Assembly (NCBI GenBank): GCA_041660545.1
Contig: JBAZWE010000005.1
Location: forward strand, 1-54,562
Reading direction: 5' to 3'
DNA: 54,562 nucleotides
Source of the DNA: Thermoleophilia bacterium
Lineage (GTDB): Bacteria; Actinomycetota; Thermoleophilia; BMS3ABIN01
Shown: in pieces, positions 1 to 54,562 of the stretch
Numbering within the stretch: position 1 is the stretch's first letter
Layout of the letters: each line of letters starts with the position of its first letter
Notes under the pieces: model-generated
What the model was told of the DNA's origin: nothing
What the model saw: only the letters and a program-made list of their open reading frames with translations
Databases searched by the model: none
Made by a program: the position numbers and the translations under genes

Positions 1-1
1 G

Positions 2-1018
2 GCTACTTTCGGATTTGCCGAGAGTCGGGTCGCAGAGCCGATATTGCCGCTGACTCTTTTCCGCAACCGGGTATTCAGTGCCTCGATTGCGGCGATACTG
101 CTATCTTCGATGGGCCTTTTCGGGGCAATAATATATATCCCCTTGTTCGCCCAGGGCGTTCTCGGCGTATCGGCGACGAACTCCGGCTTGATTTTGATGC
201 CACTGATGCTCGGCATGGTTATATCCTCGGTGATTAGCGGACAGTTGATTTCGCGCACCGGGAAATACAAGCTGTTGGGTATAGCCGGAATGATGGTGAC
301 TGCCCTGGGGATGTATCTTCTCTCACGCATGAGCCCGGAGACCACGGCAAACACGCTGAGGTTTAACATGGTGATTACCGGCATCGGGTTAGGCGTAACC
401 ATGCCGATCTTCATGGTTGTGGTCCAGAGCGCTTTCGATCATTCACATTTGGGGCAGGTCACTGCCGCCACCCAGCTTTTTCGCAGCATCGGCAGTACAA
501 TCGGCACCGCTGTGCTTGGCGGCCTACTGAACAGTCAGTTAGGCGACAAGCTCTCAAACCTGTCAGGCAACGAGTTTGTTCAGGGAATGCAGCAGCTCAA
601 TCCGCAGACCCAGTTTGACAAGGTAGATGCTAACGCCCTGCAGAGTCTGCTCTCCAATGCGGGCCAGGATCAGGTAAGGGGGATGATCACCCAGGCACCG
701 CCCGAGTCTCAGGCGGGATTGATGTCAGGCTTCAATGATTTTATCGAGACTTTAAAAATCGCATTTTCCAGCTCGATTGGCAGTCTTTTCATCGCCGGCA
801 CCGCAATCACTCTACTAGCGCTGGTTGCGGTATTATTCCTGCCGGTGATCGAGTTGCGCCGATCCAATAAATCAGTACTTGAAGAAGCGGGGATGGAGCT
901 GGAAACCGAGCTTGCGATCAGCGATTCGGAGCACGAGCCGGATCTGTATGATGAAGAGGATAATGACACAACCGGCAAGAAGCCCGGTCCGATTAAACCA
1001 CTACCGGAACGCGGCTAA
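2..1018 (+). CDS. MFS transporter (DHA2/EmrB-like), C-terminal part; 5' end lies upstream of the window
   Basis: ORF 44..1018 stays open in the same frame back to base 2 (..EPILPLTLFRNRVF..). It has several hydrophobic TM segments followed by an acidic C-terminal tail, the pattern of 14-TM drug:H+ antiporter-type MFS proteins. Confidence 0.8.
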   Translation, partial: ATFGFAESRVAEPILPLTLFRNRVFSASIAAILLSSMGLFGAIIYIPLFAQGVLGVSATNSGLILMPLMLGMVISSVISGQLISRTGKYKLLGIAGMMVTALGMYLLSRMSPETTANTLRFNMVITGIGLGVTMPIFMVVVQSAFDHSHLGQVTAATQLFRSIGSTIGTAVLGGLLNSQLGDKLSNLSGNEFVQGMQQLNPQTQFDKVDANALQSLLSNAGQDQVRGMITQAPPESQAGLMSGFNDFIETLKIAFSSSIGSLFIAGTAITLLALVAVLFLPVIELRRSNKSVLEEAGMELETELAISDSEHEPDLYDEEDNDTTGKKPGPIKPLPERG

Positions 1019-1680
1019 ATACCCCGGAAGCGCACGACCTCATCGATGTTCCGCCTTGGGCTGCGGAAAACGTTTTGCGGATTTGACGTGTCTGCATATC
1101 CCAGGGCGATCCCGATAATAATTGCAAGGTCGTCCGGTATGTTGATTGCCTTGCGGATCAGGTCTGGATATACGACAAGGTTGTAGGCGATGGCTGAAGC
1201 CACTCCCCTCTCCTGCGCGGCCAGCATGATGCTTTGCGCCATCATCCCCAGATCATGGATCGACCAGGGCGTCAGAGAGCGCTCCATACACAGGTAAGCC
1301 ACTACCGGTGCGCCGAAGAAGCGATGGTTCTGCTCAGCGAGCGTTTTTCTGGCCGTCTGGTCAGCGCGATCAATTCCCAGGGCCTGTGAGCGAGCGGCCA
1401 TCAGGCTATGCATTCGCTCGGTTATTTCCGGCGGCCATGCCTGTGCCCGTGGAAGATCCGAGTTACCGGGAACACCCTGACGGAAATTTTCCAGGCAAGC
1501 CTGGCGCAGGCTCTCCAGAACCTCTCCCCCGGCTACAAATATTTCCCAGGGTTGGGTATTTGCCCATGAAGGTGTTCGATTGGCGGCTTCCATTATCGCC
1601 AGGATAGTATCTTTTTCAAGAGGCCGCGAATTGAAAGCACGGCAGGTAAAGCGGGAATTAAGTGTCTCGGTAACATTCAT
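1015..1680 (-). CDS. Nitroreductase-family flavoprotein
   Basis: A 221-aa protein from ATG 1680, with AGGAGG upstream. Family-typical N-terminus (R.S.R.F....L.....I.EAA..APS..N.QPW) is present. The longer ORF-track version to 1779 runs into the tRNA-Ser gene and is rejected. Confidence 0.85.
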   Translation of the reverse strand: MNVTETLNSRFTCRAFNSRPLEKDTILAIMEAANRTPSWANTQPWEIFVAGGEVLESLRQACLENFRQGVPGNSDLPRAQAWPPEITERMHSLMAARSQALGIDRADQTARKTLAEQNHRFFGAPVVAYLCMERSLTPWSIHDLGMMAQSIMLAAQERGVASAIAYNLVVYPDLIRKAINIPDDLAIIIGIALGYADTSNPQNVFRSPRRNIDEVVRFRGI

Positions 1681-1706
1681 TAATGGAACCTCCTTTTTCC
1701 TGGAAA

Positions 1707-1802
<96 letters not shown>

Positions 1803-1938
1803 GCGCTGGAATGTCAACTTCAAAACCTCTGATTAATCCGGGTCCAATGCTGATTCCAACGATCTAGTTTAGCGGAAATGGCACGTATCAGGAAAGGTTG
1901 CCATAAAAATTGCGGTGAGTCCCCCATTAAACGCATTA

Positions 1939-2388
1939 TCAGCGACGCAAGGAAAAGAATTCCTTCAGTATGGTTGCGGATTCATCCGCGAGGACGCCGG
2001 CATCCACGACCACCTGGTGATTGAGGCGATCGTCACGCACGATATCCATCAGGGTTCCGGCGGCGCCGGCTTTTTCATCTGGGGCTCCATAGACGAGACG
2101 ATCGATGCGCGACTGATATATAGCACCGGCACACATGGGACAGGGCTCGATTGTTACATATATCGTGCAACCTGAGAGTCGCCAGGATCCGAGCTTCCCG
2201 GCTGCCTTGCGGATGGCGATCATCTCAGCGTGCGCGGTAGGATCTTTCTTCTCCTCGCGTTCGTTGCCGGCGGCCGCGATTACCTCTCCCCCATATACGA
2301 TAACCGCGCCTACGGGCACCTCACCGCTCTCAGCGGCCATCCTGGCCTCGTTGAGCGCAATGCGCATGTAGTGTTCGTGGTCGGTCAT
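1939..2388 (-). CDS. tadA: tRNA-specific adenosine(34) deaminase
   Basis: A 149-aa protein from ATG 2388 with the cytidine/deoxycytidylate deaminase zinc motifs HAEMIAI and PCPMCAGA. The ORF-track extension to 2538 crosses the tRNA-Arg gene. Confidence 0.9.
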   Translation of the reverse strand: MTDHEHYMRIALNEARMAAESGEVPVGAVIVYGGEVIAAAGNEREEKKDPTAHAEMIAIRKAAGKLGSWRLSGCTIYVTIEPCPMCAGAIYQSRIDRLVYGAPDEKAGAAGTLMDIVRDDRLNHQVVVDAGVLADESATILKEFFSLRR

Positions 2389-2455
2389 AAGAACTAGGTT
2401 ATCACGGAAACAGGGTGAGATTGATGGAAGCCTTAGACGGGGTGATTCTGGAAGG

Positions 2456-2532
2456 TGGTGCGCCCGACAGGATTCGAACCTGTGACCTTTGGATTCGTAG
2501 TCCAACGCTCTATCCAGCTGAGCTACGGGCGC
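2456..2532 (-). tRNA. tRNA-Arg (anticodon ACG), CCA encoded
   Basis: Minus-strand read: GCGCCCGTAGCTCAGCTGGATAGAGCGTTGGACTACGAATCCAAAGGTCACAGGTTCGAATCCTGTCGGGCGCACCA. Canonical 77-nt cloverleaf with anticodon loop CTACGAA. Confidence 0.95.
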
Positions 2533-2634
2533 ATACATGACGCAAGGGCTCTAGACAGTCGCCCCCAAAAGAACAAAAGAAAGTATACCTGAAATCCTGA
2601 GGTTATCGAAACTGGAAAAAAATAAGCCTGGATG

Positions 2635-2730
2635 TGGCGGAGAGGGAGGGATTCGAACCCTCGAAGGAGGCTTAAAACCCCCTTAATCGCTTAGCAGGCG
2701 ATCGCCTTCAGCCGACTCGGCCACCTCTCC
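2635..2730 (-). tRNA. tRNA-Ser (anticodon GCU), CCA encoded
   Basis: Acceptor GGAGAGG/CCTCTCC, anticodon arm ATCGC-CTGCTAA-GCGAT, long variable arm, GGTTCGAATCC T loop. Confidence 0.9.
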
Positions 2731-3051
2731 GCAGTGAGTCTGTAACGATTCATCGGACAGGGACTCAGGAGTCTGAATCGCCGAACCTGTTATCGTTTAC
2801 CAAGCTAAGATTCTAGAGATTTTATCAAGGGAAATCCAGCCGCCGCCAGTTTGTCGCAATGAGAGCGGTTCAGCTAGACTGTATCGAGTTTCGTAAATCA
2901 AGGATCTGGAGGTGCAGGCCGTGCTGCTCAGATGAACAGGATCATCGCTCCGTGTTGAGCGAATCGCAACCGAGGTAGCCGGTCACGCTTCTTAATCTGC
3001 TCCATCATTCATAACTGAGCGGTTTAAATGATCGCCGGCCCTCTCGATATC

Positions 3052-3149
3052 GGGGGCGCAGGAACCGGTTGTTCCCGGCGGTCTGCAAAACCGTTCGCCT
3101 GTCTGAGATCCAGACAGAGAGTGGGTTCGACTCCCACGCGCTCCCTCCA
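3052..3149 (+). tRNA. Selenocysteine-type (8/5 fold) tRNA with anticodon GCA (Cys codons UGC/UGU) and discriminator U73; CCA encoded
   Basis: Hand fold. Acceptor 3052-3059 GGGGGCGC pairs with 3138-3145 GCGCTCCC (8 bp, one G-U). D stem 3061-3065/3071-3075 has a 5-nt loop. Anticodon stem 3077-3082/3090-3095 is 6 bp, with loop CTGCAAA (anticodon 3085-3087). Variable arm has a 7-bp stem 3099-3105/3111-3117. T stem 3121-3125/3133-3137 is 5 bp, with loop TTCGACT. T3146 is followed by CCA. Confidence 0.75.
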
Positions 3150-3180
3150 TGCCCATCTTTAATAATGAAGGTCCAAAATA

Positions 3181-3621
3181 TTGAAGAAATTAATACTAAT
3201 CGCCATAATTCTGGTGTCTCTGGCCGGGGTAGCCGACTCCGGCTATGCCTTAAAGCAGCACTATGCTCCTGCTGATATTTCTTCCTGTGACGTCAATGAG
3301 ACCATAAGCTGTACGGCGGTCAACCAGAGTAAATATTCAGAGTTATTCGGCCTGCCGGTTGCAGGCATCGGGATTGCCGGGTACGTGACGATCGGTCTGC
3401 TTGCGGGCGCGGTCCTGTATAGAAAGTCTTCAGCGTCCGTGCTTCTCAATCTTTTGGCGGGAATGGCGATCGTCGCGCTGGCGGTCTCTTTATACCTTAC
3501 GTATATCGAGCTGTTCATACTTCATGCGGTGTGCCCGCTCTGCATGCTTTCGCTACTGCTTACAATAACCACGGCAACCCTTGCCATCCGCGCACAAATG
3601 CTGAATGCCAGAAAAGACTAG
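3181..3621 (+). CDS. Vitamin K epoxide reductase (VKOR)-family thiol-disulfide oxidoreductase, membrane protein
   Basis: TTG start 32 nt after the tRNA 3' end. Four hydrophobic helices, a loop Cys pair (SSCDVNETISC), the conserved S..FG.P segment (SELFGLPVAGIG), and CPLC (CxxC) at the start of the last helix. Confidence 0.8.
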   Translation: MKKLILIAIILVSLAGVADSGYALKQHYAPADISSCDVNETISCTAVNQSKYSELFGLPVAGIGIAGYVTIGLLAGAVLYRKSSASVLLNLLAGMAIVALAVSLYLTYIELFILHAVCPLCMLSLLLTITTATLAIRAQMLNARKD

Positions 3622-4418
3622 CCGGACCCGTTCTGTTCGGTCTTGGCTTTGGCCTTCACGTTGTTCTTGATGCCATAGAGATATTTTATGTAGTCGACGG
3701 CGAACTTCATCAGCTCGACATCGTCTTCTTTCATTCGTGTCTGCATATCGGGCTCAATCTCAACCACTTCAAGGAAGCGGCTTTCGAAGACAAAGCGGCG
3801 GAAGTTGTCCAGGTCGTAGCTGGCCATATAGAACATCTGCTGTCGTTTATCGTCGATCTTGTCCTTGGCGAGGTCCTGCTTGAGCATGATGTTCTTCCAC
3901 TCGCGGTTCATATCATCGTAAGAAGCCGCATCCTGGTCCTCGCGCCATTCACTTATGGTCCAGGTCTTGTCTTCCTTGAATCCAAGACAGTGTTCTTCCT
4001 TGACGATTACATACCACTCATCGTGGATGGGATGCTTGTTTTCGTCGTCCATGCGGCGATGCGTCGCCTGACCCACGGGGTAATAACGGCACGCAGCGGG
4101 CCTGTCGGAGTAGATATTGCAGCCTTCCTTGGGCGTAACGAACGGACAATAGCGCTCTTCGTCCTCGTTCATGCGCATAAAGAGAAGTGGATGCGTTGTC
4201 TTCTCGTCAACTTCAAAGCGGGTATATTTCTCCAGGAACTCCGTGCTGGAAATCCCGAGACGCTGTTTCATGCGGATAACGTCATAAGGAGTAAGCAGGA
4301 TGTCGATATTGCGGCAGCATCGGGTAAAGCACTCGATACCCGGCTGACAGCTGAACTTGAATTTTGAATCCAGCTCATATTTCTGTGGAATTACGGATTT
4401 GTTATTCAGCGTAGCCAT
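3618..4418 (-). CDS. YkgJ/UPF0153-family cysteine-cluster (Zn or Fe-S) protein
   Basis: Family signature seen: ..CQPGIECFTRCCRN.. and ..YCPFV..GCNIYSDRPAACRYYP.. The 266-aa protein lies downstream of qmoC on the same strand. Confidence 0.8.
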   Translation of the reverse strand: MATLNNKSVIPQKYELDSKFKFSCQPGIECFTRCCRNIDILLTPYDVIRMKQRLGISSTEFLEKYTRFEVDEKTTHPLLFMRMNEDEERYCPFVTPKEGCNIYSDRPAACRYYPVGQATHRRMDDENKHPIHDEWYVIVKEEHCLGFKEDKTWTISEWREDQDAASYDDMNREWKNIMLKQDLAKDKIDDKRQQMFYMASYDLDNFRRFVFESRFLEVVEIEPDMQTRMKEDDVELMKFAVDYIKYLYGIKNNVKAKAKTEQNGSG

Positions 4419-4495
4419 CTGTCTTCTTTCCTTGGATAAATCGCGGGTAAAATTCTTGCAGCTTAAATATTGTAGAGGAAACTTGCGGCAGGCAC

Positions 4496-4530
4496 AAAAA
4501 CGCGGGCGGCCGCATCAGCGGCCGCCCGCG
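4496..4530 (-). terminator. Rho-independent terminator downstream of qmoC
   Basis: 13-bp perfect GC-rich stem CGCGGGCGGCCGC (4501-4513) / GCGGCCGCCCGCG (4518-4530) with a 4-nt loop. On the minus strand it is followed by TTTTT (4496-4500). It starts 19 nt after the qmoC stop. Confidence 0.75.
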
Positions 4531-4548
4531 TTTATTGCATGAAGATTA

Positions 4549-5952
4549 CTATTCTATGCCCATGTCCCTGCCTGTGACCCGCGCAAAGACCAGCGCTACA
4601 GTCCTGTACACCATGTGCGCCATTTTTGAGAACGGTGCGTATATGAACAGGAAGAGTACGCTTGCGAGGTGTATGAAATAAACAGTATAAGCCACCGGGG
4701 TATTGGCAACCCGTAAACCCCAGGCGAGAATGCCGGTAACTATAACCGTTGCCACGACACTGATCAGCAGCCAGTCAAAATATGCTCCGATCCCTATTTT
4801 TGCCGCGTGCTTGAAACGGTTTATCATTATCCAGCCGATGCCTATAAGGCCGGCGGCGGCGCTGACTGAGCCAATCCACTTTACAGGTACAGCATTGTTC
4901 CAGCCATATGGCGAGTGCTTGTGAAGTAGATACTCGCCGATCACGGAGATCGCGGTCGTCACGAACAGACCCAGGAATGCGTAAAAAATGAACATGTGCG
5001 ACACTTTCCTGTCCTCGGTCTCGTCACATTTGCCGAAGCGTTTGTGGGTGATGATCTCACCAAGTACCGGTCCCAGATTCCCTAGTCCGCTTCCCTTCAG
5101 GGTTCCCCCTTCACTTACCGCATGCGCGGATAGAAGCTTCCAGTATCTGCTGCTTCCCACGGCAAATGCCAGGATGGCAAAAAAGAATGCCAGTGTGAAT
5201 GTAATGTCAACCGCAGGTATGGGGATGAAGTTGGAATATATGATTTCTCCGCCAGTTTTTACATCCTGGACTATCTGGTGTCCGCTTCCATCAAGGATAA
5301 TGTTACCCTTTGAAGGATTTGTGAGATGCCCAAATTGGCTGATTACTCCCAGGAGAATCAGCACTGGTATGGCAACCATGAGTACTAGCGCGGCTGGACT
5401 TCCCACACCTTTGCCCAGGATTCCAGGCCACGAGAACCGGCTGATCGTCATTTTGGCGATTGCCTGCAATACCCGTCCGGGCTTGGCGCCGCGGGGGCAC
5501 TGGGCCACGCAGTCGCTGCACTGGTGACATAGCCATACGTCGGGGTCGCCCATTAGCTTGTCCTTGAGTCCCCACTGAGCCCACATCATTTCCTTGCGTG
5601 GGAACGGACTGTCGTCCGGGGTTAAGTTACATACCACGGAGCAGGTGGCGCACTGGTAACACTTTTTCAGATCTGTGCCGCCACCGTTGATGATCTCCTT
5701 GACGAATCCGACATCCGGTTTGATCAACATGGCCTCACGGACATCCGGTACATTTTCCGCAGTCACGCTAGTGGCCTCACTGGCCACTTGTGCTTCGGTC
5801 GCAGCGGTATCTCCCTCGGATAACTCGGAGGCATCACCCGCGACAGGCGTCTCGGCCGCAGTTACGGCTGTCTCTTCCGCCGTCGCATCGGCAGTTGCAT
5901 CATTGCCGGCGCCAGCGGTTTCTTCAGTCTTGTCCACAGTTTCATCCGCCAT
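4549..5952 (-). CDS. qmoC: Quinone-interacting membrane-bound oxidoreductase subunit C (HdrC-like FeS domain fused to HdrE/NarI-like membrane cytochrome b), with about 70-aa acidic N-terminal extension
   Basis: FeS motifs CYQCATCSVVC and CHQCSDCVAQCP are followed by about 6 TM helices. The gene follows qmoAB. AGGAGG lies 5 nt before ATG 5952. Confidence 0.9.
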   Translation of the reverse strand: MADETVDKTEETAGAGNDATADATAEETAVTAAETPVAGDASELSEGDTAATEAQVASEATSVTAENVPDVREAMLIKPDVGFVKEIINGGGTDLKKCYQCATCSVVCNLTPDDSPFPRKEMMWAQWGLKDKLMGDPDVWLCHQCSDCVAQCPRGAKPGRVLQAIAKMTISRFSWPGILGKGVGSPAALVLMVAIPVLILLGVISQFGHLTNPSKGNIILDGSGHQIVQDVKTGGEIIYSNFIPIPAVDITFTLAFFFAILAFAVGSSRYWKLLSAHAVSEGGTLKGSGLGNLGPVLGEIITHKRFGKCDETEDRKVSHMFIFYAFLGLFVTTAISVIGEYLLHKHSPYGWNNAVPVKWIGSVSAAAGLIGIGWIMINRFKHAAKIGIGAYFDWLLISVVATVIVTGILAWGLRVANTPVAYTVYFIHLASVLFLFIYAPFSKMAHMVYRTVALVFARVTGRDMGIE

Positions 5953-5961
5953 ACTATCCTC

Positions 5962-8346
5962 CTAGAATCCCTTGAACGGATTAGGTCCGAAGCTTTTAAG
6001 CTGCTCCGCGAAGTCATCCATTATCTTTGGCAGCTGGTCCCATTCATTCATGGCGAGCTGAACCTGCGTAACTCGCTCTGCTTCGAGCATCAAGCGGCTG
6101 AGTGTCTCCTGGACCTTGCCCAGGCGCTCATTCGCGGCCTTGCTGCCCTTGACGAAGTGACACTGATAGTCATCGTCGTAGCGGCAACCGATAAGCAGAA
6201 AGCCCTCGATTCCAGCTGAGAGAGCATCCGCGATCCAGACCAGGTTGGTCCCGCCAAGGCATCTCATGGTTATGAACCTGTAGAAGGGATTGGTCTGTAT
6301 CTTGTTCAGGCCGGCTATATCGAGTGCCGGGTAAGCATCGTTCTCGCATATCAGCGCGATGATCCGGGGTTTGCTGTCTTCCTCCGGGACCTTTATCGCT
6401 TTCATCTGGGAAGCGATCATATCGACGCTGTAGTTCTTGAAAGAGATAATCCGCTGCGGGCAGGCACCCATGCAGGTACCACAACGCCGGCAACGGCTCG
6501 TATTGGTCTTGGGAGTTCCCTTCTCGTCCTCATCGAGAGCGCCGAAGGGACATTCAACCGTACACCTGCGGCACTGTGTGCAGTTGGTGAAGTTGATCTC
6601 GGGAAAGCTCTCATCGCCGGATCGCGGATGAACCGCCTGTCCGCGCGAGGTGAGCTCGACACACTGGATCGCTTTAAGAGCCGCGCCGACGCCATCGTTG
6701 GCGGACTGCATTGCCGTCATTGGCGCCCGGACTGAGCCGGCTGCGTAGATGCCCGTACGTCTTGTCTCATATGGGAAACAGACGAAGTGTGAATCCGGGA
6801 AACCATATTTCAGATATGGCAGTTCGGGACCCTGTCTGTATACAAGGTTGAGCACTACCGGATCGGCGATAACTTCCTTGATGATACCGTCCTGGGTCTT
6901 GGTCTCCTTCCACTGCCCCACGTACTCCGGGGTCAGGTCGGTGACCTTTTCCGCACCCTCAGGAAGCATGTTGGTGACCATGCCGGTCGCGAGCACCAGC
7001 ATGTCGGCCTCGATGCGGACTTTTTCGCCGAGGATGGTGTTGTCGATCTCCAGGATTATATTTCCTGATGAGTCTTCCGTGATGCTGACGATCTCGCCCT
7101 TGGTCAGCATTACGCCCGGGTTGTTCTGGGCGGCCTTATAGAAGTTCTCATACAGGCCCGGGGTCCGCATGTCCTTGTATACGATATAGGCGCTGGCGTC
7201 CGGGTCGCTCTCAGTCACATACAGGGCCTGCTTGAGCGATGTCATGCAACAGACGGAAGAGCAGTAAGGCAGATGTTCCGGATCACGCTGTCCCGCGCAT
7301 TGCAGGAATGCGACCCTCTTGGCCTGCTGGCCATCTGACGGCTTGCTGATTGTTCCATTGTTTGCCGCGGCCATTTCTTCGACCTCGACGTTGGTTACAA
7401 CATTTTTGAACTTGCCATAACCAAGATGCCCGAGCTTGTCGGCATCGTAGGGTTTCCAGCCTATGGCCATGACGACGGAGCCGATCCTGTGTGTCTCGGT
7501 GCTACCGTTATGGCTTATCGTTGCGTCGTACTGACCTGGCGTGCCAGCGATGCTGTCTATGTGAGCTTCCATGAGCACGGTTATGTTTTCATGGCTCTGG
7601 ACTGCCGCGATCTTCTCATCTATATCCGGTGTCTTAACGTCCTCAAAAGGAGGTTTGTCCGGAAGGATCTTATACATTTTGCCTGCCCACCCGCCGAGTA
7701 CAGCTTCCTTCTCGGCAAGAATGACCTTGTAGCCGGCCTTGGCGGATTCCAGCGCGCTCGTAAGACCCGCCGCGCCGCCGCCGATAACCAGAACGGTTCG
7801 TTCTACCGCTTCGATAAACGGTTCAGGTGGTTCGGATTTCTGTGCCCTGACGATTCCCATGCGCAGATGATCCTCGGCCATCTCCTGGGTGTTCTCATTG
7901 ACAACCATCTTGGAGGATGCCTCAGCAGGCGCTTCAGCGGTTTCGGGTGCTGCCTCCGCAGGTGCTGCTTCGTCGCTGGCGGTCTCTGCAGGCGCTGCTT
8001 CAGATGCCTCCTGCGCCGGTACTTCTTCCAGGGCAGCCGGAAGCTGGCTCCAGACGATGTGTTCCCTGACATTGACGCGCTCAGTTATATATTGGGCCGG
8101 ATCGAAATCAAAGGTGTCACTGTTGACACGCGGCGAACAGGCCGCTATTACAATCTTGTTGACACCTTCGTTGTTGATATCATCCTTGATTACCTGCGCG
8201 CCTTCCTGGCTGCAAAGGAACGGCACGGTTTTGACTACCTCGATGCGATACTGGTTCTTTGCTATGTTTTCCAGTTTCTCGGTGTCGAGGGCCTCGCCGA
8301 TTCCACAGTCAGAGCATATATATACTCCGAGTTTAGGATCTGCCAT
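5962..8346 (-). CDS. qmoB: Qmo subunit B (HdrA-like FAD/FeS protein with MvhD-like C-terminus)
   Basis: GGGAAG dinucleotide fold, ferredoxin motifs CTQCRRCTVECP and CRRCGTCMGACP, 794 aa, AGGAGGT RBS. Lies between qmoA and qmoC. Confidence 0.92.
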   Translation of the reverse strand: MADPKLGVYICSDCGIGEALDTEKLENIAKNQYRIEVVKTVPFLCSQEGAQVIKDDINNEGVNKIVIAACSPRVNSDTFDFDPAQYITERVNVREHIVWSQLPAALEEVPAQEASEAAPAETASDEAAPAEAAPETAEAPAEASSKMVVNENTQEMAEDHLRMGIVRAQKSEPPEPFIEAVERTVLVIGGGAAGLTSALESAKAGYKVILAEKEAVLGGWAGKMYKILPDKPPFEDVKTPDIDEKIAAVQSHENITVLMEAHIDSIAGTPGQYDATISHNGSTETHRIGSVVMAIGWKPYDADKLGHLGYGKFKNVVTNVEVEEMAAANNGTISKPSDGQQAKRVAFLQCAGQRDPEHLPYCSSVCCMTSLKQALYVTESDPDASAYIVYKDMRTPGLYENFYKAAQNNPGVMLTKGEIVSITEDSSGNIILEIDNTILGEKVRIEADMLVLATGMVTNMLPEGAEKVTDLTPEYVGQWKETKTQDGIIKEVIADPVVLNLVYRQGPELPYLKYGFPDSHFVCFPYETRRTGIYAAGSVRAPMTAMQSANDGVGAALKAIQCVELTSRGQAVHPRSGDESFPEINFTNCTQCRRCTVECPFGALDEDEKGTPKTNTSRCRRCGTCMGACPQRIISFKNYSVDMIASQMKAIKVPEEDSKPRIIALICENDAYPALDIAGLNKIQTNPFYRFITMRCLGGTNLVWIADALSAGIEGFLLIGCRYDDDYQCHFVKGSKAANERLGKVQETLSRLMLEAERVTQVQLAMNEWDQLPKIMDDFAEQLKSFGPNPFKGF

Positions 8347-8348
8347 GT

Positions 8349-9638
8349 CTAGTTACCTCCTGACATCTCGACAGCATCGGCGGATTTTGGTACGCCACCG
8401 TTGCTCTGAATGCTCTTAAGTGCCGCTCCGGTGCCATCCTGCACCGATGTAGCTACATCGTCTGGCCTTCTTGCCACACCGCAGGCGTGCAGACCGGCGA
8501 CTTTTTGTTGTGAATCCATGAAGCCGTTGGCCTCGTATACAAGATCAGCCGGAAGATTGGCTCCCTTGGCCGCGGGCTCCATGCCAGCCGCCAGAACAAC
8601 CATGTCGAATGTAGCTTCAACCTTGCCGCCGCCGAGTATGTCCTCGACTGTGACTGTGACATCACCAGTTGCCGGGTCTTCCTCGATCTTGGCTACTTTG
8701 CCCTTTGTCATGGTGACGTTCTCATCCGCTTTTACCTGCATGAGGAAGTCCTCATACTTGCCTGCGGCGCGCAGATCGATGTAGAAGATCGTCGCCTTGC
8801 TGTCTTCGGGATAACAATCCCTCAAATAGGTAGCCTGCTTGAGAGAGGCCATGCAGCAGATGGAGGAACAGTAATCGAGATTGTTCTCATCGCGACTGCC
8901 GGCGCACTGGGCGAAAGCGATGTTTTTGACTTCCTTGCCATCTGAGGGCCTGAGAATCTTGCCCTGAGTCGGTCCATTGGGTGCGGCAAGACGCTCCATC
9001 ATCACGTTGGTGATGACGTTTTTCGCGACTCCGAAGTTGAGATTGTCGATCTTCGATGCATCGTACGGGTTCCATCCTGTAGCGAAGACAACACTGCTTA
9101 CATCGAACTCTACGGTTTTTGCCTGCATATCCAGATCTATGGCGCCATACTTGCATGCATCCACGCACTTCGTGCAGCCGGAGCCGCATGCATTTTTGTC
9201 CAGAACATAACGCATGGGGAAAGACATTTCGTGCGGCAGATAGATCGCCTTGGTCGTGTCCATCCCGTAGTTGAAGTCATTAGCGCGTTCTCCAGGACAT
9301 TCAGCCACGCAATCATTGCAGCAGGTACACTTCTCATTTACATAGCCCGGGTTCACCTGGACTGTGACCTTATAGTTTCCCTCGCTGCCGGAAATGCTCT
9401 TTACCTCTGACAGTGTGTGAAAGCTGATCTTGGGATTCTGCTTGATGCGCTTGAAGTTGATCTCCAAACCACAATATGGAGGGCAAAGCTTGGGAAAATA
9501 CTTGTGCAGCTGTGCAACCCGACCGCCAAGATAGGCATTCTTCTCAATGATGACGGCCTCGAGGCCCGCTTCCGCGGCCTCAACAGCGGCGGTTATACCG
9601 CTGATGCCTCCTCCTACTATTAAAACTTTGTCTGCCAT
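8349..9638 (-). CDS. qmoA: Qmo subunit A (HdrA-like flavoprotein)
   Basis: N-terminal VGGGISGITAA Rossmann motif and HdrA-like Cys motifs, 429 aa. First gene after aprA. GAGGAGG RBS. Confidence 0.92.
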   Translation of the reverse strand: MADKVLIVGGGISGITAAVEAAEAGLEAVIIEKNAYLGGRVAQLHKYFPKLCPPYCGLEINFKRIKQNPKISFHTLSEVKSISGSEGNYKVTVQVNPGYVNEKCTCCNDCVAECPGERANDFNYGMDTTKAIYLPHEMSFPMRYVLDKNACGSGCTKCVDACKYGAIDLDMQAKTVEFDVSSVVFATGWNPYDASKIDNLNFGVAKNVITNVMMERLAAPNGPTQGKILRPSDGKEVKNIAFAQCAGSRDENNLDYCSSICCMASLKQATYLRDCYPEDSKATIFYIDLRAAGKYEDFLMQVKADENVTMTKGKVAKIEEDPATGDVTVTVEDILGGGKVEATFDMVVLAAGMEPAAKGANLPADLVYEANGFMDSQQKVAGLHACGVARRPDDVATSVQDGTGAALKSIQSNGGVPKSADAVEMSGGN

Positions 9639-9744
9639 AACGTCCCTCCTCGTGAGACTGTAACGCTAGCGGCTATCCGTGATCCGTGATGGGCAGTGAG
9701 GCTTTTTGAGAACTTACTGCTCATAACGCATCACGGCATTGTGA

Positions 9745-9778
9745 GGGCGGGGCAAGCCTTTGAAGGCTTGCCCCGCCC
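9745..9778 (-). promoter_or_regulatory. Intercistronic GC-rich stem-loop in the aprA-qmoA spacer (no U-tract)
   Basis: Perfect inverted repeat GGGCGGGGCAAGCC (9745-9758) / GGCTTGCCCCGCCC (9765-9778). The 173-nt spacer also contains a second nested pairing: CCGTGATG 9685-9692 with CATCACGG 9729-9736, and GCAGT 9693-9697 with ACTGC 9716-9720. Confidence 0.6.
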
Positions 9779-9811
9779 GTTATTCTCAGGTCCTTACCTG
9801 GTCAAGTGGTT

Positions 9812-11812
9812 CTAGACCGGGGCCGGGGCTGCTACCAGCTCGACATACGGGACCTTCTTGTGCTCCCACGTGTCCGACTCCATGCTGTACTTGGAGTTGG
9901 TGAAGCACTTCCAGTTCTCGTCGTCGACGACCGGGAAGTCACCACGGTAGTAGTAACCGGGGTAGCGGGTCTCTTCACGGAAGTTGATGTGACGGGCATG
10001 CGCCTCTGCCGCCCAGATACGGTGCCAGTTCTCCCAGCAGCGAAGCAGATCGTGCAGATCCGCCGCGGCGAGCCTGGCGGCATCCTCTTTCAGGATGTCG
10101 ATCTTCTTAAGGCCCTCGGCCAGCAATGTACCGCTGGTCGTGTACCAGGTCGAAATACCACCGACATACTCATCCATGATCTTCATCAGGCGGAACTGCA
10201 GCATCCGCGGGCTGATGTAGTTCGGATTGACATCGATGTTCTTCGGCGAAGTCGTATAGGAGTTGTACTTGGCGTAGAGCTCCAGCGGCGCATACATCTC
10301 AGCCACCAGATCGTCCACGCTCTCCTTGACGGCAGGGGTGTAATCAGCGTGATCCATGACCCATGCAACCATAGACTTGCCGGCCATCCTGCCCTCGGCG
10401 TGCGAGCCGGAGGAGAACTTGTGACCGGAGGCGCCTACGACGTCACCAGACATGAACAGTCCGTTAACAGTCGACATGCGGTTGTAGCCCCAAGACCACT
10501 CTTCAGGAGCGCCAGGGATGTCGCCAGGACCGCTTACCCAGAAGCCGGCACAGCCAGCGTGTGAACCAAGCAGATACGGCTCGGACGGCATAAGCTCGGA
10601 CGGTACCTTGTCCGGCTCGACGTCCTGGGCGGCCCAGAGGCCGGCCTGCGCGATGGTCATGTCGAGGAAGTCTTCCCAAGCCTCTGCCTCGAGGTGCTTG
10701 AGCGCCTTCTCATCCATTGTCTCAGCCAGCTTGGCCATGGCCTTATCGGTGTGCATCATGATGGGACCGTTACCGGCCTTCATCTCGATCATGGCCGCGT
10801 GGTTACGCAGGTTGGTGCCCATCGGGTTGTCATAGGGGGCGAACTGCTCGTGGATGATGTCAGCGTGCTTGACGCAATAGTCCTCACCCAGGGCATTGGT
10901 CGCCTGTGCCTTGAAGAACAGGAACCAGGCGCCTACCGGACCGTAACCATCCTTGAAGCGCATCGGTACGAAGCGGTTTTCCATCAGGGTCAGCTCAGCG
11001 CCGGCCTGGATGCCCATAGCATAGCCTGATCCGGAGTTCCATACCGGGAACCATGCACGGCCCATGCCCTCGCCGACCGACCGCGGCCGGAAGACGTTTA
11101 CGGCACCGCCGGAAGCGTTGAGGACTGAATTCGCCCTGAAGACGAAGACCTTGTTCTCACGAACGCTGAAACCGATGGCGCCAGCTACACGGTTGGGCTC
11201 ATTGGAGTCCATGAGAAGCCTGGTGCAGTAGACACGCTCATACAGGTTATCAGCCATACCGGTAGCGGCTTTGTTGAGCTCCAGGGCCTTCTTGGCAACT
11301 TCGCCAACGATTGCCTTGTAAGACTCGCCATTGATCATGATCTGCCATTTACCGGAACGTACCGGAGTTCCGCCATCTTTCAGCGCCGGAGCGCCGGCGT
11401 CACGGGAAGCGATACCGTCCATGGAGTGGCCCTCGGCGTCTTTCTTCCAGATCGGGAGGCCCCACTCTTCAAACAGATGCACTGAATCATCCACGTAGCG
11501 TGCGAGATCCCAGGTAAGGTCCTCGCGGGTGATGCCCATAAGGTCGGAACGCACCATGCGGACATAGTCCATCGGGTCGTTGTCACCGATATAGGTGTTG
11601 ATGGCCGAGAGACCCTGAGCGACAGCGCCGCTTCTCTCAACTGCGGCCTTGTCGACCAATACTACCTTGAGGTTCTTGGGGTTAGCCCAACGGCAAGCCT
11701 CGAAGGCAGCGCCGGCGCCTGACATACCGCCGCCGAGAATCAGAATATCGCAATCCACCTCTTCAACGGCCGGCTTCTCAACAAACTGGAAGCTGTTAGT
11801 TTCTTTCTCCAT
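9812..11812 (-). CDS. aprA: Adenylylsulfate (APS) reductase alpha subunit
   Basis: FAD-binding N-terminus DILILGGGMSGAGAA, fumarate-reductase-family flavoprotein of about 666 aa, directly after aprB. ATG 11812 is preferred (AAGGAG 8 nt upstream). The ORF-track GTG 11818 sits 2 nt from the SD. Confidence 0.95.
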   Translation of the reverse strand: MEKETNSFQFVEKPAVEEVDCDILILGGGMSGAGAAFEACRWANPKNLKVVLVDKAAVERSGAVAQGLSAINTYIGDNDPMDYVRMVRSDLMGITREDLTWDLARYVDDSVHLFEEWGLPIWKKDAEGHSMDGIASRDAGAPALKDGGTPVRSGKWQIMINGESYKAIVGEVAKKALELNKAATGMADNLYERVYCTRLLMDSNEPNRVAGAIGFSVRENKVFVFRANSVLNASGGAVNVFRPRSVGEGMGRAWFPVWNSGSGYAMGIQAGAELTLMENRFVPMRFKDGYGPVGAWFLFFKAQATNALGEDYCVKHADIIHEQFAPYDNPMGTNLRNHAAMIEMKAGNGPIMMHTDKAMAKLAETMDEKALKHLEAEAWEDFLDMTIAQAGLWAAQDVEPDKVPSELMPSEPYLLGSHAGCAGFWVSGPGDIPGAPEEWSWGYNRMSTVNGLFMSGDVVGASGHKFSSGSHAEGRMAGKSMVAWVMDHADYTPAVKESVDDLVAEMYAPLELYAKYNSYTTSPKNIDVNPNYISPRMLQFRLMKIMDEYVGGISTWYTTSGTLLAEGLKKIDILKEDAARLAAADLHDLLRCWENWHRIWAAEAHARHINFREETRYPGYYYRGDFPVVDDENWKCFTNSKYSMESDTWEHKKVPYVELVAAPAPV

Positions 11813-11841
11813 ACTCACATCTCCTTATTTACCAATTTTAA

Positions 11842-12252
11842 TTAAGCAGTGAAGTTGAAGAAGCCGGGCTTCTTCAGTTCATCGAAGTTTGCTTCCGGCA
11901 TACCGGCATACGGATCGGTGATGCCTTCCGGACGCAGGTTGATCGGGAACTTGAAGCGCTTGAGTGTGCCATTGCGGAACTTTACGGTCCACATGATGGA
12001 ATCGGTACCCCTCATCGGGATAACGGAAGCACCAAGCGGAGCGAAGTCAGCGTAAGCGCGGACCTCAATAGCCTGCTGCGGGCAGATCTTGACACAGTTG
12101 TAGCACTCCCAGCACTGTTCCGGCTCCTGATTGTGCGCCTTCATTCTTTCTGTGTCCAGCGTCATCAGGTCGTGCGGGCAGATGTACATGCAAGCGGTCT
12201 TTTCCTGACCCTTGCAGCCATCGCATTTTTCTGTAATCACGAAACTAGGCAT
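11842..12252 (-). CDS. aprB: APS reductase beta subunit (2x[4Fe-4S])
   Basis: Starts MPSFV.. as in known AprB. Has CDGCKG...C.YICP and CWECYNCVKICP motifs plus the AprB-type C-terminal tail. The TTG 12264 of the ORF track abuts the SD and is rejected. Confidence 0.95.
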   Translation of the reverse strand: MPSFVITEKCDGCKGQEKTACMYICPHDLMTLDTERMKAHNQEPEQCWECYNCVKICPQQAIEVRAYADFAPLGASVIPMRGTDSIMWTVKFRNGTLKRFKFPINLRPEGITDPYAGMPEANFDELKKPGFFNFTA

Positions 12253-12281
12253 ATCGTTTTCCAACCTCCTTGATTTTGATA

Positions 12282-12307
12282 TTGCTGCCTAAACTGGTTT
12301 GCTGCCT
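12282..12307 (-). repeat. Tandem 9-mer (plus strand TTGCTGCCT; minus strand AGGCAGCAA) in the aprB 5' leader, 17-nt period
   Basis: Exact copies at 12282-12290 and 12299-12307, 30-55 nt upstream of the aprB start. Confidence 0.5.
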
Positions 12308-12393
12308 GTCCTGCACCCCCTCTCTCGGGATTATTTATTTCAAATCTGTCACTCTATAAATATGGGCATCAGCGCGAAGCCGACAGCCTCGAA

Positions 12394-13608
12394 TTAAACG
12401 CCTTCCGAGTACTTGTGAGTCTTGATCTCTACCTTCTCGGTAAGACCCTCATAATAAGCGCGCAGTATCGTCAGGACTTCCGGACGGCTGAAGTGGTCTG
12501 GCACATCGTCGCCTTCTGAAAGCATCTTGCGCAGCTTTGTACCTGAAAGCAGCATGCGGTCTTCCTTGCCATGGGGGCATGTGCGCATTGACGCCATGCC
12601 GTCGCACTTGGTGCAATAGAAAGTCCAGTCGATCTTGAGCGGCTTGGTTTCCAGTGCACCTTCGGGGATCAGGTCGAAGATGTGGTGCGCGTCGAAGGGG
12701 CCATAGTAATCGCCTACACCGGCATGGTCACGACCGACAATCAGGTGGCTGCAGCCATAATTCTGGCGGAAAAGGGCGTGGAGCAGAGCCTCACGCGGGC
12801 CGGCATAGCGCATGTCCAGCGGATAGCCGCCGACGGCGCAGGTGTCTTTCACAAAGTAATCCTCGATAAGGATATCGATGGCGTTCTGACGCACGTCTGA
12901 TGGAATATCACCGGGTTTCAGCTTGCCGAGGAGCATATGGATGAAGACGCCGTCACAAGTCTCGATGGCGATCTTTGCCAGGTATTCATGTGAGCGATGC
13001 ATCGGGTTACGTGTCTGGAAAGCGGCAACCGTGTTCCAGCCCTTCTCCTCGAAGATTGCCCGCGACTGTGCGGGGGTCAGGTAGATCTCGGGATACTCTG
13101 AAGGGAAGTTGGCCTGGGAAAGCACCTTGACCGGTCCGGCCAGGTTTACTTCCTCCTGGTTCATGACCATCGCCACTCCGGGATGCTCGATGTCGGTGGT
13201 CGTATAGACCGTATTGCACTCGTGCTCTTTGTCGATGGTGTATTTCTCGGTGACGGTCATGGTCGCCATGGTCTCGCCCGTCTCCTCGGAAACCAGGGCG
13301 ATCTCCTCGCCATCCTTGATACTGTCAGCCTGTCCCTGCGTGGTCGAGAGGGTGATAGGGATGGGCCAGAATGTGCCATCTGCCATGGTGAACTTGTCGC
13401 AGACGCCCTGCCAGTCGGCCTTGGTCATAAAACCTGTAAGCGGGGTGAAGCCGCCGATGCCCATCATAATAAGGTCGCCGACTTCGCGAGAGGAGATACG
13501 TACCTGCGTCAGGCTCTTGGCCTTTTCCTGCTCCGCCTCCAGCTGTGCCCCATCAAGCAGAAGCGGCATTAATTTCTTGTCTTTTCCGTGTGGATTAACC
13601 AAAGCCAT
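12394..13608 (-). CDS. sat: Sulfate adenylyltransferase (ATP sulfurylase)
   Basis: Motifs [11 protein letters not shown] and GRDHAGVG, 404 aa, AGGAGGG RBS. Confidence 0.95.
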
Positions 13609-13665
13609 TAGCGTGACCCTCCTGTTAGTTTTTTCCTTGTGTCATTCACTATCAGCACTCGCGCC

Positions 13666-14313
13666 TTAGCTGAGACCGAGCGTTGTTACGACGTTGGCGA
13701 ATATCTCATCGATGTTGCCGGTGCCGGTTACTGATTTTACGATGCCCTTCTTATCGTAGTAATCGATAAGTGGTGCAGTCTGCGCGGTGTATACCTCGAG
13801 CCGCTTCTGAATCGTCTCTTCCTTGTCATCATCCCTCTGATAGAGTTCGCCACCGCATTTGTCGCATTTTCCTTCCGTGGCGGGAGGGCTGAAATAGAGG
13901 TTATACATCTGACCGCAGTCTTTGCAGGTGCGACGGCCGGTAAGGCGTTTCATGAGGTCTTCGAGGGGGACATCGACGCTGAGAGCCGCATCGAGTGACA
14001 TTCCCAGTTTGTCGAGCATTTCATCCAGAGCTTCGGCCTGTGCTGTATTGCGTGGGAAACCGTCAAGAATGTAACCGTTTTTGCAGTCGTCCTCTTGCAG
14101 TCGTTCCTCGACCATGCCGAGTACCACGCTATCCGGAACCAGCTCACCCTTGTCCATATAAGACTTGGCTTCCTTGCCCAGATCAGTTCCAGCTCCTACG
14201 GCCGCACGCAAAAGATCACCTGTAGAGATCTGCGGCATCCCGTATTTTTCAATAAGCTTCTTTGCCTGCGTACCCTTGCCCGCACCTGGTGCTCCCAGCA
14301 GTACTAGTCTCAC
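13666..14313 (-). CDS. adk: Adenylate kinase (zinc-LID type)
   Basis: P-loop GAPGAGKGT and LID Cys knuckles CKDCG...CDKCG. GTG 14313 lies 5 nt after GGAGG, whereas the ORF-track TTG 14325 overlaps the SD. Only 57 nt upstream of sat. Confidence 0.93.
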   Translation of the reverse strand: MRLVLLGAPGAGKGTQAKKLIEKYGMPQISTGDLLRAAVGAGTDLGKEAKSYMDKGELVPDSVVLGMVEERLQEDDCKNGYILDGFPRNTAQAEALDEMLDKLGMSLDAALSVDVPLEDLMKRLTGRRTCKDCGQMYNLYFSPPATEGKCDKCGGELYQRDDDKEETIQKRLEVYTAQTAPLIDYYDKKGIVKSVTGTGNIDEIFANVVTTLGLS

Positions 14314-14855
14314 ACTTGCCTCCAATTTGATCGCAAGAATTTGGATTGACCATCAATCAGGCAAAATTATCCCGGTCAACCTTATCTATTTATAAGTCAT
14401 TTAAGACTGGAAGGACTTTTGCAGCGAGTAATACTATTTACTCCAGACTGCTTTTTCAACCGCTTAATCTGAACCGTTTAAGCATGATTTTCCAGCCAAG
14501 TCTGAAACGGTTTTTGAGCGTCATATACCGCTCATTCATGGTTTACTGAAACAACATACAGTCAAACTTGCGATGGTGTTGCTGCTGGTTCAGGCTGTGC
14601 CCTTGACTTCATGCATGCGTGCTTTTTTATTGGCACAACCCTGCTGGATACCACCGGGCGTATATTCTATACCGATGCTCGCCCGCGTTTCAAGAAGCAA
14701 ACCGGTGCTTTCTATTAGTCTTTCTTATTAGGCATATCAGGCAGAAATCACTCAATCGCCGGATTTTGTTCATCAGGTGCAATTCCCGGGGGAGGAAAGC
14801 AGTAATTTCTTGAAAATCCGTGCCTGAAAAGCAACATACCGCTACAGCAGGAGGC

Positions 14856-15602
14856 TTATGAAACTTCCAGCCACCCAGGAACGTATTTCCAGGCATCGCC
14901 CAATTCATGGCGGAGCGTTTTGAATTCCGGTTCTTTTCTGCCCACCAGTGCCCAGAACCTCTTGGAGTGGTTCAGATGCACGGTGTGGCACAGCTCATGA
15001 ACCAGAACATAATGAACCAGGCGCTCGGGAAGCAGAAGCAGTTTCTGATTGAGGCTTATGTTCTTTTCCGGAGAGCAGCTGGCCCAGCGAGTACTCTGGT
15101 TCCTGACAGCAGCGTCCGCGAAAGGCATTTCCAGCTCGATACTCAGATTTTCCAGCCAGGGAATGAGGTAGTTTCTGGCCTTGCGTGACGTCCACCGCCT
15201 CAGAGCCATGGTGGAGGCTGCGATCTGATCGGCGTCACCGGAGACCAGTAGTCTGAAATCGGAGTGCTCCCGTGCCGAAGTGCGGGCGCCACCTGTAGAG
15301 CGGTAGAACACCGTCCAGACCTCATTGATAGCCTCAAGGCTGATGGTATCCGGCCTGGTTATCAGCATGGGCGGCTTTAAAAGACGCTGTTCGTCGGCCC
15401 AGCGCCGGGCGTTCTCTATCCAGTTCTTTTTTTCCCTCAGGATATCCGGCAGTCGCTTGCGGTTAAAACCTGCCGGAACAACTATTACCAGCCCGTTCTG
15501 TGGTGTCATGTTCAGGCGTACGGTCTTGGCGCGCAGGCTCTCTCGGATGGAATATTCCTCAAGCAGCACGCTTTCTAAGTCAAATGATAGCTGTTCTTTC
15601 AT
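14856..15602 (-). CDS. YgjP/DUF45-type (M48-like) zinc metallohydrolase
   Basis: HELCH zinc motif in ..YVLVHELCHTVHLNHSKRFW.. Start at ATG 15602. The ORF-track extension to 15710 reads through the tRNA-Ser gene. Confidence 0.8.
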   Translation of the reverse strand: MKEQLSFDLESVLLEEYSIRESLRAKTVRLNMTPQNGLVIVVPAGFNRKRLPDILREKKNWIENARRWADEQRLLKPPMLITRPDTISLEAINEVWTVFYRSTGGARTSAREHSDFRLLVSGDADQIAASTMALRRWTSRKARNYLIPWLENLSIELEMPFADAAVRNQSTRWASCSPEKNISLNQKLLLLPERLVHYVLVHELCHTVHLNHSKRFWALVGRKEPEFKTLRHELGDAWKYVPGWLEVS

Positions 15603-15682
15603 TCTCGCCAACGATTTTTTCAGATACCGGCAGGTAATGACAAGCGAAAAATTAAAAAAGTCGCAGCTCGCTGCAGAAAGTC

Positions 15683-15777
15683 TGGCGGAGGGGGTGGGAT
15701 TCGAACCCACGAGGGACCGCGAAGGCCCCTGCCGGTTTTCAAGACCGGTGCGTTCAGCCGGACTCCGCCACCCCTCC
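15683..15777 (-). tRNA. tRNA-Ser (anticodon UGA), CCA encoded
   Basis: Acceptor GGAGGGG/CCCCTCC, anticodon arm CCGGT-CTTGAAA-ACCGG, long variable arm, GGTTCGAATCC T loop. Confidence 0.9.
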
Positions 15778-15792
15778 GCGTTGCCAACAATA

Positions 15793-15872
15793 CCGGGGAC
15801 ACCTTACTCAATTCCAACATTATAAACGTGAACGCCACGAGAATAAGGCGGGAATTGAGTAAGGTGTCCCGG
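15793..15872. repeat. 80-bp inverted repeat (about 22-bp arms, 35-nt loop) between the serS stop and tRNA-Ser(UGA); possible serS terminator or processing hairpin
   Basis: Left arm CCGGGGACACCTTACTCAATTCC (15793-15815) pairs with right arm GGAATTGAGTAAGGTGTCCCGG (15851-15872), with one bulged G. Confidence 0.6.
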
Positions 15873-15879
15873 CTTCTGA

Positions 15880-17157
15880 CTAGAACCTATTTATTTTATC
15901 CACGCCCATGTAATGTCTTAGCGCCTCCGGCACGGTGATAGAGCCATCTTCATTCTGATAGTTTTCAATGATGGCTGCAAACGTGCGCCCGACCGCCAGA
16001 CCGCTTCCGTTCAATGTATGGACGAATTTCGGTTTGCCCCCGTCGGTGGGCCGATATCGAATATTAAGGCGCCTTGCCTGAAAATCCATATACGTTGAGC
16101 AGGAAGATATCTCCTTGTAATCGTCATAGGACGGCAACCAGACTTCGATGTCGTAGGTCTTTGCCGAAGCAAAGCCCATGTCTCCCGTACAGAGCGCAAC
16201 GGTCCGGTAGGGCAGCTCCAGACGTTTGAGGATCTCTTCAGCGTCGGCGGTAAGTTTTTCAAGTTCGTCGGACGAAGTCTCAGGAAGTACGAACTTGACC
16301 AGTTCTACCTTGTTGAATTGATGCTGGCGTATCAAGCCGCGAGTGTCACGCCCGGCGGCGCCCGCTTCACGACGGAAGCTTGGCAGGTAGGCGGTTACAT
16401 GGATCGGCAGCTCTTCCTCTGCAAGCACCTCGTCGCGATAAATATTGGTGACGGGAACTTCGGCGGTCGGATTCAGGTAAAGGTCGTCATCCCGCAGTTT
16501 GTACATCTCCGCCTGGGCGAACTTTGAAAGCTGACCGGTACCGCGCATACTGTCACTGTTTACAAGGATAGGCGGGAAAAGTTCGGTGTAGCCATGTTCT
16601 TGCGTATGCAGATTGAGGAAGAAGTTGATCAGCGAACGTTCCAGCTTGGCCCCCATGCCTCGCAGCAGCGTAAAACGGGATTCGGCCACCTTGGCGCCCC
16701 GCTCCTGGTCGATGATGCCAAGATCGGCGCCCAGGTCCCAGTGTGCTTTCGCCTCGAAGTCGAATTTCGTCGGCTCTCCCCAGGTGCGAATCAATACATT
16801 GGCGCTCTCATCCGCGCCTTGTGGCACTTCAGGGAGCGGCGTATTGGGGAGGTCCAGGACTATGTCACTGAGTTGTATCTCGATTTCTCGCAGGACGATG
16901 TCTAAAGCCTTGATCTCCTCCCCTACTTTCTTCATGGCGACGATTTTCCCGGAAGCGTCTCCACCGGTTTTCTTCGATGAGGCGATTTCGTCAGAAACCT
17001 GATTGCGCAGCGCTTTCTTCTCTTCTACTTCGACGATGATCTCGCGGCGTTTTCTGTCGAGCTGTGCAAATTCATCAAGCGGCGCATCTATGCCTCTGCG
17101 CTGTAGCGCCTTCATTATTTCATCCGGCTCATTGCGGAGCCGTTTTATGTCCAGCAT
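15880..17157 (-). CDS. serS: Seryl-tRNA synthetase
   Basis: N-terminal coiled-coil arm (MLDIKRLRNEPDEI..) and class II core (..FRREAGAAGRDTRGLIRQHQF.., ..GSGLAVGRT..). ATG 17157 follows a GGAGAG SD. Confidence 0.95.
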   Translation of the reverse strand: MLDIKRLRNEPDEIMKALQRRGIDAPLDEFAQLDRKRREIIVEVEEKKALRNQVSDEIASSKKTGGDASGKIVAMKKVGEEIKALDIVLREIEIQLSDIVLDLPNTPLPEVPQGADESANVLIRTWGEPTKFDFEAKAHWDLGADLGIIDQERGAKVAESRFTLLRGMGAKLERSLINFFLNLHTQEHGYTELFPPILVNSDSMRGTGQLSKFAQAEMYKLRDDDLYLNPTAEVPVTNIYRDEVLAEEELPIHVTAYLPSFRREAGAAGRDTRGLIRQHQFNKVELVKFVLPETSSDELEKLTADAEEILKRLELPYRTVALCTGDMGFASAKTYDIEVWLPSYDDYKEISSCSTYMDFQARRLNIRYRPTDGGKPKFVHTLNGSGLAVGRTFAAIIENYQNEDGSITVPEALRHYMGVDKINRF

Positions 17158-17323
17158 GAATCTCTCCCTGGATCGATGGATTCTTCTTTCCGGCAACCTG
17201 ACGCCGGCTCGCTAAAGTCTATCGGAATTCGTGGTCCCCTTAAAAGAGGCCAGTCGGAATATTCACTTTTGAACAAGAGGCGCGAGCGGCTACAATGGAA
17301 TTAGGCAAAAAGGAGTCAATTCC

Positions 17324-17647
17324 TTGGGTAATGAGTCAGCATACGAACTTTTAAGGCGCGGTGAGGCATTTCTGAGGAGCGCTCATCCGGCGCAGGCCGC
17401 CATCGTCCTCGAGCGTGCCCGCCGGCAGGAACCTGACCGGACATCGATCCGCGAGGCGCTCGGCCGCGCTTATTATAATTCGGGCCGATTCAGGCATGCC
17501 GCCACTGAATTTAAAATGGTCATCGATCTATATCCCACCAACGGTTACGCTCATTACTGCCTGGGAAAGTGTGGCGAGAAGCTGGGTGACGATTTGATGG
17601 CCAGACGTCATGCCCGTCTTGCGCACCTGATGGGTTACGAACACTGA
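17324..17647 (+). CDS. Small tetratricopeptide-repeat protein
   Basis: 107 aa with TPR-like A..Y...G....A...F......P....A pattern. TTG start 8 nt after AGGAG. Confidence 0.6.
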   Translation: MGNESAYELLRRGEAFLRSAHPAQAAIVLERARRQEPDRTSIREALGRAYYNSGRFRHAATEFKMVIDLYPTNGYAHYCLGKCGEKLGDDLMARRHARLAHLMGYEH

Positions 17648-17710
17648 TTTAAAAAGCGGAGATTCGGCCCCACGTGGAAAAACATTCAAGGCTCGCGATT
17701 CATACAAGAG

Positions 17711-18589
17711 TCATACTTGTATGACCTCGACTTCTACTTCTTCTTCCCTGACAGTCACCAGCAGGTAGTGATAATAACCACCCATTCCTTCAGGAATTAA
17801 TAGCGGCGCTCCGGCGCCGCCCGTCACATAAGCATCAATTCCATCAAGCCTGTAGGCAAGGTATGTATGGATATGGCCGAAGAAGATGTCCTTGACGTTG
17901 GCATATTTCACCGCTTCAGAAACCATCATCTGCCCCGATCTAAGTCCGGCATCCCCACCCTCACCGGTTACATGACCGGATGGCAGCGAAGTGCTACCGA
18001 CAGGGATATGCGCAAAGATAAACTGTTTCGGCCGCCCGGCATTGTCCGCGAGATCCTGGGTAAACCATTGCATCTGGGTATCCGGGATCCCGGTATTGTC
18101 ATCTGCATTGTCAACAATCACAAAGTGATCGCCGGCATAATCGAAACTGTAATACGGAGGTCCGATGATCTCCTCGTACGCCTCGCTCGTACCGCCTCTG
18201 CCAACGTCGTGGTTTCCCGGGACCGTGTAAAAACCGATTCCGGTGGAAGCAGTATAGTCATGGTATTTAGCAAGTTCTTCCCTGCTCCCGCTAGTCGTTA
18301 CATCTCCCGTATCGACGATGAAAGCCGCGCCGCGGGACTTCGCCGAATCGATAATGCGTCCCATGATTCCGCTGTCGATACCGACGATGCGATTGTCTCC
18401 ACAGACCGCAAAGGTGTAGGTAGAACCAATGCGGTCCGTTGTTGCACTTGGAGTTGTTCGGCTCTGAGTCGCTCCGGTCATGTCGGGAGCGATCTGTGAA
18501 TCACCACAGCTTAAGGACAACCCCGCAAGCAGAGATACGAATATTATTTGGAGCGCAAAAAATAGTCCCAATTTTCGCTCGTATCTCAA
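17711..18589 (-). CDS. Secreted (lipoprotein-type signal) calcineurin-like metallophosphoesterase
   Basis: Signal peptide with ..LSLSCGDS.. and motifs CGDNR, DTGDVT, GNHD, GHIH. The TTG start overlaps the upstream stop (TTGA). Confidence 0.8.
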   Translation of the reverse strand: MRYERKLGLFFALQIIFVSLLAGLSLSCGDSQIAPDMTGATQSRTTPSATTDRIGSTYTFAVCGDNRIVGIDSGIMGRIIDSAKSRGAAFIVDTGDVTTSGSREELAKYHDYTASTGIGFYTVPGNHDVGRGGTSEAYEEIIGPPYYSFDYAGDHFVIVDNADDNTGIPDTQMQWFTQDLADNAGRPKQFIFAHIPVGSTSLPSGHVTGEGGDAGLRSGQMMVSEAVKYANVKDIFFGHIHTYLAYRLDGIDAYVTGGAGAPLLIPEGMGGYYHYLLVTVREEEVEVEVIQV

Positions 18590-20676
18590 GGAGCCTCTTC
18601 AATATCAGGAGGTTCTGGCATGATGCCGGTCTCCCGGTATGTGACGGCGTCACTTAACATGCGATGCAACTGTATATGTGGGGAGTTATTCTGTGGATCG
18701 CGGTCAATGGCGTCAGTCATATGGCCGATCGCCTGCTCGACATCATGAAGGTCGTAAAATTCCAGTTGTGCCAGCTCTTCGTAAAGAGACGACCTTTCAG
18801 GCTCACGGTCGATGGCGGACTGCACGATGCTTCTGGCTTCGATATAATCACCTCTCCCGACTGCGGCATGGGCAAGCACAAGGAGGGGATCGATGGAATA
18901 CGGGTTGAGCTTGTGCGCTCTTCGGGCCGAGGTTTCCGCGTTTTCGAGTTCCCCGTACGACAGACTGCTCTGAGCGCGATCGCTCAGTATCCTGGATGCC
19001 AGAAAAGCCATAAAAGTCATAGTAAGCGCCATGGCGGTTGCGATAAACACCATCCGCAACCAGACGCGAATGGGATACAGTGCGGGTTGGTCATTACTGT
19101 TCGATTGGGAACCTGAGCCGGTTTCAGGATCCTGCCCGGATGAACTCCCGAGACGAAACAGCAGACCGCATAACACAAAAAATGGGACCGATACCGCGGG
19201 AAGCGCCCAATTCCATTCGAAGCTGCTGTCGGCGACCCATGCAAGGGCGGCGATCAGAAGAGAAATATACAGGCCGTTACTACGAAGCCAGGGCCGTGCC
19301 CGCAGTTGACTCAGTACGGCAAATCCCAATGAGGCCATTAGCGCAAGCAGAAGAATAAAGCCTACTATCCCCTGGTCGGTAAGAAAGCGTACCAATATCG
19401 AATGGGGATCACGAGCCAGCCCCTCGCCACCCTGCATCCTCATATTCACGAAACGATAGGTTCCACCGCCCGTACCGGCAAGCGGATGCTGACTGAAATT
19501 CGCCAGACCGATTCTCCAGAACTCCGTGCGGTTGTCGGACGTAGAAGCGAGGCGCTCGAAACCACGCGCGTCGACTGAAACCTCATCATACTGCCAGACC
19601 TGAACATCGGATTTCGATCTCCAGTAGATAAGTTTTTCGGTAATGGTATCCCGCTCGATTATTATCACGCTGGCGACACAGAGCACGGCAATCGCCCAGA
19701 ATGCCAGGATGAAGGCAAGACCGCCCCGGGTTTTCGGGACTCTGGAAGGCAGCAACAGCGTCGCGTATTTAATAGCCACACAGGCGAGCAGGGCTATGGC
19801 GAGCAGGATGGCGAACCTTCTGCCATCAGCCGCATCGATCGGAATCCCGTCTCCAGCTGCCTGCAGTGAAGGCATCGCTGTTGCCGAGTACCATGCGAGC
19901 AGGCCTGCCGGCAACGCGGATGAGAAGAGGGTAAGAATCGATGCAAGCCGACCTGGTGCAAGGGCAAGATATAAAACGATTGACGCCATACATATCGCGA
20001 TACCACCACGTGAGAGAGTGAAGAAAAGGGTCAGCCCCATGAGTGAGAGCGCGCAACTTGAGGCCACGCGCGCATAATGTGCAACTTGCACGGTCGACGC
20101 CAGCCACAGACAGGGAATGATCCCAATCACCATCAAAGCCGCCAGGCCGTTCCAGTAGCCTATGCTTCCCATCAGCCGTCCACCTGCGTAAACATAATCC
20201 TTGGAAATATCGGGGCTGATCCTGGCAAATATGGCAAACGCGGCAAGCGCCGTCGTTATGGATACAAAAAGAATGGTGGAATATCTGACACTACGGGCGC
20301 TGGCGGGTCCCATAAGAACTGCCACAAAACATGCAAGATATATCGATTCTCTTGTGAATTCCTGCAGGGACAGGTTTGGAGATATGGACCAGATAAACGA
20401 TAATCCCGTCCAGAGTACGATAGCTGCCAGAGACAATACCGCCGGACGTGCTGTTTTCGGCATCATCAGGTCATCCCACCCAACGAGTATCAACAGCCCG
20501 AGGATAGTCCACGAAGCTATGGCAGCCGGGTAGAAATTTATAGAGAAATATCCACCGTCCCTGGCAGCGAGATAGGCAAAAACGGCTAGAACCCCCGCCG
20601 TCCCCAGCCACGTGTAAACTGAAGCTGTCTTTTTGGGCTCAGTGGCCATTTCCTGTACTTGTGAAATTAATTGCAT
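18586..20676 (-). CDS. O-antigen ligase/polymerase-like (Wzy_C) polytopic membrane protein with C-terminal TPR domain
   Basis: About 12 TM helices, a Wzy_C-like segment (..LFFTLSRGGIA..), and a C-terminal soluble TPR-like region. Start is ambiguous (20676 or 20649). Confidence 0.75.
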   Translation of the reverse strand: MQLISQVQEMATEPKKTASVYTWLGTAGVLAVFAYLAARDGGYFSINFYPAAIASWTILGLLILVGWDDLMMPKTARPAVLSLAAIVLWTGLSFIWSISPNLSLQEFTRESIYLACFVAVLMGPASARSVRYSTILFVSITTALAAFAIFARISPDISKDYVYAGGRLMGSIGYWNGLAALMVIGIIPCLWLASTVQVAHYARVASSCALSLMGLTLFFTLSRGGIAICMASIVLYLALAPGRLASILTLFSSALPAGLLAWYSATAMPSLQAAGDGIPIDAADGRRFAILLAIALLACVAIKYATLLLPSRVPKTRGGLAFILAFWAIAVLCVASVIIIERDTITEKLIYWRSKSDVQVWQYDEVSVDARGFERLASTSDNRTEFWRIGLANFSQHPLAGTGGGTYRFVNMRMQGGEGLARDPHSILVRFLTDQGIVGFILLLALMASLGFAVLSQLRARPWLRSNGLYISLLIAALAWVADSSFEWNWALPAVSVPFFVLCGLLFRLGSSSGQDPETGSGSQSNSNDQPALYPIRVWLRMVFIATAMALTMTFMAFLASRILSDRAQSSLSYGELENAETSARRAHKLNPYSIDPLLVLAHAAVGRGDYIEARSIVQSAIDREPERSSLYEELAQLEFYDLHDVEQAIGHMTDAIDRDPQNNSPHIQLHRMLSDAVTYRETGIMPEPPDIEEAP

Positions 20677-20762
20677 GATTTATTTATTTCTGTTATCCTT
20701 GATTCTCAGTATTTTGTCTATGAATCATAACCTTAATTTAAAAAGAAAAGGAGGTGAAATAT

Positions 20763-20930
20763 ATGAGGAAATTAGCAATACTCGCCAGCGTTTGGCTGGT
20801 ATGCACAGCTTCGCTCGCTTTTGGCGCGGTGGCTTTCGGTGACGACCATCACGATGGAGATCACGATGGGGATCATCACAATACTCACTGCGAATACAAG
20901 CGCGGCCATCTGGTGTGCGACAACGACTAA
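20763..20930 (+). CDS. 55-aa secreted His/Asp-rich, two-Cys peptide (not in the ORF track because it is under 60 aa)
   Basis: ATG 20763 lies 5 nt after a near-perfect SD AAGGAGGTGA. Translation: MRKLAILASVWLVCTASLAFGAVAFGDDHHDGDHDGDHHNTHCEYKRGHLVCDND. It has a classical signal peptide followed by DHHDG/DHDG/DHH repeats and C..x9..C. Confidence 0.55.
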   Translation: MRKLAILASVWLVCTASLAFGAVAFGDDHHDGDHDGDHHNTHCEYKRGHLVCDND

Positions 20931-21264
20931 GTGGTTAAGAAATCATTGGCAGGGGAGAACCCCGGAACGCCATCATATTTTACTTCGCGTTGAGAGTTCG
21001 AGTTGTTACAGAGTTACGAGTGCGGATAGTCGGGTTGAAGAGTTGCAGCAGTAGACGGGTTTGTAAAGCTGGCTGATTTGCATGAATTGGCTGGTGAAAA
21101 GTGCTGCATTCTTCTCTGGCTTGCCGGACGATAGCTTCTTAAATTTTTTTGACTTAGCGCGATTAGTTCCACAAATATTTTCGGCGTTTTGAAGACTCCC
21201 TTGCCAGTGCCTTCAACTCCGTTCTACATGCACCCTCCGCCCGCAATTATCGCTAAGACCCAGT

Positions 21265-22242
21265 TCATGTTTTGTAACCATCCGGATTTGCGTGATGCCA
21301 ATCCCAGGCACTGCTTATGATGTCATCAAGCGCCGGATGCATAGGCTTCCATCCGAGCTCCTTTGAAATCCTCTCCGAACTCGCCACAAGAATTACGGGG
21401 TCTCCTTTTCGCTTGCCGGATTCCCTGATTTCAAAATCGGCTCCTGTTACTCTCCTCGCGGTTTCCATTACTTCCCGTACCGAGTACCCCTTGCCGTTTC
21501 CCAGGTTATAGTGCAGGCTCTCACTCCCAAGCGCATCCAGTGCCATTATATGCGCCTGGGCCAAATCCTTTATGTGTATATAGTCCCGGATGCAGGTGCC
21601 ATCCTGTGTGGCGTAGTCGGTTCCATATATTTCAACGAAATCTTTTTTCCCCAGAGCCGCCTTCAGCACCAGTGGGATCAGATGGGTCTCGGGTTCGTGG
21701 TCCTCTCCCCTCTCAGCTGAAGCTCCGGCGGCGTTGAAATACCTGAGAGCTGCATGCTTTATTCCGTGTATCCGGTCATACCAGTCAAGCAGCCGCTCGA
21801 ACAGAAGTTTTGACTCGCCATAAGCGTTCGTCGGATGTTGGGGGTGATCTTCATCGATAACAGCAGTCACCGGGTCGCCGTAAACTGCGGCAGTGGATGA
21901 GAAAAGAATCCTGTTCACATCAGCTTCGAGCATCGCTTCAAGCAGCTCTATGGGACGGCAGGTGTTGTTGATGAAATATTTGCCGGGGTCCAGCATGGAT
22001 TCACCTGCCTCGATAAAGCCTGCCATGTGGATGACGGCCTCTGCGCCGCTCTTTTTCAATGCGCTTGTCATCAGCCCGCGGTCACCCACATCTCCGATTA
22101 CGAAATTAGCATCAGGAGGCACGGACTCGCGGTGTCCGGTTGACAGGTTGTCATATACGGTAACTTCATCGCCGCGGGTCAGACACACCTCGGTGACTAT
22201 GCTGCCTATATATCCCGCTCCGCCTGTAATTAGAATCTTCAT
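21265..22242 (-). CDS. galE: UDP-glucose 4-epimerase
   Basis: N-terminal GGAGYIGS Rossmann motif and a YGESK (YxxxK) catalytic motif, 325 aa. Confidence 0.9.
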   Translation of the reverse strand: MKILITGGAGYIGSIVTEVCLTRGDEVTVYDNLSTGHRESVPPDANFVIGDVGDRGLMTSALKKSGAEAVIHMAGFIEAGESMLDPGKYFINNTCRPIELLEAMLEADVNRILFSSTAAVYGDPVTAVIDEDHPQHPTNAYGESKLLFERLLDWYDRIHGIKHAALRYFNAAGASAERGEDHEPETHLIPLVLKAALGKKDFVEIYGTDYATQDGTCIRDYIHIKDLAQAHIMALDALGSESLHYNLGNGKGYSVREVMETARRVTGADFEIRESGKRKGDPVILVASSERISKELGWKPMHPALDDIISSAWDWHHANPDGYKT

Positions 22243-22327
22243 GTCAGTTTTGGATGATATAGGAGTAAATCACAGGTTGCCAACAGTGCCACGGCTCGGA
22301 GCAGGCGCATGAATGTCCCTCGTCATT

Positions 22328-22336
22328 TGTTATACT
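22328..22336 (+). promoter_or_regulatory. Extended -10 element (TGtTATACT) positioned for a leaderless ymdB-like transcript
   Basis: TG 22328-22329 and TATACT 22331-22336. The A of ATG 22343 lies 7 nt downstream of the hexamer. There is no SD between them. Confidence 0.3.
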
Positions 22337-22342
22337 CGCCAA

Positions 22343-23131
22343 ATGAAGATTCTCTTTATAAGTGACATATTCGGAAAACCGGGACGCGAGGGGTTTCTAA
22401 AAAGACTTCCCGCTCTTAAGGAAGAACATTCGCCCGATTTTGTTATCGCAAACGGGGAGAATGTTGCCAGCGGTGCCGGCATAACTTCCAAGATCGCCGA
22501 AAAGTTACTGGCGGGTGGTGTCGACGTGATAACGACAGGAAACCACATCTGGCGTCAGAAAGAGATAATTCCTTTTCTCTCCCAGTCTGACAGGATCATC
22601 CGTCCCGCGAATTATCTGCCTGAAAATCCCGGCCGCGGTTGGACTGTCGTTTCACGTAACGGGATTCAGCTCGCAGTCGTCAACCTTTCCGGTAATCTTT
22701 ACATAGGCGCTCCACTCGGAGCCTTTCAGACGATCGATCCTGTCCTCGATGAGATTCCAAAGGGCATCAATAATATCCTGGTTGATTTCCACGCGGAGGC
22801 CACCAGTGAAAAGGTGGCAATGGGGCATTATCTCGACGGCAGGGTTACGGCCGTGATCGGCACTCATACCCACGTTCAGACCGCGGACGATCGTGTCCTG
22901 GGTCGCGGCACCGCATATATAACCGACGCCGGCATGACCGGACCTCGCAATTCCGTCATCGGGGTGGACAAGAACATAATAATAAAACGTTTTCTCACAC
23001 AGATGCCCGTCAAATTCGAGGTGGCCGACCAGGATGTCTGGATAGAAGGTGTACTTGTCGAAGCAGACGATAATGGCAGGGCAACCGCGATCCGCAGGCT
23101 CCAGGTCGAAGCGGATCCCGGCGACGCCTAA
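22343..23131 (+). CDS. ymdB: YmdB-family (TIGR00282-like) metallophosphoesterase / 2',3'-cyclic-nucleotide phosphodiesterase
   Basis: Family N-terminus MKILFISDIFGKPGR...DFVIANGENVASGAGI...VDVITTGNHIW. The ATG 22313 of the ORF track adds 10 non-conserved residues. Confidence 0.85.
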   Translation: MKILFISDIFGKPGREGFLKRLPALKEEHSPDFVIANGENVASGAGITSKIAEKLLAGGVDVITTGNHIWRQKEIIPFLSQSDRIIRPANYLPENPGRGWTVVSRNGIQLAVVNLSGNLYIGAPLGAFQTIDPVLDEIPKGINNILVDFHAEATSEKVAMGHYLDGRVTAVIGTHTHVQTADDRVLGRGTAYITDAGMTGPRNSVIGVDKNIIIKRFLTQMPVKFEVADQDVWIEGVLVEADDNGRATAIRRLQVEADPGDA

Positions 23132-24483
23132 TTATTATCAAACGGCAGGAACTTTTTACCTGAACCCAGAAATCTGATATCGCTACCCGGACGGGTGACG
23201 AAAGAAGGAGCGCGGTGGTGACTTCCAAGCGCCGCGACGAGCATGCCAAGCAGTACTATCAGCAGCAGGTTCCTGACAGCAACGGTCACAACCATATATG
23301 GCTGTAATGTATAAAGCTGCCAGTAACTATACGGAAACTCAAACTGGGTGATCAACAGGACTGATTCAAAGATGCCGGCTATCACGATACGGTCGGCGCC
23401 TACCACCAGTGGCACCAGCGGAATCAGCCAGATGAGAAACTGCGGCGACAGCACCTTCCCCCCCACGATGAAGGTGGTGATCGCGATTACGGAGAACCGT
23501 ATTATCATATTTCCTGAAATGTGCGGCAGGCCGTTTCCCTCCTTGCCGCTTCTCCTCCAGAAGATCCAGTATCCGGCCAGCAAAACAACGGCCGTCAGCG
23601 GGCCCGAAATCATGACCAGAGTATCCGATGCCGTGGAATACACATTGTGAGAACCATAGGAATTCATGATGTAGGCCGGATATCCCGTCAGCTTCGAGTA
23701 AAGCAGGATCGGCGAAGACCAGGAGCTCTCGATCTGCAGAGGTCTTTCAACATGGTAGAGGAATGCGTTTGCCAATCCGGCAGGAGATGTCAAAAGAAAA
23801 GGTATGGAGACGATCAGGGCCGCCATGATCATGGCCAGCGGACCCATCCATACTTCGCTTAACTGTCGCCGGCGATAATGCGCTATAAGAAAAATCGGGG
23901 CGATCAGAACAGGCACCACCTTGGTCATAAGGCCAATGCCCAGCAGTAGCCATGCGGCCAGATACCTGTCTGTGATAAAACAGGCCACGCTGGCCAGTAT
24001 CAGGAAAGCTGCCGCCAGGTCGAACCGCTCCTGAACGATTGAACCCAGGCTCAGAAGGAACAGCGTGTATATTGCCAGGGTTCCCGCGACTTTCCAGACA
24101 TTTTGCCATTGCCTCCAGGAAATCCATGACAAAAGCAAAACAATCCCACAGCTGAAAAGCAGCATCTCTGCCTGAAACCAGGCGACGAATTGGCTCTCAC
24201 CCGCGCCCGAAAGCAGACGCGGCAACGAGAACAGGGCCATGGCCACCGGTGGATACTCGGATGAAAAATCACGATATGGCAAGAATCCCTGCGCGATGCG
24301 GCTCGCATAGCTGTAATAGACAGGAATGTCCGTTATCGTCCTGTCCGAGTACCAGAGGGTTCTAAAAAGAACGCCCCATATAAATACTTGCACCAGAATG
24401 AAGAGAAGTGTTATCAGCAGCAGTAATCGCTTGTCTGACTGTTTGCGTAAGTTGTCTCGTATCAGGTCAAGCTGTCTGGACAA
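23128..24483 (-). CDS. GT87/DUF2029-type polytopic membrane glycosyltransferase
   Basis: About 12 TM helices with the N-proximal loop motif ..PYRDFSSEYPP.. typical of DUF2029 / polyprenyl-phosphate-sugar-dependent GT-C enzymes. TTG start overlaps the upstream gene by 17 nt. Confidence 0.7.
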   Translation of the reverse strand: MSRQLDLIRDNLRKQSDKRLLLLITLLFILVQVFIWGVLFRTLWYSDRTITDIPVYYSYASRIAQGFLPYRDFSSEYPPVAMALFSLPRLLSGAGESQFVAWFQAEMLLFSCGIVLLLSWISWRQWQNVWKVAGTLAIYTLFLLSLGSIVQERFDLAAAFLILASVACFITDRYLAAWLLLGIGLMTKVVPVLIAPIFLIAHYRRRQLSEVWMGPLAMIMAALIVSIPFLLTSPAGLANAFLYHVERPLQIESSWSSPILLYSKLTGYPAYIMNSYGSHNVYSTASDTLVMISGPLTAVVLLAGYWIFWRRSGKEGNGLPHISGNMIIRFSVIAITTFIVGGKVLSPQFLIWLIPLVPLVVGADRIVIAGIFESVLLITQFEFPYSYWQLYTLQPYMVVTVAVRNLLLIVLLGMLVAALGSHHRAPSFVTRPGSDIRFLGSGKKFLPFDNN

Positions 24484-26419
24484 AGCAACTCCCCATTATC
24501 GCGCTATTCTTCGGGTTCGAACCGCAACGGGCCGTGAGAAACGCTATCAGGGCCAGAGGGAAGAACCACGGTATATACAGGTAGAACCAGTGGGTCTGGA
24601 CGATCTGAAACCCCAGGATCAGAGACGCTGATATCGCCGCGACCTGCACCATGTTTTTTCGAAACGGCCAGAAGTATGATCCCAAGGATAAAGCTACCAG
24701 CAGATACTGGCCTATGCGCTGCGCACCCGCAAGCCGCTCGGGATATTGCCCCCATATGCTGAATGGAGAATCACGCCCGATCTGCCACCTGATCGTTCTC
24801 TCCCAGAACAGGCCGAAAGTCCCGTCGCCCATGAAAATCACCAGCAGAGTAGATGCTATCGCCAGCAAGAAACCCGATACGAAAAGTGTACGCCTCCACC
24901 AGCCACGCATCGCCCTCGGGAATGAGGCCCATGCGGGACCCAGCATGGCAGGAAAGAATTTGATCTGCGCGGCAAAACCGAGCAACACGCCCGCTAAAGG
25001 CGCTGATTGCAGAAAAACAAATCCCCAGATAATGAACGCGGCGACAATGGCGTCATTGACATTGCAGTTTAGCACATAAGTGGTATATGGATAGGCTGCC
25101 CATCCATAGGCAAGAGCAAGGCCGAGCTTGTTGGCAAACGGGCGTCCACGGGCCAGGCACCTGCCGGCTGTATACATGCCGGCGACGGCAAGCATATCGA
25201 AAAAGATAGCGGCGGCATGAGCTGCGGGCAGATCGTCCCATTCACCCGACCAGGGAAGAACCTTTTCGAATGGTACGTACACAAGGTAATTCATGGGACC
25301 GTACGTATCACCGTTACCATCATCGGCAGGCATGTTCCCGTAAGGGGTAGTGCCTTCGAGTATCCGGTGAGCGCCGATGACGCCCGAGTAGCCGACATCG
25401 ACTACATTAGAGTCTGCGATATTGAGCACTATCCGAAAGAGGAGCAAAGACGCCAGCCCGATCAACAGGATGGTTGAATTGAAGTTGATGTGGGGTTCAC
25501 GCGTGACACCAGTTTCGATAGTGTCGCTATTTTCGCCAAGAGATCCGGACGCCGGAGTCCCACGGCCTGAAGAACGGCGCCAGCCAATCCATCCGAGACG
25601 TAAAAAGAGATAGACCAGTGGCGGATAAGCCAGCGGGACGGATTTGAATATCTCGCCCTGATTGAAAAAATAATGCGATACGGTGAAGGCGAGCAGCATG
25701 ACAAGATCGAGGTGAAATATTCGCAATGGCCTGCGTATATCCACGAAGGGGACCAGGAAAAGTAGGCATAGGGGCATCCAGATATATGGTTCGTTAACTA
25801 TTCGTCCGAACGCGCCTTTGTAACCGCGGGCCATCTGCCATGCTACCTGGGGGCCGACTCTCACTTCGTTTACGGAGCCCGACGCGTCATCGACAAGAAC
25901 CTCTGCTACTTCGTCGGACGCGGAAAATATTTTTACTGTCCAGACCGAATCGGTTCCCAGACTGGCGCTTCTGGTGATCTCCTCCCGATCTTTGGTTTCA
26001 CTCTCCACCTCAGGCTGGCTGCTGGCCACATCGATGGCATCATTTTCAGTTGTCGCCGGCAGAACCTCGAACCATGCCTCTCCATTGATGTCGCTGGAGA
26101 TGATATTTCCGTTCAGGTCGTCGATGACGACCGAGATCAGCTTGCGATCGTTATAAGGGTTGGCCCAGGAGATGTTCCAGCGTCTCAGAGTATGGTCATA
26201 ATTTGCGTGGCGCTCGAGCTCGGGATGCTTTTCCAGGGCCATCGAGACGTTCTGATCGGCCATGGCCAGATGCTTGGCTTCCTGTTCGCTTAAGTTAGAT
26301 TCAAGCTGCGCTACAGCCGGCGAGACACCATGATTAAGTGAAAACAGCAACGCAAGGATAAAAAGGGAAATGAAGAGGCAGGATTTCCTGACCGGGGATA
26401 CCGGCGGAATCAATTGCAA
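24467..26419 (-). CDS. Large GT-C/DUF2029-like membrane protein with an N-terminal extracytoplasmic domain (two PepSY-like repeats)
   Basis: Signal/anchor helix, about 170-aa soluble region containing ..ISVVIDDLNGNIIS.. and ..EVLVDDASGSVNEV.., then about 11 TM helices with a ..TYGPMNYLVYVPFE.. loop. Confidence 0.6.
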   Translation of the reverse strand: MQLIPPVSPVRKSCLFISLFILALLFSLNHGVSPAVAQLESNLSEQEAKHLAMADQNVSMALEKHPELERHANYDHTLRRWNISWANPYNDRKLISVVIDDLNGNIISSDINGEAWFEVLPATTENDAIDVASSQPEVESETKDREEITRSASLGTDSVWTVKIFSASDEVAEVLVDDASGSVNEVRVGPQVAWQMARGYKGAFGRIVNEPYIWMPLCLLFLVPFVDIRRPLRIFHLDLVMLLAFTVSHYFFNQGEIFKSVPLAYPPLVYLFLRLGWIGWRRSSGRGTPASGSLGENSDTIETGVTREPHINFNSTILLIGLASLLLFRIVLNIADSNVVDVGYSGVIGAHRILEGTTPYGNMPADDGNGDTYGPMNYLVYVPFEKVLPWSGEWDDLPAAHAAAIFFDMLAVAGMYTAGRCLARGRPFANKLGLALAYGWAAYPYTTYVLNCNVNDAIVAAFIIWGFVFLQSAPLAGVLLGFAAQIKFFPAMLGPAWASFPRAMRGWWRRTLFVSGFLLAIASTLLVIFMGDGTFGLFWERTIRWQIGRDSPFSIWGQYPERLAGAQRIGQYLLVALSLGSYFWPFRKNMVQVAAISASLILGFQIVQTHWFYLYIPWFFPLALIAFLTARCGSNPKNSAIMGSCFVQTA

Positions 26420-26423
26420 CCGC

Positions 26424-26858
26424 TCAGGCAGTAGGTTGCCGGAAGCTCCACAGCTTGTTGCCGGTGAAGTTGAGGATCGTAACCGTGCTTATTGCCAGAC
26501 CCTGCGCGACGTATGGGTCGAAACCGGCGTCCTCAATCAGAAGACGCAATATCAACATGTTCAGCGCCCAACTCGTAATGCTGATAATTAAGAATCTGCT
26601 TGCCTGAGAGAAGATATCCCGTTCAGAACTGCCGAAGGTCCAGTAACGATTCAAGAGAAAATTGTTTGTCACAGCCACGGCAAAAGATACCGTACCCGCA
26701 ATCATGTAATGACCTTCAAATTGCCTGATCATTACCCAGAATATAAAAAGGTTGACTACAAAACCGGACGCTCCGACCAGGCAGTATTTCCATAACTGCC
26801 CGATTGCCCGCCTCACGCGGTCGTAACCGATTTTATCTACGATCTTTTTCAAAGCCAT
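26424..26858 (-). CDS. GtrA-family membrane protein (polyprenyl-phosphate-sugar handling)
   Basis: 144 aa with 4 TM helices and the ..NFLLNRYWTF.. motif. Confidence 0.85.
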   Translation of the reverse strand: MALKKIVDKIGYDRVRRAIGQLWKYCLVGASGFVVNLFIFWVMIRQFEGHYMIAGTVSFAVAVTNNFLLNRYWTFGSSERDIFSQASRFLIISITSWALNMLILRLLIEDAGFDPYVAQGLAISTVTILNFTGNKLWSFRQPTA

Positions 26859-26940
26859 TCTCCAGCGGCATTGTCTTCCATCCTATCCTGAACCGAGCTT
26901 AAGCCCTGGATAGGTATATCCCAAACCGGAAATCAGTTTA

Positions 26941-28005
26941 TCATAATTGCCCAAGCAGGGCATCTGAAATATCCCCGGCAAGAGACAGGCATCTCTCAGC
27001 TGTCTCTATATCGCGTGATCCCATGCCACACGACTGCGAAACAAAGGAATGACTGAGCACATCTTCTTGTGAGACACCGCCTCCAAATCCAGCGACTTTG
27101 CCTGCGGCGGCATGTATGTCTCCTGCGAGTTGAGCAGCCGTGATATCGAATGCCTTTTTGCTGGTCGGCACGATTCCCCACCCAAGCATTCCTCCGCGCT
27201 CCATAAAGGCAGCTATCTCCTTCTCGTAAATGAGCATCTCCTGCATGTGCTCGAAGGCGTCAAAATGAAGGATATCTACGTCCGTGGCGGCGAGCAGACC
27301 CCAATCGGTTCCGCCACAGACGTGAGTGCCGGTATAGCCATCGATCGCCGCGTAGCATTCGTTGAGGTTGGCGACTACCTGTTCCCGGGACAGACTGATC
27401 ATGGCCGAACCCACCTGCGTCATATACGGTTCATCAAAAAAGATAACCGGGTGCTGATCGGGCGCCGCGCTTCGTAGACTCTCAGCCTGCCAGCGGCCCT
27501 TGAACGCCAGCGTTTTAACGACAGCTTCAAACAGATCGGCATGATACAGCACCGGCTTTTTCTCGTTATCCGTAACACTCAGACCGTAACTAATGGGACC
27601 GGTAACCTGCCCTTTGGAAAATTTCGCCCCCTGTACAGGCAAACGATCGATGAACAGGGCGAATCCACGTGCAAAATCCTTTGAGAGTGCGCAGTGGCCT
27701 ACGTCATCGGCCAGATAATGTTCATAGAAAACAGCCATTTCCTCAGGAGCTTTTTCCACATCGAAGAAGATGCGGCGCCCCTCAACATCAACAACGGCCG
27801 CCGGCATGCCTTCCGAATACTGCACGTACATGCTTTCACGGAAGTCGATCTTGGGCAGCTGCGGCCAGCACGGGCAAACCGGGTTGTACTTGAGCATCGC
27901 ATCAACAGCCGCCCCGGCGTCAGTATGAGGCAGACTGCCTACGGCCAGTGTGGCGCACTCCGGAAGCGGACCCGTCTTATCGTTCATATTTGTGGATTCG
28001 GTCAT
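26941..28005 (-). CDS. MetE-catalytic-domain/UROD-superfamily-like protein (putative Zn-dependent thiol methyltransferase)
   Basis: 354 aa with a TIM-barrel-like alternation. Candidate Zn ligands H-x-C (THVCGG) and a distal Cys (SQSCGMGS) resemble the MetE HxC...C site. Confidence 0.5.
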   Translation of the reverse strand: MTESTNMNDKTGPLPECATLAVGSLPHTDAGAAVDAMLKYNPVCPCWPQLPKIDFRESMYVQYSEGMPAAVVDVEGRRIFFDVEKAPEEMAVFYEHYLADDVGHCALSKDFARGFALFIDRLPVQGAKFSKGQVTGPISYGLSVTDNEKKPVLYHADLFEAVVKTLAFKGRWQAESLRSAAPDQHPVIFFDEPYMTQVGSAMISLSREQVVANLNECYAAIDGYTGTHVCGGTDWGLLAATDVDILHFDAFEHMQEMLIYEKEIAAFMERGGMLGWGIVPTSKKAFDITAAQLAGDIHAAAGKVAGFGGGVSQEDVLSHSFVSQSCGMGSRDIETAERCLSLAGDISDALLGQL

Positions 28006-28050
28006 GTGATCGGCTCTCCATTATTTTTTAAATTTTCTGTTTCACTGATC

Positions 28051-29199
28051 TCAAGGACGGGAAGCCGCAATCTTCCCGACGGCCTCGAGCGCGGCTTCGA
28101 TTTCTTCGGTGGTATTGAAAAGCCCGACGCTCAATCTGACAGCTCCATTCTCATGCGTACCCATAATGCGATGGGCTCCGGGCGCACAATGCAGCCCCGC
28201 CCGCGAAGCGATGCCATATTCACGATCCAGAAGACCCGCCACCTCGGAGGAAGGCATGCCAGCTATATTGAAAGCGACAAGCGGCCCCCGCGGCTCTCCA
28301 AATGCGGGGCCGTAAACAGTGACATTTTCAATATCCAGCAATCCCTCGTGCAGTGCGGCTGTCAGCATGTTCTTGTGATCCGTTATCTGTTTAAGTCCCT
28401 TTTCCTCAATATATGTTATACCCGCACCTAACCCTGCTATCCCGGGTGTGTTCAAGGTCCCACACTCGTAACGGTCAGGCCTGGCCAGTTCGTCCTGTGC
28501 TTCATCGGAGTGAGTGCCTGTACCTCCCTGTCGTACGGACGCAAGCTCCAGTTCAGGGGAAATATAAAGCAGACCAACACCCTGGGGACCGAGGAGACTC
28601 TTGTGGCCTGTACAGGCCATCATTCCCACGGGCATGCTTTTCATATCCAGCTTCAATGTACCGGCACTCTGGGCGGCGTCCAGCAAAAGCGGTACGCCCT
28701 TTTCCAGCAGTACGTTGTTGATCTCGTCGATCGGCTGAATAACCCCGGTTATGTTGGAAGCATGCGTAAGCACAACGAGCCGGGTCTCCGGCCTGATGGC
28801 TGATACGATATCCTCCGGTTCCAGCCGCCCGGTTGAATCCGTAGTCACGCGAGTTACCTTGACTCCTTGTTTTTCAAGCACTATAAGCGGTCTGGCGACG
28901 GCGTTATGTTCGACGACCGACGTGACCACATGGTCTCCGCAAGACAAAAGTCCATGCAGCGCGATGTTAAGGGAGTCGGTGGCGTTGGCTGTAAAGATGA
29001 TATCGGCGCTGTCGCTGACTCCAAGAAAGGAGGCGGCCTTCTGCCTGGTACGGTGTATGATCCTCGCGGCCTCAACCGCAGTCGCGTGCGCTCCACGTCC
29101 GGGATTTGCGCAGTACGATCTGAGGCACTCGTCAACGGCCTCCACCACCTGAGGCGGTTTGGGACAAGAGCTGGCTGCGTTGTCGAGATATGAGGTCAT
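28051..29199 (-). CDS. Class V aminotransferase-fold cysteine desulfurase (SufS/CsdA-like; selenocysteine-lyase-like)
   Basis: PLP lysine in ..ACTGHKSLLGPQGVG.. and active-site Cys loop ..RAGLHCAPGAH.. Confidence 0.85.
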   Translation of the reverse strand: MTSYLDNAASSCPKPPQVVEAVDECLRSYCANPGRGAHATAVEAARIIHRTRQKAASFLGVSDSADIIFTANATDSLNIALHGLLSCGDHVVTSVVEHNAVARPLIVLEKQGVKVTRVTTDSTGRLEPEDIVSAIRPETRLVVLTHASNITGVIQPIDEINNVLLEKGVPLLLDAAQSAGTLKLDMKSMPVGMMACTGHKSLLGPQGVGLLYISPELELASVRQGGTGTHSDEAQDELARPDRYECGTLNTPGIAGLGAGITYIEEKGLKQITDHKNMLTAALHEGLLDIENVTVYGPAFGEPRGPLVAFNIAGMPSSEVAGLLDREYGIASRAGLHCAPGAHRIMGTHENGAVRLSVGLFNTTEEIEAALEAVGKIAASRP

Positions 29200-29215
29200 T
29201 GTTTTGATATGGTTT

Positions 29216-29710
29216 TCAATAATTGAATTTCTGCTCGACTTCCACGATCATCGGCGTCAGGTTTTCCTGCGGAGCATAACCCTGATCTCCAAGTTTCAAC
29301 ATATTTAGCTTCCTTGAATAGGAAAGTTCCAGAGTATCCTTGCTGCCGAAAGACAGAATGATCAGGTCGGAAAAGGACTCATCCGCAATCGCCTCCACCG
29401 GCCTGGCTTCCGCGATCGCTGAAGCGAATGCGTCGAATTCCTCCGTTTTCCCGCCTACCATGAAAGAAGCTACGCCGCCGTTCGCGTCATATACGAACAG
29501 GCTTATAAAATTTGCCCGGGGAGCCTCTGCCATCGTTCGCTCGCGAACGCCTGAAACGTTATCAAACGAGCCATTCTCTGAAGCCTCTTCATTTCTTCCA
29601 AGAGAGCGGAGGAGAAGCACTGATGCCACTATTACCAGCGCCAGAACCACCATCAAAGTAAAAAATACCTTGACTGGCGCCCTTCGTTTCAGCACTTTTG
29701 TCTTTACCAT
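29216..29710 (-). CDS. Hypothetical N-terminally membrane-anchored protein
   Basis: 164 aa with a basic N-terminus plus one TM helix. No motif recognised. Lies 16 nt upstream of the desulfurase gene. Confidence 0.5.
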   Translation of the reverse strand: MVKTKVLKRRAPVKVFFTLMVVLALVIVASVLLLRSLGRNEEASENGSFDNVSGVRERTMAEAPRANFISLFVYDANGGVASFMVGGKTEEFDAFASAIAEARPVEAIADESFSDLIILSFGSKDTLELSYSRKLNMLKLGDQGYAPQENLTPMIVEVEQKFNY

Positions 29711-29777
29711 CGGCTTCGGTTGCGCATATGAATTTATGATATCCCATCGCTAAGCCGATTCCCACCTGCCGGGCAAG

Positions 29778-29807
29778 TTGCAAAAGTAGCGCCGGAGTTC
29801 GTATATT
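29778..29807 (+). promoter_or_regulatory. Candidate sigma70-type promoter of ileS
   Basis: TTGCAA (29778-29783), 18-nt spacer, TATATT (29802-29807). This leaves about a 55-nt leader with AAGGAA before ATG 29868. Confidence 0.3.
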
Positions 29808-29867
29808 GTATTGTCTTTGAGCTTATTGACGTATCTGCAAGAGCGTGATTTTTAAGGAACATGGTCC

Positions 29868-32800
29868 ATGAACGAGGATAAAAACAAAAAGCAGCTCTAT
29901 AAAGCCGTATCGCCACGTGTGGATTTCGCACGGCTCGAGGAGCAGACACTAATATTCTGGCGGGAAAACGATATATTCCACAAAAGCCAGGAGCTGCGGC
30001 AGGACGGTCCGGAGTTCGTTTTCTTCGAGGGCCCGCCCACGGCGAACGGCATGCCCGGCTCTCACCATGTACTTTCACGAATCTTTAAGGACATCTTCCC
30101 TCGATACCGTACCATGTGCGGCTATCATGTCCCACGAAAAGCCGGCTGGGACACACACGGACTTCCTGTCGAACTCGAGGTGGAAAAACAGCTCGGCATC
30201 AACGGCAAGCAGGACATCGAGCGCATCGGCATCGACAAGTTCAACCAGCTGTGCCGGGAGAGTATCTATAAATATCTCGAAGAGTGGGAGAAGCTTACCG
30301 AACGCATCGCCTTCTGGATAGACACCAGTGACGCCTATTACACCCTGAACAATACATATATTGAAAGCGTCTGGTGGATACTGAAAGAGATCTGGAAGAA
30401 AGACCTGTTGTACCATGGCCACAAGGTGGTGCCTTATTGTTCGCGTTGCGGTACCGCTCTATCAAGCCACGAAGTTGACCAGGGGTACAAGACCGTCGAA
30501 GATCCCTCCGTCTATGTACGCTTCCCACTCGTCGATGACCCGGAAGTCTCCCTGCTCGTCTGGACGACGACGCCATGGACGCTTATCAGTAACGTAGCCA
30601 CGGCCATACACCCGGACATCAGCTACGTGGAAGTAGACGCCCAGGGACAGAGGATGATCATGGCCAGACCGCTGGTCGAGAAAGTCCTTGGTGAGGATGT
30701 CGAAATCCTTCGACAGGTACCAGCCGGCGAACTTACAGGAAGCTCATATATACCGCCTTACGATTTTATGAAGACCGACCTAAAGGCGCACTACATCGTC
30801 AATGCGGACTTCGTATCCTCTGACGAGGGAACCGGAATCGTCCACATCGCGCCGGCATTCGGCGCGGATGATATGGATGTCGGCAGGGAGAACGGCCTGC
30901 CGGTGGTGAACCCGGTGACCGAGGAGGGCCTCTTCGATGAACGAATCACACCGTGGGCCGGGAGATTCGTCAAAGACGCGGATGCAGATATAGTCGAAGA
31001 TCTTCTTCAGCGCGGGCTTTTATTTGCGCACGTGCCCTATGAGCACTCATATCCACATTGCTGGCGTTGTGATACGCCGCTTATCTATTACGCCAAGGCA
31101 AGCTGGTATATCAGGACGACCGCCATCAAGGACCAGTTGTTGGCCTCGAACGAATCAGTCAACTGGTATCCCGACCATATAAAACACGGGCGTTACGGCA
31201 ACTGGCTTGAGAACAACGTCGACTGGGCACTCTCAAGAGAGAGATATTGGGGTACCCCCCTGCCGATATGGCGTTGCGAGGAGGGGCATGAGATCTGCAT
31301 CGGCAGCGTCGAGGAACTAAAGGATCTGGACACGACAGGCGCCGTTAACGATGAACTCGATCTGCACAGACCGTACATAGACGATATAAAGCTCAAATGT
31401 GCAGACTGTGGCGGTCAAATGACCCGGGTCACGGAAGTAATCGATGCCTGGTTCGATTCAGGCAGCATGCCGATAGCCCAGTGGCATTATCCCTTCGAGG
31501 GCGAGGAGCTGTTTAAGAGCCGCTTTCCGGCGGATTTCATCTGTGAGGGAATCGACCAGACGCGTGGCTGGTTCTACAGCCTCATGGCCGTAAGCACTCT
31601 TCTTTTCGGAAAATCCAGCTATAAGAACGTGGTCTGCCTGGGACATATACTTGATCGAGACGGACAGAAGATGAGTAAATCCAAGGGCAACGTTGTAGAG
31701 CCTTGGCAGATTTTAAACAAACAGGGCGCGGATGCATTCCGCTGGTACCTTTTCACCGTAAGCTCCCCCTGGTATCCCCGCCGTTTCTTCGAAGAAGCGA
31801 TAGATGAGGTTGTACGGAAGTTCCTCCTCACTCTCTGGAACACATATTCCTTTTTTGTCGTATACGCCAACATCGACTCTTTCAATCCGGCAACACAGAA
31901 GATTGCGGTCCCCGAACGGCCTTTGCTCGATCGCTGGATCATCGCTTCCCTGCAGCAACTCGTGGAAAGGGTCAGAAACGGGCTCGATAACTATGAAGTA
32001 ACCGCCAGCGGCCGGCACATCCAGGAGTTCGTCGACGACCTCTCAAACTGGTATGTCAGGCGCAGCCGTAGACGTTTCTGGAAAAGTGAGGAAGACGACG
32101 ACAAATTAAGCGCATATTTGACGCTGCACGAATGCCTGGTGACGGTCTCGAAACTGCTGGCGCCGTATACTCCCTTTATTTCGGATGAAATCTATCGCAA
32201 TCTCGTATGCTCAACAGACGTCGATGCGCCGCTCAGCGTTCATTTGAACGACTTTCCTGTTGTTATAGAAAGTTTTCGCGATGAAGACCTGCTGTTCCAG
32301 ATGGATCAGGTTCGGCGGGTAATCAATCTGGGCCGAACAGCGAGGAACAAGGCCGCTATCAAGACAAGGCAACCACTGGCCGAGGCTGTTGTCGTTGCTA
32401 CGAGCGAGGAACAGAAGGCGATCGAGGAGCTTGCTCACCTGGTCCTCGACGAGCTAAACGTCAAGGAGATCAGTTTCGTCACTAACGTAAAACAGCTGGC
32501 TGATGTGAAACTGAAACCGAACCTGCAGAAGCTCGGACCGCGCTTCGGAGCCCGGCGACCCCAGGTCGACGCCGCCATCGCAGCCATGGATCCAGCTCAT
32601 ATCCTTGAAGTAATAGAAGCTCAGGGACAGATTGGTATCTCCGTGGACGGCAAGGAGGAACTGCTAAGTAGCGATGAGATCCTGATCGAGGACGTCGAAA
32701 AGGAAGGTTATTCGGTAGAGCGACAGGCAGAACGTGCTGTCGGCATCAAAACCGTTATCTCCGATGAACTGCTACGTGAAGGACTTGCACGCGAGCTGGT

Positions 32801-33053
32801 GCACAAGGTTCAAAACCTGCGCAAAGAAGCTGGATTCGAGATTGAAGATACGATAACCGTTAACATGTCAGGTTCGGATTTACTGGTCGAAGTCAGCCGG
32901 GAATTCGAACAGGTCTTCATGGCGGAGACTCTTTGCCGCGATATGACTTACACCTCACAGGCGCCTTCGGGTGCCTTCGCTGAGACCATAGTCATCGATT
33001 GCGAGAAGCTCATGGTTTCAATCTTGCGTCTGGGGAGCATCAAGGATAACTGA
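29868..33053 (+). CDS. ileS: Isoleucyl-tRNA synthetase (type 2, long form)
   Basis: HIGH-region variant PGSHHVLSR, KMSKS loop, CP1 editing domain, 1061 aa. Confidence 0.97.
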   Translation: MNEDKNKKQLYKAVSPRVDFARLEEQTLIFWRENDIFHKSQELRQDGPEFVFFEGPPTANGMPGSHHVLSRIFKDIFPRYRTMCGYHVPRKAGWDTHGLPVELEVEKQLGINGKQDIERIGIDKFNQLCRESIYKYLEEWEKLTERIAFWIDTSDAYYTLNNTYIESVWWILKEIWKKDLLYHGHKVVPYCSRCGTALSSHEVDQGYKTVEDPSVYVRFPLVDDPEVSLLVWTTTPWTLISNVATAIHPDISYVEVDAQGQRMIMARPLVEKVLGEDVEILRQVPAGELTGSSYIPPYDFMKTDLKAHYIVNADFVSSDEGTGIVHIAPAFGADDMDVGRENGLPVVNPVTEEGLFDERITPWAGRFVKDADADIVEDLLQRGLLFAHVPYEHSYPHCWRCDTPLIYYAKASWYIRTTAIKDQLLASNESVNWYPDHIKHGRYGNWLENNVDWALSRERYWGTPLPIWRCEEGHEICIGSVEELKDLDTTGAVNDELDLHRPYIDDIKLKCADCGGQMTRVTEVIDAWFDSGSMPIAQWHYPFEGEELFKSRFPADFICEGIDQTRGWFYSLMAVSTLLFGKSSYKNVVCLGHILDRDGQKMSKSKGNVVEPWQILNKQGADAFRWYLFTVSSPWYPRRFFEEAIDEVVRKFLLTLWNTYSFFVVYANIDSFNPATQKIAVPERPLLDRWIIASLQQLVERVRNGLDNYEVTASGRHIQEFVDDLSNWYVRRSRRRFWKSEEDDDKLSAYLTLHECLVTVSKLLAPYTPFISDEIYRNLVCSTDVDAPLSVHLNDFPVVIESFRDEDLLFQMDQVRRVINLGRTARNKAAIKTRQPLAEAVVVATSEEQKAIEELAHLVLDELNVKEISFVTNVKQLADVKLKPNLQKLGPRFGARRPQVDAAIAAMDPAHILEVIEAQGQIGISVDGKEELLSSDEILIEDVEKEGYSVERQAERAVGIKTVISDELLREGLARELVHKVQNLRKEAGFEIEDTITVNMSGSDLLVEVSREFEQVFMAETLCRDMTYTSQAPSGAFAETIVIDCEKLMVSILRLGSIKDN

Positions 33054-33109
33054 CAGTTACTGACAACGCCTGTTATAAAGAACTCGCTTCGGGGAAAGAG
33101 GAGGACAAT

Positions 33110-33538
33110 ATGTATGCAAAGATACTTGTAGCAACGGATGGTTCAAAAAACGCAGTCATGGCCGTAGAGAGCGCGGCCGAAGTGGCGCGCCTGGCAGGGT
33201 CGACCGAGGTTCTTGTCGTTCATGTATGCCCAGCATGCACAGCCGACCTGGACCCGGATGACAAGAACCGTGAGCTGGCCGAAGTCATAGTCCAGGATGC
33301 CGGCAAGGTGATCACCGAAGCCGGGATTCCTGTTCGTACACGGGTGGAAATCGACGCGTCTCCGGATCTGACCGGCACTGCCATCGCTGATATCGCAAAA
33401 GAGGAAGACGTCGATCTGATTGTGCTGGGAAGCCGCGGACTGAGTGAATTCAAGGGCATGTTGCTCGGAAGTGTAAGCAACAAGGTGCTACAGAAGTCTC
33501 ATTGCCCGGTCCTGGTGATCAAAGATGAAGAGGAGTAG
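33110..33538 (+). CDS. Universal stress protein (UspA family)
   Basis: 142 aa with ..ILVATDGS.., ..DLIVLGSRG.., ..GSVSNKVL... AGAGGAGG SD. Lies 56 nt after ileS. Confidence 0.9.
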   Translation: MYAKILVATDGSKNAVMAVESAAEVARLAGSTEVLVVHVCPACTADLDPDDKNRELAEVIVQDAGKVITEAGIPVRTRVEIDASPDLTGTAIADIAKEEDVDLIVLGSRGLSEFKGMLLGSVSNKVLQKSHCPVLVIKDEEE

Positions 33539-33940
33539 ATCGTACAGCACCCGATAATTGTCTTTTTTGGTATCTGAACGTCGAACATGTTTCATCTTTT
33601 GGGAGTGAACACAGATCGCTCTGACCAAAGAAGCAGTTATCACAGGATTCATCCGCAAGTTCGTTGCGATCTTCCCTCGACGCCCGGTCAGGTTCCGTGG
33701 CGATTCTGATATTGCCGTATAACTTCATTGCTCCCTTGCAGCGAATGACTGGGGGTTGAATACTATTCCAACGAACTCTTACCTTCAATAGCAGTATCAG
33801 CAAATAGTCCGCAAATTGGTCGATTTATTTTCCTGAAAAGATTCTCATTTGCCGGAAATATTTTTGATACGTTTTTAACCTACTTTGTATTCCTTGTTTG
33901 CTATCATATGGCGTGCCACAGAAAGAGCTGTTTACTTTAA

Positions 33941-34657
33941 ATGAAACAAATCTTATCCAAATTTATGATATGCCTGTCGCTTGTCAGCTTGACGTTTATT
34001 TCCGCAGCCGGCTGCACTGATGACGACAAGCCTGCCGAGGTAGCTGTCCCAACCAGGACGGCAACAACCGGCACAACGACTTCTACACGTCCCGTGCAAA
34101 CAGGAATCGTTCTCGACCCCAACCTGCAAAGTATTACCGGTATGCCCTCCCCTGAGGAGATGATAAGTTTGATCGCCCTGCAGGGAAAAGTGGCTTATCC
34201 GGTACAGGTTCCAACACAGCTACCATCAGGATATCGTCTTGATACCGAGCTGACCGGTTCAAGTAGTGCTTCCGCCAAGGATCCCGTGGGCTACTACAGC
34301 TACAGGTATTCCGATCCAGGAAATGAAAGCCGCACATTGACCTTCAACCAGAGTCATGCAAACAGCAAGCCCCTGTCCGGATACTACCTTACCGAGACTG
34401 AGATCAATGGCGTGGCCTATCAGGTTTACTGGCACAAGACGAGAGAATATCTGCCGGCTGGAGATCCGGTCAAATCCGACACAGTCGGTGATGCGGAAGT
34501 CTTTGTCGTCATCTGGAAAGGCGAGTTCACCGACAGAGCCGGGAAAACGCAGGAGCTCTGGTACAGCATGTCCACGGGCACCTGGACTGGTCACGGATGG
34601 GGTGACGTGAAAGCCATACTTGCAGGAATGAAACCGCTTTCTGGTGTCGGGACTTAA
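33941..34657 (+). CDS. Hypothetical lipoprotein
   Basis: Signal peptide with lipobox ISAAGC followed by a Thr/Pro-rich linker. No catalytic motif recognised. Confidence 0.6.
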   Translation: MKQILSKFMICLSLVSLTFISAAGCTDDDKPAEVAVPTRTATTGTTTSTRPVQTGIVLDPNLQSITGMPSPEEMISLIALQGKVAYPVQVPTQLPSGYRLDTELTGSSSASAKDPVGYYSYRYSDPGNESRTLTFNQSHANSKPLSGYYLTETEINGVAYQVYWHKTREYLPAGDPVKSDTVGDAEVFVVIWKGEFTDRAGKTQELWYSMSTGTWTGHGWGDVKAILAGMKPLSGVGT

Positions 34658-34674
34658 GTTTCAAACACGTTAAT

Positions 34675-34703
34675 AAAAAAGAGGCGATCATTTCAATCGC
34701 CTC
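34675..34703 (-). terminator. Rho-independent terminator ending the long minus-strand array (after the dehydrogenase gene)
   Basis: Stem GAGGCGAT (34681-34688) / ATCGCCTC (34696-34703) with a 7-nt loop, followed on the minus strand by TTTTTT (34675-34680). Confidence 0.65.
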
Positions 34704-34729
34704 CAGTTGAAATTAAATCAGCCTGTGAG

Positions 34730-35731
34730 TTATTCCATCGTCGAGATTATCGCGTCAGCCATCTCGGAAGTGCCAGCGGTTCCACCCAGGTCGTAAGTTA
34801 CGGTTTTTCCTTCGCCAATGACGGTGCGTACGGATTTCATCACACGGTCCGCTGCCTCATTTTCCCCCAGATGCCTTAACATCAAAACGGCGGACAGGAT
34901 GGTTGCCGTTGCATTGGCCTTGTTCTTCCCCGCATATTTGGGAGCACTGCCGTGAACCGGCTCGAAGACGGCCATGGTATCGCCGATATTAGCTCCAGGC
35001 GCCACACCTAGTCCGCCCACCAGCCCGGCGCACAGATCCGAGACGATGTCACCATACAGATTAGGAAGCACAAGGACATCGTAGAGTTCCGGCTTCTGCA
35101 CAAGCTGCATGCACATGTTGTCCACGATACGGTCTTCGAACTCAATATCACTGTAATCCTGGGCCACATGCCGGACCGATTCAAGAAAAAGGCCATCGCT
35201 GCATTTCATGATGTTGGCCTTATGCACGGCCGTTACTTTGTGACGCCCTTCTCTGCGGGCGTATTCAAAAGCGAAGCGCGCTACACGCTCTGAGGCGCTC
35301 CGGGTGATGATCTTGATACTCTCGGCGGCATCCGGTCCCACCATGTGTTCTATGCCCGCATAGAGGTCCTCAGTGTTCTCTCTGACGATCACGAGGTCTA
35401 TATCCTCGTAGCGGGACTGGACTCCGGGGATGCTAAAAGCGGGACGCAGATTTACATAAAGGTCCAGCGTCTGCCTCAATGTAACATTGACACTTCGAAA
35501 ACCGCTTCCCACCGGTGTTGTAACAGGACCCTTCAAGGCGACGCGCGTATCCCTTATCGAGGTCAGCACGTTATCGGGTAGTGGAGTTCCATACTCTGCC
35601 ATCGCATCAAGGCCAGCATCCACCACCAACCATTCGATCGCAACACCGGAAGCATCCACGACACGCCTGGCTGCCTCCGTAATCTCTGGTCCGATACCAT
35701 CACCGGGAATCAACGTTACTCTGTGAGCCAT
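34730..35731 (-). CDS. Isocitrate / homoisocitrate dehydrogenase (beta-decarboxylating dehydrogenase family, NAD-IDH-like)
   Basis: ..[10 protein letters not shown].., ..[32 protein letters not shown].., ..[10 protein letters not shown]... ATG 35731 (AAGGGAG 5 nt upstream) is preferred over ATG 35749. Confidence 0.85.
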
Positions 35732-35808
35732 GCCATCTCCCTTTTTCATTTAGGCGAATGTCACACCCGCCAGCAAAATCAAAAATTCAAGCGACGCGAG
35801 TTTCGCGC

Positions 35809-36312
35809 CTATGTTTCCAGGTGAAAATCTCCATACTTCTTAAAATGCTCGACGAGCCCGCCATCGCCCAGTATTTTTACCATCACCGGCGGCAGCGGCT
35901 CGAATGCAAGTGTTTTGTCACGTGTCACGTTTCGGACAGTCCCCGCTTCCAGATCGACCTCCAGCTCGTCTCCTTCTTCAATACCCGATGTGTCGATCTC
36001 AAGCACCGGCAATCCTACATTTATCGAGTTACGGAAAAAGATGCGTGCGAATGATTGGGCAAGGACCGCGTTGACTCCCGCGATCTTGATGATGCGTGGC
36101 GCGTGCTCACGGCTGGATCCCAGCCCGAAATTCCTGCCTGCGACCACAAAATCCCCGGGTTGCATCTTCGATGCAAATTCAGGATTCGCATCTTCAAGCA
36201 CATGCTTTGCCAGTTCCGGCAGATCCGTGCGCAGGTGGAAATATCTCCCCGGCGCTATGTGGTCGGTGGATATGCTGTCTCCGAATTTCCAGGCTTTGCC
36301 TTTTAAAATCAT
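35809..36312 (-). CDS. Aconitase-superfamily dehydratase small subunit (LeuD/HacB-like)
   Basis: 167 aa with ..STDHIAPGRYFHLRT.. substrate loop and ..GRNFGLGSSREHA.. Confidence 0.88.
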   Translation of the reverse strand: MILKGKAWKFGDSISTDHIAPGRYFHLRTDLPELAKHVLEDANPEFASKMQPGDFVVAGRNFGLGSSREHAPRIIKIAGVNAVLAQSFARIFFRNSINVGLPVLEIDTSGIEEGDELEVDLEAGTVRNVTRDKTLAFEPLPPVMVKILGDGGLVEHFKKYGDFHLET

Positions 36313-36352
36313 TTCCTGTAGCTTCCGTTTTCAGATTTTAGCCTCTGGTTCA

Positions 36353-37612
36353 TCAGGCTAGAAATTCCACTCTGGGATCGACGATGTGACCGGCTATCGC
36401 GGTGGCTGCCGCAGTGGCGGGTGACCCTAAGTAAATGAGTCCCTCAACATTACCCATTCTGCCCTGGAAGTTACGGTTCTGGGTCGCAAGACAGACTTCT
36501 CCGTCGCCAAGAATACCACCATGGACGCCTACGCATGCACCGCAACCAGGACCGGTCACCAGCGCTCCAGCCTCGACAAAAACCTCCAGTAAACCCTCGC
36601 GTGCCGCTTTTAGATAAACAGATCGAGACGCAGGTGTAACGATTAACCTCGTCTCCGGATTGCGCTTGTGACCACGCAATATGTCGGCCGCTATGCGCAG
36701 ATCTTCTATCCGGCCGTTGGTGCAGGTACCGATAAATACCTGCTGTACTTTCACACCCACGGCATCGGTAGCCTTCATCGTGTTGTCTACCGTATGCGGC
36801 GCCGAAACGGTCGGCTCCAGCAGCGAAGCATCGATCTCTATCGTGCGCGCATATTCGGCGCCGGCATCCGCAGTCAGCTCCCTGTAACTTTCGCCCCGGT
36901 CCTGCTCATCAAGGAATGCATGAGTAGTCTCATCGGAAGCAAAAAGTCCGGTCTTGGCTCCTGCCTCAACGGCCATGTTCGCCAGCGTAAAGCGTTCAGA
37001 CATCGTCATGGCGTCCGCGCCAGGCCCACCGAACTCCAGAGCCATATAGGTAGCTCCATCAGCCCCGATCATTCTGATCAGGTGCAGTATCAGGTCCTTG
37101 GCATAAACGCCCGGCTTGAACTCTCCGGTTATTTCCACACGCAGGGTCTCGGGAACTTTCAGCCACGTCTTGCCAGTCGCTATACCGATGCCCACGTCCG
37201 TGGAACCCATGCCGGTCGCAAAGGCAGCCAGCGCTCCCGAAGTACAGGTATGAGAATCAGCTCCGATGAGGATATCTCCAGGTGAAGCAAAACTTTCAAC
37301 CAGCCGCTGATGGCAGACCCCTTCGTTTATCTCGGAAAGGACCGCACCGGTACTGGCCGCGAATTCCCGCAGTGATATATGTGCGTTGGAAAGTTCCTTA
37401 CGAGGACTGGGAGCGGCGTGATCGATAAACAGCACGGTTTTGGCGGGATTTTGAGCCCTCACCAGATCCAGCTCTTTAAGTTGCTGGAGAGCAAGCGGCC
37501 CGGTTCCATCCTGAAGCGCTGTCACATCCACGTCGGTAACCACTATCTCGCCAGGTTTTACGTCCCGACCCACGTGGGCGGCGATTATCTTTTCGGCAAG
37601 CGTGCTAGCCAC
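36353..37612 (-). CDS. Aconitase-superfamily dehydratase large subunit (LeuC/HacA-like)
   Basis: 419 aa with FeS-ligand Cys regions (..GADSHTCTSGA.., ..GTCTNGR.., ..GCGACVG..). Start overlaps the upstream synthase gene by 8 nt. Confidence 0.9.
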   Translation of the reverse strand: MASTLAEKIIAAHVGRDVKPGEIVVTDVDVTALQDGTGPLALQQLKELDLVRAQNPAKTVLFIDHAAPSPRKELSNAHISLREFAASTGAVLSEINEGVCHQRLVESFASPGDILIGADSHTCTSGALAAFATGMGSTDVGIGIATGKTWLKVPETLRVEITGEFKPGVYAKDLILHLIRMIGADGATYMALEFGGPGADAMTMSERFTLANMAVEAGAKTGLFASDETTHAFLDEQDRGESYRELTADAGAEYARTIEIDASLLEPTVSAPHTVDNTMKATDAVGVKVQQVFIGTCTNGRIEDLRIAADILRGHKRNPETRLIVTPASRSVYLKAAREGLLEVFVEAGALVTGPGCGACVGVHGGILGDGEVCLATQNRNFQGRMGNVEGLIYLGSPATAAATAIAGHIVDPRVEFLA

Positions 37613-38816
37613 TGCTTGCCCCGTTGGCCTCCTTGTGGGCCTTGTAGTCCTTGTATATATACATCAGTTCTTTTTCGAAAAGACCTCGCTTGAGTTCTAC
37701 CGCGAGCTTTCGTGCAAGACGTAATATCTCCTGGCTTTCATCATCGTCGAGTTCGATAAGAAATTCCTTGAACTTCATCTTGATGGATTTACTGCCAGAG
37801 TGTTTCCCGATGACCAACTGCCGCTCCAGCCCGACTTCTTCAGGACTGAAGACCTCGTAATTTAAAGGATTCTTGATGACACCGTCCGCATGAATGCCTG
37901 ATTCATGGGCAAAAACGTTTGCGCCCACGATCGGTTTCCATACAGGTATGTGACGCGCGGAAGCACCCGCCACATACTCTGAAAGCTCACGAAAACGTTC
38001 CGTGTGAAGGCCCAGATTTACCTTGGAAATATATTTAAGCGCCATGACCACTTCCTCGAGGGCCGCGTTGCCAGCCCTCTCCCCCAGTCCGTTCACGGTC
38101 GTGTTCACATAGATAGCTCCGGCCTTGATGCCGGCCAGGGCGTTTGCCGTTGCCATTCCAAAATCGTTATGAGTATGCATCTCGATATCGATTTTCAGGT
38201 TCTTTTTCAAGAAAGCAATCACGTTATATGTGTCGAAAGGATCAAGTATGCCCACCGTGTCGCAAAAACGTATACGATCAGCACCCTGTTCCTGCGCCGC
38301 CTTGGCAAACCGCACCAGGAAATCAAGATCGGCGCGGGATGCGTCCTCGGCATTCACGGACACATAGACGTTATTAGCCTTCGCAAAATCAACCGCGGTT
38401 TTTATGGATTCAAGTACCCATGCGCGTGATTTTTTCAGTTTGTGCTCGATATGTATATCCGAGGCCGACATCGAGATAGCAACTGCGTTCACACCGCAAT
38501 CCAGCGAATGCTGGATGTCGCTGATGACGGCACGGTTCCAGGCCAGGATGCTTGTATTCAATCCCAGGCCGGCGATATGCTTGATCGTCTTCTTCTCATC
38601 CCCGCCCATTGCCGGTATGCCCACCTCGATCTGGTGGACGCCTACTTCATCGAGCAGCCTTGCGATACGGACCTTCTCCTGGTTGGCGAAAACGACACCC
38701 GCGGTCTGTTCGCCGTCTCGTAGCGTCGTATCGTCTATCTTGATCTTCTTCTCAGGATTGAGCACTGCTCCCTGAAGTATGAAGTTATTCAGATAATCTT
38801 CTTTTGACATATTCAT
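37605..38816 (-). CDS. HMGL-like acyl-CoA:2-oxoacid condensing enzyme (homocitrate synthase / Re-citrate synthase / short IPMS family; no LeuA regulatory domain)
   Basis: ..DTTLRDGEQ.. N-terminal motif and ..HTHNDFGMATAN.. metal site, 403 aa. Confidence 0.85.
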   Translation of the reverse strand: MNMSKEDYLNNFILQGAVLNPEKKIKIDDTTLRDGEQTAGVVFANQEKVRIARLLDEVGVHQIEVGIPAMGGDEKKTIKHIAGLGLNTSILAWNRAVISDIQHSLDCGVNAVAISMSASDIHIEHKLKKSRAWVLESIKTAVDFAKANNVYVSVNAEDASRADLDFLVRFAKAAQEQGADRIRFCDTVGILDPFDTYNVIAFLKKNLKIDIEMHTHNDFGMATANALAGIKAGAIYVNTTVNGLGERAGNAALEEVVMALKYISKVNLGLHTERFRELSEYVAGASARHIPVWKPIVGANVFAHESGIHADGVIKNPLNYEVFSPEEVGLERQLVIGKHSGSKSIKMKFKEFLIELDDDESQEILRLARKLAVELKRGLFEKELMYIYKDYKAHKEANGASSG

Positions 38817-38923
38817 AAGGTTTTGGAATCTCCCAGTAAGTTGCGGCTACGACGCAGCCGGACATAAATAATAGCTCAATATGAGGACCTGAACCAAGCC
38901 GGATGCAGCGATAGTGCCTGCAA

Positions 38924-39874
38924 TCAGTCCTTGACGGCAACCAGCATCAGAAAGGGGCTGAAGTACAACACCCTCGCCGCCCTGGCAACTTTCCGCCTGC
39001 AACCTCCAGCCGGCAGTAACCCGATCAGGGTCTCAATGCCGACCTGGTAGGTCAGATATAGACTACTCGGCCTGGGAGGCCGCATCTTGCCCGGGTAACG
39101 GATCGGCGCCCTTACCCACTTCAGGCCGGCATCCTCAAGAGCCCTGGACAGCTCGAGGTACTTATATTCCTTAAGGTGCATGCCGTGTACATGGTCGCAG
39201 CGAAACACACTGGAAATGTCAGTCGGTCCGGCATAAACGTGGGGAATGCTCAAAATGTAACGGCCTCCCGTCCGAAGGATCGATGCAACGCCATGCAAAT
39301 GATCATCAAGATCGTCCGGGTGCAGGTGTTCGATCACCTGGCTGGAAATAACGGTGTCGAAGCTTTCCGGTTCGACATAGCGCTCCAGATGAACCCCGTC
39401 GGATGCCACCCACCTGAGGTTCTGCTGTTCCTCCTGCCACTTGCCACCACGCTCGCTGGTGATCTCAGAGGCAGTGCAGTCAAACCCACGGGCTGCAAGT
39501 ATTCCGATCAGCTCACCCTTGCCAGGACCCAGCTCAAAAATTTTCGCGGGTGGATCGCCCGGTTCACCGATTACTCCCAGCCAGTCAGAAAACCGTTTTT
39601 CAGGCGGTTCCGTGGACGCGCTATCCGTAAACTGATTCAACCAGTCCAGCTCGCTATAAAGCCTGGTATAACATCGCTCGAATACTTCGCGGCGATTCCC
39701 CGGGTTAGAACAAAGCAGCTCCTCACGTAAGCCCCGCTCCAGCCGCCAGTGGCCGAGGATCATTTCCTCCGTAATCTCAGCCTCTGCCGGAATGCCATAG
39801 TTCTTTTTATAACGATCAATCAGCTCCCGTCCCCGGGGCTCATTACAGTCTGTTGCAGAGTCTGTCCTTTTCAT
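38924..39874 (-). CDS. Class I SAM-dependent methyltransferase
   Basis: Motif I ..IFELGPGKGEL.. and ..DTVISSQVIEHL... ATG 39874 starts 17 nt after the ppcA stop. The ORF-track start 39976 would overlap ppcA by 86 nt. Confidence 0.75.
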   Translation of the reverse strand: MKRTDSATDCNEPRGRELIDRYKKNYGIPAEAEITEEMILGHWRLERGLREELLCSNPGNRREVFERCYTRLYSELDWLNQFTDSASTEPPEKRFSDWLGVIGEPGDPPAKIFELGPGKGELIGILAARGFDCTASEITSERGGKWQEEQQNLRWVASDGVHLERYVEPESFDTVISSQVIEHLHPDDLDDHLHGVASILRTGGRYILSIPHVYAGPTDISSVFRCDHVHGMHLKEYKYLELSRALEDAGLKWVRAPIRYPGKMRPPRPSSLYLTYQVGIETLIGLLPAGGCRRKVARAARVLYFSPFLMLVAVKD

Positions 39875-39890
39875 ATTCAAAAAGGGGGCC

Positions 39891-41498
39891 TTACCCCAGG
39901 CTCCCCCGGATCTTTCCCAGGCGGCAAATCCACCCGGATACCAGATCCCGGTCATCATTCTCCCCGCTCCACTCATCGCTGCCCGCGGTGAACTGCCTCA
40001 TCATGGGTTGAAGTGTTTCCAGTAAGACATGATAACGGCGGTCATCTGCTGAAGACGGACCGATTCCTACACCAAGGTGCCTGGAAACCTCGTCCATGTC
40101 GGAAGATAACTGAGATATGAGAGGCTCGGGCAGGTGTTGAGATGCGGTCTCCATATTGGCGTAGCGTGCGGCCTTTGCCATGTCTGCCCTCATGCCGGGG
40201 TATAGCTGAAGCAGGCGGCTTACGGCCTCGTCCCCACCGCGCCGGGCAACTTCGGCAAGTCCTCGTCCTGTACCGATAAACTCAGGCGGTAAACCGATTG
40301 AATAGAGTGCACCGGTGAAACTGATAGCCCGGGGCAGGTTCGTGGCCCCCGTGGTTTTGATGGCGGCGATCCCTTTTGCGATTTCCTCATCGGCGATCTC
40401 TTTTGCCAGCTTGTCCGGCTGTGCCGCCGCACGCGCATAGCCCACAGCGCTCTTTCTCGCGAGGCGGTCACGCTGTCTGGGGATAAGGTCCGATAGAGCG
40501 ATGACAATTGGTAAAAGTTCGTTAAAGCTTTCGAGATATGGCCTTGAAAAAATGCCGATCAGCGATGTCAGTTCATCTCGCTGTCCGTTACCGAAAGCAA
40601 GTGGCGGCGCACCTGGTAGCAAATCACGCGCCTTCAAGGCCACCTGCCGCGCCGCTTCACTGTCACAGTCATAGCGCATGCCGGACTGCACGGTTACTGT
40701 TCTTATACCTGCGAAATCGGAAGTCAGACGTTCGAAATTGTCGAGGCTTACGTGCCCGCGAAAAGGCAGCACGCCACCGCCGAAAATCGGATATATCTTA
40801 ACGCCATGCTCATTTCCCGTAGCACAGCAATCCGAGATGGCGACCTTGACCGCGAGCACGGAGGCAACCATACCGTAAATCATCGCCGAGTCACTGCGTC
40901 CAAGCATTATCCGCAAATCATCCGCATCATAACCGGCTGTCCTGGCTCGCTTTATATACTCTGCCGTCAGGCGGCCCGCCGAGAGCAGTTCAGGCACTTC
41001 TTCTATCAGAGGAATGACCTGGACGGCATTGGGATCGCGTGAGATACCGAACTCCTTATGCCCCAGCTCCGTGACATCCTGGATGCGGCGACGCACATCC
41101 AGCAATTCCGAAGCTGTCTCCACCATAGGCACCACGACCTCCCGAATGGTGCCCCTGCTTCCTGAAGATGAAAGCTGGTAATTGGACTCGATCACGGACA
41201 TGATGGCCATCAACTGGTGAAAGACCGTCTCCTGCGTGGCGCTGGGAATTCGTGGCGTGACCGCGACATCTTCACCGGGGATCAGACCCCTCTCCGTCAA
41301 CCCCAGAGCGATCTCGGCCGTCTGGTGATAAGGGGTCAGCTTGCCCTCGTAATCGACCATTATCTCCTCAAGGCCCAGTCCGATCGGCTGCTGTGTCAAG
41401 GCGTCTATGGCTTCCCGAGGTTCATCGCGCACCGGGACGTAACGCGAGGCGCTGTCCGGATGTTGCGTCATCATCGTCGCGGGTATAAAGCGGCCCAT
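39891..41498 (-). CDS. ppcA: Archaeal-type phosphoenolpyruvate carboxylase
   Basis: 535 aa. The N-terminus ..IPATMMTQHPDSA.. and ..EIMVDYEGKLTPYHQ.. match my recollection of the PpcA family (..MSTQHPDN.., ..W.DFEGK..). It is unlike the roughly 900-aa bacterial Ppc. Confidence 0.8.
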   Translation of the reverse strand: MGRFIPATMMTQHPDSASRYVPVRDEPREAIDALTQQPIGLGLEEIMVDYEGKLTPYHQTAEIALGLTERGLIPGEDVAVTPRIPSATQETVFHQLMAIMSVIESNYQLSSSGSRGTIREVVVPMVETASELLDVRRRIQDVTELGHKEFGISRDPNAVQVIPLIEEVPELLSAGRLTAEYIKRARTAGYDADDLRIMLGRSDSAMIYGMVASVLAVKVAISDCCATGNEHGVKIYPIFGGGVLPFRGHVSLDNFERLTSDFAGIRTVTVQSGMRYDCDSEAARQVALKARDLLPGAPPLAFGNGQRDELTSLIGIFSRPYLESFNELLPIVIALSDLIPRQRDRLARKSAVGYARAAAQPDKLAKEIADEEIAKGIAAIKTTGATNLPRAISFTGALYSIGLPPEFIGTGRGLAEVARRGGDEAVSRLLQLYPGMRADMAKAARYANMETASQHLPEPLISQLSSDMDEVSRHLGVGIGPSSADDRRYHVLLETLQPMMRQFTAGSDEWSGENDDRDLVSGWICRLGKIRGSLG

Positions 41499-41502
41499 AA
41501 CC

Positions 41503-42951
41503 TTATCCAGTCAGTTTTTTCTTGAGGATCTCGTTAACTACCTGGGGATTAGCCCTGCCTTTTGTCTCTTTCATGATCTGTCCGACGAAAAATCCAAGCA
41601 CCTGCTGCTTGCCGGCGCGATACTGCTGAACCTGAGCCGGGTTGGCATCGATCACCCTGTCTGCCAATACCTCGAGTTCGGTTTCATCCGATATCTGCGT
41701 AAGTCCCTTTGTTGCCACAATATCCGCTGCCTTGGAGCCCGTGTCGCACATCTGTGCAAAAACGTCCTTACCGATGTTCTGGCTGACCTGACCGGACTTG
41801 ATCATGCCAAGCAGAACCGCCAACTCCTCAGGCGTGACCTTGCATTCAGACAGCTCCTGGCCCGTCGCGTTCAGATAACCAAGCAGCTCGCCCATTATCC
41901 AGTTACTCACTGTCTTGGCGTCATCGAGATGAGCAATCGTCTCTTCAAAGTAATCAGCCAGTTCACGGCTTGCCGTAATCACCTCCGCATTATAAGCCGA
42001 CAAGCCGAAGCCGGATATGTATCTTTGGGCACGCGCATGGGGCAGCTCAGGCATGTTGGCCCGGATTTCCTCGACGAACTCACGGGAGGCCAGGATTGGC
42101 ACAAGATCCGGTTCCGGGAAGTAGCGATAATCATGCGCCTCCTCCTTGCTCCTTAAGGCACTGATATCACCGCTTGCCACATCATAATGCACTGTCTGCT
42201 GGACGATCCGTTTTCCATCCTTCAGCAATTCGACCTGTCTGGCAATTTCCTGCTGGAGTCCCTTCTCGATATATTTGAAGCTGTTCATGTTCTTAAGCTC
42301 GGTCTTCACGCCCAGCGTGGTCTCACCCACAGGCCGAATGGAGACATTTGCGTCGCAGCGCAGCGAGCCTTCCTCCATGTTGCAGTCGGATACGTTCAGG
42401 TAGAGCAGCGTGTTCTTTAGCTTGTTCAAAAAAGCCCGGGCTACCTGAGGTGAATGAATTTCAGGCTTGGTTACTATCTCGACCAGGGGAGTGCCCGAGC
42501 GGTTGAAATCTATCATGGAGTACGTCGAACCGGCGATGCGCCCGCTCTCGCCGGCGTGGATATTCTTGGCAGTGTCTTCTTCCTGGTGAACCCTCTCGAT
42601 GCCGACACGAAATGTTTCGTTTTCCAACGTCACATCAAGATGCCCTTCCACGGCGAAAGGCTGATCGAACTGCGATATCTGATATCCCTTTGGAAGGTCG
42701 GGATAGAAATAATTCTTGCGGTGAAAGATGCTTTTTTCAGGGATGGAACAGTCAAGCGCCAGCCCGATGCGGGCAATGGAGCGAATAGCCTCGCCGTTGA
42801 TGACCGGAAGCGCTCCAGGATGCGCCAGGCATACCGGGCAGGTACGGGTGTTAGGCTCACCTCCGAACTCTACGCGGCAACCACAGAACATCTTGCTCTC
42901 GGTGGAGAGCTCCACGTGTATCTCAAGACCGATTACTGCTTCATATTCCAT
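41503..42951 (-). CDS. gatB: Asp/Glu-tRNA amidotransferase subunit B
   Basis: MEYEAVIGLEIHVEL.. N-terminus and a C-terminal YqeY-like tail, 482 aa. Confidence 0.95.
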   Translation of the reverse strand: MEYEAVIGLEIHVELSTESKMFCGCRVEFGGEPNTRTCPVCLAHPGALPVINGEAIRSIARIGLALDCSIPEKSIFHRKNYFYPDLPKGYQISQFDQPFAVEGHLDVTLENETFRVGIERVHQEEDTAKNIHAGESGRIAGSTYSMIDFNRSGTPLVEIVTKPEIHSPQVARAFLNKLKNTLLYLNVSDCNMEEGSLRCDANVSIRPVGETTLGVKTELKNMNSFKYIEKGLQQEIARQVELLKDGKRIVQQTVHYDVASGDISALRSKEEAHDYRYFPEPDLVPILASREFVEEIRANMPELPHARAQRYISGFGLSAYNAEVITASRELADYFEETIAHLDDAKTVSNWIMGELLGYLNATGQELSECKVTPEELAVLLGMIKSGQVSQNIGKDVFAQMCDTGSKAADIVATKGLTQISDETELEVLADRVIDANPAQVQQYRAGKQQVLGFFVGQIMKETKGRANPQVVNEILKKKLTG

Positions 42952-44410
42952 CCTGGTCCCGCCCCTCGATCAACGGTGAGACCTTATCAAAACCAAAGGC
43001 CAGTTCGGCGCTATATGCGGCCTGCAACAGATCCGGCGTCGTAAAAGCCTTGCCGATAATCTGAAAACCGACAGGAAGGCCGCCCGAAAGCCCGGCTGGA
43101 ATCGAGATGGCGGGAAGCCCCGCAAGGTTCACCGGAATCGTGCAAATGTCAGATTTGTACATGGTAAGCGGATCGTCCGTCTTCTCGCCCAACCCGAATG
43201 CGGTGGTCGGCGCCGTTGGTGATATCAACAGGTCGTATTCATCCAGAGCCTGCCCGAAATCCCGTACGATAAGAGTGCGCACCTTCTGCGCCTGACCATA
43301 GTAAGCATCATAATAACCGGAGGATAACGCATAAGTTCCGAGCATGATCCTGCGCTTGACCTCCTCCCCAAAACCCTGACTTCGCGTCTGCTCGTACATC
43401 TGGGTCACGTCATTTGTATCACCGGCGCGCAGTCCGAAGCGCACACCATCGAAACGGGCCAGGTTTGCGCTCGCCTCGGCCGGAGCAAGGATGTAATAAG
43501 CCGGAAGGGCATAGTCGGAGTGCGGCAGGCTGGCCTCACCGATGACAGCGCCGGCCGCTTTAAGCTTTTCTACCGCATCGTTAAAGACGGTCATGACCCC
43601 CGGATCGATTCCCTCACCAACCAGTTCCTTTACGATTCCCATGCGAATTCCTGAAAGATCACGCTTCACCGGCATTTTCATTTCCGCGGGATGAGCGACC
43701 GAGGTCGAATCAAGTGGATCTTTTCCCACAAGATACCGCATCATCAAAGCCGCATCCATGACATTCTTTGTGATAGGGCCGACCTGATCGAATGAAGATG
43801 CAAAAGCTATAAGCCCATAGCGCGAAACGCTTCCATATGTGGGTTTTAAGCCGACAACGCCACAGAACGCGGCTGGCTGTCTTATGGATCCGCCGGTATC
43901 TGAACCAAGAGCCCAGATTGCCTCGCCGGCTGCCACCGCCGCTGCGGATCCGCCACTGGAACCGCCCGGCACCCTGCCCAGATCCCACGGATTGCGCGTC
44001 GGTCCATAAGCCGAGTTCTCGGTTGAGGAACCCATCGCGAACTCGTCCATGTTCGTTTTTCCCAGGGTGACGATGTCGGCTTCCATCATCTGCCTGACAC
44101 AGGTAGCCGTATAGATGGGTTTGAAATTCTCAAGCATCCTCGAGGCACATGTCGTTGTTATACCTTCCGTGCAGAGAACATCCTTGATAGCTGTTGGTAG
44201 CCCTGCCAGAGGCGCCCTCTCACCCTTTTTGGCATCGATGGCCGCGGCTTCATGGCGAGCCTCGGCGCCGGTGACCTTAAGGTATGCGGACACTTCACTG
44301 TCGTGACTTGAGATCTGAGAAAGGTAGGCGTCGGTCAACTCAAGCGAAGAAACAGTGCCTTCCTCCATATGCTTTAGCGCCTCAATGGCTGTAAGTCGCA
44401 GCAGATTCAT
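42941..44410 (-). CDS. gatA: Asp/Glu-tRNA amidotransferase subunit A (amidase)
   Basis: Amidase signature ..GGSSGGSAAAVA.. Start at ATG 44410, just after the gatC stop. The ORF-track start 44515 overlaps gatC. Confidence 0.95.
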   Translation of the reverse strand: MNLLRLTAIEALKHMEEGTVSSLELTDAYLSQISSHDSEVSAYLKVTGAEARHEAAAIDAKKGERAPLAGLPTAIKDVLCTEGITTTCASRMLENFKPIYTATCVRQMMEADIVTLGKTNMDEFAMGSSTENSAYGPTRNPWDLGRVPGGSSGGSAAAVAAGEAIWALGSDTGGSIRQPAAFCGVVGLKPTYGSVSRYGLIAFASSFDQVGPITKNVMDAALMMRYLVGKDPLDSTSVAHPAEMKMPVKRDLSGIRMGIVKELVGEGIDPGVMTVFNDAVEKLKAAGAVIGEASLPHSDYALPAYYILAPAEASANLARFDGVRFGLRAGDTNDVTQMYEQTRSQGFGEEVKRRIMLGTYALSSGYYDAYYGQAQKVRTLIVRDFGQALDEYDLLISPTAPTTAFGLGEKTDDPLTMYKSDICTIPVNLAGLPAISIPAGLSGGLPVGFQIIGKAFTTPDLLQAAYSAELAFGFDKVSPLIEGRDQDGI

Positions 44411-44417
44411 CGTTATC

Positions 44418-44705
44418 TCAGCCCTCCAGAATAGCCGGCACCCGGAAGGCGTCATTTTCGACGGAAGGCCCGTTTGCCAGCGCGTCTTCCCTTGAGACAC
44501 CCGGTCGCGAAACATCCTCCCGGAAGATATTGGAGAGTTTCAAGACATGTGAGGTAGGCTCGACTTCAGTGAGGTCGAGTTCAGAAATCTTGTCAATATG
44601 GTTGAGTATCGAGGAAAGCTGGCCGGAATACCTTTCAAGCTCATCTTCTTCCACTCTCAGCCTTGCAAGCCTGGCTACATACTTTACGTCTTCGTGTGAA
44701 ACCAA
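44418..44705 (-). CDS. gatC: Asp/Glu-tRNA amidotransferase subunit C
   Basis: 95 aa with ..VKYVARLARLRVEEDELE.. TTG start preceded by AGAGGAG. Confidence 0.9.
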   Translation of the reverse strand: MVSHEDVKYVARLARLRVEEDELERYSGQLSSILNHIDKISELDLTEVEPTSHVLKLSNIFREDVSRPGVSREDALANGPSVENDAFRVPAILEG

Positions 44706-44785
44706 TTCCTTTTAGCTCCTCTTGTCGGTTCTCTTTATATTCCGATATGCGGTAACTGGAAATCCTATCACAGGAATTATGCTTC

Positions 44786-47017
44786 TTATCCCCCGTCCGG
44801 GGATTTCTTGTCAGCTGCATCGACTGTTTTGTCTGAATCGATATGGAAATCCGGCAACCATTCAAGCCAGCCGGGCAAATACCAGTTTTTATCGCCGAGT
44901 AGCTCCATTGCAGCCGGAACCAGCACTGTTCGTACGATGGTGGCGTCCATCAAGACCGCCACTGCGAGGCCGAAGCCAATCTGCTGGAAAATTGTCAGGC
45001 TTCCACTGGCAAAGCTGCCGAAAACCGCAACCATGATAATCGCCGCGCCGGTAATTATGGCTCCCGTCGATCTTAAGCCGAACGCTACCGACTCACTGTT
45101 GTCTCCTGTCTGCATATAGCGTTCCCTTATCCGTGAGAGAAGGAAGACATGATAGTCCATCGAGAGGCCGAATAGTATCGAGAAAAGGAACAGGGGCAGC
45201 CATGTTTCCACGGTACTGACCTGTTGAAATCCAAAAAGGCTGGCCCCGACCCCCTCCTGAAAAACCAGGACGACCAGGCCGTAAGCCGCACCCACTGAGA
45301 GCAGGTTCATGATGATGGCCTTCAGCGGAACGATCAGAGAATGGAAAACGGCGGTCAGTAATACAAAGCTCAGTCCGAGAACGAAAGCAAAAACAATCGG
45401 ACGATAGCTGTCTGTCATGTCGACAAGATCCACATTGATTGCCGCCTCACCGCCGACATAAACCTTCGCATCGACACCATTAAATGAGCGCGGTATATAT
45501 TGGTTCCTCAGCTTATTGATCACATTCTTGCTCTCTTCGCTGTTCGGATCCCCCGATACCGGCGCCGACAGGAGCGCCAGATCAGCGTTCTGATTCGGAG
45601 TAAGAACCTGTTCGCCGAAGAAAGACTTGTCCTGAGCCAGAAAAGACTTCAGCTTCCGGACTGCCTGCTGCACCTCGGGTGACCCGACATCACCATTGAT
45701 CACGATCTCGACCGGCGAGATCAAACCGGATGAGAACTCACTCTCCAGCATTTTGAAGGCTTTTTTCGACTGTAGTTTGTCCGGCAAAGTACTCACGCCC
45801 GAAGATCCCGTCCTGATGCTGAAGTAGGGAATGGTGCAGGCGCTCAGCAGTCCAACCGCCAGCAAAAGACTGATAATCGGTCGTCTCATGACCGTTTGAG
45901 CAACCCGGTCCCAAAAACCTCCCCTTTTGCCGACAACTCCGACGTCACGCCTTCTTATGAAAGGAATACGTAAGGCGTTTATCCTGTCTCCCAACAGGCC
46001 AAGTATGGCCGGAAGCAGAGTCAGCGCGGCAAGAACGGATATTGCTACCACATAAATGGCGCCCGCGCCCAGGCTTGTGAAGACCGTTGAGGGAATAACC
46101 ATCATCCCGGAAAGCGCCAGCAATACCATCATGCCGCTGAATAGTACCGCCCTGCTGGCAGTAGCTCCCGTAATGGTGATGGCATCTATTTTATCGTGTC
46201 CGCGCAAACGTTCCTCGCGGTATCTTGAAACGATAAAGAGTGAGTAATCAATGCCCACCGCAAGCCCCATCATGGTTATCATGTTGACCACAAAAAACTC
46301 GTAAGTGAAGAACTGACCGGTTATTGCCGTGATGCCGATCGCCACGACGATCGATGCTACTGCAAGTGCGATGGGGATTCCTGCAGCGACAACAGCACCA
46401 AAGACGATAAGCAGGATCAGTAAAGCCGCTATGGCGCCGATAGTTTCGCTTACCTTGAGATCCTGACTGGCGATCTGCTGAAAGTCCCTGCCGATGCTCG
46501 ATTTACCAGTCTCGAGAACCTCGAATCCATCCGTAATATTGTGTTGCTCAACCACGCCAAGCAACTTCGCAACATTGCTGTCAGCAGTATCTAACGACCC
46601 TGCCATGACAAAAGGCATAAGAGTCGTATGACGGTTATCCGATACCATCGAGTTGTCAGGGACCATGTAATAGTTGACCCCGCTCTCTATTACATCTGTG
46701 CCGAGAAGAATAACGTCGCCATACAAGCTTTGAACAGCAGCCCTGAACCGGGGATCATCCACAGTGAACTCATCAGAGTGCACTATTACGATCTCACTGA
46801 CCTTCCTGGGTCCCCTCAGTCTTTCTTCCAGAAGAATCTTGGCCTGTCTGGAATCTGGCATATTGGTAAAATCGGCTTCGGTTGTTACCGCCGATCCAAG
46901 AAATTTTGATGAGAAAAAGGCTGCGCCCACGATGATTACAGACCATATGGCAATTGTAATCCACGGCCGGCGCGAACACAGGCAGGCCAGATATTCTGTT
47001 AACGGTTTTCGCTTCAT
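44786..47017 (-). CDS. MMPL-family (RND superfamily) membrane transporter
   Basis: Two 6-TM bundles, each followed by a soluble loop, with duplicated ..GIDYSLF../..SMDYHVFLLSRIRE.. motifs. Start is ambiguous (47017, 47056 or 47059). Confidence 0.85.
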   Translation of the reverse strand: MKRKPLTEYLACLCSRRPWITIAIWSVIIVGAAFFSSKFLGSAVTTEADFTNMPDSRQAKILLEERLRGPRKVSEIVIVHSDEFTVDDPRFRAAVQSLYGDVILLGTDVIESGVNYYMVPDNSMVSDNRHTTLMPFVMAGSLDTADSNVAKLLGVVEQHNITDGFEVLETGKSSIGRDFQQIASQDLKVSETIGAIAALLILLIVFGAVVAAGIPIALAVASIVVAIGITAITGQFFTYEFFVVNMITMMGLAVGIDYSLFIVSRYREERLRGHDKIDAITITGATASRAVLFSGMMVLLALSGMMVIPSTVFTSLGAGAIYVVAISVLAALTLLPAILGLLGDRINALRIPFIRRRDVGVVGKRGGFWDRVAQTVMRRPIISLLLAVGLLSACTIPYFSIRTGSSGVSTLPDKLQSKKAFKMLESEFSSGLISPVEIVINGDVGSPEVQQAVRKLKSFLAQDKSFFGEQVLTPNQNADLALLSAPVSGDPNSEESKNVINKLRNQYIPRSFNGVDAKVYVGGEAAINVDLVDMTDSYRPIVFAFVLGLSFVLLTAVFHSLIVPLKAIIMNLLSVGAAYGLVVLVFQEGVGASLFGFQQVSTVETWLPLFLFSILFGLSMDYHVFLLSRIRERYMQTGDNSESVAFGLRSTGAIITGAAIIMVAVFGSFASGSLTIFQQIGFGLAVAVLMDATIVRTVLVPAAMELLGDKNWYLPGWLEWLPDFHIDSDKTVDAADKKSPDGG

Positions 47018-47178
47018 GGCAAGCTGGCTACTCCAGTCCGTGCCGGGCTCACACATCATCCTTTATGCAGACGCGACAAGAAGATAAGAAAGGCCGTAGA
47101 AACAAAAAAACGGCACAGCCGTATCAAGATTAGAATATTAGCATACGGGGTGCGTTATTTTCTGCGGTATATGAGGTG

Positions 47179-48615
47179 TTATTCTTCGAGGCTTGCGAGA
47201 TTTTCTATTTTCCACTCGCAAAGGTTTATGACTGATTCCATGTCATAAGAATCAAGATAATTTCCCCAGCGTCCGCTTTGATCATTCCTCAGGCTTCTGG
47301 CAGCATTCCGGTATTCTCGCACCGCCGCCTTGAGGCGTCCGCTGCGCTCGAGAACACTGGCCATATGAAAATAAGCGATGCTGTAATTCTCGTCGCAATA
47401 AATGGCCTTACGGTAGGATTCAGATGCGTCATCAGGTCGATTCGCCTTTTCCAGCGCCAGACCCTGAAGAAAGAAGAGCTCGGCATTTGATCCATCCTGC
47501 TTGACCGCTTCCGCAAGGCACTCACATGCCTTGTCATATTCACCCAACTCGAGAAAAGACCTGCCCTTCTGAACATTAGGCTCCTCCGACACAGTACCGG
47601 CGTTTTTTGACGGGAATTGTTCCTCCTGCTTGTGGATCAACTCCTCAACACCGGTGACATCACGTCGTGAAATCTTGACTCGCCTGTCCTCGTGAACACT
47701 CGTCGGCAGCGGGGCTTCACGTATCCTTCGATCAGGTATGAAGCGACGACCTTCAATAGACCTGGGTAACGATTTCTTGTAGATGAACGCGTCCCCCATC
47801 TCGACAAGACTGTACTTGGCCGACATTTTCCAGAGAGTTTCCGAGTGACCAAGAAACAAGTAGCCCCCGGGATTCATGATGTCAAAGAAATGCTCAATCA
47901 CATATTTGGCCGTATTATGCGTAAAATAAATGATCACGTTTCGACAAAATACGACATCGCAAGTGCCAAAAATGGACATCGGCAAAGGATCGTTCACCAT
48001 ATTGTGTCTGGAAAAATGGACCATTCGCCTGACAGGCTCAGTCACCACAAAACCGCCATCCAGAGGACGGAAATAATTTTCACGATGGGATCTGTCGATA
48101 CCGATAAGCCTTTTCTCCGGGTACCATCCCTTTTCCGCGATCGCCAGAGCCTGCTGGTTTAAGTCGGTACCGAGAATCTGGATATTCCAGGATCCAGGAT
48201 CTGGAAGCACATCGAGCGCCGCCATGGCCAACGAATAAGGCTCCTGCCCGGTGGAACACCCGGCGCTCCAGAGGCGTATGCTGCGATGGCCATTTTTCTT
48301 TCGACGTGCGATTTCGGGTATGACGTATTTTCTAAGGGCATCGAACTGAGGCAGATTGCGGAAGAATTGCGTTTCCTGCACGGAAAGATGGTCTAGTAAA
48401 CACCTAAGCTCATCTTCGCCATCCGCCGCTGATGTAATTTTTTCATAGTAATCAGACAAGCTCTTGGCATCGGTGGCTTCGGCACGGTCCGTCAGGCCCA
48501 GCCGAAGCAATTCCCATTTACTGCGATCGAAGAAAATGCCGCTTGCCTGGTCGATTATCTTGCGAAAACGCTCGAAATCGTCTTCGGAAAGATCAAATTT
48601 TCTTTTTGGTATCAA
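47179..48615 (-). CDS. cheR: Chemotaxis protein methyltransferase CheR with C-terminal TPR domain
   Basis: ..ETQFFRN.., ..IRLWSAGCSTGQEPYSLAM.., then TPR-like repeats. Confidence 0.9.
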   Translation of the reverse strand: MIPKRKFDLSEDDFERFRKIIDQASGIFFDRSKWELLRLGLTDRAEATDAKSLSDYYEKITSAADGEDELRCLLDHLSVQETQFFRNLPQFDALRKYVIPEIARRKKNGHRSIRLWSAGCSTGQEPYSLAMAALDVLPDPGSWNIQILGTDLNQQALAIAEKGWYPEKRLIGIDRSHRENYFRPLDGGFVVTEPVRRMVHFSRHNMVNDPLPMSIFGTCDVVFCRNVIIYFTHNTAKYVIEHFFDIMNPGGYLFLGHSETLWKMSAKYSLVEMGDAFIYKKSLPRSIEGRRFIPDRRIREAPLPTSVHEDRRVKISRRDVTGVEELIHKQEEQFPSKNAGTVSEEPNVQKGRSFLELGEYDKACECLAEAVKQDGSNAELFFLQGLALEKANRPDDASESYRKAIYCDENYSIAYFHMASVLERSGRLKAAVREYRNAARSLRNDQSGRWGNYLDSYDMESVINLCEWKIENLASLEE

Positions 48616-50108
48616 TCCACACCGCCGACGATGACACAGTTCTTGCCGGACTCTTTGGCTTTATAGAGCGCAGCGTCCGCAACCTGCACAAGTTCTGTCT
48701 GACTGTTTACCATATTCTCGGGAAAACCAGCGACTCCTATACTTATCGTTACCTTGATAATGCTTTCCAGGGAATCGAATTCATGGTTTTCTACTGACAT
48801 CCTGATGCGCTCGGCCACTTCCTGCGCCTTATCCAGATTTGTCTGGGGCAGAAGCACTGCAAACTCCTCGCCGCCGTATCTTGCCAGCAGGTCGACCTCC
48901 CTGACCTCACGGGAAATAACATTCGCCAGGTCTTTGAGTATTTCATCCCCAGCCTGATGGCCATACGTATCGTTGATTTGCTTAAAAAAATCAATGTCGA
49001 TCATAATCATAGAAAGATTCGTCTTGTAACGTTTTGTGCGCTGAAACTCCTGCTCAAGAAGTTCATAAAAATGACGGTGATTGAACAGTCGTGTAAGACC
49101 GTCCGTTATTGCAAGACGCCTGGTGCCCTCATGCAACCTGGCATTGTCCACGACGACACTTACCGGATATTCAATTATCTCCAGCACCCTGTGAATATCT
49201 TCTGAAAAAGCATTACGTTGCGGACTTGTCAGCGTAAGCAGGGCGATCGTCTGGCCTCTTGCCTTAAGCGGAATCGTCATGACTGACCTGACTACGTCAC
49301 AATCGGAATTTTCACCCTGAATAAATGTCGGGTCCGTATCCCGAATCTCCCTCACCTGCCCGAGATTTGTCCCAGAACGCAGGAGTGTTGTAGCAGCCTC
49401 AAATGCCTGCAATCGCGACTCTTCAAAAAAATCAGTTCCAACAGGATTTTGCACATGAACAATCAGTTCGATTTCTTCGATGAAGAACACAGAGCAAACA
49501 TAGCAGTCAGTTACCTTGGCGATAACCGAAAGCACTGAATTTACCGTTATGCCACAGTCTTCGCTCAAAGTATTGAGCTTGCTTATTTCATTTATGATCG
49601 TTGCCTCGTAAAGCTTGCGATCCAGAAGTTCGTTGACGCGTGACAAAACATCGATATCCTGTTGGCCGGAACTTCCAAGCTCCGAAGAACAATGCACACT
49701 GCCCGAGTTGATGCCTCTGTGTTCAAGGATCTCTTGCACGGTGTTGGCAAGACCCGTCAATTTGAAGTCCTTGGTAACGTAGCGGTCCGCACCTGTTTTC
49801 AAACCCCAGAACTTATCGGTCTCCTGGCTCTTACTTGTCAGCATCACAACCGGTATATGGGAAGTGCGATGATCGTCCTTGAGCAAGCGGCAGACTTGAT
49901 ATCCGTTCATTTTTGGCATCTCGATATCCAGGACAACGAGATCCGGACCTTCATGAAGGGCTTGCGTTATGGCCTCGATGCCGTCATTGGCCATGATAAC
50001 GTCGTACCCCTCATGGTTCAGCACCGACCTGATTATCTGCCTCTGAGTCGGGCTGTCTTCCGCTACCATTATGCGTATGGGATTCACTTTTTCCTGTGCA
50101 GCTTCCAA
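48612..50108 (-). CDS. Response regulator-GAF-GGDEF diguanylate cyclase (WspR-like output with inserted GAF)
   Basis: REC (..IMVAEDS.., ..DLVVLDIEMPKMNG..), a GAF-like middle domain, an active-site GGEEF, and an intact I-site REVD-x5-GGEEF. Confidence 0.9.
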   Translation of the reverse strand: MEAAQEKVNPIRIMVAEDSPTQRQIIRSVLNHEGYDVIMANDGIEAITQALHEGPDLVVLDIEMPKMNGYQVCRLLKDDHRTSHIPVVMLTSKSQETDKFWGLKTGADRYVTKDFKLTGLANTVQEILEHRGINSGSVHCSSELGSSGQQDIDVLSRVNELLDRKLYEATIINEISKLNTLSEDCGITVNSVLSVIAKVTDCYVCSVFFIEEIELIVHVQNPVGTDFFEESRLQAFEAATTLLRSGTNLGQVREIRDTDPTFIQGENSDCDVVRSVMTIPLKARGQTIALLTLTSPQRNAFSEDIHRVLEIIEYPVSVVVDNARLHEGTRRLAITDGLTRLFNHRHFYELLEQEFQRTKRYKTNLSMIMIDIDFFKQINDTYGHQAGDEILKDLANVISREVREVDLLARYGGEEFAVLLPQTNLDKAQEVAERIRMSVENHEFDSLESIIKVTISIGVAGFPENMVNSQTELVQVADAALYKAKESGKNCVIVGGVD

Positions 50109-50117
50109 TGATCCCCT

Positions 50118-51206
50118 TTAGACAAAATTCAGGAGTATATTACTAATTTCGGTTAATGGAGAAACTTTCTCCACGCCACCCAGTTTTATTGCTTCCTTGG
50201 CCATGCTGAAAATAACGGAAGTATTCTCGTCCTGGGCTATCGTATGACCTCCCCGGTCATGAATAGCCTTGATGCCCTGGGCTCCGTCCCTGCCCATTCC
50301 TGTGAGGATAACGCCTATTGCGTTGCTTCCATATATATCGGCCACCGACTCGAGAAGAACATCGGCTGATGGTTTGTGAGGACTGCTTATATTTCTTTCT
50401 ACTAAATTTATCCGGCCTCCAGATGACACGATCATATGTATCCCGTCGGGCGCTATATACACTTCACCTGGACGAATCAACTGCCCGTCCACGCCTTTTT
50501 TGATATCCAGCTTGCTTGAATGACTAAGCCACTCGACCAGACCGTCGGTGAAGCCCTTGGCGATATGCTGAACTATAACTATTCCTGCATTGAGTTCTCC
50601 GGGCAGGCTGCTGAGAATCCTTTGCAGCGCCTGCGGACCGCCGGTCGATGAACCGATGGCCACTATTTTTTTAAATGCGGATGAACTATCCCTGACGACT
50701 TCAAGGTGCGGCTCTGTGTCGTGGGCCAGCAATCGCGCACGTGGGTGTGTGATTACACGCACTCTGGACAGAAGTTTTACCTTGGCGCGAATATCTGCGG
50801 CAACTTCGTTGAATTCATCGACTGATTTCGGTTCGGGTTTGGAGATTACATCGACTGCGCCCGCTCCCAAAGCTTTCGCCGCATTGGAAATGTTCTGTTT
50901 GTCTACCACCGAACTCACAACCAGGACGGGAAGTGGATTGTATGCCATGATATGTTCTATTGCGGCAAGACCGTCCATAACCGGCATATTTACATCCATG
51001 GTTACCATGTCGGGTTTGAGCATGGCCACCTGCTCAACTGCTTCCCGGCCGTTACTGGCGGTGCCAACAACATTGATTGCCGGATCCGTCTCGAGCATCC
51101 GGCAGAGCATGAGTCTCACGGTTGAGGAATCGTCCGCTATCAGAACTCTGATACTCTTTGCGTCTTGTTGTTCAGGGAAGCCATCAATGTTAGGCATCTG
51201 TATCAA
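50118..51206 (-). CDS. cheB: Chemotaxis response regulator protein-glutamate methylesterase
   Basis: REC domain (..VLIADDS.., ..DMVTMDVNMPVMDG..) plus methylesterase domain (..AIGSSTGGPQAL.., ..TGMGRDG..). Confidence 0.92.
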   Translation of the reverse strand: MIQMPNIDGFPEQQDAKSIRVLIADDSSTVRLMLCRMLETDPAINVVGTASNGREAVEQVAMLKPDMVTMDVNMPVMDGLAAIEHIMAYNPLPVLVVSSVVDKQNISNAAKALGAGAVDVISKPEPKSVDEFNEVAADIRAKVKLLSRVRVITHPRARLLAHDTEPHLEVVRDSSSAFKKIVAIGSSTGGPQALQRILSSLPGELNAGIVIVQHIAKGFTDGLVEWLSHSSKLDIKKGVDGQLIRPGEVYIAPDGIHMIVSSGGRINLVERNISSPHKPSADVLLESVADIYGSNAIGVILTGMGRDGAQGIKAIHDRGGHTIAQDENTSVIFSMAKEAIKLGGVEKVSPLTEISNILLNFV

Positions 51207-53524
51207 GCGACAAGTCTTTCGATGGTATCGAGCAGTTTTTGCTGGTTAAAAGTTCCCTTGACGACATATGCATCCGCGCCGACCTCGATCCCTTTCTTCA
51301 TGTCCTGGTCGCTTGAGCAGGATGTTACGATAATCACCGGTATGACCGTCAGTTCCTCAGTCTTCTTGATCTTCGAAGTAAGATCAAAGCCGTTCATGCG
51401 TGGCATTTCTACATCTGTAACAACGCAGTCCACGGATTCCTGGCTTAAGCGGGCAAGCGCATCTTCGCCATCAACGGCTGTTCGTACCTCGTAGCCCGCG
51501 GCTTCGAGAATGTTTCTCTGAAGCTCCCTTACTACGAGAGAATCCTCAACAACAAGAACAGATTTTTTCTGTTCATTGGATTTCGCTTGCTGCTTTGGCT
51601 CTCGCTTCGCCTGAATTCTGTCTCCCTCTCTAAGGTTGTGTACGATCTCATTTACGTTCAACACGACCACAACTTCGCCATTGCCAAGAATAGTCACGCC
51701 GGCGACAGAGTTTCGTCTTTCGAGAAAGCGACCCAATGGTTTGATTACAACTTCCTGCTCTCCGAGTAGCCTGTCTACATGAAGTCCTACCATGTGCCTG
51801 TCGGAGCCGACAATCACGACATTTGCTTTTTCCTTTCCTTGTTCCGTTTTGCCGCCTCCGAGAAACTCCAGGAGGTCAAGCAAGGGGATTGCATTGTCCC
51901 TTATTAGAAATCCTTTGTGGTTTCCGATTGTTTGTATGTCCTCGGCTTTCAGTGCCACCATTTCCTTGACCGATCCCAATGGGATCACGAATTTTTCGTT
52001 ATTACACTCAACCAGGAGACCGGAGATAACGGCCAGCGTTACAGGAAGTGAGACTGTGAACCTGCTTCCCCTGCCTGGCGTGGATTCGAGTGACACGGAG
52101 CCCTCGAGCTTTTCAATATTGTTTTTTACGACATCCAGACCGACACCTCGGCCAGAAATATCCGTAACGCTCTGCGCTGTTGAAAATCCGGGTCTGAAGA
52201 TGAGATCCATCGCTTCCTCGTCAGTCAGATCATCATCTTCTGAGATTACGCCCTTACGCCGGGCGGTCTCCTTGAGTTTGCCCACATCAATCCCGGCTCC
52301 GTCGTCTTCAATTTCAATCTCTACCCTGTCTCCATGCTGGGAAGCCGTGATTTTAACCGTACCCTGTTCCGGCTTGCCCCCGGATGCTCTTACCGCGGGT
52401 ATCTCGATACCGTGGTCCACGCAATTTCGTATTATGTGCATCAGGGGATCGCTTATCTGTTCGAGTATCCGCTTATCAAGTTCTGTTTCTTCTCCCTCTA
52501 TGGCCAGTTTTACTTTCTTGGCGCCTGATGCCGAGGCGTCCCTGACTATCCTGGGATACAGTCCCAGGATCGAATCCAGGGGAAGCATACGAACATGAAG
52601 CGTGCGGTCCTGGAGTTCATCAAGAGCAAGACGTCGGCTCGCGGTATTTTCCTTCAGATGGGAAGCGGTCGACTCCAGATGATCGGCTACACCCGTCGCC
52701 TCATCCAACGCCTGGTTCAGTTTCTCACTGAAAGAGGCCAATTCTTCCGGCCCGGCGCCACTTTTGAGTTGATCCGCCTGCTCCACAAGCGAGCTGAAGA
52801 TAGAACGCAGCTCTTTGGTTTTAAACTGAATCGTTGATAATTCCTTCACCTGTCCCTCGGTGTCTATCTGGTTTACCAGAATCTCACCCATGAGATTCAG
52901 TAACTTGTCAAGACGTTCGATGTTGACCCTTATAGTCGGGTCTGTTTTTTTCTGCGAGAAGGCTGGTTTCTCAGCGGGTACATATATCGGTGGTGTTGCC
53001 TTAGAACTTTCGGTAGCGGAAATTTCAGGAATTTGCAGATCACCGGGATCATCCGCAGGAGGGATATTGAGATCACCAGCTGCTTCTGAATTCGACGGAG
53101 CATCGGTGGCATGCGTTACTTCACCCGGTGTCGTGTTTGCAGCAACATTCTGAAGCCGTACCAGCAAATCCGAGACATCGGGTTCAGATTTCGATTGTTC
53201 GTCCTGTGATGGCAGCAAAACATGTATTCTGTCCAGGCTCTCAAGCATCAGAGACGTGACTTCCTGATTGAGTTCAACCTGTCCGTTCTGAACGGATGCG
53301 AGAATATCTTCTGTTTTGTGGGCCAGCTCCTTGATGGCAACCAGCCCCATCATTCCGGCTGAACCCTTGAGAGTATGAGCTTCCCTGAAGAGACTCTTAA
53401 TCATCTCTTCATTTCCCGGGGCCTCTTCAAGCGCCATGAAACCCTCTGTCAGGTTCTTCAGTCTCTCCTCGGCTTCGGCCCTGAATGTCTGCAAAAACTC
53501 TCGATCATTTGCCCAATCGTCCAT
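51203..53524 (-). CDS. cheA: Hybrid chemotaxis histidine kinase CheA with CheW-like and C-terminal receiver domains (WspE-like)
   Basis: Hpt (..AHTLKGSAGMMG..), HATPase (..DDGAGID.., ..GRGVGLDVV..), a CheW-like domain, and REC (..VLVVEDS.., ..DVEMPRMNG..). Confidence 0.92.
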   Translation of the reverse strand: MDDWANDREFLQTFRAEAEERLKNLTEGFMALEEAPGNEEMIKSLFREAHTLKGSAGMMGLVAIKELAHKTEDILASVQNGQVELNQEVTSLMLESLDRIHVLLPSQDEQSKSEPDVSDLLVRLQNVAANTTPGEVTHATDAPSNSEAAGDLNIPPADDPGDLQIPEISATESSKATPPIYVPAEKPAFSQKKTDPTIRVNIERLDKLLNLMGEILVNQIDTEGQVKELSTIQFKTKELRSIFSSLVEQADQLKSGAGPEELASFSEKLNQALDEATGVADHLESTASHLKENTASRRLALDELQDRTLHVRMLPLDSILGLYPRIVRDASASGAKKVKLAIEGEETELDKRILEQISDPLMHIIRNCVDHGIEIPAVRASGGKPEQGTVKITASQHGDRVEIEIEDDGAGIDVGKLKETARRKGVISEDDDLTDEEAMDLIFRPGFSTAQSVTDISGRGVGLDVVKNNIEKLEGSVSLESTPGRGSRFTVSLPVTLAVISGLLVECNNEKFVIPLGSVKEMVALKAEDIQTIGNHKGFLIRDNAIPLLDLLEFLGGGKTEQGKEKANVVIVGSDRHMVGLHVDRLLGEQEVVIKPLGRFLERRNSVAGVTILGNGEVVVVLNVNEIVHNLREGDRIQAKREPKQQAKSNEQKKSVLVVEDSLVVRELQRNILEAAGYEVRTAVDGEDALARLSQESVDCVVTDVEMPRMNGFDLTSKIKKTEELTVIPVIIVTSCSSDQDMKKGIEVGADAYVVKGTFNQQKLLDTIERLVA

Positions 53525-53545
53525 GACTTCTATTTATCTCCTTTT

Positions 53546-53577
53546 AAAACATGCGCCGGTTTACTGACCGGCGCATG
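53546..53577 (-). terminator. Hairpin plus short U-tract between the MCP gene and cheA (partial terminator/attenuator)
   Basis: Stem CATGCGCCGGT (53550-53560) / ACCGGCGCATG (53567-53577) with a 6-nt loop. On the minus strand it is followed by TTTT (53546-53549), then AAAAGGAGA and the cheA ATG. Confidence 0.55.
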
Positions 53578-53633
53578 CAATAGATATGACATTGCTTTTG
53601 CCTCTATCACTTTCAAGCAACTAATCCATACAG

Positions 53634-54562
53634 CTATTTGACCTTGAATTTGGCTATGGCGAAGCGCAACTCAGCCGCCGCGCTATTGAGCTGCTTAGTG
53701 GCCGCGGCTGTCTGACCTGCACCGTTTGCCTGTTGCTTGCTTGCCTCGCTAATGCTGGTCATTGCAACGACAACCTGTTCGCTTGCGCTTTTCTGTTGCT
53801 GGGTGGCTATGGATATTTCCTTGGCCGCGGTTGTGTTTTCAGCAACAACTTCAAGGATGCTCTCCAGTGATTGACCTGCGTTATTTGCTAATGAAACACC
53901 TAGTTCCACTTCCTTGGCGCTTTCCTCGGTGGCCATGATGGTGCTGTTCGTTTCAGCCTGGATCTCGTCGATAAGAGACTTTATCTTGGCAGTGGCTTCA
54001 ACGCTTTCTTCCGCAAGACGCCTTACCTCGCCTGCCACCACGGCAAAACCACGACCCTGGTCTCCCGCCCTCGCGGCTTCAACCGCCGCATTCAGCGCCA
54101 GTAGGTTAGTCTGATCGGCTATATTGTTGATGATCTCCAGAATCGTTCCCACCCTCTGGGATTTTTCCCCCAATGAAAGGGTCTTTTCTGCGACCTTGTT
54201 GACTTTCTGATTTATTTTTTCCATACCCTCAAGAGTGGCCGCCACGGCCTCATGGCCCTGTTTTGCATGATTGAATGTCTCATCGGCGACCCTCGAGACC
54301 GATTTTGCGGTGTCCGCGATCTGTCGTGCAGTCCCTGCTAGCTCTTCGATGGTTGCCGTGGTCTCGGCTACCGCAGATGACTGTTCTGATGACGCGCTTG
54401 CCTGTTGTTCGACGGTCGCGGAAATCTCGGCGGATGCGGAACTCGTCTGTTCACCAGTCTCAATGATCTTTGTGCTCAGGTCACTCAGACTTTGTGTCAT
54501 TTCGTTGAAGTTTACAGCGAGCACTCCAAGTTCATCGGATGATTTTGCCGGTACACGCTCGG
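53634..54562 (-). CDS. Methyl-accepting chemotaxis protein, C-terminal signalling domain (N-terminus beyond the window end)
   Basis: Highly conserved MCP hairpin ..[37 protein letters not shown]... The frame is open to base 54562. Confidence 0.9.

Follow-up and report, generated by a model that had tools for sequence, protein, structure and literature searches.

The tRNAs described as selC* tRNACys, which Vargas-Rodriguez and co-workers reportedly renamed tRNAReC in RNA Biol in 2018, form a rare bacterial class that has been known since 2016–2018. In their members, a tRNASec-like body comes with U as the discriminator base (U73), and the anticodon is either GCA or UCA (Mukai et al., NAR 2017, PMC5389517), and the class is also treated in PMC7609411; U73 and the GCA anticodon together constitute the identity set of the cysteinyl-tRNA synthetase, CysRS (PMC5389517). 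Genes for selC* tRNACys were found in anaerobes with complete selABCD (PMC5389517), and the hosts named in the passages of that paper cited here are Clostridia, Bacilli, Thermodesulfobacteria, Thermodesulfovibrio and delta-proteobacteria. The member from Desulfotomaculum nigrificans is, according to the cited passages of PMC11415595 and PMC13582414, charged by CysRS, delivered by SelB and not by EF-Tu, and furnishes UGA-to-Cys recoding, with Cys placed at UGA-SECIS sites. In the model set out in the cited passage of PMC11415595, the class tRNA reads UGA-SECIS with Cys, and not UGC/UGU. The role of the class in its native hosts, and the division of labor with tRNASec, are described as unclear (PMC13582414). 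A 2026 survey delimits the class by a length of at least 80 nt, a UCA or GCA anticodon and a U discriminator (PMC13582414). For the delta-proteobacterial members, termed 8/4 and accompanied by selB* and cysS*, a dedicated elongation factor has been proposed, and the arrangement of tRNA and selB* is described only for Syntrophobacterales and Desulfobacterales (PMC5389517).

The stretch of DNA analyzed here, 54,562 nt in its entirety and hereafter called the window, carries a tRNA gene whose sequence argues strongly for membership in this described class, and which is not a new kind of gene. The lineage is uncultured and carries the NCBI labels Thermoleophilia, Gaiellales or Actinobacteria; Thermoleophilia is a class of Actinomycetota. 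Scanning the window, ARAGORN called a tRNA-Cys(gca) at exactly 3052–3149(+), 98 nt in length. A search of the whole window against Rfam returned the tRNA-Sec family (RF01852) over 3052–3145, scoring 51.1 bits where the gathering threshold is 47 (E = 2e-7); this match is marginal, a same-clan match of lower score was suppressed at the same place, and the alignment flags the D arm for gaps and non-standard pairs. Both programs recovered the gene that the original prediction had described. The minimum free energy fold is stable relative to shuffled sequences (−45.8 kcal/mol, z = −3.1) and draws the anticodon stem as 4 bp, a bulge and 3 bp; we dropped this version of the stem for one of 6 bp, the former being ruled out by covariation at pair 26:44. 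Upstream of the tRNA, no match to a sigma-70-type promoter was found, a consensus that may not fit an actinobacterial promoter. The parts of the gene are collected in Table 1.

Table 1 Parts of the tRNA gene and its neighbor in the window, and SelB-family genes found 3′ of related tRNAs at other loci
Feature	Position	Strand	Evidence
tRNASec-like tRNA-Cys gene (GCA, U73, encoded CCA), 98 nt	3052–3149	+	ARAGORN, RF01852, fold, covariation
Acceptor stem, 5′ strand, 8 bp (1–8:87–94), partner 3138–3145	3052–3059	+	Fold
Single-nt linker before the D arm	3060	+	Fold
D arm: 5-bp stem GGAAC/GUUCC and 5-nt loop	3061–3075	+	Fold; stem invariant in 16 sequences
Anticodon arm: 6-bp stem, loop CUGCAAA, GCA at 3085–3087	3077–3095	+	ARAGORN, 26:44 covariation
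Long variable arm: 7-bp stem and 5-nt loop	3099–3117	+	Fold, pairs 51:63 and 49:65
T arm: 5-bp stem GUGGG/CCCAC, loop UUCGACU, unbulged	3121–3137	+	Fold; homologue alignment
Acceptor 3′ strand (3138–3145), discriminator U (U95, at 3146) and encoded CCA	3138–3149	+	Fold
VKOR-family membrane thiol oxidoreductase gene	3181–3621	+	Pfam PF07884, E = 9e-28; 31 nt downstream of tRNA
SelB-family gene 3′ of tRNA, Nitrospirota	L133:2455–4171		
SelB-family gene 3′ of tRNA, Nitrospirota	L142:1–1636		
SelB-family gene 3′ of tRNA, Nitrospirota	L145:2128–4141		
SelB-family gene 3′ of tRNA, Nitrospirota	L148:7311–7733		
SelB-family gene 3′ of tRNA, Nitrospirota	L151:4599–6639		
SelB-family gene 3′ of tRNA, Nitrospirota	L180:2386–4422		
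SelB-family gene 3′ of tRNA, Nitrospirota	L204:5624–7631		
SelB-family gene 3′ of tRNA, Chloroflexota	L158:533–2589		SelB winged-helix domains

Sixteen distinct homologues of the window tRNA were assembled through the neighboring YkgJ/CxxCxxCC protein and through pattern scans of species-representative genomes and metagenomes. The genome pattern scan covers the matches listed, and tallies of homologues and of class members are therefore lower bounds; the matches listed in that scan include no named isolates of, for example, Thermodesulfovibrio or D. nigrificans. Placed on a cloverleaf with a 6-bp anticodon stem, 98.6% of the pair cells of the 16 homologues are standard, versus 43–53% when the partners are slid by 1–3 columns. 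Five pairs changed on both sides: 7:88, 8:87, 26:44, 49:65 and 51:63. Pair 7:88 of the acceptor stem is G-C or A-U, and in the variable stem pair 51:63 is U-A in nine homologues and C-G in seven, with several pair types at 49:65. The exchange among G-U, G-C and U-A at 26:44 sets the anticodon stem at 6 bp (26–31:39–44). In the T stem, pair 70:86 is G-C or G-U, and the remainder of the T arm does not vary. Likewise unvarying among the homologues are the GCA anticodon, the CUGCAAA loop, the T loop and the CCA end, and U73 (the U at 3146) is constant across all 17 aligned sequences. The window tRNA gene is thus real, conserved and selected for tRNA structure; such paired and compensatory evolution speaks against a chance fold and against a pseudogene, which, together with anything unforeseen, retains only the probability that the readings discussed below leave over. 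The anatomy originally read from the window (8-bp acceptor stem, 5-bp T stem, 6-bp anticodon stem, variable arm of 7 bp and 5 nt, GCA, U73 and CCA) is borne out by ARAGORN, by the fold and by the pairing in the homologues.

The eighth acceptor pair, 8:87, is C-G in 8/16 homologues, U-A in 3/16 and U-G in 1/16; in the other four it is mismatched, as C.A, C.U, U.U and C.C. Covariation at this pair supports the 13-bp acceptor/T branch that the original prediction had proposed, and the four mismatched homologues indicate that the branch is favored, not obligatory, in the subfamily. At the homologue L122:11232–11329(−) / L123, ARAGORN finds a tRNA, and no gathering-level Rfam match to tRNA or tRNA-Sec was obtained; covariance-model annotation can miss or mislabel genes of the tRNAReC class.

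Set against the published descriptions, the window tRNA carries every sequence-level mark of the class: the 8-bp acceptor stem, the 6-bp anticodon stem, the long variable arm, U73 and GCA, together with detection by the tRNA-Sec covariance model, through which the class was discovered (51.1 versus 47 bits), and a length of 98 nt where the survey rule asks for 80 nt or more. In its tRNASec-like body, U73, GCA and match to the tRNA-Sec model, it is alike to the D. nigrificans-type selC* tRNACys, and the suspected kinship with the Sec-mimicking tRNA-Cys of Mukai, Soll and co-workers is thereby upheld. The setting is similar as well, the host being an anaerobic sulfur-metabolizing bacterium in which an accessory gene stands beside a presumed normal tRNA-Cys. 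Two points differ. Unlike the hosts reported in 2017, the window lineage is labelled Thermoleophilia/Actinomycetota, a phylum absent from the host list in the cited passages of that paper (PMC5389517), and unlike the reference selC* tRNACys, the window subfamily has a gene for a VKOR-family protein as its conserved downstream neighbor.

The delta-proteobacterial (8/4) selC* tRNACys of Desulfococcus biacutus and Desulfomonile tiedjei likewise mimic tRNASec in shape and have U73 and an acceptor stem of 8 bp. However, their T stem is of 4 bp with an A51a bulge, whereas that of the window tRNA is of 5 bp and unbulged, which completes the 8/5 branch of 13 bp. The first pair is A1:U72 in the delta-proteobacterial tRNAs and G1:C72 in the window tRNA, the anticodon is UCA in the former and GCA in the latter, and selB*, with or without cysS*, lies immediately downstream where the window has VKOR. 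The 5-bp T stem, the G:C first pair and the lack of selB*/cysS* downstream rule out assignment of the window tRNA to this subtype.

The shared features with bacterial tRNASec (RF01852) are the 8/5 branch of 13 bp, the 6-bp anticodon stem, the long variable arm and the encoded CCA. These, together with the Rfam match, would also suit a genuine tRNASec that bears a sense anticodon, is serylated by SerRS and converted by SelA, and is then brought by SelB to selected UGC/UGU codons that precede a SECIS. Such tRNASec(GCA) occur in nature, for example in Aeromonas salmonicida (PMC11415595), and in allo-tRNAs a long variable arm with G73 or U73 may permit recognition by SerRS (PMC5389517). Moreover, at least about 33 Burkholderiales loci among the matches listed encode a GCA tRNA of 97 nt with a Sec-like body, and these look like tRNASec reading a Cys codon. 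All of these counterparts, however, have the G73 of bacterial tRNASec and of the SerRS/SelA pathway, and 24 of the ~33, among the matches listed, adjoin a full-length EF-Tu/SelB-like gene; this combination contrasts with the U73 of the window tRNA and argues against Sec at UGC/UGU. Within the window subfamily, the CysRS identity set of U73 and GCA is invariant, neither selA nor selB is adjacent, and the D arm (5-bp stem, 5-nt loop, 1-nt linker) differs from that of tRNASec (6-bp stem, 4-nt loop, 2-nt linker). Acceptance of Cys, not of Ser to be converted to Sec, is the prediction for this tRNA, and we consider a true tRNASec very improbable. The invariance of U73 also makes unlikely one of the two functions originally proposed for the gene, insertion of Sec at UGC/UGU codons. 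The Burkholderiales GCA/G73 hosts comprise Rubrivivax, Piscinibacter, Rhodoferax and beta-proteobacterial metagenome-assembled genomes (MAGs); examples of the tRNAs are L128:4329–4425, L130:7505–7601 and L202:6483–6576.

With canonical bacterial tRNACys(GCA), the window tRNA has in common the GCA anticodon, U73 and an anticodon loop ending in GCAAA. Canonical tRNACys is a class I tRNA of ~74 nt, with a 7/5 branch, a 5-bp anticodon stem and a variable loop of 4–5 nt; the window tRNA, by comparison, is of 98 nt, with a class II-like variable arm and an 8/5 branch. A tentative case can nevertheless be made for an additional tRNA-Cys of ordinary function despite its odd shape, which would be charged by CysRS, delivered by EF-Tu and used at UGC/UGU in bulk translation, and maybe co-expressed with VKOR from one promoter. 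The invariant U73 and GCA, the lack of a SelB-like gene nearby and the tight same-strand linkage to a housekeeping-type gene, VKOR, with no terminator in between, would all fit; so would the mismatches at 8:87 in 4/16 homologues, by which some members may present a 7-bp acceptor helix, and the finding that in E. coli EF-Tu functions with other tRNAs of non-canonical shape (8/4, 9/3) (Mukai et al., PMC5389517). Five lines of evidence stand on the other side: i) with a 1-nt linker, an unpaired nucleotide 8 would bulge out as an additional residue where the acceptor and T helices meet, ii) covariation between C-G and U-A at 8:87 indicates that the pair is selected, iii) the long variable arm and the 6-bp anticodon stem have no known purpose in such a tRNA, iv) the closest characterized relative is reported, in the cited passages of PMC11415595, as not interacting with EF-Tu, and v) relatives of the window lineage manage without the gene. 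Overall, we regard an ordinary tRNA-Cys as possible, if rather unlikely.

The last of these points follows from the genomic setting. ARAGORN places minus-strand tRNA-Ser(cga), tRNA-Arg(acg) and tRNA-Ser(gct) genes just upstream of the window tRNA, and 4549–14325(−), beside it, is occupied by the complete dissimilatory sulfate reduction block adk-sat-aprB-aprA-qmoA-qmoB-qmoC. Around the tRNA, the DNA of two loci, L160 and L217, matches the window at 81–86% identity. In three close relatives, L124, L125 and L126, the order adk-sat-apr-qmo-ykgJ-VKOR-tRNASer/Arg-tadA is retained without the Sec-shaped tRNA, and an unfiltered search of these three with the covariance model of the family gave no decayed tRNA remnant. 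Assemblies that carry the tRNA include JBAZZU01, JBBAAB01, JAGVMV01, JAJYIM01 and the ERZ27233560 bin, and GCA_054641755.1 is a relative lacking it. The window tRNA is thus an accessory gene, inserted between the tRNA-Ser/Arg cluster and VKOR, beside sat-aprBA-qmoABC; syntenic relatives lacking it make the gene dispensable, and its dispensability in close relatives means that a regular tRNA-Cys must exist elsewhere in the lineage. None of selA, selB, selD, selC, cysS, a canonical tRNA-Cys gene or an EF-Tu/SelB-like ORF was found within the 54.5-kb window, nor does any of selA, selB, selD, selC or cysS adjoin any of the 16 subfamily tRNAs. A convincing TGA-interrupted ORF that would mark a selenoprotein gene was likewise not found in the window.

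Several other features of the window are recorded here. A tadA-like deaminase gene at 1939–2538(−) adjoins the tRNA-Arg(ACG) gene at 2456–2532(−), its expected substrate, and is homologous to a PF00383 gene at L122:11836–12285. The ORFs 1015–1779 and 1939–2538 overrun tRNA genes, so that their true starts must lie further in. All named top matches of GatB are from Thermoleophilia, Gaiellales or Actinobacteria, and the next-closest relatives of the neighboring YkgJ, at ~55% identity, are from Nitrospirota, a discrepancy hinting that the sulfate-reduction block, from adk to qmoC, may have been transferred laterally. The serS gene is at 15880–17196(−). Two intergenic gaps of 530–590 nt, 14326–14855 and 20677–21264, have no gene or Rfam match, and an archaeal-type PEP carboxylase (PF14010) is encoded at 39891–41498.

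Using a covariance model of the subfamily, we collected further U73/GCA tRNAs, of which at least about 40, among the matches listed, have the layout of the window tRNA: an 8-bp acceptor stem, a 1-nt linker, a 5-bp D stem with a loop of 3–5 nt, a 6-bp anticodon stem, a long variable arm, a 5-bp T stem, U73 and CCA. Their hosts are mostly Nitrospirota/Thermodesulfovibrionales, with Ammonifex, Desulfitispora, Chloroflexota and Ca. Solincola also represented, and the 1-nt linker is common to 56/65 aligned class members. The eighth acceptor pair in this wider class is A-U in 37 tRNAs, C-G in 7, G-C in 3 and U-A in 3, counts that come from a model-fitted alignment and so lean towards structure; read with that leaning in mind, the covariation would further support the 8-bp acceptor stem. 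Directly downstream of the tRNA and on the same strand, a SelB-family gene is present at no fewer than eight loci, seven of them from Nitrospirota/Thermodesulfovibrionales and one from Chloroflexota (Table 1), which, at the level of the class, independently supports a functional link to SelB. Relatives of the Chloroflexota protein are annotated as selenocysteine-specific elongation factor, and a search with this protein for a Thermoleophilia SelB returned Chloroflexota SelB sequences only. The tRNA–selB pairs at L133 and L145 are two of one MAG (VGWY01).

Other matches lie at the margin of this class. In a Chloroflexota MAG, the gene after a related tRNA encodes a TusA-DsrE fusion of the sulfur-relay family (L212:2979–3685). 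Ten Acidobacteriota loci (L127, L138, L149, L152, L177, L206, L214, L231, L236 and L244) carry long-variable-arm GCA tRNAs with a GGCCGGT acceptor, which resemble the allo-tRNAs of Mukai 2017. A loose pattern, CTGCAAAN{24,44}GGTTCRANTCC, gave at least 120 matches in viral contigs; these are unrelated and were set aside.

In place of SelB, the window subfamily has VKOR. No terminator-like site was found between the window tRNA and the VKOR gene, and the two are likely co-transcribed. A VKOR gene follows the tRNA in the window and at L122, L129, L160, L217, L238, L249–L255 and L257, amounting to at least 13 subfamily members, with a spacer of 25–70 nt and a ribosome-binding site of its own. The pairing is kept across at least four wider contexts, and in some of these contigs the other neighbors are unrelated and include Mrr, LysR with a solute-binding protein, and a thiazole kinase; outside the window subfamily, no tRNA–VKOR linkage was found. 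At L248, a truncated and decayed VKOR remnant follows the tRNA, and L173 and L222 are the only subfamily members in which the tRNA is present without VKOR. An exact-protein match to the window VKOR was not found. We also considered whether VKOR is itself a selenoprotein or has unusual Cys positions, and rejected this idea: the four conserved Cys are encoded by ordinary Cys codons in every homologue, and VKOR has no in-frame TGA.

The persistence of this adjacency, with its short spacer, the ribosome-binding site and no terminator, and the VKOR remnant at L248 raise the question of whether the tRNA-like element mainly serves VKOR, as a 5′ leader that is processed, as a carrier of the promoter or as an element sensitive to charging, or else marks an old integration site, with little or no decoding. 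The two genes do occur apart, the tRNA without VKOR at L173 and L222 and VKOR without the tRNA at L124–L126; the ordinary Cys codons of VKOR and its lack of an in-frame TGA are against such a role too, as is purifying selection, which acts on all five helices and on both the anticodon and T loops, as well as on U73 and the encoded CCA. We hold a VKOR-serving element to be improbable. A related and doubtful view keeps the tRNA a Sec-shaped tRNACys but has it uncoupled from SelB, forming a two-gene unit with VKOR in the window lineage. It is motivated by a tRNA–VKOR linkage that outlasts changes of context, by the fact that no sel gene was seen and by the 4/16 homologues without the eighth pair. 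If so, the tRNA could be a leader that ties VKOR expression to the charging or processing of Cys-tRNA, or it could be a dedicated Cys donor for a factor other than EF-Tu and SelB.

Taken together, a functional, Cys-accepting tRNA of the tRNAReC class that acts through CysRS, SelB and UGA-SECIS is the reading we favor, with a probability of roughly 55%, by analogy to characterized members. Modelled on the D. nigrificans tRNA, the mechanism would begin with CysRS, which would charge the window tRNA with Cys by virtue of U73 and GCA. The acceptor/T helix of 13 layers would make the product a poor ligand of EF-Tu and a ligand of SelB, and SelB would then bring the Cys-tRNA to UGA codons with a downstream SECIS hairpin. 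There, the GCA anticodon would decode UGA by a tolerated wobble mismatch, and Cys would be placed at positions normally taken by Sec, for example as a backup under selenium scarcity. With the 54.5-kb window devoid of sel genes, it is analogy that brings SelB into this scheme, and the non-standard decoding system that the original prediction read from the gene is a candidate for this genome. The 8:87 mismatch in 4/16 homologues weakens the argument from EF-Tu exclusion for those members. The linkage to VKOR instead of selB and the occasional loss of the eighth pair are the two oddities of the subfamily relative to the tRNAReC mechanism. Of the original alternative of a Cys-tRNA shaped for a SelB-like factor, the factor would agree with the published class model; the codon would not, as that model has UGA-SECIS in place of UGC/UGU.

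Natural examples of programmed Cys/Sec ambiguity are few, and tRNAReC-type tRNAs belong to them. The window extends the class to an uncultured sulfate-reducing Actinomycetota lineage, labelled Thermoleophilia. Possibly new elements are the phylum of the host, the tRNA–VKOR module and the fact that near relatives differ in whether they have the gene. Gain and loss of the gene between close relatives provides natural pairs of genomes with and without it for comparison of selenoproteomes. The linkage of tRNA and VKOR is specific to the lineage and takes the place of the tRNA–selB linkage of Nitrospirota and Chloroflexota members. Lastly, missed or mislabelled tRNAReC genes matter when UGA-containing genes of such genomes are translated as encoding Sec.

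Follow-up and report, generated by a model that had tools for sequence, protein, structure and literature searches.

A stretch of 54,562 nucleotides from an uncultured anaerobic groundwater actinobacterium (the window) carries on its minus strand a row of six genes, and the question that it raises is which pathway their products form. A preliminary description had favoured a route from PEP to 2-oxoglutarate through a Re-citrate synthase, an aconitase-like dehydratase and an isocitrate dehydrogenase (IDH), with a homocitrate pathway as the alternative. Judging from gene content, we consider it quite probable that the stretch encodes the anaplerotic step and the oxidative branch of a split TCA pathway that would lead from PEP to 2-oxoglutarate. 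This reading is supported by orthology, by the gene inventory of the organism's own genome and by a conserved linkage with the PEP carboxylase (PEPC) gene.

Layout of the array

All six open reading frames were found in place on the minus strand, as were the gatCAB genes said to precede them, which were identified by profile matches, and the terminator said to close the array:

44418-44705, minus strand: gatC, Asp/Glu-tRNA amidotransferase
42941-44515, minus strand: gatA, Asp/Glu-tRNA amidotransferase
41503-42951, minus strand: gatB, Asp/Glu-tRNA amidotransferase, directly upstream of ppcA (gatCAB span 41503-44705; TIGR00135, TIGR00132 and NF004014 above cut-off across gatCAB)
39891-41498, minus strand: ppcA, archaeal-type PEP carboxylase, 535 aa; TIGR02751 388 bits (cut-off 146), PF14010
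38903-39890, minus strand: insertion of ~1 kb that carries the methyltransferase gene, outside the conserved module
38924-39874, minus strand: class I SAM methyltransferase, 316 aa; only Pfam methyltransferase domains (PF13489, PF08241)
38817-38902, minus strand: synthase leader; TATTAT box, 7-bp hairpin (38844-38860), GGGAGA ribosome-binding site (38829-38834)
37605-38816, minus strand: putative Re-citrate synthase of the HM1_2993/Teth514_0415/AksA (NifV-like) type, 403 aa; PF00682 and PF22617
36353-37612, minus strand: aconitase-family large subunit, LeuC-like, 419 aa; NF001614 565 bits
35809-36312, minus strand: aconitase-family small subunit, LeuD-like, 167 aa; TIGR02087 198 bits, loop PGRYFHLRT
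34730-35749, minus strand: predicted isocitrate dehydrogenase, short homodimeric/mitochondrial NAD-IDH-like, 339 aa; Iso_dh family, best NCBIfam models are IDH
34680-34704, minus strand: strong intrinsic terminator closing the array; 11-bp stem, 3-nt loop, then TTTTTTATT / TTTTTTATTAA

The protein strings quoted earlier were also present, with the 21-letter dehydrogenase string at residue 72 and PGRYFHLRT at residue 21 of the small subunit. The PEPC gene lies 4 nt from the end of gatB, and the subsequent gaps are 16 nt (PEPC/methyltransferase), 107 nt (methyltransferase/synthase), -8 nt (synthase/LeuC-like, where the large-subunit gene overlaps the synthase stop), 40 nt (LeuC-like/LeuD-like) and 59 nt (LeuD-like/dehydrogenase). 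The location of gatCAB beside the synthase is widespread across phyla: among 68 related loci whose upstream sequence reaches far enough, 22 have gatB ending at most 600 nt before the orthologous synthase, and at least eight further related loci have gatB and a single inserted gene before the synthase.

The methyltransferase, which had been counted in the array, is present but is not a conserved member, since it lies in an insertion found in this genome alone among the reference genomes searched. Homology to two 97%-identical relatives (L007 and L008) ends at 39891 and restarts at 38902/38903, and neither 30 relatives (E<=1e-10) nor 80 related loci yielded a methyltransferase homolog. Contigs assembled independently from run X1 cross both insertion junctions, and run X2, from a second study, contains the 3' junction and pieces of the gene. 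The gene is accessory and entered the ppcA-synthase spacer of this strain late; it has no inferred role in the PEP-to-2-oxoglutarate route and is not a pathway member.

Identity of the synthase

As had been described, the synthase lacks the LeuA regulatory domain, and only HMGL-like and HCS_D2 domains were found. It scored 526 bits on the NifV homocitrate synthase equivalog (TIGR02660, cut-off 463), 321 bits on the AAA-type homocitrate synthase model (TIGR02146, below its cut-off of 413), and far below cut-off on citramalate synthase models (192 vs 450). It belongs to the same orthologous group as HM1_2993 of Heliomicrobium modesticaldum, Teth514_0415 of Thermoanaerobacter X514 and AksA of Clostridioides difficile, which are likewise ~400 aa long with HMGL-like and HCS_D2 domains and no regulatory domain, are labelled 'homocitrate synthase' by automatic models, and occur in hosts without Si-citrate synthase. 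Aligned over 374 aa, it matches the HM1_2993 orthologs of Heliobacterium chlorum and H. mobile at 66% identity; proteins from Caldanaerobacter and Thermoanaerobacterium are 67-68% identical to it. Deletion of HM1_2993 is reported to abolish the citrate-synthase-dependent growth phenotype; the same study gives the identity of HM1_2993 as 68.6% with Teth514_0415, 61.9% with C. difficile AksA and 46.2% with the host's own NifV (PMC12016533). Unlike these relatives, the window synthase is from an uncultured Actinomycetota family, and whereas HM1_2993 reportedly stands alone (PMC12016533), its gene is part of a gatCAB-ppcA-synthase-dehydratase-IDH row.

Phylogeny assigned the synthase to the HM1_2993/Teth514_0415/AksA type of Re-citrate synthase and not to nif-linked NifV or LeuA. 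It fell in a short-branched clade whose members lie beside aconitase/IDH genes, and nif-linked paralogs from Desulfosporosinus and Acididesulfobacillus (42-49% identical) formed a separate long-branched pair. In a second tree this pair did not come cleanly apart from the short-branched clade; holding the TCA-linked rows together there cost 1.3 log-likelihood units (AU p = 0.36). The passed NifV equivalog model, and NifV being the nearest paralogous clade, would fit a synthase that supplies homocitrate for the nitrogenase FeMo-cofactor, but this role is barely credible: the 95%-complete genome has no gene of the nitrogenase family (PF00148), the genuine nif-linked paralogs are the distant pair, and the dehydratase and dehydrogenase partners would be left without a function.

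Of the examples first named for the Re-citrate synthase reading, the C. kluyveri and Syntrophus enzymes belong to a different Re-citrate synthase clade (~27-28% identical to the window type). The CBDB1 enzyme of Dehalococcoides (CAI83711; Marco-Urrea 2011), which two papers name as the biochemically characterised representative (PMC4720418, PMC12016533), has the same proposed function and is of the same superfamily as the window synthase. It belongs to a different clade, however, being 36% identical to HM1_2993 and ~445 aa long, with DVTNRDGVQ near the N terminus where the window type has DTTLRDGEQ. Synthases of the CBDB1 type were found in other Actinomycetota families that have neither Si-citrate synthase nor the window type.

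The neighbours of orthologous synthases point to citrate metabolism. The gene after the synthase encodes a bona fide aconitate hydratase in Caldanaerobacter (NF005558 1021 bits, cut-off 612) and a bona fide NADP-IDH in Thermincola (NF005425 701 bits, cut-off 490), and the order synthase-LeuC-LeuD-IDH recurs in Actinomycetota, Bacillota, Dictyoglomota and Chloroflexota. Across 301 Actinomycetota genomes, 47 of the 51 with a synthase ortholog are without Si-citrate synthase (PF00285), which 222 of the 250 without the ortholog carry, a count that overstates the support because related genomes are not independent.

Dehydratase, dehydrogenase and gene inventory

The large subunit has intact Fe-S cysteines (C297, C357 and C360) in GTCTNG and GCGAC motifs, which align with those of the isopropylmalate isomerase (IPMI) large subunit of M. 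jannaschii. Its nearest sequences are the large subunits of methanogen IPMI (415 bits) and homoaconitase (373 bits), compared with 150 bits for mitochondrial aconitase. The small subunit scored 196 bits on HacB2_Meth, and its loop carries an Arg, like homoaconitase 2PKP (PYLRTT); IPMI 3VBA (RYLVYT) and the LeuD encoded elsewhere in the genome (RYLNTH) differ there. The two structures bear out the contrast described earlier, YLRT for methanogen homoaconitases against YLVY for isopropylmalate isomerases, and the window loop is longer than both. The methanogen homoaconitase (MJ1003/MJ1271; 2PKP) and IPMI/citramalate isomerase (MJ0499/MJ1277; 3VBA, 4KP1) share two-subunit architecture, size and Fe-S cysteines with the window enzyme, with similarity in the 37-48% range. 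Homoaconitase also shares the Arg in the specificity loop, PYLRT there and the longer RYFHLRT here. Unlike the methanogen enzymes, the window dehydratase has a citrate-synthase-type enzyme and an IDH as genomic partners. We propose that the LeuC/LeuD-like pair acts as an aconitase; for two-subunit aconitases of the LeuCD type, as for this organism, we found no report of activity, stereochemistry or expression.

In the case of the dehydrogenase, scores were 445 bits on NF006529 and 426.5 on TIGR00175 (cut-off 432). Its best solved relative is the NAD-IDH 6LKY (410 bits), compared with 295 bits for Thermus homoisocitrate dehydrogenase and 273 or less for isopropylmalate dehydrogenase (IPMDH), and its loop R-S-V-N-V-T-L-R is of the IDH type (S-x-N), vs GILEQGILLK in the genome's own LeuB.

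These features bear on a second branched-chain or citramalate pathway, in which a short CimA/LeuA synthase would work with IPMI and IPMDH isoenzymes. Automatic annotation would indeed give leuA-leuC-leuD-leuB, and the large subunit is nearest the M. jannaschii isomerase. Nevertheless, such a pathway is very unlikely: the genome already has leuCDB with an HMGL synthase gene (contig C104) and a true LeuA (contig C41), in place of the small-subunit Arg, IPMI has Val-Tyr and the genome's LeuD Asn-Thr, the dehydrogenase loop differs from that of LeuB, and the scores on the citramalate models were far too low.

The inventory covered a 94.9%-complete assembly (~5% incomplete) in 128 contigs. Within it we found no Si-citrate synthase, AcnA/B, second IDH, LysW, sucC or GDH, and the remaining aconitase-family and Iso_dh genes are only the leuCDB set on C104; contig C74 holds another HMGL fragment. 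The genome encodes LysA, an enzyme of the DAP route, as well as GOGAT-domain genes, AcsB, PPDK_N genes and PorCAB, together with the Wood-Ljungdahl pathway, pyruvate:ferredoxin oxidoreductase and PPDK/PPS-type enzymes. A two-subunit 2-oxoacid:acceptor oxidoreductase encoded on contig C19 is a conceivable producer or consumer of 2-oxoglutarate.

The evidence disfavours the homocitrate alternative, which we regard as unlikely. Here the synthase would condense 2-oxoglutarate with acetyl-CoA, and homoaconitase and homoisocitrate dehydrogenase would yield 2-oxoadipate for alpha-aminoadipate lysine synthesis or 2-oxoacid chain elongation. The TIGR02660 score, the Arg-bearing loop with the HacB2_Meth score, and a dehydrogenase fairly near the Thermus enzyme are in line with it. 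However, the TIGR02146 cut-off was not reached, the dehydrogenase scores higher on IDH structures, LysA is present and, unlike methanogens, the genome shows no homocitrate-consuming pathway (nitrogenase and LysW not found). It would also have no visible source of its 2-oxoglutarate substrate, because Si-citrate synthase, aconitase, another IDH and sucC were not found. Moreover, orthologous synthases adjoin canonical aconitase and NADP-IDH genes, and the PEPC linkage suits oxaloacetate as the substrate rather than 2-oxoglutarate.

PEP carboxylase linkage and the proposed route

The linkage noted between PEPC and synthase is kept across the family: PEPC sits immediately ahead of the synthase, 49-250 nt away and on its strand, in 17 of the 19 other family genomes that carry the two genes, and this covers 8 genera. 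We propose ppcA as the oxaloacetate supplier. Position alone is weak evidence for co-regulation, because other lineages have unrelated genes (peptidase-like, SPFH, START-like) between gatB and the synthase.

It is possible, if doubtful, that the enzymes act as proposed but the array is not one operon: ppcA, joined in this strain by the methyltransferase, would be transcribed alone or along with gatCAB, the synthase-to-IDH genes would have their own promoter, and PEPC would be a neighbour and not a co-regulated pathway member. The synthase leader would fit this, with its TATTAT box and hairpin: it is conserved within the genus (~81-85% identical to L007 and L008), and the hairpin pairing, read by eye, is kept despite base changes in three sequences. 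An Rfam search of the leader gave no match, and no structure shared across the wider family was found. A weak hairpin followed by CTTTTT overlaps the ppcA stop, the spacer also took up the methyltransferase, and family member L009 and family genomes G324 and G325 have the synthase and no PEPC. Against separate transcription stand the constant position and strand of PEPC and the lack of a strong terminator between gatC and 34704.

In the split TCA pathway that we favour, PEP carboxylase would convert PEP and bicarbonate to oxaloacetate, the NifV-like HMGL enzyme, as a Re-face citrate synthase, would condense oxaloacetate with acetyl-CoA to citrate, the LeuC/LeuD-like Fe-S dehydratase would serve as aconitase, and the short IDH would convert isocitrate to 2-oxoglutarate, from which GOGAT-type enzymes would make glutamate. 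Acetyl-CoA and PEP would be supplied by the Wood-Ljungdahl pathway, pyruvate:ferredoxin oxidoreductase and PPDK/PPS-type enzymes. What we observed are the gene identities, orthology, synteny, gene content and distribution; from these we infer the substrate specificities of synthase, dehydratase and dehydrogenase, as well as Re-face stereochemistry, co-transcription with ppcA and the direction of flux.

Comparable synthase-aconitase-IDH rows are those of C. difficile (aksA-acnB-icd) and C. acetobutylicum (CAC0970-0972). Together with Dehalococcoides, these anaerobes, which lack a full TCA cycle, have a citrate synthase surrogate, aconitase and IDH in one gene row that provides 2-oxoglutarate, as the row of the window probably does. 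The Clostridium rows contain a C. kluyveri-type synthase (~27% identical) or a fused 640-aa aconitase, whereas the window has a split LeuC/LeuD-type dehydratase with the YFHLRT loop, a short 339-aa IDH and a PEP carboxylase gene in front. The Dehalococcoides IDH was assayed because its gene lies in an operon of putative TCA genes (PMC4720418). The route itself is known from other anaerobes, and the unusual part is only the built-in PEP carboxylase.

Gene order of the array and its methyltransferase insertion

The gene row that the preliminary description had read from the sequence was recovered with the same coordinates and families and with a closing terminator, and both peptide strings cited there are present in the window's proteins. 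The features, in window coordinates, are the following.

44418-44705, minus strand: gatC
42941-44515, minus strand: gatA
41503-42951, minus strand: gatB
39891-41498, minus strand: archaeal-type PEP carboxylase (PEPC, ppcA), 535 aa
38924-39874, minus strand: class I SAM methyltransferase, 316 aa
37605-38816, minus strand: HMGL-like synthase without LeuA regulatory domain, 403 aa
36353-37612, minus strand: LeuC-like large subunit, 419 aa
35809-36312, minus strand: LeuD-like small subunit, 167 aa
34730-35749, minus strand: Iso_dh-family dehydrogenase, 339 aa
34680-34704: terminator with an 11-bp stem, closing the array

From gatB to the dehydrogenase, the intergenic gaps are +4, +16, +107, -8, +40 and +59 nt. 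An RND transporter of the MmpL family is encoded upstream of gatC (44786-47059, minus strand). Downstream of the terminator are a universal stress protein (33110-33538, plus strand) and an unassigned 238-aa ORF (33941-34657), both of which keep their position in five loci of related genomes (L007-L011).

Homology to relatives of 97% identity breaks off where PEPC stops (39891) and sets in again at 38902/38903, indicating that about 1 kb carrying a single gene was inserted into the ppcA-synthase spacer (38903-39890). No homolog of the methyltransferase was found in 30 relatives, two of them of the same genus, nor in 80 loci encoding orthologs of the synthase, and the insertion appears to be strain-specific. 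It is not an assembly artefact. Contigs of the probable source run, assembled independently, bridge both junctions, and a sediment metagenome of another study contains fragments of the methyltransferase gene together with the same 3' junction. The N-terminal ~95 residues of the protein, ahead of the first methyltransferase-domain match, matched no family. As trans-aconitate is an aconitase by-product, we considered a trans-aconitate methyltransferase, but as an idea only: the protein hit no specific NCBIfam model, and none of the relatives searched has the gene.

Synthase identity and the gene inventory of the host

The nearest relatives of the own assembly (1.98 Mb, 128 contigs, 94.9% complete) are MAGs from groundwater and the subsurface that bear the label Thermoleophilia or Actinomycetota. 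The preliminary description had pointed to the gene inventory as a check on its reading, and the inventory agreed with it: in this 94.9% complete genome we found no Si-citrate synthase (PF00285), nitrogenase (PF00148) or LysW, and LysA of the DAP route is present. Succinyl-CoA synthetase beta (sucC) and glutamate dehydrogenase were not found in it either. Searches by tblastn with the window's proteins returned, besides the array itself, a single aconitase-family set and a single Iso_dh gene. Together these make up a leuC-leuD-leuB row on contig C104, behind which an HMGL synthase gene begins and is cut off by the end of the contig; a further HMGL fragment is on C74, and a true LeuA is on C41 (NF002086, 613 bits; cut-off 532). 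That the array forms a second leucine-type pathway is very improbable, given that the genome already holds this leuC-leuD-leuB row and the true LeuA. The genome also has GOGAT-domain genes, a Wood-Ljungdahl AcsB/CdhC gene, PPDK/PPS-type genes, PorCAB and, on C107, a pyruvate carboxylase B subunit. Given this inventory, and as far as a 95% draft shows, the array is the only visible route to 2-oxoglutarate, and homocitrate, if it were the product, would lack a visible consumer.

We also considered whether the branch could run reductively, which appears unlikely in a genome where neither sucC nor a PF00285 domain was found; ATP-citrate lyase also carries this citrate-synthase-fold domain. A two-subunit 2-oxoacid:acceptor oxidoreductase on C19 (locus L088, 886-3448; TIGR03710, 668 bits) adjoins a sulfhydrogenase-like hydrogenase subunit, and its substrate, 2-oxoglutarate or other, bears on the further oxidation of 2-oxoglutarate.

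The synthase consists of PF00682 (273 bits) and PF22617 (HCS_D2, 88 bits) and nothing else, with no LeuA C-terminal regulatory domain. It scored 526.5 bits against TIGR02660, the NifV homocitrate synthase model (cut-off 462.9), and only 321 bits against TIGR02146, the AAA-type homocitrate synthase model (cut-off 413.6); the LeuA and CimA equivalog models likewise failed. The TIGR02660 score would favour homocitrate formation, the alternative already raised in the preliminary description, but the failed TIGR02146 model, the missing LysW and the DAP-route LysA make it quite unlikely. A NifV role, supplying homocitrate for nitrogenase, could draw on the same score; with no PF00148 in the own genome, and with gatCAB, ppcA, the dehydratase and the dehydrogenase as neighbours in place of nif genes, we regard it as extremely unlikely. 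Evidently, TIGR02660 also captures the citrate-synthase clade of the window's synthase. The NifV/homocitrate synthase annotation is a known trap for Re-citrate synthases (PMC12016533): HM1_2993 of Heliomicrobium modesticaldum, labelled homocitrate synthase, behaves as this organism's Re-citrate synthase by deletion and complementation. According to the same study, it is 68.6% identical to Teth514_0415 of Thermoanaerobacter X514, 61.9% to C. difficile AksA and 46.2% to its own NifV, and shares 36.2% with the Dehalococcoides enzyme and ~27-28% with those of C. kluyveri and Syntrophus.

Using a degenerate pattern for the HM1_2993 peptide KMGLKASIMGWN, we retrieved the orthologs of Heliobacterium chlorum and H. 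mobile; for the H. modesticaldum locus, neither primer nor CRISPR spacer from PMC12016533 had an exact match among genome contigs. The window's synthase is 66% identical to each of the two orthologs over 374 residues, and 67-68% identical to Caldanaerobacter and Thermoanaerobacterium proteins. Two genomes combine an ortholog with nitrogenase-family genes, and their nif-linked paralogs are 42% (Acididesulfobacillus) and 49% (Desulfosporosinus, partial) identical to it. In maximum-likelihood trees, which contain none of HM1_2993, CKL_0973, SYN_02536, CAI83711, AksA and Teth514_0415 directly (these were compared by eye), the window's synthase is short-branched among orthologs neighbouring aconitase and IDH genes, including the heliobacterial ones, and LeuA stands clearly apart. 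In this phylogeny, which the preliminary description had called for, the separation from NifV is incomplete: the two nif-linked proteins share a long branch that falls next to or inside the TCA-linked group, and monophyly of the TCA-linked set against NifV was neither rejected nor resolved (AU p = 0.36). The PDB contains no solved Re-citrate synthase, and its nearest chains, a homocitrate synthase of Sulfolobus (232 bits) and an IPMS of Neisseria (216 bits), are non-discriminating.

Together, these comparisons support the window's synthase as a putative Re-citrate synthase of the HM1_2993/Teth514_0415/AksA type, which would form citrate from oxaloacetate and acetyl-CoA by Re-face addition (EC 2.3.3.3) and with which it shares an orthologous group and short branches. 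The family assignment of the preliminary description held, whereas the C. kluyveri and Syntrophus enzymes that it named as examples belong to a different clade.

Dehydratase and dehydrogenase partners

The large subunit keeps the three cysteine ligands of the [4Fe-4S] cluster, C297 in GTCTNG and C357/C360 in GCGAC; the aligned motifs of 4NQY are GSCTNG and SCSAC. Its closest relatives overall are the large subunits of methanogen IPMI and homoaconitase, and not canonical aconitase, so that the aconitase role proposed for it is based on context and on the loop of the small subunit. The loops cited in the preliminary description, YLRT for homoaconitase and YLVY for IPMI, match the solved structures 2PKP (PYLRTT) and 3VBA (RYLVYT, an isopropylmalate/citramalate isomerase). 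The window's loop, RYFHLRT, is longer than either; it keeps the Arg of the methanogen homoaconitase 2PKP, which 3VBA lacks. The LeuD of the own genome has RYLNTH.

Among the ortholog loci, the same synthase partners three kinds of dehydratase, with small-domain loops RYFHLRT (the window's clade), KYKFKT (Bacillota, Coriobacteriia and Dictyoglomota) and LPLRSNI (fused aconitase). In all three the corresponding position is basic, as would suit the third carboxylate of the substrate, which does not discriminate citrate from homocitrate. The LeuCD small-subunit loops are of two types, GR[YLF]FHLR[TS] (loci L014, L022, L026, L030 and others) and G[KR][YH]KFK[TS] (L013, L016-L018, L020, L021 and L066). 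The corresponding large subunits are only ~50% identical, a divergence that suggests replacement or independent recruitment. We propose that the LeuC/LeuD-type enzyme acts as an aconitase (citrate/cis-aconitate/isocitrate); the literature searched contained no characterised two-subunit aconitase of this type.

The best models for the dehydrogenase, a putative IDH of the short NAD-IDH-like type, are IDH models, both just below cut-off (NF006529, 445 bits against 510; TIGR00175, 426.5 against 432.4). Compared with solved structures, it scored 410 bits with NAD-IDH 6LKY, ~346 with human IDH3 alpha, 295 with Thermus homoisocitrate dehydrogenase and at most 273 with IPMDH. Its RSVNVTLR loop, where the own-genome LeuB has GILEQGILLK, resembles the Ser113/Asn115 region of E. 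coli IDH, and we take this S-x-N to be an IDH mark.

The 80 ortholog loci encode synthases of 62-97% identity, and at most of them genes for a LeuC-like, a LeuD-like and an IDH-like protein come next. The synthases of Caldanaerobacter and Thermoanaerobacterium are partnered by a fused aconitate hydratase of 640 aa (NF005558, 1021 bits; cut-off 612). An IDH of ~400 aa follows the synthase in Thermincola and three other Bacillota loci, and that of Thermincola scores as canonical NADP-IDH (NF005425, 701 bits; cut-off 490). For the Dehalococcoides enzyme, whose gene belongs to an operon of putative TCA genes, IDH activity was verified (PMC4720418). From these sequence comparisons, we consider it likely that the array encodes a route from PEP to 2-oxoglutarate through PEPC, Re-citrate synthase, aconitase and IDH, the reading that the preliminary description had preferred.

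The distribution of the ortholog points the same way as a pattern, not as a statistic, since related genomes are non-independent: 51 of 301 sampled Actinomycetota genomes have it (≥59% identity), 47 of these 51 without PF00285, and PF00285 is present in 222 of the 250 genomes without the ortholog. The pattern is independent of four unpublished genomes (G001, G048, G088 and G120) that are positive for Si-citrate synthase and negative for the ortholog. Neither gene is present in 28 genomes, and at least 14 of these encode an HMGL ORF of 426-470 aa (~40% identity). Three that we fetched start with ..IDVTNRDGVQT.., as does the Dehalococcoides Re-citrate synthase CAI83711, pointing to a second Re-citrate synthase type in the phylum, in families of Actinomycetota with neither Si-citrate synthase nor the window's type. 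In loci L107 (genome G061), L108 (G016) and L109 (G104), a 444-463-aa HMGL protein has the N-terminus ..IDVTNRDGVQTSRLGL.., close to the Dehalococcoides CBDB1 Re-citrate synthase. One Actinomycetota family, f20 (20/20 sampled genomes), carries two tandem synthase copies, ~60% and ~52-57% identical to the window's (e.g. L084 8001-10467; G043:C5:22874-25217), the second copy being long-branched.

PEPC, gatCAB and the meaning of the array

The PEPC matched TIGR02751 with 387.7 bits over residues 5-535 (cut-off 146) and PF14010 with 385 bits. Of the 19 other family genomes with both genes, 17, across eight genera, have it on the strand of the synthase and 49-250 nt upstream of that gene; it is a stable, family-level part of the array. 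The synthase occurs without PEPC in two family genomes (G324 and G325) and in locus L009, where gatB abuts the synthase. More widely, among the 68 loci whose upstream sequence is long enough, gatB ends at most 600 nt from the synthase in 22 (Actinomycetota and many Bacillota), and in at least eight further loci a single gene separates them: PEPC in five, and a peptidase-like, an SPFH or a START-like gene in others. The pairing of gatCAB with the Re-citrate synthase is a conserved junction of tRNA-dependent Gln/Asn formation with 2-oxoglutarate synthesis; the papers searched, which were sought on other subjects, do not describe it. Examples are L009, L018, L040, L053, L054, L063, L066, L067 and window 41503-44705. 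As the gatB-synthase spacer is both a conserved junction and a site of gene insertion, the inference of PEPC co-regulation is tempered.

Within the genus, the synthase leader is conserved, with a TATTAT box and a small hairpin (38844-38860, minus strand; 7 bp, GTC loop) ~10 nt upstream of the ribosome-binding site. By eye, its pairing is kept through base changes in three same-genus sequences (the window, L007 and L008). No consensus RNA structure was found across the family, the hairpin is not conserved beyond the genus, and Rfam gave no match in window 34400-45000. It is conceivable, if doubtful, that gatCAB-ppcA-reCS-acnLS-icd forms one co-regulated 'glutamate and Gln/Asn-tRNA supply' unit tying 2-oxoglutarate to tRNA-dependent amidation, with the YFHLRT-loop LeuCD as an independently recruited two-subunit aconitase lineage distinct from the KYKFKT-loop type of Bacillota and Coriobacteriia.

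The synthase-aconitase-IDH module and its pathway are already in the literature; particular here are the PEPC gene that the row has family-wide, the split dehydratase with its YFHLRT loop and the methyltransferase insertion of this strain. Automatic annotation would read the array as homocitrate synthase plus leuCDB, leaving a widespread subsurface actinobacterial family without a visible glutamate route and with a spurious lysine or nitrogenase-cofactor pathway. [quoted passage not shown]
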